DNA of 64,000 nucleotides. Source: Octopus vulgaris. Its lineage: Eukaryota. The stretch lies in assembly GCA_951406725.2 (NCBI GenBank), contig OX597824.1, positions 79,484,001-79,548,000 on the forward strand. Direction: 5' to 3'. Positions 1 through 64,000 of this stretch are shown here, in pieces; the stretch's first letter is position 1; each line of letters begins with the position of its first letter. Under the pieces are notes generated by a model that made no database searches, was not told the DNA's origin, and saw only the letters and a program-made list of their open reading frames with translations. The translations under genes and the position numbers were made by a program.

Positions 1-109
1 GAGGAAAAGAGAGTAAAAAAGGCAAAATGGTGCATACACAAATGTACTTATACCACTCACATGTGATACATGAGGTCAACTAAAAGAGCGGATCTGGCTA
101 ACTTTCTAC

Positions 110-287
110 CTGTTTGTCTATCGGTGTGTCTGCCTGTCTGTGTACCTATCAGTCTGTCTGTCTGTCTCTCTCATTGTGTGTGTGTGTGTGTATAGATAGA
201 TAGATAGATGGATAAATATAGATATACACATATATTGATATATACATATAGCAGTCTATCAGTCTATCTATCTATCTATCTATCTAC

Positions 288-344
<57 letters not shown>

Positions 345-414
345 CATCCATCCATCCATCAGTCCATCTGTCTGCCTATTTACTTATCTGTCTACATGTT
401 TGTCTGTCTATCTG

Positions 415-472
<58 letters not shown>

Positions 473-1820
473 CATCCATCCATCAGTCCATAAGTCTGTC
501 TGCCTATTTACTTATCTGTCTACATGTCCGTCTGTCTATCTATCTATTTATCTATGTCTGTCTACCTGTCTGTCTACGTACCTACTTGCCTACCTGCCTA
601 CCCACCTACCTACCTACCTACCTACCTACCTACCTACCTACCTACCTGCCTACCTGCCTGCCTGCCTGCCTGTCTGTCTATCTCTCCGTGTATTACAATC
701 TAGATTTAAAAGTTATAGTACAATATTCCATGCCTCACTTCATATGTCATGCAACAAAACATCACTCACTGCATTTAATCTCAGAAAACCACCACCACCA
801 CCACCACCACCACCACCACCACCACCACCACTACCAACAACAACAACAACAACAACATCACCAGTATCACTACTACCACCAGCACCTCCAGCATCACAAC
901 CTAACCTCTCCCACTAATCTCAGTTTCTACTACCACAGCTACCACCACCATACCACTGACATAATCATTGGCAGCAGCAACAACAACAACAACAACAATA
1001 ACAATAACAACAACAACAATGGCAACAGCACTGTCACCACCACTATCAACAACCACCTTTACCAACATCTATAGCACTGCTACCACCACCACCACCACCA
1101 CTACTAACCACCAAAACTTCCTTACCCTTCACTATCTGCCACTGCTACCATCTACTGCCACTAGCACCACCACCACCACCACCACCTATTACCTATTACC
1201 ATCCACCACCATCCACCACCACCCCCGCTGCCGTCACACCCACTGTGCCCCCCCCCTGCTTCTGCCCCCCCCCCCCACCGCTGCTGCCCCCCCCCCCCCA
1301 TCTTCCATAAGTCAACAGATCAATTTAGAATATACCTCAGTGGTTTCATTAGTTACAGTTTAGTTAAGACTCAGATAGAGATGATGATGATGATGATGTT
1401 GATGATGATGATGAGGAGGAGGAGGAGGAGGAGGAAGAGAAAGAAGGAGGGTGATGATGATAACATTGATGATGATAACAGCAATAAGAATGTTGGTGGC
1501 AGTGATGATGATGATGATGTTGATGATGATGATGATGATGATGAGGAGGAGGAGGAGGAGGAAGAGAAAGAAGGAGGGTGATGATGATAACAATGATGAT
1601 GATAACAGCAATAAGAATGTTGGTGGCAGTGATGATGATGATGATGTTGATGATGATGATGATGATGAGGAGGAGGAGGAGGAGGAGGAAGAGAAAGAAG
1701 GAGGGTGATGATGATAACATTGATGATGATAACAGCAATAAGAATGTTGGTGGCAGTGATGATGATGATGATGTTGATGATGATGATGATGAGGAGGAGG
1801 AGGAGACAGAAGAAGAGTGA
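110..1820. repeat. Microsatellite block (CTAT, CTAC, CAC, CAA, GAT/GAG) with three ~130-bp compound units at 1375-1810
   Basis: Direct inspection. Confidence 0.95.
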
Positions 1821-1907
1821 TGATGATGAAGGTTGCTGCTGCTGCTGGCACTAGCAATCCATGATAGAGAGATAATCATGATGATGATGGTGGTGATAAC
1901 GGTAGTG

Positions 1908-2103
1908 ACTGGCCCTCGTGCCGGTGGCACGCATAAGCACCCATTACACTCACGGAGTGGTTGGCATTAGGAAGGGCATCCAGCTGTAGAAACTCTGCCA
2001 GATCAGATTGGAGCCTGGTGCAGCCATCTGGTTCGCCAGTCCTCAGTCAAATCATCCAACCCATGCTAGCATGGAAAGCAGACGTTAAACAATGATGATG
2101 ATG

Positions 2104-2104
<1 letters not shown>
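1908..2104 (+). mobile_element. SINE family C, 3' part
   Basis: GTGGTTGGCATTAGGAAGGGCATCCAGCTGTAGAAA core, tail ATGGAAAGCAGACGTTAAAC(GAT)n. Confidence 0.85.
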
Positions 2105-2142
<38 letters not shown>

Positions 2143-2143
2143 T

Positions 2144-2291
2144 ATAAATGAGGGCAAAGGAAAAAATTTCTAATGTCAAATATGCCGAAAAATTGGACAT
2201 ATTGTCCATTAACCATATATGGTTAATGGACAATATGTCCAATTTTTCGGCATATTTGGCATTAGAAATTTTTTCCTTAGCCCTCATTTAT
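2144..2291. repeat. 148-bp near-perfect palindrome with no spacer
   Basis: Centre aaccata|tatggtt, two mismatched pairs. Confidence 0.95.
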
Positions 2292-2402
2292 GAATTGTTT
2301 ATAAATTTAACCGTTAAAGGTATTTTTTAATATGCTGTCCATTGATAAAATCTTTTTCGAAAAAAATTTTTTTTTTTTCGAAAAGAATTTTATCCTCACA
2401 TT

Positions 2403-2450
<48 letters not shown>

Positions 2451-2667
2451 GGGAAGCTTTATGAAAATAAACAAACACACACATCTATATATATATTACA
2501 GAAAAACCACCATGGAGCAATTCAATAATGATATACTTAAATCATACCATATAGAAAAAAATTAAAGACACAATAAAACATTTCCCTAAAACTAAATAAA
2601 GTACTAAATAATAAATAAATAGTATATGTATGTATGTATATATGTATATATATATATATATATATAT

Positions 2668-2833
2668 ACTGGCACTGATGTAGCAACATTCGGAATTTTG
2701 TCTAGATGAATCTAGCCATAATTTGGGAAGTTTGAAATCTAGGTCCTAGATTATCCACATCTGGGTTGTACATTTATTTAATGTTCTTCCTACAGGTAAG
2801 ATGAAATGTTTTATGTTCGCCATCCACATACAT

Positions 2834-2868
<35 letters not shown>

Positions 2869-3310
2869 CATATATATATATATATATATACAGTTAAGCT
2901 TTACTATAGTGTCGTATATTATCGACTGCTATTTCCAGTAGATATTGGTGCGTTGTTGTACCACTATCCTATATTTATACTTTAACTTGATGGTGGTTTG
3001 TTTTACTAGGAAGCAATAATACTGTATTGCACTATTTAATAATTTTTTCTTTGAAAACATTTTCACTGTTCTCGGTCTGTTAACGGCCAGGTGTTCAGAC
3101 GAGTATACTGGCACTGATGCAGAAACATTCAAAATTTTATCTAGGTGAATCTAGCCAAAGAGAACTAATCAAATTTACATTAACAAACGTAATTTGGAAA
3201 GTTCAAAACCTAGGTCTTAGATTATCCACATCTGTGCTGTACATTTATTCAATGTTCTTCCTACAGGTAAGATGAAATTTTTTATGCTAGCTGCCCACAA
3301 ACATCTTTGC
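2668..3310 (+). repeat. Diverged direct repeat pair (2668-2830 and 3107-3310)
   Basis: ACTGGCACTGATG...TTCTTCCTACAGGTAAGATGAAAT in both. Confidence 0.8.
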
Positions 3311-3312
3311 CA

Positions 3313-3363
<51 letters not shown>

Positions 3364-3365
3364 AT

Positions 3366-3522
3366 ATCAAAATAAGCAACAAGAATGACTCCAGTAATTT
3401 GGTACAATTGTTTTGCACTGCATCATTTTATTAAATGTTAATAAAATAAACATTTAATAAAATGATGTAGTGCGAAACAATTGTACCAAATTACTGGAGT
3501 CATTCTTGTTGCTTATTTTGAT
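3366..3522. repeat. ~157-bp inverted repeat
   Basis: ATCAAAATAAGCAACAAGAATGACTCCAG.. / ..CTGGAGTCATTCTTGTTGCTTATTTTGAT. Confidence 0.92.
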
Positions 3523-3713
3523 TATAATCACGCCACAAATTTTTATGGATAACACCATACAAAATTCTGGTGCATCTAAATTAAGTACCATATTCATTCG
3601 AATCTAAATTTTTGCTGAACTATATATATATATACAGTGAAGCTTTATTTTAGCATCGTATATCATCAACTGCTCTTTCCAGTAAATATATATATGTGTA
3701 TAAATCTATTTGT

Positions 3714-4095
3714 GGAGGCGCAATGGCCCAGTGGTTAGGGCAGCGGACTCATGGTTGTAGGATCGCGGTTTCGATTCCCAGACCGGGCGTTGTGAGTGTT
3801 TATTGAGCGAAAACACCTAAAGCTCCACGAGGCTCCGGCAGGGGATGGTGGTGATCCCTGCTGTACTCTTTCACCACAACTTTCTCTCACTCTTACTTCC
3901 TGTTTCTGTTGTACCTGTATTTCAAAGGGCCGGCCTTGTCACTCTCTGTGTCACGCTGAATATCCCCGAGAACTACGTTAAGGGTACACGTGTCTGTGGA
4001 GTGCTCAGCCACTTACACATTAATTTCACGAGCAGGCTGTTCAGTTGATCGGATCAACAGGAACCCTCGTCGTCGGAACCGACGGAGTGCTTCCA
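3714..4095 (+). mobile_element. tRNA-derived SINE, family B
   Basis: A box TGGCCCAGTGG, B-box-like GTTTCGATTCC, TSD ataaatctattt, multiple near-identical copies. Confidence 0.92.
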
Positions 4096-4429
4096 TCCAT
4101 AAATCTATTTATTTATCTCATTTTATTATTTCTGGCGAAGGGCTGCATCTGCACAGTAGATTTTGAAAAACTTAGAATGTATAAACAAGAGGTACACAGT
4201 TGATTGCCTCATGTTTATATATTTAATCTAAGGTGTACCTGTTGAGAATGATTTCACCTAGCGGGGTAAATGTTATCTGCTTGCTAAACTAAAATCAGAA
4301 ACCAATTGGTCCAGGAAACTAGATAGTAAAATGTTCTTATTTTTTTCATTTCGTTCCTGTCGAATTTAGTCAGAAAGAAGATGCTGTGTTTATGATCTTT
4401 CACAGGCCCTTCAGTATTAGAGGGAACAA

Positions 4430-4690
4430 TAAGATTCATGTCTATCTTGAAAGCCCGGTACATGACAAGTGCAGGAAGGAGGGAAATCCAAAGAGCTGAT
4501 GTTCTAGAGAGGAAGAACTGGGCATAAAGGAGAACAGGAGTGAAGAACACAATGTAGGACACAAGACGAGGAGAAATGTGTGTGTCAGAAATGCCAGAGT
4601 GTAGATGGCATGAGGTCAGGTGGATGTGAAGAGCTGAGATTATTGTAGTAATAACAAAAAGAATAGAGAGAGGAGATAATTGATACATAT
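4430..4690 (-). mobile_element. Old degenerate LINE ORF2 C-terminus (CR1/Jockey-like)
   Basis: QFFLSRTSALWISL resembles the SFFPRTxxLWNSLP motif. Confidence 0.5.
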
Positions 4691-4946
4691 GTAGGTCAAA
4701 GGTTAGAGTGTGTTGATGACAAATTTCCTGTCAGCTAATCAGAATGCCTTTTGTAATGTAGTCTATGATGCTTGTATATGTAGCTACAGGATATGAGACA
4801 TTTTGGCACAGCTGTTTTTGGTGTCACTTATTTGGCATTAATGATTTGATGCTGACTTATTTGACGAGATGTTTTAAACCTACTGTCATCATATTTCTGT
4901 TGAAAAACATTGCTTTAGTTTCAGTCAGTTTTGAAAATGTGAAGAA

Positions 4947-4970
4947 TCTTTATATATATAAATGGCAAAA

Positions 4971-5002
<32 letters not shown>

Positions 5003-5333
5003 CATGTCCTTTATGCAAATCCACAATTTTTCAGTTAGAGGGCTCGCACTTTCTATGGTCATTCAAAACTGTCCAAGGGTGGTCATGCACATCTTTACGT
5101 TTCCCCAGTCACCCCGCAAAGCCATTAAAAAAAATCAATAGAAGTGACTTTTTTGTGAATTTTCTATCCAAAACCCAATCAAAATGCCCGAAACTTGATA
5201 CACCAATTGAATGCCAGCTAGCTGTATGTGATTGGTCGGAGATTTGGACAGTACTCGTGTGTATGTGTGCACACACGCAGCTGTATATGCATGCACTAGC
5301 ACTATGACCCGGCGTTGCCGGGTCATAGTGCTA
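4947..5333 (+). mobile_element. Non-autonomous Helitron inserted into a piggyBac MITE (4873-5480)
   Basis: 5' TCT, 3' hairpin TAGCACTATGACCCGGC..GCCGGGTCATAGTGCTA, inserted between A and T of gaaga|tttagt with no TSD. Confidence 0.75.
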
Positions 5334-5682
5334 CTTTAGTAAAATAACATTGCCATTATTAAGCTGTTGTTTGAAACCTAAAGCTTTGACAGAAGATTTT
5401 GACTGAGATCATTTTAAGACAAAAGGTTTATATCATAGAATTTGATTCCATTTCAGGTGGGTTAGTACCAAAAGGCTTAATGTTTTGTTTTAATGTTTCT
5501 CTCATTCTGTCCCCTTCTCCCTCTCTTTGTATGAGGAGGGGGAAAGTGTCTATGTCAATCGTGTTCAATTAATGAATTGTTATGTCACTCTTTCTCCCTA
5601 CCCCCACTCTCCTCTCTCTCACCTTCTCTTTCCCCTCTCTCTCTCTCTCTCTATCCCACTCCCACTCTCTCTGTATGTGTAT

Positions 5683-5919
5683 ATTTCTTATTTCTTTACT
5701 GCCCACAAGGGGCTACACACAGAGGGGACAAACAAGGACAGACAAACGGATTAAGTCGATTATATCGACCCCAGTGTGTAACTGGTACTTAATTTATCGA
5801 CCCCGAAAGGAAGAAAGGCAAAGTCGACCTCGGCGGAATTTGAACTCGGAACATAACGTCTGACGAAAAACGGCTACACATTTCGCCCGGCTTGCTAACG
5901 TTTCTGCCAGTTCGCCGCC
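5683..5919 (-). mobile_element. tRNA-derived SINE, family D
   Basis: Head GGCGGCGAACTGGCAGAAACGTTAGC, B box GAGTTCAAATTCC, central GACTTTGCCTT..CCTTTCGGGGTCGATAAATTAAGTACCAG. Confidence 0.88.
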
Positions 5920-6007
5920 TGTATGTGTATATTTCTGTACGTGCATACACGTATGTGTGTGTATGTGTGTTTACTTCCTATACCAAAAAAAAAAAAAAAA
6001 AACATAC

Positions 6008-6093
6008 AGTTGCCAAAACAGGTTGAATGTCCAGTAAGTAAAGCCAAATCTTCAGCATCCAGATGACCACACCCAATCGTCTCATTCCAGTGG
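6008..6093 (-). CDS. Candidate coding exon (86 nt), either HWNETIGCGHLDAEDLALLTGHSTCFGN (phase 2/1) or ATGMRRLGVVIWMLKIWLYLLDIQPVLAT (phase 1/0)
   Basis: Acceptor gcttgcaatgttgcag|CC, donor ACT|gtatgt. Two frames are open, so the reading frame is unresolved. Confidence 0.55.
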
Positions 6094-6193
6094 CTGCAAC
6101 ATTGCAAGCAAGCAAGCAAGATTCAAACTGACTTTTAATGTATTACAGATATAAATATATATATATATATATATTTATAATAACAAAATAAGA

Positions 6194-6557
6194 GAACCAT
6201 CCGAACGTGGCCGTTTCCAGTGCTGCCCTGACTGGCTTCCGTGCCGGTGGCACGTAAAAAGCACCATCCGATTGTGGCCGTTGCCAGCCTCGCCTGGCCT
6301 CCGTGCCGGTGGCACGTAAAAAGCACCATCCGACCGTGGCCATTTGCCAGACTTGCCTGGCACCTGTGCAGGTGGCACGTAAAAAGCAGCCACTACACTC
6401 ATGGAGTGGTTGGCGTTAGGAAGGGCATCCAGCCGTAGAAACATTGCCAGATCAGACTGGGCCTGGTGCAGCCTTCTGGCTTCCCAGAACCCAGTTGCAC
6501 CGTCCAACCCATGCCAGCATGGAAAGCGGACGCTAAACGATGATGATGATGATGATG
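6194..6557 (+). mobile_element. SINE family C with internal ~60-bp tandem units
   Basis: Repeated GTGGCACGTAAAAAGCACCATCCG units, then core and (GAT)n tail. Confidence 0.88.
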
Positions 6558-6975
6558 AAAATAATATATAAACATATGCATATATACATACATATATGTA
6601 CATACCTACATCTATATGTATATATGCATGCATATATGGGTACAGGACACCAAAAAACGTTGAACACAATGAGAAATGAAAACATAAAAACAAAAACATG
6701 GAAACGGACTTTTTTTCAAACAATGAAAAACAGAGTACAAGACATACAACACAAGGAATACTCCCCTTCTTCAGTTGTCCCTGTTTCGGCTACTCCGTGT
6801 TTCGAATACATACATATATATATATACATACATACATACATATACACACACACACATATTATCTAAAACTGTTTGGTTCAGTTGCGTGCAGGCCCCTGAC
6901 AGAGGACTGTCTTTTTCAGGCTTTGGCTTGCCAAATACAGAGATACAAGAAGTTCAGGATGGCTATCAGAAGATA

Positions 6976-7196
6976 GGCGGCAAGTTGGCAGAACCGTTAG
7001 CACGCCGGGCGGAATGCGTAGCCGTATTTCGTCTGCCGTTATGTTGTGAGTTCAAATTCCGCCGAGGTCGACTTTACCTTTCATCCTTTCGGGGTCGATA
7101 AATTAAGAACCAGTTATGCACTGGAGTCTATGTAATTGACTTAATCTGTTTGTCTGTCCCCTCTATGTTTAGCCCCTTGTGGGCAATAAAGAAATA
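6976..7196 (+). mobile_element. SINE family D
   Basis: Full-length. TSD tatcagaagata(gg). Confidence 0.9.
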
Positions 7197-7979
7197 TATC
7201 AGAAGATAGGCTGCTATTGAACAATGTGGGTCACATAATGTGTTATCAAAGATTATTATCAAAGAATATCAGTTGCTCAGAGACACCAGTTCCATCAGAA
7301 AGAGGAATTTCTTTGACCACATGGACAGGAAGCTGGCAGTGCCTAAGCATCTGGAGATGGGGACAACACCATGTGACCTGCCTAGACCAGTTGCATCCTC
7401 TCAAATGAATTTTGTAAAGCACAGGTACTTTCTAGGGGCTGAAGTGCTTTCTGGTTCTGAATAGAAACGCTAGTCTTTGAGATGTACTCTTAGTTATGTT
7501 AAAGAATGTTTCTCTTTTTACCACTTAATGAAGGAGGTAAACTTCATTGCACAGATGATATGATCAAAGATATTCAAGCTGTGACAAGCCTGTGCTTTTT
7601 TCAGAGTATCTCTGACAACATAATCTAATAATGTTCTATTCTTATAGGGTGTGGTTTCAAGGTAGATTAGGCTGCTATTTCTAGCAGGTTGAGCAACAAG
7701 TGTTGTTGTTGTTGGTGGGAGTGGTGGCAGTGTAGCCTTGTTGCTGTTGTTGTTGTTGGTGATGTTATTGTGGATGCTCTTGGTGCTATTGGCTAGGTCT
7801 AGGAGAATCAGTCAATGAAACTGATGTCTCTTACATCACTGGTGGTGGTGGTATTTGTGATGATGATGATGATGATGGTAGTGATCATAAAGGTAGTATT
7901 TGAATTCATATTGATTGTGGTGTTGGTGATGGTGGTGGCTCTCATATGGTACCATTAGGGTTGGCATTGGTGATGATGA

Positions 7980-8427
7980 GTGTGTGTATGCGTGTGAATA
8001 TATATATATATATATAGTAGAGTTGGTGATAGCAGAGGTGGTAGAAGTATTAGGGGTGTTGAAGGTGATATTGGTGATGGCACGAATGATGATGGTAGTA
8101 GTGGTGGTGGTGGCAGTAGTAGCAGTGGTAGACTTAGTGGTGGTGAGGGTAGAAGTGGTGGTGGTGATGATTGCACATATATATATATATATATATATAT
8201 AGTGTGTGTGTGTATGTATATGGATATATATATGTATATATATATATGTGTGTATATACATATATATGTGTGTGTGAGTAAATATATATATATATGTATG
8301 TATATATATCTGTGTGTGTGTGTGTATATATATATGCAGGTATATACAGATATACCAACCAACCAACCAACCATATATATATATATATATATACACACAC
8401 ACTCACATATATGTATTTGTATACATG

Positions 8428-8458
<31 letters not shown>

Positions 8459-8503
8459 GTATATGTGTGTGTGTGTGTGTATATATATATGTATATATGT
8501 ATA

Positions 8504-8562
<59 letters not shown>

Positions 8563-9177
8563 ATACATAGTGCTCACCAGATATATGTCTGTGTATGATG
8601 GCTGATGTTTGAGTTGTGGTACGCCACTTCTGTTTGGATTTCGTCCAGCTCATGTTACAGTTACCGTTATATGTTCTCTTGTAACTAAGCCAGCCATAAT
8701 CATGTTCAATGAACTGGAAGCAGAAAAATGGTTTCTGTGGCATCGAACATGGCAAAGTATTTATACAATGTTTCAAAGGGTGACTTTTTACTGCTATTCT
8801 TGTCACACACAGACACACATAACCACATACACACACATATATATATATACATATTATATACATACGCACACATGCAAACAACCACATACAGACATACATA
8901 TGTATCATACACACACAAAGGTTCCATCATTAAGGTAATGTGTCCTGTGTTTGTTTCATATATTCAAACACCTAAGAGACTTTTATTGACACACTGTGTT
9001 TGTATGTATGTGTGTGCTTGTGTGTATGTGTATGTACATATAAATAAATATGTTTGTATGTATGATGATGATGATGATGATGATGTATGTGTTATGCAAA
9101 CATATATATGTGCGTGTGTGTGTATATGCCTATATATAAACATAGATTTATATACATAAACATACACACACATATTT

Positions 9178-9232
<55 letters not shown>

Positions 9233-9848
9233 TACATATATATATATTCATATATATATACACACACAGACACACAGATATACAAATATGTGTACATGTG
9301 TGTGAGGGTGTGTATGTGTATATATATGTATATATATATATATATGTATGTTTGCATATATACATATATATATGCGTGTATGCATATATGCATATGAATA
9401 TATATATATACTTATATATATGTGTGTATGTATGTAGGTGTATGCATGTATGTATATGTATGTATATGTATGTATGTATATGCATGTACATGGCCTGTCA
9501 GGTTCTTATGTTTATATTCTGATCCACCGACCCAATAATATAGGCAGCAACAATAAACAAAACAGTAGTTTAGTTTTTGTAGCTATGCTAGAGGTTGTTT
9601 TTGTTGTTGTTAGTGATGGTGTTGATGGTGGTGGCGATAGTGGCTATGTCGATGGCTGTAGTGTTGTTGTTGTTGTTGGTAGATATGATACTGATGATGG
9701 TGGTGTTGGTGGTGACATAGCAGTCACTATTATATTTTCAATAGAATAATTGATTGCTTAATGTCAATAACTGGTGGTAATTCAAACTGTAAATACAGAA
9801 CATATGTGTCTATATGTACATATATGAGTGTATGTGTGTATGTGTACA

Positions 9849-9896
<48 letters not shown>

Positions 9897-9900
9897 TGTG
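7980..9900. repeat. TA/TG/CA and GGT microsatellite block surrounding the 8578-8713 exon
   Basis: Direct inspection. Confidence 0.9.
8578..8713 (-). CDS. Internal coding exon (136 nt, phase 0/1): [45 protein letters not shown]
   Basis: Acceptor catttttctgcttccag|TTC, donor CTG|gtgagc. Only one of three frames is open. Unique island between TA/TG microsatellites. Confidence 0.72.
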
Positions 9901-10071
9901 CATTTGTGCAGTGGAATTGCTACAAGGTGTGATGCCTGAGGCACTTCTGGATTTTGCTGCACCCACTCACTTTGCTCCCTATACAGGCTTATCAGGCAGA
10001 CCTAAAAGAGCCTCTCCCATGAAAGGGCCATCCCTCATCATCCCCATTGCCAGCTACACTACTATATCAAC

Positions 10072-10106
<35 letters not shown>

Positions 10107-10194
10107 GAGAGTTTACGAAAAAAACAAAGGACGAAGACAGGTGGTGTACAAAACTAACAGATGTATTAGTATAACGCTCAGGAATAGAAAAAGT

Positions 10195-10230
10195 CTTTTA
10201 CGTTTCGAGCCTACGCTCTTCTTCAGAAAG
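10195..10230 (-). ncRNA. Minimal Penelope-type hammerhead motif
   Basis: CTTT-CTGAAGA-a-GAGC gtag GCTC-GAAACGTA-AAAG, with palindromic ACGT in place of helix III. Confidence 0.55.
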
Positions 10231-10287
10231 GGATACAGAAAAAAACAAGGAGAGAAAAAAATGGGAGTAGTGGCTAATGATCTATAT

Positions 10288-10506
10288 CAGTGCTTTTCAA
10301 ACTTTTTGCTGGAGCGGAACCCCAAGGAAACATTCCACTGGCTCGAGGAACCCCTGTGCAATAATTTAATAGTCTTATGCACACATATCTGCTCAGGAGA
10401 CTTAAAAATTACTGCCGATTTTAGCAGTTTTGTAACTTCTTGCGGAACCCCTGGACTGTACTGGCGGAACCCTAAGGTTCCGCGGAACCCTGGTTGAAAA
10501 CCACTG
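10288..10506. mobile_element. hAT MITE
   Basis: TIR CAGTGCTTTTCAA / TTGAAAACCACTG, perfect 8-bp TSD atctatat. Confidence 0.9.
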
Positions 10507-10521
10507 ATCTATATATATATA

Positions 10522-10934
10522 CTCTTTACTCTTTTACTCTTTTATTTGTTTCAGTCATTTGACTGTGGCCATGCTGGAGCACTACCTTTAGTCGAACAAA
10601 TCGACCCCAGGACTTATTCTTTGTAAGCCTAGTACTTATTCTATCGGTCTCTTTTGCCGAACCGCCAAGTGACGGGGGACATAAACACACCAGCATCGGT
10701 TGTCAAGCAATGCTAGGGGTACAAACACATACACACAAACACATACATACATATACATATATATACATATATCCGACAGGCTTCTTTCAGTTTCCGTCTA
10801 CCAAATCCACTCACAAGGCATTGGTCGGCCCGGGGCTATAGCAGAAGACACTTACCCAAGATGCCACGCAGAAGGACTGAACCCGGAACCATGTGGCTGG
10901 TTAGCAAGCTACTTACCACACAGCCACTCCTGCG

Positions 10935-10936
<2 letters not shown>
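10522..10936 (-). mobile_element. tRNA-derived CORE-like SINE, family A
   Basis: Head GGCGCAGGAGTGGCTGTGTGGTAAG, CORE-like CTTGGG(C/T)AAGT, internal (TA/TG)n, tail GGTGCTCCAGCATGGCC..CAGTCAAATGACTGAAAC and (GTAAAAGA)n. Confidence 0.9.
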
Positions 10937-10980
<44 letters not shown>

Positions 10981-11306
10981 TCATCATCATTATCATCAAC
11001 ATCATCATCATCCTCGATTAACATCTGCCTTTTATGCTGGCATGAGTTGGACGGTTCACCAGGAGCCGGCCAGAGTACTGTGTCTGTTTTGACATGGTTT
11101 TTATGGCTGGATGCCATTCCTAGCACCAACCACCACCACACAGAGAAGAGCAGTTTATTTCAAATTGATGTAACGTTTGCATTGATCGATTAAATGGAGC
11201 TGCTTGAAACAGCCGTAATGCACTGATACCTGGACATCCTTGTTACTTATTTGTTCTGTGTGTGTATGTGTGTGTGTATGTGTGTGTGTGTGTAGTTGTC
11301 TTCTTT

Positions 11307-11689
11307 GGAGGCGCAATGGCCCAGTGGTTAGGGCAGCGGACTCGCGGTCATAGGATCGCAGTTTCGATTCCCAGACTGGGCGTTGTGAGTGTTTATTGAG
11401 CGAAAACACCTAAAGCTCCACGAGGCTCCGGCAGGGGATGGTGGTGATCCCTGCTGTACTCTTTCACCACAGCTTTCTCTCACTCTTACTTCCTGTTTCT
11501 GTTGTACCTGTATTTCAAAGGGCCGGCCTTTTCACTCTCTGTGTCACGCTGAATATCCCTGAGAACTACGTTAAGGGTACACGTGTCTGTGGAGTGCTCA
11601 GCCACTTACACGTTAATTTCACGAGCAGGCTGTTCCGTTGATTCGGATCAACCGGAACCCTCGTCGTCGTAACCGACAGAGTGCTTCCA
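11307..11689 (+). mobile_element. SINE family B
   Basis: Near-identical to 3714-4095. TSD agttgtcttctt. Confidence 0.92.
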
Positions 11690-12246
11690 GCAGTTGTCTT
11701 CTTCATAATTGTTCTAATGCCTAATTTTCCATGCTTGCATCGCTCAGATGATATTCGTGGCAGCAGATTTTCAATGACTAGATGCTCATCCTGTCACTAA
11801 CACTCACCTGTTTTCAAGCAAAGTAACATTTTTCTGTTGTCCTTCGAACATAAAGAGCACAAAAGTCACCAAGCAAGTTTACTCAGGAAGCTGCAAAGGT
11901 AGAATACCTCTTCTATAACAGTTATGTTCTTTTCACAGTGAGTGAGTGAAATCAATACAAGGAAACACACACACACACACACACACACAAGCACCCAGTC
12001 CATGCTGTAAGGTGATTGGCATTTGGAAGGGCATGCAGTTGTAAAAAACCATACCAAAACTGACTTCACCTGAGCTTGCACCACATAAAAAGCACCCACT
12101 CCACTCTGCTGGGTGGGTGGGTGGTTGGTGTTCAGAAGGGCATCCAGCTGTAAAAATCATGCTAAAACAGACACAGAAGTCTGGTGCAGTCCTCTGCCTG
12201 GCCAGCTCCTGTGAAATAGTCTGACCCATGCCAGCATGGAAGGTAG

Positions 12247-12464
12247 CCGTTCAAGAATTTGGACCTGGAGATCTCCATTTCCAGCGACTTCGAGGGCCAC
12301 CTCCCAGTGGTGTCGGGTGTCAACGAAGAGCCCTCGACTACAACAAGACAACCAAAGTTTTTATTTTTTCCAAGTCTGGGGTCTCCCGCTCCTAAGCCCT
12401 AGACCATCACCTAATCACCCTTACCCGTCTTGTTGCTTAACAACAACAACAACAACAACAACAA
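12247..12464 (+). mobile_element. ~195-bp headless retroposon with (CAA)n tail, inserted in a family C tail
   Basis: 15-bp TSD cagcatggaaggtag at 12232-12246 and 12465-12479. Confidence 0.85.
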
Positions 12465-13246
12465 CAGCATGGAAGGTAGATGTTAAACGATGATGACGAT
12501 GATGATGACGATGACGATGACGACGACGATGATGATGATGACACTTGCAAGGCTTGAGTCAACCTGAGGCTATGGAAAAAAAGACACTTGTTCAAAAAGT
12601 CACGCACTGAGATAGAACCTGTGATCTCTGGATTGCTAAACACTCTTTACCCTCTTAACCACTCAGCTGCACTTGCATACACAAAGTATATCAACATCCA
12701 CTCAACTACTGTGAACTGGTGGTTGTAGTGTGTTACTGAATGAATATTTCACAGTCAGTCAGATGGCCTTTTCTTGCATAAATATCGCAAGTGTAACAGT
12801 GGCAATATCCTACATATATTGATACAGATATTTCTGCATAAACATATATTAATTATTTAATCATATAGATGAGAGATGTATAACATTGGCATGCAAATTA
12901 ATCTAGCTATCGATGTTCCATCTAATTATCTGCTGTGGTTGTGTGCAAAACTTTTGCTTGTGTTCAAATTTAGTCTTTCTTTTCAAAATATAACTGCATC
13001 CAAACAAGTAACCATCTTCATTACTGTTTTAATTTTCAATTTTTTAAACTTTTTATGCTAGTATGGGTTTGAGAGAGTTTACTCCAATAAATTTTTCCAT
13101 GGTTGGATGCCCTTCCTGATGTCAACCGTTACCTACTTCTAAGCAAGGGGATGTTTTCCCACGCCGCCATCTCTTTAGTTATCCAGCCATCGTAAAAATC
13201 AATGGTTGGATAATTGAAGAGATGGCATTGAATCAAAATTGATCGA

Positions 13247-13577
13247 CATCAATGGAAATTGTAGCTGTGATACCAGTGCCAGTGGCATATAAGAGAACCG
13301 TCCGAATGTGGCCGTTGCCAGCGCCGCCCCGACTGGCCTCCATGCCGGTGGCACGTAAAAAGCACCATCCGATCGTGGCTGTTTGCCAGCCTCATCTGGC
13401 ACGTAAAAAGCACCCACTACACTCATGGAGTGGTTGGCGTAAGGAAGGGCATCCAGCTGTAGAAACATTGCCAGATCAGACTGGGCCTGGTGCAGCCTTC
13501 TGGCTTCCCAGACCCCAGTTGAACCGTCCAACCCATGCTAGCATGGAAAGCGGGCGCTAAACGATGATGATGATGAT
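13247..13577 (+). mobile_element. SINE family C
   Basis: Same structure as 6194-6557. Confidence 0.85.
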
Positions 13578-13714
13578 GGCAGTGTGGGTTTCCACCCTGA
13601 CATCCGTAACTCGGAGTGGATAACTGAAGAGATGGCGGCATGGGTTTCTGCCCCAACATCCAAAACTCAGAGTTTTATCATGGCTACGGAATAATTGTCA
13701 CTTATTATATTTAC

Positions 13715-13771
<57 letters not shown>

Positions 13772-13774
<3 letters not shown>

Positions 13775-14096
13775 AAGCACTCCGTCGGTTACGACGATGA
13801 GGGTTCCGGTTGATCCGAATCAACAGAACAGCCTGCTCGTGAAATTAACGTGTAAGTGGCTGAGCACTCCACAGACACGTGCACCCTTAACATAGTTCTC
13901 GGGGATATTCAGCGTGACACAGAGAGTGACAAGGCCGGCCCCTTAAAATACAGGTACAACAGAAACAGGAAGTAAGAGTGAGAGAAAGTTGTGGTGAAAG
14001 AGTACAGCAGGGATCACCACCATCCCCTGCCGGAGCCTCGTGGAGCTTTAGGTGTTTTCGCTCAATAAACACTCACAACGCCCAGTCTGGGAATCG

Positions 14097-14098
<2 letters not shown>
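13772..14098 (-). mobile_element. SINE family B, 5'-truncated
   Basis: Reverse complement of family B, flanked by (TA)n. Confidence 0.9.
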
Positions 14099-14132
<34 letters not shown>

Positions 14133-14142
14133 TATATATATA

Positions 14143-14375
14143 CAGGGTGGGCCAAAAGTCACCAGACAGTAAATCAAAACCATTTAACTCCAAGATTTAT
14201 TTATGTTTAACAACTGAATGAAATTAATATAGCACCTAAATAAGAAACATCATGAAAATTTTTCAAACTGAAATTCTTCTTAAGCGACACATCTTTTCCA
14301 TTTGAGTCAATACAGAATTACAGACAGTAATAATGGAATTTTGATGTACTGTTGGGTGACTTTTGGCTAACCCTG
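14143..14375. mobile_element. Tc1/mariner MITE
   Basis: TA-CAGGGTGGGCCAAAAGTCACC...GGTGACTTTTGGCTAACCCTG TIRs. Confidence 0.8.
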
Positions 14376-14402
14376 TGTGTATGTATATATTCTTTTATTA
14401 GT

Positions 14403-14786
14403 GGAGGTGCAATGGCCCAGTGGTTAGGGCAGCGGACTCGCGGTCATACGATCGCGGTTTCGATTCCCAGACCGGGCGTTGTGAGTGTTTATTGAGCGAA
14501 AACACCTAAAAGCACCACAAGGCTCTGGCAGGGGATGGTGGTGATCCCTGCTGTACTCTTTCACTACAACTTTCTCTCACTCTTACTTCCCGTTTCTGTT
14601 GTACCTGTATTTCAAGGGGCCGGCCTTGTCACTCTCTGTGTCACGCTGAATATCCTCGAGAACTACGTTAAGGGTGCACGTGTCTGTGGAGTGCTCAGCC
14701 ACTTACATGTTAATTTCACGAGCAGGCTGTTCCGCTGATTCGGATCAACCGGAACCCTCGTCGTCGTAACCGACGGAGTGCTTCCA
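14403..14786 (+). mobile_element. SINE family B
   Basis: Full-length copy. Confidence 0.92.
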
Positions 14787-14789
14787 TTC

Positions 14790-15199
14790 CATTCTTTTAT
14801 TCTTTCTTTTGCTTGTTTCAGTCATTTGACTGCGGCCATGCTGGAGCAGCACCTTTAGTCGAGCAAATTGACCCCAGGACTTACTCTTTGTAAGCCTAGT
14901 ACTTATTCTATCGGTCTCTTTTGCCAAACCGCTAACTTACGGGCACATAAACACACCAGCATCGGTTGTCAAGCGATGTTGGGGGGACAAACGCAGACAC
15001 ACAAACATACACACACATATATATATATACATAAACATATATACGACGAGATTCTTTCAGTTTCTGTCTACCAAGTCCACTCACAAGGCTTTGCTCGGCC
15101 CGAAGCTATAGTAGAAGACACTTGCCCAAGGTGCCACAGAGTGGGAACGAACCTGGAACCATGTGGTTGGTAAGCAAGCTACATACCACACAGCCACTC

Positions 15200-15238
<39 letters not shown>

Positions 15239-15891
15239 AGTGTGTGTGTGTGTGTGTGTGTGTGAGTGTGGATGTGTGTGTGTGTGTGGATGTGTGTGTC
15301 TGTGTGTGTGTCTGTGTGTGTGCGTTTGTCCTCCCACCATCACTTGACAACAGATATCGGTGCGTTTATGTTCCTATAACTTAGCAGTTCGGCAAAGAAG
15401 TCCGATAGAATAAGTACTAGGCTTACAAAGAATAAATCCTGGAGTCAATTTGTTCGACTAATGGCGGTGCTCCAGCATGGTCACAGTCAAATGGCTGAAA
15501 CAAGTAAAAGAATTAAAGAATTGGCTGTGTGGTAAGTAGCTTGCTTACCAACCACATGGTTCCGGGTTCAGTCCCACTGCGTGGCACTTTGGGCAAGTGT
15601 CTTCTACTATAGCATTGGGCCAACCAAAGGCTTGTGAGTGGATTTGGTAGATGGAAACTGAAAGAAGCCCATCGTATATATATGTGTGTCTGTGTTTGTG
15701 TGTCTGTGTTTGTCCCCCAACATTGTTTGACAACCGATGCTGGCGTGTTTACTTCCCCATAGCTTAGCGGTTCAGCAAAAGAGACTGATAGAATAAGTAC
15801 TAGGCTTACAAAGAATAAGTCCTGGGGTCGATTTGTTCGATTAAAGGCGGTGCTCCAGCATGGCCACAGTCAAATAACTGAAACAAGTAAA
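14790..15891. mobile_element. Cluster of family A SINEs (14790-15197 minus; about 15300-15515 plus, partial; 15522-15891 plus)
   Basis: Homology to family A. Confidence 0.88.
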
Positions 15892-16129
15892 GACAGAGAG
15901 TATCCGGTGACATAAGATTAATTCACACTGTGTTTTTCTACTTCGTACTATTTATCTGTACTCCGTTGACCAGTGTAGCCAACAAATCTGTAACATGGAA
16001 TTATCTGTGATGTAATAACATGAATCTTTATCCCAGGCATCTGTTTTGGAGTGTAATGGAATATGAGCAGGTCTTACTCATTGGTTTCTATGTCATGCAC
16101 TTTAATAGGCACTTTATAAACATTAAGTA

Positions 16130-19660
<3,531 letters not shown>

Positions 19661-20220
19661 CAGTAGAATGGTAAAATGAAACCATAAAGCATATTTAGAA
19701 TCACCCTTCTCTGTTCTAAGCAAAAAATCTCAAAGACTGCATCAACTTTGGCTTTCATAGCATTAGTAGCAGTAGCAGTGGGGAAAAAAATCAACATAAT
19801 ATATACCAGTCATGTACTGGGGTGGATCTAATCAACTATACCCCTCCTCTACAGTCTTTGACCTTGGGTGAGCATAAGATATCCAGATCTTTCATGTTTG
19901 GCCCATACTTTTCAATTCCTTTAATTTTGTTCCACTTCATTTCAAATTTAGTGTGTTGATGTAGTTTTGTATGCTAATTATGAAAATGAAATTAATTTTT
20001 ACCATAAATGAATAATTAAGATGCCAGCTTCCAAATACTGTTTTCTGATTGGGCAAAGATAATCATACTTTAACCTTTTAGCCTTCAGATTACTTTGTCA
20101 AAAGGAGTGCTTGTTTATTCACATTTAAAAAAAATTAATCATGTATTATCCTGTAGCTTTGTAGATTTTCATGATGCGATTGCTTATTTTGAGAAGGACA
20201 TTGTAAGATAGGTGTGAGAG

Positions 20221-20340
20221 GCTTACAGCCACATCACGTTGAAAGCACCGGTTCTCGTCTGATCACCGAAGTTAAGCAACGTCGAGCCTAGTCAGTACTT
20301 AGATGGGTGACCGCTTGGGAAACCTAGGTGCAGTAAGCAT
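20221..20340 (+). rRNA. Dispersed full-length 5S rRNA copy, probably retroposed
   Basis: GCTTACAGCCACATCACGTTGAAAGCACCGGTTCTCGTCTGATCACCGAAGTTAAGCAAC...AGATGGGTGACCGCTTGGGAAACCTAGGTGCAGTAAGCAT matches eukaryotic 5S with A and C boxes. Not in a tandem array. Confidence 0.93.
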
Positions 20341-20356
20341 AGCTCATTGTTTTATA

Positions 20357-20521
20357 GGCGCAGGAGTGGCTGTGTGGTAAGTGTCTTGCTAACCAGCCAC
20401 ATGGTTCCGGGTTCAGTCCCACTGCATGGCATCTTGGGCAAGTGTCTTCTGCTATAGCCCCGGGCCGACCAATGCCTTGTGAGTGGATTTGGTAGACGGA
20501 AACTGAAAGGAGCCTGTCATA

Positions 20522-20554
<33 letters not shown>

Positions 20555-20786
20555 GCATGTGTGTGTTTGTGTGTGTGTGTTTGTACCCCTAGCATTGCTT
20601 GACAACCGATGCTGGTGTGTTTACGTCCCCGTACCACTTAGCGGTTCGGCAAAAGAGACCGATAAAATAAGTACTGGGCTTACAAAGAATAAGTCCTGGG
20701 GTTGATTTGCGCGACTAAAGGCGGTGCTCCAGCATGGCCGCAGTCAAATGACTGAAACAAGTAAAAGAGTAAAAGAGTAAAAGAGA
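20357..20786 (+). mobile_element. SINE family A, directly 3' of 5S
   Basis: Full-length copy. Confidence 0.9.
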
Positions 20787-20909
20787 GAGGCTGTATCCAG
20801 CTGGTTTGAACATAAAACAGGTAGATTATTTAGGCCAGGTATGGCTAGTTTGAATGCTTAAAGGGTTACACTCTTGTAATATTTTTCTAAAAATTTTTCA
20901 GAAACAAGT

Positions 20910-21410
20910 CATCACCATCATCGTTTAACGTCTGCTTTCCATGCTAGCATGGGTTGGACAATTTGACTGAGGGCTGGCGAACCAGATGGCTGCATCAGGC
21001 TCCAATCTTGATCTGGTAGAGTTTCTACAGCTGGATGCCCTTCCTAATGCTAACCACTCTGAGTGCATAGCGGGTGCTTTTATGTGCCACTGGCACGGGG
21101 ACCAGTCAGGCGGTACAGGCAACGACCTCGCTCGAATGTTTTTACACATGCCACCAGCACAAGTGCCAGTAAGGCGACACTGGTAACGATCACGCTTGAA
21201 TGGTGCCTTTTACATGCCACCAGCACGGAAGTCAGTTAGTCACTCTGGCAATGATCACGCTCGGATGGTGCTCTTAGCACCCAACTAGCATGGGGCACAA
21301 GTGCCAGTAAGGCAAAGCTGGTAACGATCACACTTGAATGGTGCCTTTTATGTGCCACTGGCACGGAAGCTGGTTAGCCACTCTGTCAACAATCACGCTC
21401 GTATGGTGCT
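20910..21410 (-). mobile_element. SINE family C with diverged tandem units
   Basis: Reverse complement of family C. Confidence 0.85.
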
Positions 21411-21630
21411 CTTTGCAAGCAATATCAGATTCAGTGTGAATAATTACATCAATATACAAAATTTGAAAATTTTCACCTAATTTTAAAATTTGAAAAAGTG
21501 TAAGCCAAACAGAAAAGACCCAGACATCCATATGCATTCTCCATTCATAAGATACCTGTATATATTGTATGACAGTGACAAGTATGTAAACTTGTTTATC
21601 ACTGATTCCTTCCTCATTGATCTGGGATGG

Positions 21631-22012
21631 GGAAGCACTCCGTCGGTTACGACGATGAGGGTTCCGGTTGATCCGAACCAACGGAACAGCCTGCTTGTGA
21701 AATTAACGTGTAAGTGGCTGAGCACTCCACAGACACGTGTACCCTTAACGTAGTTCTCGGGGATATTCAGCGTGACACAGAGAGTGACAAGGCCGGCCCT
21801 TTGAAATACAAGTACAACAGAAACAGGAAGTAAGACTGAGAGAAAGTTGTGGTGAAAGAGTACAGCAGGGATCACCACCATCCCCTGCCGGAGCCTCGTG
21901 GAGCTTTAGGTGTTTTCGCTCAATAAACACTCACAACGCCCGGTCTGGGAATCGAAACCGCGATCCTATGACCGCGAGTCCGCTGTCCTAACCACTGGGC
22001 CATTGCGCCTGC
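21631..22012 (-). mobile_element. SINE family B
   Basis: Full-length. TSD gatctgggatg. Confidence 0.92.
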
Positions 22013-22444
22013 ACGATCTGGGATGACATAATATGCTCAATTGTGAACCATATTAGGCTTATTATGAATCGATCTGTGACAACACACACAGGTTGGTGAT
22101 TCTGCTCATACTGCAAAAACTTATCCCAGTGATCACCCTTAATTGGTTACCCAGAAAGCAGATTATCACTTGTGTTTACATGACCAGGTGTGGCTATGTA
22201 GTAAGAAGTTTGCTTTCCAATCACATGGTTCTGGGTTCAGTCCCACTGTGCAGTACCTTTGGCAAGTGTCTTCTACTATAGCCTCGGGCCGACCAAAGCC
22301 TTATGAGTGGATTTGGTAGGTAAAAACTGAAAGAAGCCCATCGAAGCAACAAACCTCTTACATTTTTCACAATTCGAAAACAAAAATGAGGCACTAAGCC
22401 CCTTACCTTCATTTTGAATTTTCATGTCCAACCAGGCTCCTCAC

Positions 22445-22564
22445 CTCATTCAAGCACCTAGACGGTGCCAAGTCGGGCCACTTTAACATAAATCTAAAGG
22501 TGTCGTCGAGGAAGGAATCCATCACCCTGCGCAAATAAGTCTCCCATATGACCTCCACAGCCAC
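22445..22564 (-). CDS. Internal coding exon (120 nt, phase 0/0) of an unidentified gene: VAVEVIWETYLRRVMDSFLDDTFRFMLKWPDLAPSRCLNE
   Basis: Acceptor tttgtttccctgactggccttcacag|GTG, donor GAG|gtgagg. Open frame in unique, GC-richer sequence. Joins in frame to exon 8713-8578 (..RCLNE|FIEHDYGW..). Confidence 0.72.
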
Positions 22565-23609
22565 CTGTGAAGGCCAGTCAGGGAAACAAACTTTTTACCA
22601 AACAGCTTTGCCTGCATCTCCACACAGCCATGCCAATATTAACTAATTCAATCTTCCCTTCTTTTTAAAGCTACTCTCATGTGATTTGAGAATTATTTGG
22701 CTGCTATTACTAGCAAGTTGAGTGACTGCCATATGGGACTGCTGTTCAATCAGGAATATCTGTTCATGAATTGATTGGTTACTTTCAATTCATCAAACCA
22801 ATTTCAATTTATATAGATCCTGTTTGAGCAGCTTCACTCTTCTTGTGGCTGCTTGTACCATCATGTCTAAAATTGTTTATAACTTATGTTGATAACTGAT
22901 CGATTCCACAGTTGCTCTTTTCTATTCCTTTTTTTTTTCCAAGGGGTTGGGGTTGATAAAAAGATGCTTTGCCATAAAATACATCTATCTATTGTAATGT
23001 AAATACATCGTTGAAAGGCAATTTACTGCAGTATTCATCTGGAGATAATATCTTGTTTGTATGTGTTGTGTTTAAACACGATATATATATTGAAGGGGGA
23101 TGAAAATCTTCCCAGCTCTGCCTAGCAAGAATGGCCAATATATTTCAGCCTAACTGTGCCTTTTTAATGACATGCACTCACAGTCAGCCTAGATGAGATT
23201 TGTCACAGCCTGGACAAAATTTGTTACCTCTGATCTATAGGAGACAGTGAATAAAACATTCACCAGTGTTGTGAACAGCTGCCCAGCTGAATAAAAATCC
23301 AGTGTACGCAACAGAAGTAGTATAAAATTTAATTAGCCGTCCATGTATATATATACGTAATGTTCTCAACCATTTTTCACCTGTGGACCACTTTAATTCC
23401 TGTTCTACCCTACTGGACCACCATGGCCATTCGATGTTTAAATAAAATCCTTTTATATTTTTATAACTGAATATTATTAGGAATTGTAGAGTTACTGAAT
23501 AGCAAAACAGGAAATTTCTATCAACTGAGACTACATATTGGATTGTAATAATGGAATAAACAGCCATGCTTCAAGAAGAAACAGCTAAGATTTACCATAA
23601 TTATCTACA

Positions 23610-23780
23610 GGCGTAGGAGTGGCTGTGTGGTAAGTAGCTTGCTTACGAGCCACATGGTTCAGGGTTCAGTCCCACTGCGAGGCACCTTGGGCAAGTGTCT
23701 TCTACTATAGCCTTGGGCCGACCAAAGCCTTGTGAGTGGATTTGGTAGACGGAAACTGAAAGAAGCCCGTCGTATATATC

Positions 23781-23829
<49 letters not shown>

Positions 23830-24046
23830 ATATGTTTGTCCCCCAACATTGCTTGACAATCGATGCTGGTGTGTTCACGTCCCTGTAACTTAGTGGTTCG
23901 GCAAAAGAGACTGATAGAATAAGTACTAGGCTTACAAAGAATAAGTCCTGGGGTCGATTTCTTCGACAAAAGATGGTGCTCCAGCATGGCCGCAGTCAAA
24001 TGACTAAAACAAGTAAAAGAGTAAAAGAGTAAAAAGAGTAAAAGAG
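23610..24046 (+). mobile_element. SINE family A
   Basis: Full-length copy with (GTAAAAGA)n tail. Confidence 0.9.
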
Positions 24047-24510
24047 TGTACATCATAGAAAAGCAATTTACTGCAGAAGACATCCAGAGATGTCTTTTAT
24101 AGATGTACTGTGTTTAACAACACAAACATATTGGAAGGAGATGTAAAGTTGTCCCAGCAGCAGCAGCTAGCATGAGCACCAGGTGCATTTCAGTGTAGTT
24201 GAACTTCATCAATAATGTGTACTCACAGCCAATGACATGTCTAGACATGGTTTCTCGTTGTCAATATGAATGTGAAACAGTGAACAAACATTCACTGTAA
24301 TTGCATATAACCATCTGGCTGAAAGCAAATCCATTATGTGCAAGACAATTTAAATTAAATCGAAATTCCCATAAGTCGCTGATGGGACAATTTTCCTCCC
24401 ATTCCAATATTCATTGTGCTTTTAAACACAGTAAGTCCATAAGAGATGTTATCTCTAGACAAATACAACAGTAAATTGCCTTAAATATCTCTCTCTCTTT
24501 CTCTCTCTCA

Positions 24511-24541
<31 letters not shown>

Positions 24542-24544
24542 AAG

Positions 24545-24597
24545 GAGCTTCTACAGGACTAGAACTGTTTCATTCAAAAGAAATCATCAGGAAGCTC
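24545..24597 (-). ncRNA. Type I hammerhead ribozyme motif (Penelope-like)
   Basis: GAGCTTC-CTGATGA-tTTC tttt GAAt-GAA-ACAG ttctagtc CTGT-A-GAAGCTC: perfect 7-bp helix I, CUGAUGA/GAAA core, 4-bp helix III, GUA cleavage triplet. Confidence 0.75.
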
Positions 24598-24632
24598 ATT
24601 TACTGTGGTTAACCCCGACTCAACTCGGGACC

Positions 24633-24671
<39 letters not shown>

Positions 24672-25068
24672 TCTTTTACTTGTTTCAGTGATTTGACTGC
24701 GGCCATGCTGGAGCACCGCCTTTAGTCGAGCAAATCGACCCCGGGATTTATTCTTTGTAAGCCCAGTACTTATTCTATCGGTCTCTTTTGCCGAACCGCT
24801 AAGTGACGGGGACATAAACACACCAGCATCAGCTGTCAAGCGATTTTGGGGGGACAAACACAGACATACAAACTCACACACACACACATATATATATACA
24901 TATATACGACGGGCTTCTTTCAGTTTTCGTCTATCAAATCCACTCACAAGGCTTTGGTCGGCCCGAGGTTATAGCAGAAGACACTTGCTCAAGGTGCCAC
25001 GCAGTGAGACTGAACCCAGAACCATGTGGTTGGTTAGCAAGCTACTTACCACACAGCCACTCCTGCGC
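24672..25068 (-). mobile_element. SINE family A
   Basis: Full-length copy in (TA)n. Confidence 0.9.
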
Positions 25069-25120
25069 CTATATATATATATATATAATTATTATTATTA
25101 TTATTATTATTACTATTATT

Positions 25121-25291
25121 ATTAAAGCTGCAAAAACATCCCAAAAATATCACAAAGAAACTGCTAACTCAGAATTTCACATTCCTGTTTGTCTGGTAGA
25201 TGTGATCAATCACAACTGCCCAATGAATAGGAACATGAAACTCTGAGTAACAGTTTTTAGTGATATTTTTGTGATGTTTTGTAGCTTTAAT
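25121..25291. mobile_element. Short fold-back MITE with TTAA ends
   Basis: ATTAAAGCTGCAAAAACATC.. / ..GATGTTTTGTAGCTTTAAT, ~65-bp imperfect TIRs. Confidence 0.65.
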
Positions 25292-25294
25292 AAC

Positions 25295-25328
<34 letters not shown>

Positions 25329-25408
25329 GGATGAATGAATATGTGCATATATATCATGTGTGATCACGTAACCGACCAGACTGTTAGATGTTGTTACACA
25401 TCGCTGGT

Positions 25409-25850
25409 GGCTACCCGCATGGTTCTTGGTCTCAAGAATTTGTCTTATGAAGAAAGGCTGAAGACGCTCGACCTTTATTCTCAAGAAAAACGACGTCGCC
25501 GTGGAGATCTCATTCTTGCTCACAACATCATAAGCGGAAAGTGTAATCTCTCGAAAGAGCTGTTCTTCACTCCTGCTCCAGAGTGTCGGCTGTGGGGTCA
25601 TTCCGAAAAGCTCTATCTGCGACGATTTCATCTCAATCGAAGGAGAGGGGCTTTCTCCGTCCGGGTTGCGGATCCGTGGAATAAGCTGCCAGACGAGATG
25701 GTGAAGATGCCGACGACCGCTCGGTTCAAAGTCTCCCTTGACCTCAAGTGGCCTGAACTCTTTACATGAACACCACCCTGTACATAACTCCATGTTCCCC
25801 TACATGGCCTTGCTTTTTGCTTTTTGAGCCAAAAAATTTACTAACTAACA
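25409..25850 (+). mobile_element. 5'-truncated CR1 LINE (ORF2 C-terminus), nested in an older SINE
   Basis: ATRMVLGLKNLSYEERLKTLDLYSQEKRRRRGDLI...RGAFSVRVADPWNKLP is the classic CR1 C-terminus. Host SINE is uninterrupted at 53783-53900. Confidence 0.9.
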
Positions 25851-26346
25851 ATACCTTCAAATGATACCACCCTGCTTGCTAGGCAAGCAGGCCAACATTC
25901 CCCACCCCACCTGATTGAGAGGGGAACTGGAGCAACACGAAATGAAGTGTTTTGCTCAAGAACACAATGTACTGCCCAATCAGGTAATCACACCATTGAT
26001 TGATTGATCAATCATGAGTGCAACAGCCTGACCACTAGGCCACGCACCGCAATTGGATGTATGTATGTATGTGTGTGTATGTTTGTGAGTGTGTGCATGT
26101 GTGTGTGTGTGTGTGTGCTTATGTGTGTGTGTGTATGTGTGTGTGTGTTTCACATCACATAACGATTGTAAATGAGCATCATCGTCATGTAAAAAGAGGT
26201 AATTCGTTAGCGGTTTTCCAAGGGTTGATGACAAGAAGGGCACCCAGCTATAGAAAATCTGCCTCTATAAATTCCCTTTAGTTTGTACAGGCATGGGAAA
26301 GTGGACATTAAATGCTGCCACTGCTTCTGTTCCTGCTGCTGCTGCT

Positions 26347-26562
26347 GTTGTTGTTGTTGTTGTTGTTGTTAAGCAACAAGACAGGTAAGGGTGATTAGGT
26401 GATGGTCTAGGGCTTAGGGACGGGAGACCCCAGACCTTGGAAAAAAAAAAAACTTTGGTCGTCTTGTAGTCGAGGGGTCTTTGTTGATGCCTGACACCAC
26501 TGGGAGGTGGCCCTCGAAGTCGCTGGAAATGGAGGTCTCCAGGTCCAAATTCTTGAACGGCT
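26347..26562 (-). mobile_element. Second copy of the ~195-bp retroposon
   Basis: Reverse complement of 12247-12464 with the same 5' start. Confidence 0.85.
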
Positions 26563-26595
26563 GCTGCTGCTGTTGTTGTTGCTGTTGTTGTTGTT

Positions 26596-26922
26596 GAGCG
26601 AAATGGTCTTTGTCCCAGAGTGGCAGAAGTCTGCAGAAGAGAAAGCAGGTCAACCCCCGACACCAAGAGCATCGATGGATGGATGAATGTGCATCCAGGC
26701 TCAGCGGTTGCATAGGAAGTCGGGGACAAGAAACAGGAAGAAAGAGTGAGAGAAAGTTGGAGCGAAAGAGTACAACAGGGGTCGCCACCATCCCCTGCTG
26801 GAGCCTCGTGGTGCTTTATTTGTTTTCGCTCAATAAACACACACAACGCCCGGTCTGGGAATCGAAACCGCGGTCCTCCGACCGCGAGTCCGCTGCCCTA
26901 ACCACTGGGCCATTATGCCTCC
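26596..26922 (-). mobile_element. SINE with family B head and a different 3' tail
   Basis: Head and body match B up to cttcctgtttct, then an unrelated tail ending in (CAA)n. Confidence 0.8.
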
Positions 26923-27490
26923 ACTACTGCTGCTGCTGCTGCTGATGATGATGATGATGAAAAGGGGACCATGATAGCAAAAAGGCCAGGAACCACTGAC
27001 ATAAAGACCCTTTTATTTAATTGTGATGTCTGTTCATGAATCGATTAGCTGTCTTCAATACATTAAACGAATTTCAGCTTATGTAGATCCTGTTTTGAGA
27101 AGATTCACTGTTTTTCCGGCTGCTAGTTACATCACTTCTAACGTAATTTATAATTTATGTTGAGAATTGATCGATTCTATGGTTTTGTCTGTTTTTTTTC
27201 GCTTTTTTTTTTTTAAGAGCAACTTTCGTCTGGAAAAAAATATGTTTTATCTTTTATCTATTACTCATTTCAGTCAGTGGAGTGTGGTCATACTGGGGCA
27301 CCACCTTAAAGTGTTTAATTGAATATATTGACCTTAATACTTTTTTGTTTTTTCAACCACTAAGTTATGGGGACATAAAGGAACCAACGCCAATTGTCAA
27401 ATGGCGAGGACAGCATACACAAGCCCTAAGACACAAACACACACACACACACACACGTACGCACGTACACACACACACACACACACATAA

Positions 27491-27828
27491 GTGAAGGCAC
27501 ATGGCTCAGTGGTTAGAGCATCGAGCTTATGATCATGAGGTTGTGAGTTCGATTCCCAGACCGGGCTGCGTGTTGTGTTCTTGAGCAAGACACTTTATTT
27601 CACGTTGCTCCAGTTAACTCAGCTCTAGAAATGAATTGCAACATCACTGGTGCCAAGCTGTATCACCCTTTGCCCTTCCCTTGGATAACACTGGTGGTGT
27701 GGAGAGGTGAGGCTGGTATGCATGGGCGACTGCTGGCCTTCCACAAACAATCTTGCCCGGACTTGCGCCTTGGAGGGTAACTTTCCAGGTGCAATCACAT
27801 GGTCATTCATGACCGAAGGGGATCTCCT

Positions 27829-27830
<2 letters not shown>
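27491..27830 (+). mobile_element. tRNA-derived SINE, family E
   Basis: TGGCTCAGTGGTTAGAGC..GAGTTCGATTCCC, CTTGAGCAAGACACTT body. Confidence 0.88.
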
Positions 27831-27888
<58 letters not shown>

Positions 27889-27892
27889 GAAG

Positions 27893-27938
27893 GAGCTTCT
27901 ACAGGACTAGAACTGTTTCATTCAAGAGAAATCTTCAG
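27893..27938 (-). ncRNA. Second copy of the same hammerhead repeat, 5' arm of helix I disrupted
   Basis: CTGAAGA tttctcttgaat GAAACAG ttctagtc CTGTA GAAGCTC. Same flanks as the 24541-24635 copy. Confidence 0.55.
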
Positions 27939-28012
27939 GATTTCATCTTTTACTCTGCTATGTATTGAGTACCTTATTTACTGTGGTTAACCCTGAATCA
28001 ACCCGGGACCTA

Positions 28013-28047
<35 letters not shown>

Positions 28048-28208
28048 AGGAGATCCCCTTCAGTCATGAATGACCTAAGCTCTACATGGCTTCAGCAGAA
28101 GGTAATGGCGATCTTCTGCTGACACTTTCGCCATAACTTTCTCTCATTCTTTCATCCTGCATCTAGTAGCTCACCTATGATGGACCAGCATCCTGTCCAG
28201 GTGGGGAA

Positions 28209-28557
28209 CCTTTAGTCGAGCAAATCGGCCCCAGGACTTATTCTTTGTAAGCCTAGTACTTATTCTATCGGTCTATTTTGCTGAACCGCTAAGTTACGGG
28301 GACGTAAACACACCAGCATCAGTTGTCAAGCCAAGTTTGGGGGTCAAACACAGACACACAAACACACACACATATATATACATATACATATACACGACAG
28401 CCTTCTTTCAGTTTCCATCTACCAAATCCACTCACAAGGTTTTGGTCGGCCTGAGGCTATAGTAGAAGACAGTTGCCCAAGGTGCCACGCAGTGGGACTA
28501 AACTCGGAACCATGTGGTTCGTAAGCGAGCTACTTACCACACAGCCACTTCTGCACC
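28209..28557 (-). mobile_element. SINE family A, 3' end missing
   Basis: Homology to family A. Confidence 0.85.
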
Positions 28558-28559
28558 TA

Positions 28560-28600
28560 TATATGCATATATATATATGATATATATTTATATATACATT

Positions 28601-28633
<33 letters not shown>

Positions 28634-28787
28634 TCCATATATACATATATATCTATGTCTATCTATCAATCAATCAATCTATTTATCTATCTACCTATCC
28701 ATCTATCTCAGTCTGTCTGTTTATTTGTATGTTTGTCTGTCTATCTGTCTGTCTGTCTGTCTCTCTCTCTCTGCATATATATATATG

Positions 28788-28837
<50 letters not shown>

Positions 28838-28933
28838 CATATATATACATACACTTGCACATATACATATTCTATGCAGTCAGTATATGTGCTTCTGTGT
28901 TTGAGCGTCTGTGTAAATATATATATGTGTGTG

Positions 28934-28968
<35 letters not shown>

Positions 28969-29348
28969 GCAAATATATGTATATATAAACATCTCTATGG
29001 ATGTCTTAATCAAAGAAATATTAGGATTTTCATAATTATCTAATTTCCTTACGTTATATAATTTAATAAGGAGGGGGAAGGAAATTATGAGTGAGCATGC
29101 CAAAATGAATAGTTAAGTTGCTACAGCAGCACAAATTGCACTCTTTGTGAGTGTATACCTATATATATATATGTGTGTGTGTGTGTGTATATATATGCAG
29201 GCATGTATGTGTGTGTGTGTGTGAATATGTCTGAGTATGGGCATATTCATATCTGTGATTCGTGAATGTAAATATAAATATGTTCAATGCATGTATGTGG
29301 TAACTGTTTATCCGTCTCTAAGTAACTATGTGTGTGTGCACATGTGTG

Positions 29349-29382
<34 letters not shown>

Positions 29383-29500
29383 TGTATGTATGTATGTATG
29401 TATGTATGTATCCATGTATGTATGTATGTATGCATGTATGTTTTCATACACATATTTAGTGACAGACACATTCATATACACACACACATATACATATAAC

Positions 29501-29544
<44 letters not shown>

Positions 29545-29718
29545 AGAAAGATAAAAAGAAGTAGGTAGGTAGGTAGTTAGGTAGGTAGGTAGGTAGGTAG
29601 GTAGGTAGGTAGGTAGGTAGGTAGGTAGGTAGGTAGGTAGGTACATAGGTAGGGAGAGAGAGAGAGAGAGAGAGAAACAGAGAGATAGATAGATAATTAG
29701 ATAGACAGACAGACAAAC

Positions 29719-29807
<89 letters not shown>

Positions 29808-29846
29808 GATAGATAGATAGATAGATAGATGATGGATGGATAGATG

Positions 29847-29885
<39 letters not shown>

Positions 29886-29886
29886 G

Positions 29887-29924
<38 letters not shown>

Positions 29925-29960
29925 GAGATAGATAGATAAATGGATAGATAGATAGATAAA
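28560..29960. repeat. Microsatellite block (TA, GTAT, GTAG, GATA)
   Basis: Direct inspection. Confidence 0.92.
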
Positions 29961-30296
29961 TCAGTGTAAACAGATACTCTTCTTCTATGATGTTAAATAT
30001 ATGCTATTCTGCAGCTGAACTCCTGGCATTTTGACTTAATGTGGTTGTACGTACTATAAAACATTGAACTTGAAAGACAGCAGATGTTGTGCCTGTCCAA
30101 CATCAAAACATTGACTACTTTCAGAAATTATATATTAAATTCTTTGTATTAAATTAGTATTTTTAATAATAAATTGGTAACTATTTACATTCTATAATTA
30201 ATAATAATTCATTTTTTTATAATTTTAGACTTCGGAGTTACTTCTTACTTTACCTACCTAGAAGACATTTCTAGATGAACACATGTGAGAGTTTGT

Positions 30297-30581
30297 TGCT
30301 TGTTCCTTCTCATAAGGGCCATTTCCCCGGTTTCCTTGGTGTATAGGTTCCCCACCTGGATGAGATGCTGGGCCGTCGCAGGTGAGCTGCAAGATGCAGG
30401 AGGAAAGAGTGAGAGAAAGTTGTGGCGAAAGAATCAGCAGAAGTTCGCCATTACCTTCTGCCGAAGCCGCGTGGAGCTTAGGTGTTTTGCTCATAAACAC
30501 ACACATCGCCCGGTTTGAGATTCGAACCCGCGATCCCTCGACCACAAGTCTGCTGCTCTAACCACTAGGCCATGTGCTTCC
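30297..30581 (-). mobile_element. B-related SINE with a third tail type
   Basis: tRNA head GGAAGCACATGGCCTAGTGGTTAGAGC..GGTTCGAATC, B-like body. A related fragment lies at 28076-28208. Confidence 0.75.
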
Positions 30582-30950
30582 ACTCATATGAGAGTGAATG
30601 TGTGTGTGTAAGTGTGTGCGTGTATAATGGACTCTCCTACTGAAGAAGACAAATGAATGTTCAGTTTTTGCTGAATGACCTGCACAAATGATTTGTTCAC
30701 AGTCATCAAATGTTCATGCCACACATTAGCTCAGTCTCTCCATCAAATCAAGATTGTCTGAACAAATGCACTGAGTACCACACTTCAGGCGTCAAAGTGA
30801 TCGCAGAGCAACATGAAATGAAGTATTTTGCTCAAGAGCAAAACACCCCACTCGGTCTAGGAACTGAAATCGTGATCTAGCAATCGTATGTGCAACACCC
30901 AACCACTAAGCCATATGCCCTCACATATATATATATATTATATATATATA

Positions 30951-31640
30951 AAGGCGCATGGCTCAGTGGTTAGAGTGTCGAGCTTACGATCATGAGGTTG
31001 TGAGCTCGAATCCTGGACTGGGCTGCATGTTGTGTTCTTGAGCAAGACACTTTATTTCACGTTGCTCTAGTTCACTCAGCTATAGAAATGAGTTGCAACA
31101 TCACAGGTGCCAAGCTGTATCAGCCGTTGCCTTTCCCTTGGATAACACTGGTGACATGGAGAGGGGAGGCCGGTATGCATGGGCGACTGCTGGTCTTCCA
31201 TAAACAACCTCGCCCGGACTTGTGCCTTGGAGGGTAATTTTCTAGGTGCAATCCCATGGTCTGTGTCGTGACCAAAGGGGATCTTAGATATTATATATAC
31301 ATGTGAAGGCACATGGCTCAGTGGTTGGAGCATCAGGCTTACAATCATGAGGTAGTGAGTTCGATTCCCAGACCAGGCTGTGTGCTGTGTTCTCGAGCAA
31401 GACACTTTATTCTCCTGTTGCTCCAGTTCACTCAGTTGAAGAAATGAGTTGTGATGTCCCTGGTGCCAAGCTGTATCGGCCCCTTTGCCTTTCCTTTGGA
31501 TAACACCAGTGTCATGGAGAAGCAAGGCTGGTATGCATGGGTGACTGTTAGTCTTCCATAAACAACCTTGCCTAGACTTGTGCCTCAGGGGGGAACTTTC
31601 TAGGTGCAATCCCATGGTCATTCATGACCAAAGTGGACCT
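30951..31640 (+). mobile_element. Two tandem family E SINEs (30951-31285 and 31303-31640)
   Basis: Homology to 27491-27830. Confidence 0.88.
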
Positions 31641-31644
31641 TTTA

Positions 31645-33378
31645 CTGCTTCCACTACCACCATCACCACCACCAACACCACAAGTACCACTATTACTTGT
31701 ACCACATCACCACTAGCATTACTACCATCATCAAAACTACCCCCACTTCCATGCCACTTTCCTTAGCACTAGTACCATGATTATTATGACCAGTCATTAC
31801 CACCAGTACTACTACCATCACCACCACCACCACCACCACCACCACCACCACCACCACTACTACTACAACTACCACCACCACCACCACCATCACTACCACC
31901 ACCACCTGTATCTCCACTACTATCACCACAACCTCTGCCACTACCATCACAACCACTAGCATCACTTACCACCACCTCAACCACTGCCACCAACACTACA
32001 ACCAGCAGCACCACCACCACCACCATCACAACAAGCACAAACACTACTACCACCACCACCATCACTACCACAACCACTACAATCAACACCACTAATACTT
32101 CCACCACTACCACAACCACTACAACCAACACCACTAATAGCTCCACCACTACCACCACCACTATCACCCCACCACCACCACCACCACCACTACAACAACA
32201 AGCATTAACCCTACTATCACCACTACCATCCCCACTCTTACCGCAACAAGCACCACCACCATTACCACCACCACCATCACCACCACCACCACCATCACCA
32301 CCTCTCTCACTCCCCTCAACCACTGATATCAACACAAATATATGGGCATTGTCCATTTATGACAAGAGCCATAATGGCAGAATTGCAGGAAAATTGTGAG
32401 TCAGTGTATGATGTCCAAATGGAGAAGACACAACCAATGCTGTTGCCTTACAATTCCCTTTCTTCCTACTCCACCACCTCCACTACCTCCTCCTCCACCT
32501 CCTTGATCTTGTTCTCCTCCATCTTTCCACTGTTGTTGTTGTTGTTGATGTTGTAGTTGTCCGGCTTCTTCGTCTTCTTCATCTTCTTTTTCTCTTCTTA
32601 TACTGTTTCTTCTGCTTCTCATTCCGTCTTTTCCTTCTGCTTCTCATCTTTCTACTTGTTCCTCTTCTTCTACTGCTGCTGCTGCTGCTGCTGCTGCCAC
32701 TTCTTCTTCTTTTCCTTCTTCTTTTCATTCTTCTTCTTCTTCTTCTTCTTCACCTTTTTTTTCTATTTCCTTTTCTCTTTTTCTTTCTTTCTTTCTTTCT
32801 TTTTCATTCACTTCCTACTCCTCCTCCTCAGCATTTTTTTTTCTCTTTGACTTGCCCTTCCTCCTCTCCACACTTCTATCTACCTTCTACATCTCTCTCT
32901 CTCTTTCTCTCTCTCTCACACACACACACATACATACACACACACTCTTTCTTACATACACACACACACTCTCTTTCTCTCTTTCACACACACACATACA
33001 CACACACTCTTTCTTACATACACACACACACTCTCTTTGTCTCACACACACACACACATACACACTCTCTTTCTCTGTCATACACACACACACACTCTCT
33101 CTCTCACACACACACACACACTTTCTCTCTCTCTCACACTCACACACACTCTTTCTTACATACACACACACTCTTTCTTACATACACACACACTCTCTTT
33201 CTCTCTTTCACACACACACTCCCTTTCTCTCTGTCACACACATACACTCTCTCACACACACACACACTCTCTCTCTCACACATACACACACACTTTCTCT
33301 CTCTCTCACACTCACACACACACTCTTTCTTACATACACACACACACTCTCTTTCTCTCTTTGTCTCTCACACACACA

Positions 33379-33413
<35 letters not shown>

Positions 33414-33430
33414 TCACTCTCTCTCTCTCC
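31645..33430. repeat. CAC/CTT block and CA/CT compound minisatellite
   Basis: Direct inspection. CTTTCTTACATACACAC recurs in 32890-33430. Confidence 0.92.
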
Positions 33431-33864
33431 TGAATCATTTAATAACAATGAATGACAGCCTGACAGTCTAACCTTGGGCTTTGAGAATCGATCAAGACAG
33501 TTGACGCCTTGCATTTGCAATATTTAATTTATATTTATACTTTATAGAAGAAAACAACATGCCCTCAACCACAAGATTTTCTGTTTTTAATTTCTATAAC
33601 CTTCAGTTTTCTACTACCATTATTTAGAGGCTCAGACAAATGTATGTTCTTTTCTGTTTTTCCATTATTTAAATTCTTCCTTTGAAGAAAGAGCTGGTCT
33701 CTAACAACGCTACAAAGCTCCATCATTGAAATGTAGATAACGAAATCAATATCACATTTTAAACCCGAGAAAAGTCTTACATAGTTTCACTGTTTCACTT
33801 ACAGATTGCATTTTCTGAAAATCCAAGCTTATCCAGGTTGACAGTTAGGAATTTACTTACAAAA

Positions 33865-34408
33865 AACCAAGTGCTTCAATTATTATTGGTATAAATGTAA
33901 ATTTGTAATCTGGATATAGAAGGTGGAGGTTTTGAAGAAATTGGCCACAGTTATCTTCTTTCTCTTTGATTTTCACATCAGCAAGACAGCTGCCCTCTAT
34001 GATGGAACATACTTTTTACTTGTCTGTCCCAAACAACAATATCCGGTTTGTTATACTCTTTTACTTGTCTCAGCCATTTGACAGTGGCCATGCCGGAGCA
34101 CTGCCTTTTAGTCAAGCAAAATGACCCTAGGACTTAAACCAAGTGCTTCAATCATTATTGGTATAAATGTAAATTTGTAATCTGGATATAGAAGGTGGAG
34201 GTTTTGAAGAAATTGTCCACAGTTATCTTCTTTCTCTTTGATTTTCACATCAGCAAGACAGCTGCCCTCTATGATGGAACATACTTTTACTTGTCTGTCC
34301 CAAACAACAATATCTGGTTTGTTATACTCTTTTACTTGTCTCAGTCATTTGACAGTGGCCATGCTGGAGCACTGCCTTTTAGTCGAGCAAATCGACCCAA
34401 GGACTTAT
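33865..34408 (+). repeat. Direct tandem duplication, 272-bp period
   Basis: AACCAAGTGCTTCAAT starts at 33865 and 34137. Includes part of a SINE A tail. Confidence 0.92.
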
Positions 34409-34637
34409 TCTTTGTAAGCCTAGTATTTATTCTATCAGTCTCTTTTGCTGAACCACTAAGTTACAGGGACGTAAACAACCCAGCATCTACTTTTGTTGTA
34501 AGTTGACAAATAAAGCAAAATATTGTTACCAAAATATTGCAAAAGTTACAAATATATTCCAAAAGTTACCTAAATATTGCAAAACTGCTGACTCAACAGA
34601 ATATTTGCTCAACTGTACTATCATGGAATGCTTAGAT

Positions 34638-35620
34638 CAGGGGTCATGGAACTTTTTTAACCAATTACCCCAAAATATATTTATTTACACCAACTTTCAT
34701 TCGAAAGGAAGAAAATAAAAGATTCCTTGAATTCAAAACGTATAAGATGTATGAAACAAATGTGATAAAATAAATTAATATCCTCATTATGAAACAAAAG
34801 GATTTTTCTAGAAACTTTTTCACTTCAGGTTTTGGAGAAATGATGATACTCTCTTTTACTTGTTTCAGTCATTTGACTGCAGCCATGCTGAAACACCGCC
34901 TTTAGTCGAGCAACTCGACCCCGGGACTTATTCTTTTTGTAAGCCCAGTACTTATTCTATCGGTCTCTTTTTGCCGAACCGCTAAGTAACGGGGACGTAA
35001 ACACACCAGCATCGGTTGTCAAGCAATGCTAGGGGAACAAACACAGACACGCAAACTCACACACATACACATATATATATGTATACATATATACGACGGG
35101 CTTCTTTCAGTTTCCATCTACCAAATCCACTCACAAGGCATTGGTCGGCCCGGGGCTATAGCAGAAGACACTTGCCCAAGATGCCACGCAGTGGGACTGA
35201 ACCCGGAACTATGTGGTCGGTTAGCAAGCTACTTACCACACAGCCACTCCTGCGCCTATGATGTTTCATTTTTGTTACAATTACATCAAAATTGGGGCAT
35301 TTTGATACTAGAGAAATTTGGACACAGTCTTTCAGGATCCAATCAATTACTCTGCTTTGTTTTTATGTTTATTAGAGTGGAAAATTCTTGTTTGCAAAGG
35401 TAGTTTGTTGCAAAAGGCAGCAAATTTTTGACTGCCTCCTCATACTAGAAAAATTTCTGTTGTAATTAAGGGATACACTTATTTCATATGAGAGTATTTT
35501 AGTTTTTATTCTCTACTTTTTTTTATATATTTTCACTTATGTCTAATGAGTCCTCATTACCCCCAAGAATTTCATATTTACTCCACTTCAGATAATTTAC
35601 CTCCAGTTTGCCGACCCCTG
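34638..35620. mobile_element. hAT-like MITE containing a SINE
   Basis: Ends CAGGGGTC...GACCCCTG, degenerate TSD gcttagat/atttagat. Confidence 0.65.
34849..35256 (-). mobile_element. SINE family A nested in a hAT-like MITE
   Basis: Full-length copy. Confidence 0.9.
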
Positions 35621-35809
35621 ATTTAGATGAATATTACAAACCAGTCAGAAGAGCCAAAGTGCTTTAGAATCTTCTATGTAGCATATCTTGCACAGACAGT
35701 GTCATTAAGACTTTCTCCAGGTCAGAAAACACAAGGAAGTTTATTTGTTGCTTTCTGCTCTTTGTCTGAAAGCTGACTGAGGCAAAATATCATACTGATT
35801 GTTCCTCTT

Positions 35810-36070
35810 GTGGGATGACGTCAGCAGCTGGACATCAGCAGTCGGGTGCATTGACCGGAAGCTGGGGCAAGCGGAAGGGGTCAGCTGTCAGGCGTGCGCA
35901 GGGAGCGGAAATTGCGCCTTTTCCAACGTGGGTCGTGCAGGTGACAAGACGTGTGAGGACGTCGCTAAGGGTTTGGGCTAGCAGCTGCTATCGTTAGTGT
36001 TCGGGTCGGGGCTGTGAGGAAGGACTAGTCATCACTGGAGGGTCTCCGTCACTAAGAAGAGAAGGTAGGT
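35810..36070 (+). promoter_or_regulatory. GC/CpG-rich island with CRE, ETS and NRF1-like motifs
   Basis: TGACGTCA (35816), ACCGGAAG (35854), GCGGAAG (35871), GCGTGCGCA (35892), donor-like AAG|GTAGGT (36065). Confidence 0.4.
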
Positions 36071-36199
36071 GCCTCTATATTCAAATCGCGCACTCACTAC
36101 ACCTCTGATGCTTGAAATCCACACTGTGGCTCAGGCAAGATTTCAAGGTTGATTTGGGGCCAGCTGAGTAGAATTTTGGCAAGGATTTTGTTTGCAACA

Positions 36200-36530
36200 G
36201 AAAGCAGGGATATGCCAAGGTAATTGCCATATACTGCAATCTTGAGGCATCAAAAGATGGTAATGACGATGAATTTTGGACCTTGCATATTTGAAGGCAA
36301 AGTTTATATGCCAACAGAATGTGGCTGTCTTATAAAGGATGATTTTACTTTCGTATCAGCCCCAGGAAAACATCTTTTCCAGCTGGCTATCAAACACATA
36401 GTTTGTACCTAGCATTTGCAAGGGAGGTCATCGATCCCATGTCTAGCCTTACATGATACTCACAGACCTGGATTTCTGGATGATTGCCTATCCTCAGTGT
36501 GAGGACCACAAGCTAGTAATGGAAGCTATC
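36200..36530 (+). mobile_element. Degenerate AP-endonuclease domain of a LINE (RTE-like)
   Basis: Across frameshifts: VIAIYC..NDDEFW (cf. IxxYAP..KDEFW), CLIKDDFT (cf. LIxGDFN) and EDHKLVM (cf. SDHxLV), in the expected order. Confidence 0.45.
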
Positions 36531-37890
36531 TCCACTCGCAAATACTATATATTCTTTTGCATATATATGTGTGTGTGTGTGCAGCAAAAATTTAGATTCA
36601 GATGAAAATGGTAATCCATACAATTTCAAAGTAAGGTGATTAAAATCTAAATAAGCAACAAGGATATCCCGTACTGCATTACCTCTGGCTATCCTTGTTG
36701 CTTGTGTGTGTGTGTGTGTATGTATGTATATATGTGTGTGTGTGTATATATATATATATACATACATACATATATAAATATATATATATTTGCATATATA
36801 TGTGTGTATGTATGTATGTATGTATGTATGTGTATATATACATATATACATATATACATATGTAAATGTATACATATATGCACACACACACTCAAATATG
36901 TACATGTGTTGTGTATGTACATGCATGTGTGTGTATGTGTGTGTTTGTGTGCATGTGTGCTTGCAAATTACACTTGAACCTCACAAGGCACATCTTACTT
37001 AATTCATCTAATTGAATAATTTATTCACCGAGAGTTCTCAACAACTAATAAGAAATCAGTTGGAACTACGACCAATATCTACGTAAAATAGACAATCAGA
37101 AAATAATCTTAAAGAAACTCAAAAGCCCCAATAAAGAAACTACACACATATTTTATCACAGCACAGTTTAAAAATAAATGCATTTCTTACTCATAATCAA
37201 AACGAATCATGCTTTTTGACAGGATATAAAATCCAGGTTGAAGTCTAGACTGATATCTCTCCTTTGTTGACATGTTTTGTCTTCAACAAAAAGAAACCCC
37301 TCCTACGTAAAAAATTACAATAAATCAAAAGTGTAACTCAACTCTATTTTTTTTTTATCAAAAGAAATAAAATATAAAAAATAAATATCAATATACATTT
37401 CAATTATATGCTCCTAACCTTCCAACAGAATCATTTACATTTACATAGACAACAATAAGTGACAGATGATATATATACCCTCTCTATAAAACCTATATTC
37501 AATACTATATGCTGGTTACAAATTTGGTATTATGGCCATTATGTCGAAGTCCACCTTTCTACTAAAACAACTTTTAATACCAATATACATATATATAGTC
37601 TTTTATTTGTTTCAGTCATTTGACTGTGGCCATGCTGGAGAACCACCTTTAGTCAAACAAATCGAGCTCAGGACTTATTCTTTATAAGCCTAGTACTTAT
37701 CCTATTGGTCTCTTTTGCCAAACCACTAAGTTATAGGGACGTAAACACACCAGCATCGGTTGTCAAGTGTGTACTATGTACACATACACACACATATATT
37801 ACTATCCAAACAAGAAAAAGAGAACAACACGAGGATGTGGAACAAGTACTGTGTTACTGGACGCTCAGGAAAGGAAAGAAAAGAAAGAGG

Positions 37891-37925
37891 ATTTCATGTT
37901 TCGAGCAGAGCTCTTCATCAGAAAT
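37891..37925 (-). ncRNA. Degenerate minimal hammerhead motif
   Basis: ATTT-CTGATGA-a-GAGC tct GCTC-GAAACATG-AAAT. Flank (acgctcagga) is related to the 10103-10280 repeat. Confidence 0.4.
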
Positions 37926-38379
37926 ATAGAAAAAGTCCAAAGAAGGGAAGATGAAGCAAGAAAATCGCCAACAGAGAGATGTACATATATGATTTACAAT
38001 ATGTCATATAAAAAGTACCCAGTCCACGCTGTAAGGTGATTGGCAGCTGGAAGGGCATCCAGCTGTAAAACCATGCTAAAACAGGCAGTAAAGCCTAGTG
38101 AACTCCTCTGGCAAACCGCTAAGTTACAGGGACATAAACACACCAACAACAGCTGTCAAGTTGTGGTGGGGTTCAAACAGACACACATAAACACATAGAT
38201 ATACATATATATATATATATATATATGCAACAAGCTTCTTTCAATTTCCATCTACCAAATCTACTCACAAGGCTTCATTCAGTTAGCCTGAGGCTATAGT
38301 AGAAGACACTTGCCCAGGGTGCCACACAGTGGGACTGAACCAGGAACCATGTGGTTGGGAAGGAAGCTTCTTATTACAG

Positions 38380-39111
38380 AGAGGGAACAAACAAGGAGAG
38401 ACAAACAGATTAAGTCGATTATATTGACTCCAGTGCGTAACTGGTACTTAATTTATCGACCCCGAAAGGATGAAAGGCAAAGTTGACCTTGGCGGAATTT
38501 GAACTCAGAATGTAGCGGCAGATGAAATACCTATTTCTTTACTACCCACAAGGGGCTAAACACAGAGGGGACAAACAAGGACAGACAAATGGATTAAGTC
38601 GATTACATCGACCCGAGTGCGTAACTGGTACTTATTTAATCGACCCCGAAAGGATGAAAGGCAAAGTTGATCTTGGCGGAATTTGAATTCAGAATGTAGC
38701 AGCAGACGAAATACCTATTTCTTTACTACCCACAAGGGGCTAAACACAGAGGGGACAGACAAATGGATTAAGTCGATTACATCGACCCCAGTGTGTAACT
38801 GGAACTTAATTTATCGACCCCGAAAGGATGAAAGGCAAAGTTGACCTTGGCGGAATTTGAACTCAGAATGTAGCGGCAGATGAAATACCTATTTCTTTAC
38901 TACCCACAAGGGGCTAAACACAGAGGGGACAAACAAGGACAGACAAATGGATTAAGTCGATTACATCGACCCGAGTGCATAACTGGTACTTATTTAATCG
39001 ACCCCGAAAGGATGAAAGGCAAAGTTGATCTTGGCGGAATTTGAACTCAGAACGTAGCAGCAGACGAAATACTGCTAAGCATTTCATCTGGCGTGCTAAT
39101 GTTTCTGCCAG
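38380..39111 (-). repeat. Head-to-tail tandem array of four family D units (~175-185 bp period)
   Basis: CTATTTCTTTACTACCCACAAGGGG recurs at about 38531, 38715 and 38889. Only the outermost unit has a complete head. Confidence 0.9.
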
Positions 39112-39790
39112 CCATGCTTGGTTATAACTAAATAATCATAATTATATTTCATAAACATTGTAAAGCATGGAAAAAAAATCCCATTTTTCAATGGGGATTT
39201 GATCCTTGTTTATGTACATGTTCTTCCAAGCATCTTTTAAAAACGAGCTAGCATTAATATTGGGAGATCATATTAAGAAATTTAGTACAAACACAATTCA
39301 TTTTTCCGTGTGTTTGGGGTTCTGATTTGATTTCGACTCAATCAATTCACAGACTGAAGTTTGACGTTCATTCAGAATGTCTGTTGGAGTTCTAAGCGGA
39401 ACCAGTCCCGCTGTCTTTTATGGTGTTAGCAGTCTCAATATTTTGTTTGGAGCGAGTGAATCAGTTTGTGGATTGTGAATTATAAAGAGAAGAGAAGAGA
39501 AGATGGAAGGTTTTAGCAAATAAAATCAATATTTATCTGCAAGTGTGAAGAAGTAGTCACATCATACGAACACTGAGAATTATTGGTGGCAGTGGTGGTG
39601 GTGGTGGTGGTGGTGGTGGTGGTGGTGATGGGGGAAGGTAGATAGATGTATGATTATGTGAACATGACTAGTTGTGTGTGTGTGTGTGTGTGTGCGTGTG
39701 TATGTGCATGCATGCACATGTTTGAGTGCATGTGTTTATACATACTGCATGCAAATATGTATGTGTTTGTATCTATTTATCTCTGTATCA

Positions 39791-39900
<110 letters not shown>

Positions 39901-40669
39901 TATTATATATATACATACATACACACTTACATACATATGTGTACATGTATAAGTACACACACATACATACACAGACATATATACAATATATATTGTGTAT
40001 GGCATATGAAGAGTGGTAAAGCATTAGAGCCTTGCGGTATTGTGTTACAGCCCTTTACATCCTGAGTTCAAATCCTGCGAAGGTCAACTTTGTTTTTTTC
40101 ATCTTTCCGGGATCAATAATGGATCATTCAAACGATTCAATGAAATAATGGATTGATTTAATTGCCTAACATCTCTCCACAAATTTGTGGCTTTGTGTCT
40201 GTTTAGAAATCAATATGATGTGCATGTAGTGTGTGTGAGTGTGTGTGTTTCGAAAGCAAAGTTCAGGAGTATCTTAAATACCTCAAAACTGAAGTCAATC
40301 TTTGAAGGAAGGTTATACCAATTCTGAGAGAGGACCATTTGTCAATTTTACAACAATCTACGCCAGTAAACACAGACTAAGGCACTCACACACTCTCTCT
40401 CTTTCTTTTCCACACACAATCATTAGCATCAACAACATCTTAATGCCCTCCATTCTAAATTTTTGCATAGTAGTAAGTTAGTCTACATTGCTTCATGAGG
40501 AACATAGGCATGTGACTATTTCTTGCTAGTGGATGAGAGATTTGAGGCTACATCATTTTATTAATTCTGCACTGTTTTGGAATTTTAACAAGTTTTTATC
40601 TAATCTAATATCACACAATGCTTCACCCAAACCCTCTCTCCTCCCCTCTCTCTCTCTCTACATATGTGT

Positions 40670-40717
<48 letters not shown>

Positions 40718-40754
40718 CTCTCTCTCTTGGAGAGGCACAAGCACCCACACACAC

Positions 40755-40950
40755 ATGCCGGTGGTACGTAAAAAGCACTCACGACACTCTCGGAGTGGTT
40801 GGCATTAGGAAGGGCACCTAGCTGTAGAAACTTTGCCAGATCAGATTGGAGCCTGGTACAGCCTTCTGGCTCGCCAGTCCTCAGTCCGACCGTCCAACCC
40901 ATGCCAGCATGGAAAAATGGACGTTAAATGACGACGATGATGATGATGAT
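40755..40950 (+). mobile_element. SINE family C, 3' part
   Basis: Core and (GAT)n tail. Confidence 0.85.
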
Positions 40951-40954
40951 CCTT

Positions 40955-41170
40955 GATTTCAGACCAAGATAGACTGATTGCTTTCACTTCATCCTTTCCA
41001 AGTCTGGTTAGGTCGTCTAACTTTCCTCTTTCCTTCAGGTTGCCAGTCTAACGTTTGTCTTGGAGGTCTCCTTAGAGTGTGACTAATTCCTGCCCCATTT
41101 CCTTATCAGATTCATGGGAATTTGGTTTGTTGTATCTCACAGATTTGTTTGAAAATTTGAGTGATCACCA
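40955..41170 (-). mobile_element. RTE LINE 3' remnant
   Basis: Degenerate match to the RWxxxGHxLR...WQPEGKRKxxRPxxTW region. Confidence 0.45.
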
Positions 41171-41589
41171 GGTGCTCTTGCTGTCATCAACCCTCGTCTG
41201 TTTTCTAATACAATAGCTGGACATATTTTCATGGAAGATTGCAACCTAACAACACCGCTTATATAGCAGTAGCATCTACACATGCATGCGCGTGATTAAA
41301 AGAATAATTGGGAAAAATACTCAGGAACACTTGTAGTGCTAATGCTTAATACTAAACTGAGAGTTAGTAGACTTGTGTAGTACAACTGTGCGAAGGAGAG
41401 GTGACGATGAATGGCTCCTTTAATACATCGCACGGTTGATTACAATAAATATGAAAGGTATGAGTAAGTACAAGTGCCAGAAGGAAAAGAGACGACACAA
41501 TCGGTAGAAAATCAGTGGTTAGACATTAGAAGGTCTAGAACCAAAAGACGAAATACAGTGTTGAAATTAGCTTTTTTATACCATTCTAT

Positions 41590-41760
41590 CGGCGCAAATG
41601 AGGTTTAGAAAAGACTGTGTCACGTGACCTTATCAGAAGGCTGCGATTGGTTGGGTTGCACATTGACGCATAATAGAGCAAGAGACAAACTGCGCCTATA
41701 CCAACCAATCAGAGTAGCGGACACATCAGGGTCCAAGCGGCCAAAGGCTAGCTGTTATCT
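41590..41760. promoter_or_regulatory. Promoter-like motif cluster
   Basis: GTCACGTGAC (41619-41628), GATTGG (41645), TGACGCA (41664) and CCAATC (41705) in unique CpG-containing sequence. Confidence 0.5.
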
Positions 41761-42843
41761 ACTATGTCCGTATTTATGTATATATAAGAGAGAGAGCGTC
41801 TGCTACACTTGTATAAAGCCAAAATTAATGTTAATTAATAAATAATATTACACCCTAACTAACGATCGTGTGAATGACTAATTCTGGTTTCAAAAGGCAG
41901 GAGAGACAATCCTGTAACTTTATTTAAACCTAATTAAATATGGAATGTTGTAAGGAGTGGGTTTGTTTTTGAGTCGTACAGTAGCACCTCCAAACTTTTC
42001 AGTTAAGTAAATAAAGGAGTAACACTATTTTAGTTCATTCTAGTTTATGTCCCTTCAACCCAGACAAAACGGTGATAAACTGCAAGCACTCAAAATGTTG
42101 GGTTAATAAGTTCTATTAAACTCCTATGAACTGTTTTGTTAATCCTTTCACGACATATTTCTAATAAAATACATACCCTGTGAAAATAATCAAGAAGCTA
42201 GAAGGGCTTAGTAACATAACTTTTTCATTAATAAGTGGTGTTTGAAATATAACTTAATAAAATTAGTTCTTAGAAAGAAAAAAAAAGTAAGCTGGAATGT
42301 TTTAATTTAAATATGAATAATTCAAAATCAGAAATTTCGTATCTTAGATTCAGAGACGGTCTTATGTTGATCAGTAATCAAAAGCAGACATGCGTTAAAA
42401 TGGGTTTTAACGCATAAAGCGCGACGGGCCACGATCGTAGCCCAGATAAATGCATTTAATTTATGGGCTTTTGTTGGGGGTCTAATGTCACTCAAATGCT
42501 CCGATACCCCGCAGAATGCAAGAGGACTAATAGTTCGACTAATGACTTTGCAGGTGATGTAAAACTTGCCACCATTATATACTAAGAAGATATTTTGACT
42601 ATTTTTTTTTCTTTTTTATGTCTCATTTTTATAAAATGTGCTCAGCAGTCCATGCTATGTAAGTGAAAATCCCAGCGCTTTATGGGTTAAAAACTAGGGG
42701 TATGCTAGGGGTCCGTGAAGAGGAAATCGTGAGACAAAAGGTGTAGGAATCGTGGTTATACAGTTGTTCTCATCCAGGGTTCATATAAGATTGTTACAAT
42801 TTATTTGCAATAAATTGATTGTACTTCTACAATACACAAAATA

Positions 42844-43404
42844 GGATCTTTTCGGTTTGAATGGTAGTTTTTTCTAGCGGTGTCATATGAAATTGCCATC
42901 CATAATTATGACCCTAGTATCGATCTATTGCATTTCAATCTGTTTTAGGGGTTAGGGTTGGTTAGGGTTAAGGGTGGGGGAAGGGTATCTTTTTTCTTCA
43001 GAAATGTAAATAAACCCAATCTGTTTCTTAAACGAGGGACATATTCATATGGCACAGAATGTTTTCAACTCAATAGACGTCATTGATTGGTTGAAATTGC
43101 AGAAATTGAAGAAAAAAAACAACAAATATCTTACAAACTATAGAATTTTCTCAATAAAGCCAAGAAAAAAAGATGTTTTATAAACACATTCTACCAGTAT
43201 ATGAAGTTTAAAATTTTTTAGTTACCTAGAAATTATGTTAAAAACTGTAGTTCAAACCGAAAAAGATCCCCCTAACCCTAACCCTAACTAACCCTAACCC
43301 TAAAACAGATTGAAATGCAATAGATCGATACTAGGGTCATAATTATGGGTGACAATTTCATATGACACCTCTAGAAAAAACTGCCGTTCAAACCAAAAAG
43401 GTCC
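42844..43404. mobile_element. TIR element carrying TTAGGG repeats, plus an inverted partial copy
   Basis: TIR GGATCTTTTCGGTTTGAA..TTCAAACCGAAAAAGATCC (42844-43269). 43270-43404 is an inverted duplicate of the left ~130 bp. Confidence 0.8.
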
Positions 43405-43592
43405 AAAGGGAGTCCTTTCATTTCTATTTTACTTTCATAAAAAATATCCTTTCATTAAAAGAAATGGTTGAGAAACACTAGATTAGTCGCAAAAAAATAG
43501 AGAATGTATAAGTACGCCATTTTTATATCTGAGAGAAACCAGTCATTACTTGAGCTAATTCGATCGATTATGTTCTACCTTGATTCAACTAT

Positions 43593-43964
43593 TGGAAGCA
43601 CTCCGTCGGTTACGACGACGAGGGTTCCAGTTGATCCGAATCAACGGAACAGCCTGCTCGTGAAATTAACGTGTAAGTGGCTGAGCACTTCACAGACACG
43701 TGTACCCTTAATGTAGTTCTCGGGGATATTCAGCGTGACACAAGAGAGTGACAAGGCTGGCCCTTTGAAATACAGGTACAACAGAAACAGGAAGTAAGAG
43801 TGAGAGAAAGTTGTGGTGAAAGAGTACAGCAGGGATCACCACCATCCCCTGCCAGAGCCTCGTGGAGCTTTTTAGATGTTTTCGCTCAATAAACACTCAC
43901 AACGCCCGGTCTGGGAATCGAAACCGCGAGTCCGCTGCCCTAACCACTGGGCCATTGCGCCTCC
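43593..43964 (-). mobile_element. SINE family B
   Basis: Near full-length. TSD gattcaactat. Confidence 0.92.
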
Positions 43965-44534
43965 ACGATTCAACTATAGCATCATGTCTGCCAAAAACGC
44001 TTTTTTAAAATTTAGTTATGTCTCTCTAACATTTTGAGTATAATTTCCAAATAGATTTAACCTCACCTTTCATCCATTTGCAGACCATAATGTGCACACA
44101 GAAATATGTACCGAGGTCGATGTAATCATTTGTATCACTGTCCTACATTTGTTGTTGACTTATGCCAATGTAAAACATTTTTTATTTTATTCATCTTGAA
44201 ATCAAATCACTTAGCACATCTCTAATGTCATTTAAGATTTCTATGTAGACAAATCTGCCTGGATTTGCTTTGGTTTTTCTGGACTGATGAAATAAGTAAC
44301 TAAAAATTTATTATTTGCCAGAAAATAACCAGCTTTAACTTCATCTTGGAAAAATATCGAAGTTGATAAACAACAGGAATCAAAGAATGTGTTGGTGTAT
44401 ATGATTGCTTGTCTACTAAGAATAGCAGCCTAATCGCCCTCATAAAAAATGACACATTTTATTGTGTAGAGTAGAAACACTTCCGAAAAAGAAAAAAAGC
44501 CAAATATATCTAGGGCTTGAACATCTTTCATTAT

Positions 44535-44710
44535 AGGCGGCGAGCTGGCAGAATTGTTAGCACGCCGGGCAAAATGCTTATTGATATTTCGTCCGTCTTC
44601 ACGTTCTGAGTTTTAATTCCCCTAAGATCGACTTTGCCTTTCATCCTTTCGAGATCGATAAAATAAGTACCAGTTGAGCACTGGGGTCGATGTAATCTAC
44701 TTACCCCCTC
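44535..44710 (+). mobile_element. SINE family D variant
   Basis: D head and central domain. Confidence 0.8.
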
Positions 44711-45018
44711 CTCCAGCGCTGTATGTAAGTTGTGTATGCCAGGGGCTCCAGTATATTGCTTTGTTCATGGGGCCTGTAGTACCGTTAAGGCGGAATTGAG
44801 TACACCCGCTTCATTAAGATGCTTGGCAAGAAGGAAGTCAAGATGAGTAGTTGTCAGAAACCGCATTCAAAGGGTTAAAACTTTTCTAATAGGCATTGAA
44901 AATGCAAACTACCTTTTGGTTATGTCATCCATCATTAAAAAATTGGGTTTTACGGGAAATTTCGGTAAACATAAAAACTAAAAAAATTTAATGAACATGA
45001 AAATTTTTTAAATTAATA

Positions 45019-45520
45019 AGCTATTGGGAAAAATTCAAGAAATTAAGACTCTATTCCTTAGAGCGCAGGCGAGAAAGATATGCCATAATATACATCTGAA
45101 AGATCCTGGAAACAACTTGTCCCAAACTTTGGCATCGAGAGTTACACAAATACTAGAACTGGGTGCCACTGCATAGTGCCAAAGACTCCAAATTGGCCAT
45201 CAAGATGTAGGACAAGATACTGCAATAGCCTGGACTTCAGAGGTCCACAGCTCTTCAATATCCTCCCGAAGGACCTGAGAGACCTGCATGGGGTGGATGT
45301 AGGTGTCTTCAAAATAAAGCTTGGACCTCTTCCTGTCAAGTGTACCATATGAACCAACCTCACGGCAGGAGGTGCAGATGAGGGCAGCTGCATCAAATTC
45401 TCTCATGCACCAAATGTCAATTCCTAAAGAGCATTCGAGAAGTAAAATTATGTAGTGACACCAAATGGCAGTGCCCCAGTATGGCCACAGCTCGTGAGCT
45501 GAAACTAGATAAAAAAAATG
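45019..45520 (+). mobile_element. CR1-group LINE 3' end (degenerate ORF2 C-terminus plus 3' tail)
   Basis: SYWEKFKKLRLYSLERRRERYAIIYI*KILE...FRGPQLFNILPKDLRDL...FKIKL, with a stop and frameshifts. Tail AATGGCAGTGCCCCAGTATGGCCACAGCTCGTGAGCTGAAACTAGA. Confidence 0.85.
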
Positions 45521-45577
45521 AAAACTGAAAAAATTAAACATCTTATTGAATCGGATAACATTTTCATAATAAATTAT

Positions 45578-45790
45578 ACCTATTTCTTTATTACCCACAA
45601 GGGGCTAAACATAGAGGGGACAAACGAGGACAGACATAAGTATTAAGTCGATTACATCGACCCCAGTGCGTAACTGGTACTTAATTTACCGACCCCGAAA
45701 GGATGAAAAGCAAAGTCGACCTTGACGGAATTTGAACTCAGGGCTACGCATTTTGCCCAGCGTGCTAACGATTCTGCCAGTTCGCTGCCT
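45578..45790 (-). mobile_element. SINE family D
   Basis: Homology to family D. Confidence 0.85.
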
Positions 45791-46655
45791 TACATTTTAA
45801 TGACAAATTATACCATGCCTATTAAGGAGGCCAAACGTCAACAATGTGTTGAAGTATTGAATCAAAAGGATCTGACTCCTTTAATCTCTTGTCGACACAT
45901 TAACTCGATTTTTTTAGTGGGGACGTAATTCAATTTTTTAATGGCAATTTTTTTAATGGGGGTGAGATAACCAAAACGTACCGCAAACTGAATTCTAATA
46001 ATATAAAATTTGTCAGATTAAGATAATTTAGTTTGTCATGAGGAGGGGCAGTTCTGACAGTTTGGACAAGACTTGTAAACAAACTTATCTTTAAAGAAAT
46101 TTATCAAGTTTTGCTATTTATGTGTGTATCTTTACCAGCCCAAACCTTCTGTAGCTCTCTTAGATTCTAGTTTGTTTGCAGTTAAGTATATAAATCAGAA
46201 TAAAAAAACATTGACCTCGTACGTTGTCGACGGATACCACAGTAATTTAAATGTCAACACCAAACGTCAGAGACTCTAATGTATGCAAGTAGCATACTTC
46301 TATGTAAACATTTATGTTTTTTCTCCTCCAAATTGGACTCTAAATTGAATTTAGTTAACTGAGTTAACACGGAATAAACTCTTAGGTTTGAAGGCGAAAG
46401 TTTAACCGAAACCAATTTGTAAATATAGAAGTTCTGAGAATTACCAAAAATAGACCAAAATAAAATGGTGTTTTTTTTTTTACTTACACATTTTTAGCTA
46501 AGGTTATTGTTTAACACTTTATATTACCGCCTTCATATTTAGGTTATTTTAAATGTTATTCATTATTATATGATGTAGCATTTCATGAATCAAATATTTA
46601 TTAATAAAACTGTCGCGTCAACAATGACTGTCTTGTTTATACTGCCATATTGACA

Positions 46656-47171
46656 ACTAGCAGCATAGCCCGGCATTGCCCGGGTATGTAAGAGCCCCTG
46701 GAGCAGACATGATGCTCGCTGTGAATTTTAAAAAAATTCCTGCCAATTTGTGAAAGATATTGTCGAAAATATGTCATCTTGAATTTGATCGCAATTTCCC
46801 AAAATGGCTGATTTTATCGATTTTTTTCTGATGGTAAGGTATTGCATGGAAAACTAACGTCAGAATTAAGTTTCTTAGGGTAACATTAAGCTTCACCATG
46901 AGTTTGGTGAAAATCAATTGCAAGTTGCGAAAACTACAACAGAAAATGTGTTGCAAATAAAAAGCTTAGATTCTCGACCCCATGTCCAATTTATCGATTT
47001 CTTTCAGAACTGGGGGAACTTTTTAAAATTTTCGCTGCGTTAGTTTTGAATTATGACATTGGGCTATGTGTGTGTCAAGTTTCATCAGAATCGGTTGAAA
47101 GCCATGGCCAGGGTGAGGGTACAACCTGACAGACACACAGACAGACAAACTGCCGTTTATATATAGAGAGA
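46656..47171 (-). mobile_element. Non-autonomous Helitron
   Basis: Minus strand starts TCTCTCTATATATAAACGGCAG and ends CCCGGGCAATGCCGGG..CTAGT. Confidence 0.75.
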
Positions 47172-47659
47172 TAACATCTGCTTGGTTTACTCTGGACCAG
47201 TTAACCATACAGTTTGGCTTTGTTGAGTAAAAATATTAATTCTTTTTTTATGTCGAAATATGAAGTAAACATGACAATAAAAGTTGCCAGCCATTTTAAT
47301 GAAATTATTGAATTAAATGAGAATTTTAAAAGCGATTGTGTTGTCATTATTGAAGAATGTAGAATATATAGATCTGTGTCCATTGTCGATTTTTAAAAAA
47401 AACTATAGTATTTGTGTTAATTTATTAACTTGTGGTTGTCTAAGTAGATAAATTGGTAGATAGTAGTGTGAGCAATTAATATCAAGCAAATAATGAAGTA
47501 TCAAGATATATGTGGAACAAACATTAGAGCAGTATAACTGACATTGATGGCTTTGTTGCTGGTTCAGGTTTTAATATTCAACTATGCTGACAAAATGAGA
47601 TGACATACGTGCATGCATGACACATAAATATACATATATACACATGTAGAAACATACGG

Positions 47660-47710
<51 letters not shown>

Positions 47711-47729
47711 CAGACATAGTGAAATAAGA

Positions 47730-48140
47730 GGATTTTTGCGGTTTGAACGGCAGTTTTTTAAAATAATTTCCGCGTAACAAAACACTTTTAAACTTCGTAT
47801 TCTGGCAGAATGTGTTTATAAAACATATTTTTCTCTTGGCTTTATTGAAAAAATTCTATAGTTTGTAAGATATTTGTTGTTTTTTTTCTTCAATTTCTGC
47901 AATTTCAACCAATCAATGACGTCTATTGAGGTGAAAGCATTCTGTGCCGTATGAAAATGTCCCTCGTTTAAGAAACAGATTGGGTTTATTTACATTTCTG
48001 AAGAAAAAAAGATACCCTTCCCCCCACCCCTAACCCTAAAAGAGATTGAAATGCAATAGATCGATACTAGGGTCATAATTATGGGTGACAATTTCATATG
48101 ACACCTCTAGAAAAAACTGCCATTCAAACCGAAAAGATTC
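47730..48140. mobile_element. Second copy of the TTAGGG-containing TIR element, opposite orientation
   Basis: Reverse complement of 42844-43269. Confidence 0.8.
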
Positions 48141-48611
48141 AAATAAGATAATTCAAATTCACTTTATTAATAATTAGCCGTTGATCGAGCCTTATAATTT
48201 CTTAATGTTTAAAATAAAACAAAAAAAAAAAAAAATTACTGAACGTTCGGTGCTTGGTAGAAATTTTGTCCAATATTTTGGGAAAACATGTACACCATTC
48301 CACTTTTGTAATTTTTAAGTTTACATTAAGTAATCAATCCTCATGCTTTGAAAGTGAAATTTAATCTCCGAACACCACAAATATTTTAAGTAATTGGGTG
48401 TTAACAAATTAAATGCATGGAACCTTAAATGGCTAAAGTATAAATACTTACATGCATCAGTTATGTATCATAAATTACTTCACAGTTTCTTTCAAGCATG
48501 GAATTATTTAATTGCTAAATTATAAGTGTTCATTAGAGAAGGATTGCTCCTAAGTGATATACTACATAACATTCAAGATGAACGAATTGTTAAAATGTAC
48601 CTAAAATACTG

Positions 48612-48809
48612 TTTTACTTGTTTCAGTCATTTTACTGTGGCCATGCTGGAGCACTGCCTTTAGTTGAGCAAATCGACCCCAGGACTTATGCTTTGTAAGC
48701 CTAGTAATTATTCTATCATTCTCTTTTGCCGAACCGCTAAGTTACGGGAATGTAAATACACCTGCATCGGTTGTCAAGCGATGTTGGGGAGACAAACACA
48801 GACACACAA

Positions 48810-48867
<58 letters not shown>

Positions 48868-49020
48868 GACGGGCTTCTTTCAGTTTCCGTCAACCAAATC
48901 CTCTCACAAGGCTTTGGTTGACCCGGGGCTATAGTAGAAGACACTTGCCCAAGGTGCCACACAGTTGGACTGAACCCTGGAACCATGTGGTTGGTAAGCA
49001 AGCTACTTACCACACAGCCA
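48612..49020 (-). mobile_element. SINE family A
   Basis: Homology to family A. Confidence 0.88.
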
Positions 49021-49063
49021 ATAAGGGAAACTTTTTTTCTTTTTTTTTTTATCAAATGGAATA

Positions 49064-49305
49064 GTGAGTTTGATTCCCAGACTGGGTTCTGTGTTGTGTT
49101 CTTGAACAAGACACTTTATTTCACATTGCTCCAGCTCACTCTGCTGTAGAAATGAGTCATGACTCCACTGATGCCAAGTTGTACCAGCCTTTGCCTTTCC
49201 CTTGGATAACATTATTGGCATGGAAAGGGGAGGCTAATATGCATAGGTGACTGCTGGTCTTCTACAAACAACCTTGCCTGGACTTGTGCCTTGGAGGGGA
49301 ACTTT
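49064..49305 (+). mobile_element. SINE family E, truncated
   Basis: Homology to family E. Confidence 0.8.
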
Positions 49306-50256
49306 ATAAAACCCAGTATAGTCTGTAAATCACTAAATTTCTGAATAACCAGCATTGATAAAAAACTGAAACTCTGATCTAGATTCAATTGAATGTAAGA
49401 TCCTTATAAACTAAACATGAAAATAAGCCATGGTAGAAACAAGTAAACCAAATCTAGCACCATACCAGACAATGGGAGAATCCCAAACAACTAGGATTAC
49501 AAATAGTTATAACAGTGATATGCTGAAGAACACAAAAATGTAATGCATAAACAACTACATAAGAATCACAGAAAGAACAATTTAATTTCAATACACATAG
49601 GCATCACCCCATCATCAGCTGTTCTATCAGGAATCATTATGGTTTCTTTTATGTATAGATTGATGATCACTGTCAACTCTTCATGGAACAAACAGATCTA
49701 ATTCGCATTTAGAGGCATGCAATTTTGAGAAGACTGGCTCCAACAATCTCTGAAAACATCCATTTTTAACTAGTAATATTTCAAAAGGAATATTAGCTTC
49801 CTGTCATTAAAGATTCATTAAATATTAAATTCTGATGCAGTCAACATAAAATGGCCTGGTTGTGTTGAATGGAGAACTGATAAATAATAAATAATTTAAA
49901 AGAAATTGATAAATGGGCAATTTTAATATTCCTTATCAATTGTTTTCTTCAGACATTGATAATTTAGGCATGGAAAACCTTTTACAGTGCCATATGTATT
50001 GTAAGTTCCTTTTCTTTCCACATTTTTATGTAGGGTTTTTTAGTTAGCGCCTGTGATAAACCAATTACAATTTAGTAAAATGACTAGCAAAAAAAAAAAA
50101 AAAAAGAAAGAAAAGAACAAAACCATTTTCATCATCTTGTAGATTTATCCTGGTTTGAATGCTAGGAATTACTTTTTGAAAAGCTAGCTGGACTTGAGCT
50201 AACTAAAAACATTGAAAATACTCAATTTTAATAAAAATTCAATTCTGTTAATAGCT

Positions 50257-50484
50257 TTAACCCTTTCGTTACTGTATTTATTTTGAGATGCTCTGTGTTT
50301 CTTTCGATTACTTTAAATATAACAAAGAATTTAGTAAATTAACTTAGTTATCATTCAGCTAGTGTTAGGAACATAAAAAGTGACTAAGGTTTGGTAGAAG
50401 ATTTTAATTTAGAACTTATGAAAACAAGTCATTTGTACTCAGAGCCAGAGCTGGTTTCAGCCGGTATGGTAACGAAAGGGTTAA
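50257..50484. mobile_element. piggyBac-type MITE
   Basis: TTAA-CCCTTTCGTTAC...GTAACGAAAGGG-TTAA. Confidence 0.85.
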
Positions 50485-50762
50485 TGAAAAACCAAATATA
50501 GATTTAGTTCTGATGCAAGAATCCAAGACTAAAATTATTCTTAATTTCAAATTTATTCCTTAATAATTCATTTTTACTGCCCTGTTACAATCGTTACAAT
50601 CTTTTACTTTTTGAGTTCAAATCCTGCAGTGGTTAACTTCACATGTCATCCCTTGGTGGTGGGTGGGTGGGATGTTGATAAGATAAAGTACCAATTGGTA
50701 ACCAGAACAGATGTTAATACAAGTCCTACAAAGCATCCCAGATCTTTGGTATTTTATCTTCA

Positions 50763-51140
50763 ACTTGTTTCAGTCACTGGATTGTAGCCATACTGGGGCA
50801 CTGCCTTGAAGTGTTTAGTCAATCAAACCAACTCCAATACTTAATTTAAGTCTGGTACTTATACTACCAGTATCTTTTGCTGAACCACTAAGTTATGGGA
50901 ATGTAAACAAACCAGCACTGGTTGTCAAGTGGTAGTGGAAAACAAATACAAACACACACACATACACACACACACACATTTATACATATATATGATGTGC
51001 TTCCACACAGATTCCAGCTATCAAATTCTCTCATAAAGCATTGGTTGGCCAGGGGTTATAGTAGAAGACACTTGTCCAAGGTGCCATGCAATGGGACTGA
51101 ACCTGAAACCACATGGTTACCAAGCAAGCGTCTTAACTGC
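50763..51140 (-). mobile_element. Older SINE family A, head interrupted by a MITE
   Basis: Diverged copy. Head resumes near 51860 (taaccacacagct). Confidence 0.75.
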
Positions 51141-51144
51141 ATGC

Positions 51145-51856
51145 AAAAATTTTTTTCCCATGAGAGTTCCGGACCCCAGTAATGAACTCATTTGCATACA
51201 GCCAATCAGAGCTCACCTTGACCATGTCAAGTTAACAAACAGACTCTACCAAGTAAACTCAAAATAAAGAACAGTGTTGTTAGCCGACCAACTGCCAAGT
51301 TATACCAGATTTTAGAAAGGGACAAGTAATTAGATAGATTTGAACCTATACCTATTATTGGCTTTTGTTAGGGCCCCATATGGTAAAGATGTGGATGGGA
51401 AAAACATGGTAGAGGGTGATGTGCTAGCAACCCACTCCCCTTAACCCTTTAGTGTTTAAACTGGCCATATCTGGCCCAGATATTCTACATGTTTTATATT
51501 CAAACTGGCAATATCTAGCCTCTCACACCTACCCGACAATGTTATTCTAAATATAAACAATCACATCATTGAAACCTCAAAGCTATAAGATAATGCATGA
51601 TTAATTCAAAACAATTTGAGTGGAAAAGTATTACATTTAACAGAGTAATCTGAACACTAAAGGGTTAAAACAAGAACAAGAACACTATAATTATCAAAAG
51701 AGAAAAGAAGTATGGTCATTCCTTACCCAAATGACCTTATCTTATCGCCCATCTCTTGTTATGCACTCATAAATTAGTTTGATAGTTGAACTCTGATTGG
51801 CTGTATGCAAGTGAATTCATAACTGGGATCCGGAACTCTTGTAGGAAAAAAATTTT
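51145..51856. mobile_element. MITE with ~75-bp TIRs
   Basis: GAGTTCCGGACCCCAGTAATGAACTCATTTGCATACAGCCAATCAGAG versus CTCTGATTGGCTGTATGCAAGTGAATTCATAACTGGGATCCGGAACTC. Confidence 0.75.
51441..51668. mobile_element. piggyBac-type MITE nested in another MITE
   Basis: TTAA-CCCTTTAGTGTT...AACACTAAAGGG-TTAA. Confidence 0.85.
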
Positions 51857-51993
51857 TCACTAACCACACAGCTAAGTCAGCAAAAATAATTTTGACAGAA
51901 AGCTAAAACTAAGCTTGCTTTGAAAAATCTCTTAAAACTGCAAGGTAGGCAGAGGGTAGCTGTAAGCTTTATATTGGTTTCTTACGTTAGCAA

Positions 51994-52492
51994 TTACCGT
52001 AAATCCTTGAATATAATACGTAGGGGATTTTTAGGGGGCTCTACCTCTGAAAAGCCTAAAATTGTGTATAACACGCACCCTTTCTCTAACTTGAGTCAAG
52101 GAGGTCTATATAACATCCTTGGTTTGTAAAAATGTATACGGTAACGTCCTTTATTATTATTGTATATATAACATAATGCAAACGTGTTGCTTTTTTGTGC
52201 ATTTTGTTTGCAGAAAATAAAGAAATAACAGTAATAATGTTTAATAAATGTTGCTTACTGCAAGTTATATATGTTTCTTTTATGACTTCATTGCTTTCAG
52301 GCTTAGCTTAAGGTATTTTCGCGCCCGACATCACAAAATGCGTGTGAATAAACATTGCCGGACAGCAAATAGAGACTCAGACATTGCTTAGAAAATAATT
52401 TTCATTTTTAACCTCGTATATAGTACGCACTAGGGATTTTGACCTTTAAATTTTGGGAAAAAAATGCGGATTATACTTGTGGATTTACAGTA
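51994..52492. mobile_element. pogo/Tigger-like MITE
   Basis: TACCGTAAATCC...GGATTTACAGTA termini with TA. Confidence 0.75.
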
Positions 52493-52773
52493 GGTCAGAA
52501 ACGTATGATATATCAATGTGTGTGTGTGTGTGTGCGCATGCACATGTGTTATAGACGATTAAATGAACCTCAGTACATGACTGCTATTTATATTATCGGC
52601 CTCTGAAAATTTTGAAAAAATATCAAAATGTTTTTCATATTTTTCTAAGCAAACTGAAAGTGAAAAATTGCTGGCTAGCCAGCTTTGTATGGATTTAACC
52701 ATGTAGGTGTGTAGATTATTGATTGATTCTAGTTTCAGCTCACGAGCTGTGGCCATGCTGGGGCACCGCCATT

Positions 52774-52779
52774 AAAAAA
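52774..52779 (-). terminator. Pol III terminator (T6) downstream of 5S
   Basis: TTTTTT 4 nt after the 5S 3' end. Confidence 0.65.
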
Positions 52780-52783
52780 TGTA

Positions 52784-52903
52784 ATGCTTACAGCACCTAG
52801 GTTTCCCAAGCGGTCACCCATCTAAGTACTATCTAGGCTCGATGTTGCTTAACTTCGGTGATCGGACAAGAACCGGTGCTTTCAACGTGATATGGCCGTA
52901 AGC
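52784..52903 (-). rRNA. Dispersed full-length 5S rRNA copy with T6 terminator, followed by a LINE 3' tail
   Basis: Minus strand GCTTACGGCCATATCACGTTGAAAGCACCGG...CCTAGGTGCTGTAAGCAT, then TACATTTTTT. Confidence 0.93.
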
Positions 52904-54403
52904 CATATTAATTATGTGAATTAATTAGTAAAAATTTTTTTAAATTAAGCTAGACGGATTACCTCCTACTCACTCTACATAACCAGAATAACCCTTTTGC
53001 TGTGGAAAACCAGATATATCCACTCAGAATTTTATTACCCTTAACTGCAGAAAGCAGTTTGATATACCAATCTATCTTTTGTTGAGAAATGTCATGTTTG
53101 ACGCTATTTTTCATTAGATCTGACAAGTTTATTGAGCTTATGTGACTTCTAGAAAAAATACCAATTCTACTTTTTGGCAGTTATTTCACATTATTACTGG
53201 AATAACCATGGAATTTTATTTTGCAGTTAAAGGAATATAAAACCTATTCAATGTTTGATCAATTCTAAAATTTAAAATCTAAGCATACTAAAACTCTGTA
53301 ACATATTACCAAGAGAAATCAGAAACTAATATCTTCAAAATTCCCTTGAAACTGAGACTCAAAGAATACCTCAGTTTGGTGAACACTACTGAAATAGTAT
53401 TGAATTAAAATCACCATCTGCATATCATACTAAATGTATATATATTTATATATATATTGGATTGGATTGGTTTGTTTATCTTCAGTCCATTGCAGAACAA
53501 AGGCCTCGGCATGTTCACTTCGCCAACCACAGTCTGATGTGGAGGCTATGAATTTGAGCTTGAGATCGTATTGGTTTGATGAGCTAACTCTGCCACAATT
53601 ATATACTATTTATTTATTATTTTGTACTTTATTTAGTTCTAGATAAATGTTTTATCCTATATTTAATTTTTTTCTATATGGTATGATTTAATTATATCAT
53701 TGTTGAATTGCTACATGGTGGTTCTTCTCTAATTTATATGCATACATACACACACACACATATATATATATATATTTTTTTCCGACCAGGTTATCAGATG
53801 TTGTTACACATCGCTGGTCACAATGTGCTTCGCATTGTTTTAGCCTTCAAGTGACACCACCCCGCTGGCTAAGCGAGCAGGCCAACAGAAGAAAGAGTGA
53901 GAGAAATTGGCAAAAGAGTACAACACACAGGAGGTATTGAAAAGTTCCTGACTTTGGGTGAAAGAAAATACAGGAGTATCAGTTAATTATGATTTCCTTC
54001 AACATATTCCCGTCTTGGATTCACACACTTACTGCAGGGGTCCTTCAGTTTTTCTAAGCCCTATAAAAGAACTCGGAAAGTTGGGCCTCCAACCAGGCCT
54101 TTTGCAATACCCTTAAAACCTAGAACTTTCCAGCACCCCATATATATGCATACACACACACACACGGCAGGTTTCTTTCAGTTTTTGCTTAACAAATCCA
54201 CCCACAAAGCTTTGATTGGCCTGGTGCTATAGTAGAAGGCACTTTCCCAAAGAGCTACACAGTAGGATTGAACCTGAAATCATGAGGTTAGGAGCAAACT
54301 TCTTAACCACACTGTCATAACAATGTGGTTGTGAACCAAACAAACAATCATCTTAACTACACAGCTATGCTTGCACCTTTCGAGTATATATAATATATAT
54401 ACG

Positions 54404-54957
54404 AACGGATGGTGGCACATAAAAGCACCATCCGTTCGTGTCCGTTGCCAGCCTCACCTGGCCCCCGTGCCGGTGACACATAAAAGCACCATCCGTTCGT
54501 AGCCGTTTGCCAGCCCTGTCTGGCCCCTGTTGGTGGCATGTAAAAGCACCATCCGTTCGTGTCCGTTGCCAGCCTCGCCTGGCCCCCATGCCGGTGATAC
54601 GTAAAAGCACCATCCATTTCGTGGCCGTTTGCCAGCTCTGTCTGGCCCCCGTGTTGGTGGCACGTAAAAGCACCATCCGTTCGTGTCCGCTGCCAGCCTC
54701 GCCTGGCCCCCGTGCCGGTGACACGTAAAAGCACCATCCATTTGTGGCCGTTTGCCAGCTCTGTCTGGCACCTGTGCGGGTGGCATATAAAAAGCACCCA
54801 CTACACTCACGGAGTGGTTGGCGTTAGGAAGGGCATCCGGCCGTAGAAACACTGCCAGATCTGACTGGGCCTGATGAAGCCTTCCAGCTTCACAGACCCC
54901 AGTTGAACCGTCCAACCCATGCTAGCATGGAAAACGGACGCTAAATGATGATGATGA
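54404..54957 (+). mobile_element. SINE family C with six ~60-bp tandem units
   Basis: TAAAAGCACCATCC(G/A)TT repeated at ~60-bp period, then core and tail. Confidence 0.9.
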
Positions 54958-55407
54958 TATATATATTTCCACTTCTATCATACATACATATGTGCCACTG
55001 TTTATATACATTTTCCACTGCTAATTATTATATCCATTTATATGGTTAATATTTGACTGCATTTTACAATTTAGACTATTATGGTCACCAATATCTGAAA
55101 GAAACAGTGCTAGTGAATACCTATGCATGTGAACATATTTCTCTTCATATGTGTTCAGTAGTTATCTGTATTCTATACCACTAACAATTGTAGCCACCAA
55201 TATATGGAAATATATTCTACTACTATGCCATTGTGTGTTTCCGTATGTGAACATTATTTCTATTGCATTTAGCTTTTCATTTGCTGTGTTTACACAGAAT
55301 GCAGAATGTTGAATAGAGGTGGGTGAAGTTGCTAATATTCAAACAACTTGTGAAAAGAACAAAGGATCTCTATATTTTCCCTAGTAACTATGAACAAAAA
55401 GACTTAC

Positions 55408-55449
55408 ACTTCTTATAATCATGAGTTTCAGAGATAACAGAGCAGAAAC
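55408..55449 (-). CDS. Weak candidate 42-nt exon
   Basis: ttgtttgcttgtattattgcttag|G ... T|gtaagt. Open in two frames. Splice signals are the only evidence. Confidence 0.2.
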
Positions 55450-55545
55450 CTAAGCAATAATACAAGCAAACAAGACTTCAGAAGTTCTGTTTCTTTCACC
55501 AGTTAACTTTAAGGACCAGATCTACTTCAGTCATTATTGTCTATA

Positions 55546-55936
55546 GGCGCAGGAGTGGCTGTGTGGTAAGTAGCTTGCTTACCAACCACATGGTTCGGGT
55601 TCAGTCCCACTGCATGGCACTTTGGGCAAGTGTTTTCTACTATAGCCTCGGGCCGACCAAAGCCTTGTGAGTGGATTTGGTAGACGAAAACTGAAAGAAG
55701 CCTGTCGTATATATGTATATATATATTTGTGTGTCTGTGTTTGTCCTCCCAACATCGCTTGACAACCGATGCTGGTGTGTTCATGTCCCTGTAACTTAGC
55801 GGTTCGGCAAAAGAGACCGATAAAATAAGTACTAGGCTTACAAAGAATAAGTCCTGGGGTCGATTTGATCGACTAAAGGCGGTGCTCCAGCATGGCCACA
55901 GTCACATGACTGAAACAAGTAAAAGAGTAAAAGAGT
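55546..55936 (+). mobile_element. SINE family A
   Basis: Full-length copy. Confidence 0.9.
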
Positions 55937-58597
55937 GTCCCTAAAAATTTCAGTCAACTGATCTTATAGCATTTATTTCCCTTGCTGTTTTTTTTTTTCC
56001 GTAATCAGAATTTTTGTCCTTTAATTACTGGGATAATGCTAGTTGATTGAAGATTTTCAAATCATTTATATTACATAAGTGAAACTTTAACATGTTTGTG
56101 TTTAGTATGTAGAACACTTCCCAGAGGTATTGTAAGCCAGCCATATTGTTAAGCTTTACAAAACCTGTGGCTTGTACATAAAAATGGCTGAAGTAGCAAT
56201 AAAAAGAATTGAATATACTCCATTGTAAATAATTAAAGCCGACAATTCCTTAGAGTATACAGCTATCATTATTGTATTCATATTATTTTCTTTTGTAATA
56301 GTGTAAGTACTCTTGGCTTTATCTTTTATAAGACTTTCATTGTACGATTGTAATCAGAAGTGAAAATATGTCAGTTACAGAAAGAAAAAAAAATCTTGAA
56401 GAATAATAATTGTTATGAAATTATTACTCTCTTTCCAGTTCTTCTAAATATTGATCCTACTGGATAAGATAATTCCCATGGTCAGATGAGCAATGATACA
56501 ATAATGGGAGATTATATACCATACGTACCATTGAACACAATTTTGATAAAAGAAAATGATTAAAAAATAATTCGTAATCAACAAATTGCTGAAAATAATT
56601 TATTATAATGATAAAAAAAAATTCCTATTCAACAAACGGCAAGTTTGTTATAGGCGAGAGGTGCTAGCCTTCAGGTTTTGTGAGTAAAACTTAAAGGTTA
56701 GCTCCTAAGCTCGTTTCAGAGAAAGCAAGATGGATGATTGTATAGAGGAAAGGTCAAAAGATATTTCCAATGGCTGCGGCTTTCTAACACTTAACGACAC
56801 ATTAAGACCACATCTCAGCTCATGATTTATTTTTCTTTCATCATTCAATAATATCACGGACGATAACACATTCTTTTTCACCATCTTCTCGTTTGATTAA
56901 GCACACCTATCTCAATACTCCATTACTCTTAAACCATTCCCAATCCTCGTATTCCTCAAACACGTTTTCAACCCTCCTCCTCCTCTCTCTCTCTCTCTTC
57001 TATTTATCTTATATCTTTTCCTCCACCTCTATCTAAATTATTTAACACCCTCCCCACTTTATTCCATTATTCCTCCTCCTCATTATACTTTGTACATTGA
57101 AAACGTTTTATATGTACCTCTCTCATCAGTTTCTTCCTTTCTTCTTTCTCCTCCTCCTCCGTTTCTGTCTTTACTTTCGACTACTACTCACAGTCGTCTA
57201 TTCATTCCTCCCTCCCTCCCGCTCTACATATATTTTCATTCAAAACTCTCTCTCTCTCTTTATCTCTCTCTCTCTCTTTCCCACTAGCTCCTTTTCTCCT
57301 TTACTCTCTCTTTATTTTCCAAACTCATATTCTTTCTCTCTCCATAAATTCTCCTTCTCCTCCTCCACCCTGCCTTCTCCATGTTTGCTCTTTCACTCTC
57401 TCCTTACTTTTTATTCTCTCCCTCCTCTCTCTACTACTACTACTACTACTGCTGCTGCCATTACCACTACTATTTCACTGTAGACCGGTTCCTGTCTCCC
57501 GCTCTTTCTGCACTGGATAAGTTGCTTCCCATGCCCAGATCTCCCCCCCTTCCTTCCTCCCTCCCTATGTTTTCATTTCTTTCACCAGTTTCTTCCTTTC
57601 TCTTTCTCCCCCCCACATAACACCATGTCTCTCTCTCTCTCTCTTTCTATGTGGTGAGGAGCTTTGTTTTAACTCTCTCTCATCAGTATTTTCCTTTCTC
57701 TTCCTCTCTCCACTTTACATCATACCTTTTTCTCGCATCAGTTGTCTTCTTTTCTCTTCTTCCACACTTAACATCATACCTCCTTCACTTTCTATGTGTT
57801 TTCTTCCTTTCTCTTCTTCCCCCTCTTTACATCGCATTAATACTCACTCTCTTCTTGTCCATCACTCCCTCTCTTTTCTCATTCTCATTTCTCTCTCCCT
57901 CTCTCTCTCTCTCTTAACCTTTTGTTCTTTATCCTCCTTCTTTCTTCCTACCGAGCCGCTACAATTGAAATGTTTTCACTTTACCTCTTATTAAATATGA
58001 GACAGCTTCTACGTGGTCGTTCAGCTTGCTAGAAAGAATAGTTAAACCTACCCCATATTACACCCTACAGTTTTTTTTTACAAAATAAGGGCACATTGGG
58101 TAAATGTATCTTCAAAAAAAAAAATAAAACAAAAAGCGTGAGATGGTCACGACAAGAATCCTCTTTTGATGATAGGTTTGTACAATCAGAGCTGACCTAG
58201 GGTTAAACAACAGCGACTGCTTTCTCCCCTTCTTTCCTTTTACCACTACCACCACCACCACCACCACTGCCGCCGCCACCACCACCACCGCTACTACTAC
58301 TGCTGCTGCTGCTGCTGGCTTCATTCAGAATTTTATGTTTCTCTTCTAATAGAACGAAAGGTCCTCCATGTCGATCTGCTAGAAATAGCAGACAAGATCT
58401 CCTTTGGAACTACCCTAACGCCCTTCCCCAGACTGCTATCTTAAAACGGAAAGGGGATACTGGACAATATAGTATTCATGGACGTATAAAAAGTCAGGGG
58501 GCTCACGGCTGGAATGCTTTTGATAATAGCTTTGTTGGGTCAGCACTGACTTGAGGGGTTGGGGACAAGACAACAATAGCGAAGGCTCAACGCCGTA

Positions 58598-59770
58598 CGC
58601 CGAGGTCGACTTTGCCTTTCATCCTTTCGGGGTCGATAAATTAAGTACCAGTTACGCACTGGGGTCGATATCTGTCCTTGTTTGTCCCCTCTGTGTTTAG
58701 CCCCTTGTGGGTAATAAAGAAATAATTATAGGCAAAGCTCCCTCTAATGCATCACTGTAAGAACATATTGGACAATATAATAGTAATATCTGAGATACCA
58801 AAAGTAAGACAGGATGGTCGCAACAGGAATGTCTTTAAATATAGTTCTGATTTGGCTGGGCTAATCAGAGGTTAAAACAATAACTACTACTACTACTACT
58901 ACTACTACTGCTGCTACTGTTGCTGCTGGCAGAATCGTTAGCACGCCGGGCGAAATGCTTAGCGGCATTTCGTCTACCGTTACGTTCTGAGTTCAAATTC
59001 TGCCGAGGTCAACTTGCCTTTCATCCTTTCGGGGTCGATAAATTAAGTACCAGCTACGCACTGAGGTCGATGTAATCGACTTAATCCGTTTGTCTGTCCT
59101 TGTTTGTCCTCTCTGTGTTTAGCACCTTGTGGGTAGTAAAGAACAACACCACCACTTGCCTTTCATCCTTTCGGGGTCGATAAATTAAGTACCAGTTGCA
59201 TACTGAGTCGATGTAATCGACTAGCCTCCTCCCCCAAAATTTCAGGCCTTGTGCCTAGAATAGAAAAGATTAGGGCGGTAAGCTGGCACAATCGTTAGCA
59301 CGCCGAGCGAAATGCTTAGCGGCATTTCGTCTGCCGCTACGTTCTGAGTTCAAATTCCGCCGAGGTCGACTTTGCCATTCATCCTTTCGAGGTCGATAAA
59401 TTAAGTACCAGTTACGCACTGGGGTCGATGTAATCGACTTAATACCTATGTCTGTCCTTGTTTGTCACCTCTATGTTTAGCCCCTTGTGGGTAATATTCG
59501 TCTGCCGCTACGTTCTGAGTTCGAATTCCGCCGAGGTCGACTTTGCCTTTCATCCGTTTGGGGTCGATTAAATAAGTACCAGTTACTCACTAGAGTCGAT
59601 GCAATCGACTAGCGCCCTCCCTCAAAATTTCAGGCCTTGTGCCTATAGTAGAAGAAAGGATTATTATATTTCGGGGTCGATAAAATAAGTACCAGTTGAG
59701 CACTGGGATCGATATAATCTACTAGACTGCTTCCCCAAAATTTCAGGCACTGTACCCTATGGTAGAAATA
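58598..59770 (+). repeat. Cluster of about six family D units with two alternative tails
   Basis: Repeated TTCGGGGTCGAT..AAGTACCAG. Tails are either GTCTGTCCTTGTTTG..GTGGGTAATAAAG or CCCCAAAATTTCAGGCCTTGTGCC. Confidence 0.88.
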
Positions 59771-60149
59771 ATTATTGTGGTAACTAAACACTAGCTCTGC
59801 TTAGCCCTCTTATTGTAATGCATACGCTTTCTTTCTCTACTCACTATTCATCTTACTCTTTCTAATGCACTCACTGCTTCATCTTTATCTTTTCCCTCAT
59901 TTTTCGTCACTTTGTTTTCCTGTCATGTTTATTTCCTGTTTTCTATCTACATGGTTTATAAATAAATAAAATAACTATATATATATATGAGAGAGATCAC
60001 TTACATGTATATGAATACATACTATATTCGTATAGTATTTATCTATACACATATTCGTACGTTAATACACACGTACATATGAGACAGAGACCTACGATTA
60101 TCATTCGACATAAGTCTTTGTGTGTACTTAACTACACACTTTCTGTTTC

Positions 60150-60177
60150 ATTCATCTATCTATCTATCTATCATCTG

Positions 60178-60253
<76 letters not shown>

Positions 60254-60254
60254 A

Positions 60255-60339
<85 letters not shown>

Positions 60340-60520
60340 ATCTATCTATCTATCCATACATATATCTATCTCTTACTTACGTGTGTGTGCTATCTATCTA
60401 TGTATATATGTATATCTATGTGATATCTATATATGTATACATATATATATATCTATGTGATATCTATATACGTATATATAATATATATATATATATATGT
60501 ATATATAATGTGTGTGTGAT
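60150..60520. repeat. (CTAT)n and (TA)n microsatellites
   Basis: Direct inspection. Confidence 0.95.
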
Positions 60521-62239
60521 GGTGGGGGTAAAGGAACGTGTAGACAAAAAAATGACAGATACTGTAAAGTACAGCAAAGTGATAGAGGAAGATATTATAT
60601 TCGATGTCCACCCCTCTTTCTTTCTCTCAATCTAGTTATCTCCGTATACATGATACCATAGCGAATAGTCTCATGCAGCCAACCTTTTCTACACCACTTT
60701 AAATACCCAATCTATCTGTGATATACACACGCACACACACACATATATATAAGACTTCGCCATATTTTATATTCGCTCTCTCTCTTTCTCTCTCTCTGTC
60801 TTACTAACTCTTTCTTTCTGCTATCTCTCTCTCCTCCTCCTCCTTTAATATTTTCATTAGTTATTCCTCCTACTCTCACTCTGTCCCATGTATCATTTAC
60901 CTTCTCTTCCTCTCGCTCATCTGCTTGCTTCTCCTCTCTCTTTCGTTCTTCTACTTTCTCTTCCAAACCTACCGCCCTTCCTCTCTCATTTTCTTTTACA
61001 TCTCTTTGTCTTCTTCACTGTCGTGTCACCCTCCATTATTACCTTTTATTTGGCGCCTCTTTTCTTAGCAATTTCACACAATTACACTGTCTCCAGTATG
61101 GCTATTTTTCTCATTTTTGTACTATCTTTTTTTTCTCTCTCTCTCTCCCTGTTTATCCGTTAAACATCAAAGACAATACAAGAGAGAATGGAAATTATGT
61201 TAGAAGAAAGATTTATAGATTTCGTAAATTAAATAATATTTGTGTCAAAACATCGATGTTTAATTCTTGAACTAATTCTATATGAAAATGTGTTACCTAC
61301 ATTATCAGACTATCTACTTAGCTTATATCTAGCTATGTATTTATCAATGTAGCTATCTGTCTATCCATTTAGCTATCTGTCTTAATTTATTCATGCAGCT
61401 ATATCTTTAACTATGAATATCAATGTAGCTGCCTTTATCTAGCTTTATGAACATAGCTATTTGCCAAAGTGTCATCTACTTATATAGCCCTTTGCCTATT
61501 CATATTGCTAACTATATTTTTCCATAAATATCTATCTACCAATGTGTATCTGTCTATCTATTAGTGTAGCAATCAGTCGAATTGGCTACATACGATTATA
61601 TATCAATGTAGCAGTCGGTCTATTATGACCGGTATCTCAATTCGCGCTCTTTTTCTGAAGTCATTTAAATTACGATTGTGATGTAAAGGGGAGATAAAAA
61701 AGATATCAGTCCTTCGTGTTACCCCCCTTTACAATTCTTGCCTGAAGGTGGTATGTTGTTGCTCAACCCCCTAGAAATAGCAGTCAAGTCTCCTTCAAGT
61801 TACGTCTACAATCCTAAAAAAAAAAAAAAAGGAAGGCTACGTTGGATAATGTAGTCCACGGTACATTGAACCTGAGAAAAAAAATGGGATGGTTTCGCCC
61901 CATACTGTTTGTCAGAGAAGTAAAAGTAGTACCCATGACCCAATTTCTTTTTCCTGGGTTTCCAAGACTGGTAGGTGGAAAGTAGAAGGTATATGCTCTT
62001 GCAACTGAGTGAACTCTGCTCAGGGACCACCAAAGATCTTAGAACGTAAAGAGCAAGAACAAATATTGTAAGTCATCTCATCCTGGAGGTTAAACCAATT
62101 ATTAATAATTGTTATCTCAAGTAAAATGAATTTGGGTACCTTAAAAACAACCTCAAAGAATATTCTCTGTTTCATCGAGGAAGGGTAATGTTAACGAAAC
62201 ATGTACGGAGTTGTCTCCCATAAGCGTCAAACCACGACG

Positions 62240-62506
62240 AAAATATTCTTTTACTTGTTTCAATAATTTGACTGCAACCATACTAGAGCACCACCTTAAA
62301 GGGGTTTTTTAGCCTAAGAAATTGACCCTAGGACTTATTCTTTGTAAGCTGATTTCTTATTCTATCGGTCTTTTTTGCCGATTGAATAAGAAATCAGCTT
62401 GCAAAGAATAAGTCCTAGGGTCAATTTCTTAGGCTAAAAAACCCCTTTAAGGTGGTGCTCTAGTATGGTTGCAGTCAAATGATTGAAACAAGTAAAAGAA
62501 TATTTT
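62240..62506. repeat. ~267-bp fold-back of a family A SINE 3' half
   Basis: Arms nearly identical, short loop near 62370. Confidence 0.95.
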
Positions 62507-62790
62507 TGTCCTAATTATATAGGACCACCAAGAGAAAGAGGACAGAAGAGGCGACGCCTTGAATCTCCAATTCCATTACCTATGTGGAATGTTTGGGATC
62601 AGTGTATGACAGGAATTGCTCATATTACAAATAGTTTAGAATCTTACCACAGCGTTGCTGAAAAACACAGTGAATATTAGTCATCCAAATATCTGGAAAC
62701 TTATTGATGTGTTTAGATGTGAGGAAAGGTTTGCCAGTACCAAAGTGCATACGTTTATGCAAGGAGAAGAACGAAGCCAAAAGAAAAGAT
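62507..62790 (+). pseudogene. MULE (Mutator-like) transposase fragment
   Basis: NYIGPPR..RRRLESPIPLPMWNV..HITNSLESYH / NISHPNIWKLIDVFRCEE matches animal MULE motifs YIG..FP..WN..RTNN..E.WH..HPNIW. Frameshifted. Confidence 0.75.
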
Positions 62791-62793
62791 ACC

Positions 62794-63634
62794 AGGAGTG
62801 GCTGTGTGGTAAGTAGCTTGCTAACCAACCACATGGTTCCGGGTTCAGTCCCACTGCGTGGCATCTTGGGCAAGTGTCTTCTGCTATAGCCCCGGGCCGA
62901 CCAATGCCTTGTGAGTGGATTTGGTAGATGGAAACTGAAAGAAGCCTGTCGTATATATGTATATATATATATATATGTATGTGTTTGTGTGTCTGTGTTT
63001 GTCCCCCTACCATTGCTTGACGACCGATGCTGGTGTGTTTACGTCCCCGTCACTTAGCGGTTCGGCAAAAGAGACCGATAGAACAAGTACTGGGCTTACA
63101 AAGAATAAGTCCCGGGGTCGATTTGCTTGACTAAAGGCGGTGCTCCAGCATGGCCACAGTCAAATGACTGAAACAAGTAAAAGAGAGTAAAAGAGTAAGT
63201 AAATAAATAAATATATATACTCCCTTTATTCTTTTACTCTTTTACTTGTTTTAGTCATTTGACTGCGGCCATGCTGGAGCACCACCTTTAGTCGAGCAAA
63301 TCGACCCCGGGACTTATTCTTTGTTAGCCTAGTACTTATTCTATCCGTCTCTTTTTGCCGAACTGCTAAGTCATGAGGACATAAACACACCAGTGTCAGT
63401 TGTCAAGCGATGTTGAGGGGACAAACACAGACACACAAACACACACACATATATATACATATACATATATATGATGAGCTTCTTTCAGTTTTCATCTACC
63501 AAATCCACCCACAAGGCTTTGGTCAGCCCGAGGCTATTGTAGAAGACACTTGCCCATGGTACCCCGCAGTGGGACTGAACCCGGAACCATGTGGTTTGTA
63601 AGCAAGCTACTTACTACACAGCCACTCCTGCGCC
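62794..63634. mobile_element. Tail-to-tail pair of family A SINEs (62794-63196 plus, 63228-63634 minus)
   Basis: Homology to family A. Confidence 0.9.
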
Positions 63635-63958
63635 TATAGATAAATAAATAGATATATAAATATATCTATTACACACCTGTGATAAATATAAGACATAGAG
63701 ATAGATAAGATAAATAAATAAAACTATATAAAGGGTATGAAGCGAACCCATACAAACACGCATACATGAAATTTTATGGACAGCCATAACAATGTCAACA
63801 ACACAACTAACAACGTCAGTCGCAGCAGTAGTGCCAACAATGGCAATAACAACAAAACCTACCATGATGGCAACATCGTGGGCAAACACATATACACAGA
63901 AGAATACAGGAACTGTACTATATATTTTTTGGGCGGGGTCTGGGGACAGCAGCAGTAT

Positions 63959-64000
63959 GCCATCCAAGAATTTGGACCTGGAGATCTCCATTTCCAGCGA
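63959..64000 (+). mobile_element. Start of a third copy, runs off the window
   Basis: GCCATCCAAGAATTTGGACCTGGAGATCTCCATTTCCAGCGA. Confidence 0.8.

What the first reader, a model, noticed from the sequence alone, without database searches (positions are those of the whole stretch)
20213..20792. 5S rRNA plus SINE A apparently inserted as one unit into a piggyBac MITE
Seen: the host MITE (intact at 51441-51668) reads GTGTGAGAGGCT at this point. Here GAGAGGCT occurs both at the 5S 5' junction (gtgtgagag|gcttac) and after the SINE tail (gagagaggctgtatcc). So 5S, a 16-nt linker and a full family A SINE are bracketed by one apparent TSD. Inference: a second, independent 5S chimera ending in the same tail type as the 52.8-kb copy. 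Two within 33 kb suggests that 5S capture is recurrent in this genome.
Basis: partly seen in the sequence, partly recalled or inferred. Interest (0 to 1): 0.72.

Follow-up and report, generated by a model that had tools for sequence, protein, structure and literature searches.

The report
5S precursor RNA fused to SINE
A whole copy of an unprocessed 5S ribosomal RNA is joined end to end to a complete short retrotransposon (SINE) inside an older DNA transposon; it was likely pasted in one step when a reverse transcriptase jumped between the two RNAs, a known kind of accident, but here most scattered 5S copies sampled are such fusions and none sampled has clearly spread as a new element.

Summary
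Confirmed, with corrections. A 5S copy (20221-20339), a 14-nt precursor trailer ending TTTT and a full SINE A that starts at 20354 interrupt a TTAA-type MITE. The duplication is 4-8 bp, because both junctions overlap the target. The '16-nt linker' is the trailer of clustered 5S genes plus the SINE's first two bases. The 52.8-kb copy has a related but different, LINE-derived tail. Genome-wide, 87 of 100 position-ordered 5S copies have a retroelement within 30 nt downstream on the same strand (random positions 6-10%; opposite strand 0 of 100). All 87 junctions differ, and U6 behaves alike. Joints lie mostly at SINE 5' ends or at the base of the LINE tail hairpin. Best reading: a one-event chimeric retrocopy (about 0.87), likely by end-to-end template jump (0.62) rather than prior RNA ligation (0.25). 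It is not a SINE3 family. The class is known (U6/L1; platypus U6-L2 and U6-Mon-1). The scale, the sense full-length precursor 5S and the ladder of trailer lengths were not found in my 7 paper searches. The empty-site test was inconclusive. The scan has already noted such chimeras in this and other genomes.

The parts
20070..20220 (+). Host MITE, left part, with TTAA at 20070-20073 and a decayed CCCTTT-type end
   Evidence: 76% to the intact copy 51441-51669(-)
20216..20223 (+). GAGAGGCT, left copy of the duplicated target; GCT is shared with the 5S 5' end
   Evidence: single site in 30 MITE paralogues
20221..20339 (+). Full-length 5S rRNA copy; differs from its nearest full-length paralogues only at nt 7 and 12, so the internal promoter region matches them
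   Evidence: Rfam 106.3 bits
20340..20353 (+). 14-nt 3' trailer of a 5S precursor, ending in TTTT (Pol III stop)
   Evidence: Same trailer type follows clustered gene-like 5S copies on C5 (L080, L081, L008); their other flanks are absent from dispersed copies
20354..20518 (+). SINE A 5' part from its likely first base (AT-AGGCG); tRNA-type A/B-box-like motifs read by eye; ARAGORN calls no tRNA
   Evidence: 15 other copies in the window at 76-96%; 5' end
20519..20576 (+). Internal (TA)n/(TG)n microsatellite of SINE A
   Evidence: sequence
20577..20719 (+). SINE A 3' body
   Evidence: 82-93% to other full-length window copies
20720..20754 (+). Predicted double hairpin of the tail; first stem kept and second stem varied among tail types; likely the LINE protein's recognition site
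   Evidence: fold z -3.5; two stems predicted in all 7 tails folded, the second drawn differently in one
20755..20785 (+). Tail end GAAACA plus three AGTAAAAG units; the last GAG overlaps the target
20785..20792 (+). GAGAGGCT, right copy of the duplicated target
20786..20869 (+). Host MITE, right part, ending AAAGGG plus TTAC (decayed TTAA)
   Evidence: 79% to the intact copy
51441..51669 (-). Intact MITE used as empty-site reference
   Evidence: 3494 first-look candidates in the genome
52785..52903 (-). Second, independent 5S chimera: 5S part (93% to the first), preceded by ATATG
52717..52784 (-). Second chimera: 11-nt trailer of another type plus a minimal LINE tail (double hairpin, AATC repeats)
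45020..45510 (+). Broken 3' fragment of the LINE whose tail ends the 52.8-kb chimera
   Evidence: relatives carry weak RVT_1 matches below Pfam's cut-off

Best explanation
The insert is a full 5S precursor copy joined in sense to a full SINE A inside a 4-8 bp duplication, likely made in one retrotransposition event by an end-to-end template jump. Shown: order and orientation of the parts; the trailer matches that of clustered 5S genes and stops at the T run; gene flanks are missing; the target is duplicated with short overlaps at both ends; the same architecture recurs genome-wide with unique junctions. Inferred steps: (1) a LINE protein binds the double hairpin at the SINE RNA 3' end and nicks the MITE; (2) the tail's GAG pairs with the target and primes reverse transcription; (3) the enzyme copies to the SINE RNA's first base and jumps onto the U-rich 3' end of an untrimmed 5S precursor; (4) it copies to 5S nucleotide 1; (5) the cDNA end joins the upstream target through GCT. 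The product is likely dead as a mobile unit, since the T4 stop lies between 5S and SINE.
For: Enrichment 78 of 91 (9 library donors removed) vs 61 of 1000, Fisher p 3e-66; opposite strand 0 of 100. 75 of 87 partners begin at a SINE 5' end (36) or at the tail hairpin base (39), that is at likely RNA ends. All 20 LINE-T1 partners start 1-4 nt before the hairpin, against 17 of 27 stand-alone tails (3 small-RNA chimeras removed from 30), p 0.0025. Trailers of one type run 5-17 nt, as a trimming ladder would; C5 gene flanks hit only C5 cluster loci. 10 of 33 junctions of that type carry extra letters (mutation not excluded). RtcB ligation needs a cyclic phosphate and a 5'-OH, and failed with a 5'-triphosphate (PMC6789731, passages); a Pol III SINE start likely carries a triphosphate (general knowledge). 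5S precursors have U-rich 3' extensions trimmed by an exonuclease (PMC6315592, passages). ATATG, the predicted snap-back product of the 5S cDNA end, precedes 13 of 48 full-length dispersed copies and 0 of 7 gene-like ones.
Against: This junction is clean, as are 23 of 33 of its type, which ligation explains equally well. Many unrelated partners capture 5S (four SINE heads, ATG-tail elements, a hammerhead-like partner), which suits an enzyme-independent RNA join. The chemistry of the RNA ends was not measured. Duplications are not general: 8 bp or more and non-simple in only 5 of 29 (shuffled mean 0.8; some tail ends miscalled). No autonomous LINE with the exact SINE A tail was found among 42 such tails, and the LINE clade was not established.
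Confidence: 0.62

Rival explanations
1. One event, but the 5S precursor and the SINE RNA were ligated as RNA first (as RtcB does for U6/L1), then copied by the LINE protein.
For: Clean junction here and in 23 of 33 of this trailer type. Partners from unrelated elements. U6 shows the same partners. One 5S copy (L074) is joined to a hammerhead-like sequence read by eye (no Rfam match).
Against: RtcB needs 2',3'-cyclic phosphate and 5'-OH (PMC6789731); trimmed 5S precursors and Pol III starts are not expected to have them (general knowledge). Extra letters at 10 of 33 junctions. A cut RNA end is also where a reverse transcriptase would run off and jump, so such junctions do not decide.
Confidence: 0.25
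2. A member of a composite 5S+SINE family (SINE3-like dimer, or read-through from a 5S gene with a SINE in its trailer) that retrotransposes as a unit.
For: The 5S internal promoter region matches near paralogues. L003 has nearly the same trailer, junction and SINE subfamily. Some linkers differ by one base only. 5S added to tRNA-SINEs founded real families (cited in PMC4494074 and PMC4758252, passages).
Against: All 11 exact 5S-SINE A junctions in the genome differ; 47 of 48 5S-hairpin linkers differ, and the identical pair has different end repeats; 87 of 87 differ in the sample. L212 shares the rare trailer variant but carries another SINE subfamily, and this copy's private SINE changes are unshared among 12 aligned. 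A T4 stop precedes the SINE.
Confidence: 0.05
3. Two separate insertions: a 5S retrocopy first, then a SINE into its T-rich trailer, or the reverse.
For: SINE A is very common (16 heads in 64 kb). The outer duplication is short and partly ambiguous. The orthologue test gave no answer.
Against: No duplication at the inner junction; no opposite-strand partners (0 of 100); of 94 dispersed copies only L032, L036 and L070 lack a recognisable partner, so free 5S copies to insert into are rare; several unrelated elements would all have to target the same 20 nt.
Confidence: 0.05

Closest known systems
U6-L2 and U6-Mon-1 chimeras of platypus; U6-AnolisSINE2 of lizard (Doucet et al. 2015, PMC4476161; passages read)
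   Same: Pol III RNA fused in sense 5' of a stringent-type LINE tail or its SINE; short duplications (1-9 bp in 72.5% of 40 chimeras); small RNAs appear only as chimeras where LINEs are stringent.
   Different: Passenger here is 5S with its precursor trailer, often full length; hundreds of likely cases; at least four SINE heads and several tails serve as partners.
Human small-RNA/LINE-1 chimeras, incl. 5S/L1 (Law and Burns, PMC11838501; passages read) and RtcB-made U6/L1 (Moldovan et al., PMC6789731; passages read)
   Same: One insertion made from two RNAs, one duplication around both.
   Different: Human 5S parts are often antisense and cut at nt 46 or 90, with 7-15 bp duplications and L1 sites. 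Here the 5S is in sense, 3'-extended, and joined at SINE 5' ends or a hairpin base.
SINE3 families and 5S-capped tRNA-SINEs (SINE3/AmnSINE1, Ped-1, CoeSINE5, HaSE3; as cited in PMC3747384, PMC5786205, PMC4494074; passages read)
   Same: 5S head plus LINE-derived tail; a 5S added in front of a tRNA-type head.
   Different: Those are multicopy units with one shared structure; here each junction is unique, so these look like the raw material, not a family.
R2/PRINT 5' junction classes 'extra template' and 'snap-back' (PMC11371274; passages read)
   Same: A non-coding RNA added at the template's 5' end; short fold-back synthesis at the cDNA 3' end.
   Different: Engineered R2 in human cells, almost always U6; that paper leaves jump versus ligation open.

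Membership tests
Small-RNA/retroelement chimeric retrocopy | Small RNA copy directly 5' of a LINE/SINE 3' part, same strand | tested here: met
Small-RNA/retroelement chimeric retrocopy | One target duplication around both parts | tested here: met
   4-8 bp against MITE paralogues; short, with overlaps at both ends
Small-RNA/retroelement chimeric retrocopy | RNA origin: starts at +1, ends at the terminator, no gene flanks | tested here: met
   (C5 gene flanks hit only C5 cluster loci)
Small-RNA/retroelement chimeric retrocopy | Junctions differ between copies; partner far more common alone | tested here: met
   87 of 87, 11 of 11, 47 of 48 distinct; 16 of 1851 exact LINE tails have an exact 5S end upstream
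Small-RNA/retroelement chimeric retrocopy | Both parts absent together at the orthologous site | tested here: inconclusive
   No listed contig bridged a junction; listings were cut and dominated by paralogues
SINE3 (5S-headed SINE family) | Many copies with one shared head-tail junction | tested here: not met
SINE3 (5S-headed SINE family) | No Pol III stop between head and tail | tested here: not met
   TTTT at 20350-20353; 57 of 87 other chimeras lack a T4 run
SINE3 (5S-headed SINE family) | Transcribed as a unit from the 5S promoter | not tested
   No RNA run was laid; those offered were uncertain or held small shares
RtcB-ligated chimera (U6/L1 type) | 2',3'-cyclic phosphate donor, 5'-OH acceptor, chimeric RNA independent of retrotransposition | not testable with these tools
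   criteria from PMC6789731
piggyBac-type MITE (host) | TTAA flanks and CCCTTT-type inverted ends, multicopy, non-coding | tested here: met
   29 of 30 with TTAA at the left end, 29 of 30 at the right; decayed in the host copy
piggyBac-type MITE (host) | Shares ends with an autonomous piggyBac transposase element | not tested
   no search made
CR1/L2-group stringent LINE (presumed mobiliser) | RT phylogeny places the partner LINE in the group | not tested
   Only weak RVT_1 hits below cut-off and unnamed atlas hits; the group label is a recalled motif likeness

The most novel reading that the evidence does not exclude
In this genome, LINE reverse transcriptases routinely finish on a free ~55-nt tail RNA or on a SINE's first base and then take up Pol III precursors end to end. 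That left hundreds of independent 5S-headed proto-SINEs that record 5S trimming intermediates and the turnover of 5S source genes. Two thirds lack an internal stop, yet none amplified, which makes the genome a large natural test of why SINE3 birth is rare (for example, a 5S promoter that needs upstream sequence).
Probability: 0.4. Interest if true: 0.55.

Novelty: new variant of a known kind. Interest (0 to 1): 0.38.

Why it matters
The locus itself is one dead insertion among many. As a class it matters in three ways. It shows the step thought to create new SINEs (adding a Pol III head to a LINE tail or to another SINE) happening many times in one invertebrate genome. It means that most dispersed '5S genes' and many U6 copies in such a genome are chimeric retrocopies, not genes. 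And the junctions keep a fossil record of precursor 3' ends, of RNA 5' ends and of fold-back at the cDNA end, which allows template jumping and RNA ligation to be told apart outside mammalian L1.

Tried and rejected
Empty orthologous site: two read-laying runs (35, 40; 6 different runs). Runs X2 and X5 hold contigs about 99% like the left flank, but no listed contig bridged either junction; the one joint skipping 20222-20801 has other letters between and high depth, so it is a MITE paralogue. The raw-read run laid only 21 reads. No verdict. Genome-wide TSD test: weak excess only; some tail ends were miscalled. First classification gave false hits through microsatellites (L036, L090) and was redone with masking. 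LINE clade: Pfam below cut-off and atlas hits unnamed. LINE with the exact SINE A tail: none among 42 tails. Host gene context: 0 Pfam hits for 124 of 249 stop-to-stop frames; short exons would be missed. The repeat finder was swamped by microsatellites. Rfam named no hammerhead for the L074 partner and nothing for the heads of L131, L140 and L150. Tail slippage as the source of the duplication was rejected (1 of 52). Upstream ATATG as native gene flank is not supported by the 7 gene-like copies seen, but unseen source genes remain possible.

Full report
Observation. Rfam finds two full 5S copies in the window, 20221-20339 (+, 106.3 bits) and 52785-52903 (-, 108.9 bits). The flanks of the first, 20069-20223 and 20785-20868, align to adjoining parts of the intact MITE at 51441-51669 (76% and 79%). 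GAGAGGCT stands at 20216-20223 and 20785-20792. The MITE family is large (3494 first-look candidates). Its 30 best matches, the window's own copy included, carry the site once (22 of 30 exactly) and have TTAA at the left end in 29 of 30 and at the right end in 29 of 30. The host copy is an older or different subfamily (best 78% among fetched loci), so the empty site is inferred from paralogues.

The duplication is 4-8 bp, not simply 8. GCT is also 5S nt 1-3, and the SINE tail ends in GAG. The core AGAG is real: it follows the last tail unit in 1 of 52 SINE A tails, this one. The linker splits into a 14-nt trailer ending TTTT and AT. AT precedes the SINE head in 11 of 19 stand-alone copies outside TA runs. 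The same trailer type follows clustered, gene-like 5S copies on contig C5 (L008, L080, L081). Their upstream and further downstream flanks hit only those cluster loci among all loci held. The insert thus has the extent of a primary Pol III transcript; such precursors carry a U-rich extension trimmed by an exonuclease (PMC6315592, passages).

The SINE ends in a predicted double hairpin (z -3.5). Seven tails folded keep the first stem and vary the second. The 52.8-kb copy is 5S, an 11-nt trailer of another type, and about 55 nt of a sister tail that belongs to a LINE; a broken 3' fragment of that LINE lies at 45020-45510. Relatives give weak RVT_1 matches below Pfam's cut-off. I recall the C-terminal motif as CR1/L2-like; this was not tested. 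The genome (G000, 2.8 Gb, 227 contigs) is probably an octopus, which rests on its size, on recalled likeness of the SINEs and on earlier AI notes, not on a test.

Genome-wide test. An exact 5S 3' 15-mer occurs 471 times (reversed control 2) and an exact 23-mer 195 times (control 0). I fetched all of the first 100 of the 195, listed by position (with 10). With a masked library, 87 of 100 have a retroelement starting within 30 nt on the same strand; 78 of 91 without the 9 loci that supplied library entries. Controls: 7 of 100 on the upstream side, 61 of 1000 random places in the loci, 99 of 1000 in the window, and 0 of 100 on the opposite strand. Partners: tail hairpin only 39; 5' end of SINE A 24, B 6, C 4, D 2; ATG-tail element 8; internal SINE A 2; other 2. 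Of the 13 misses, 6 are clustered gene-like copies and 4 show a short or decayed partner by eye (L033, L047, L055, L090); 3 have none recognised. This rate holds for copies with an intact 3' end; 3'-truncated copies were not sampled. U6 does the same: of the first 30 of 229 exact matches, 7 are a tandem gene array, 22 have these partners (6 of them one duplicated locus) and 1 is followed by another U6 piece. One LINE tail is headed by a tRNA with trailer (L128).

Not a family. All 87 junctions differ. The 11 exact 5S-SINE A junctions in the genome all differ. Of 48 exact 5S-hairpin junctions 47 differ (counted by eye); the identical pair has different end repeats. Some differ by one base only, so a few siblings cannot be excluded. 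Trailer types cross freely with partner types. L212 shares this copy's rare trailer variant but has another SINE subfamily; L003 is close in both, yet lacks this copy's private changes and has a shorter T run. Only 16 of 1851 exact LINE tails have an exact 5S end upstream. This meets the test in PMC4494074 (passages) for independent chimeras: the partner is far more common alone. 57 of 87 chimeras have no T4 run in the linker and could in principle be read through, yet no amplified junction was seen.

Mechanism. Joints fall at likely RNA 5' ends: 75 of 87 at a SINE start or the hairpin base. All 20 LINE-T1 partners begin 1-4 nt before the hairpin, against 17 of 27 stand-alone tails (3 small-RNA chimeras removed from 30; p 0.0025). 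Trailers of one type form a ladder of 5-17 nt; 23 of 33 junctions are clean and 10 have extra letters (5 further copies had no partner assigned there). ATATG precedes 13 of 48 dispersed full-length copies and 0 of 7 gene-like ones (background 0.3% per base). It is what fold-back of the cDNA's 3' GC onto nt 8-9 would add (my inference; snap-back junctions are described for R2 in PMC11371274, passages). This copy lacks it and joins through GCT instead. I favour an end-to-end jump (0.62), because RtcB needs a cyclic phosphate and a 5'-OH and failed with a triphosphate (PMC6789731, passages). Ligation stays open (0.25): this junction is clean, unrelated elements all capture 5S, and end chemistry is unknown. 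Duplications are not general in the class (8 bp or more, non-simple, 5 of 29 vs 0.8 shuffled). No LINE with the exact SINE A tail turned up among 42 tails. The orthologue test was inconclusive.

Comparison. The nearest case is platypus U6-L2 and U6-Mon-1: 40 chimeras, stringent LINE, 1-9 bp duplications (PMC4476161, passages). Human 5S/L1 chimeras are often antisense and truncated (PMC11838501, passages). A 5S added before a tRNA head founded real families (cited in PMC4758252 and PMC4494074, passages; also PMC3747384 and PMC5786205, passages). Seven paper searches (listings and abstract starts) showed no report of 5S chimeras in cephalopods. The library lacks most subscription papers and Repbase entries, and I read no supplements. 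Buzdin, Nishihara and Ohshima-Okada papers were seen only as citations.

Verdict. A real, likely one-event chimeric retrocopy of a known class. It varies from described cases in passenger (sense, precursor 5S), range of partners and scale. Earlier scan notes reached similar readings on other DNA; they are not independent support. Interest 0.38.

Noticed in passing
L004, L015, L016, L029, L104, L108 and window 52904-52908 (-): ATATG directly before 5S nt 1 in 13 of 48 dispersed full-length copies, across trailer types; equals the reverse complement of 5S nt 10-14, as cDNA snap-back would give.
   Followed up: partly
L121-L150: 20 of 30 position-ordered LINE tails carry 8 nt or less of LINE before the hairpin: tail-only insertions of about 55 nt are the commonest product of this LINE (1851 exact tails).
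   Followed up: partly
L074 around 800-1250; L036 around the 5S copy: 5S copy joined to a hammerhead-like sequence (read by eye) with an inverted copy of the same sequence upstream, a Penelope-like layout; L036 has only the inverted part.
   Followed up: partly
L206 1366-1580: tRNA piece, U6 and then a second U6 5' piece in a row, suggesting serial jumps.
   Followed up: partly
L008, L080, L081 (C5:16.41-16.50 Mb); L068, L069 (C4:35.25 Mb): Clusters of gene-like 5S copies in both orientations with two 5S variants and different trailers; no long identical tandem array was seen among the 100 listed places.
   Followed up: partly
L195-L201 (C1:139.42-139.43 Mb): Tandem array of U6 genes, about 1.0-1.4 kb unit, 7 copies listed.
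   Followed up: no
L189-L194 (C1:132.42-132.53 Mb): One U6-tail chimera copied six times with its flanks, about 17-27 kb apart: a tandem segmental duplication.
   Followed up: no
5S nt 112 in the trailer class of this copy: This class has A at nt 112, a mismatch in helix I, where others have T or C; it may come from a variant 5S gene.
   Followed up: no
L061 and L142: Two copies of a SINE C body ending in the SINE A tail, 97% alike: a hybrid SINE subfamily.
   Followed up: no
L016, L053, L066, L118: Short extra copies of the 5S 5' end just upstream of the main copy, suggesting repeated tries at the 5' junction.
   Followed up: no
L027: [quoted passage not shown]
   Followed up: no
L128, L140, L131, L150: LINE tails headed by a tRNA with intron-like insert and trailer (L128), a matching 3' piece (L140), and two unidentified small-RNA-like heads.
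   Followed up: partly
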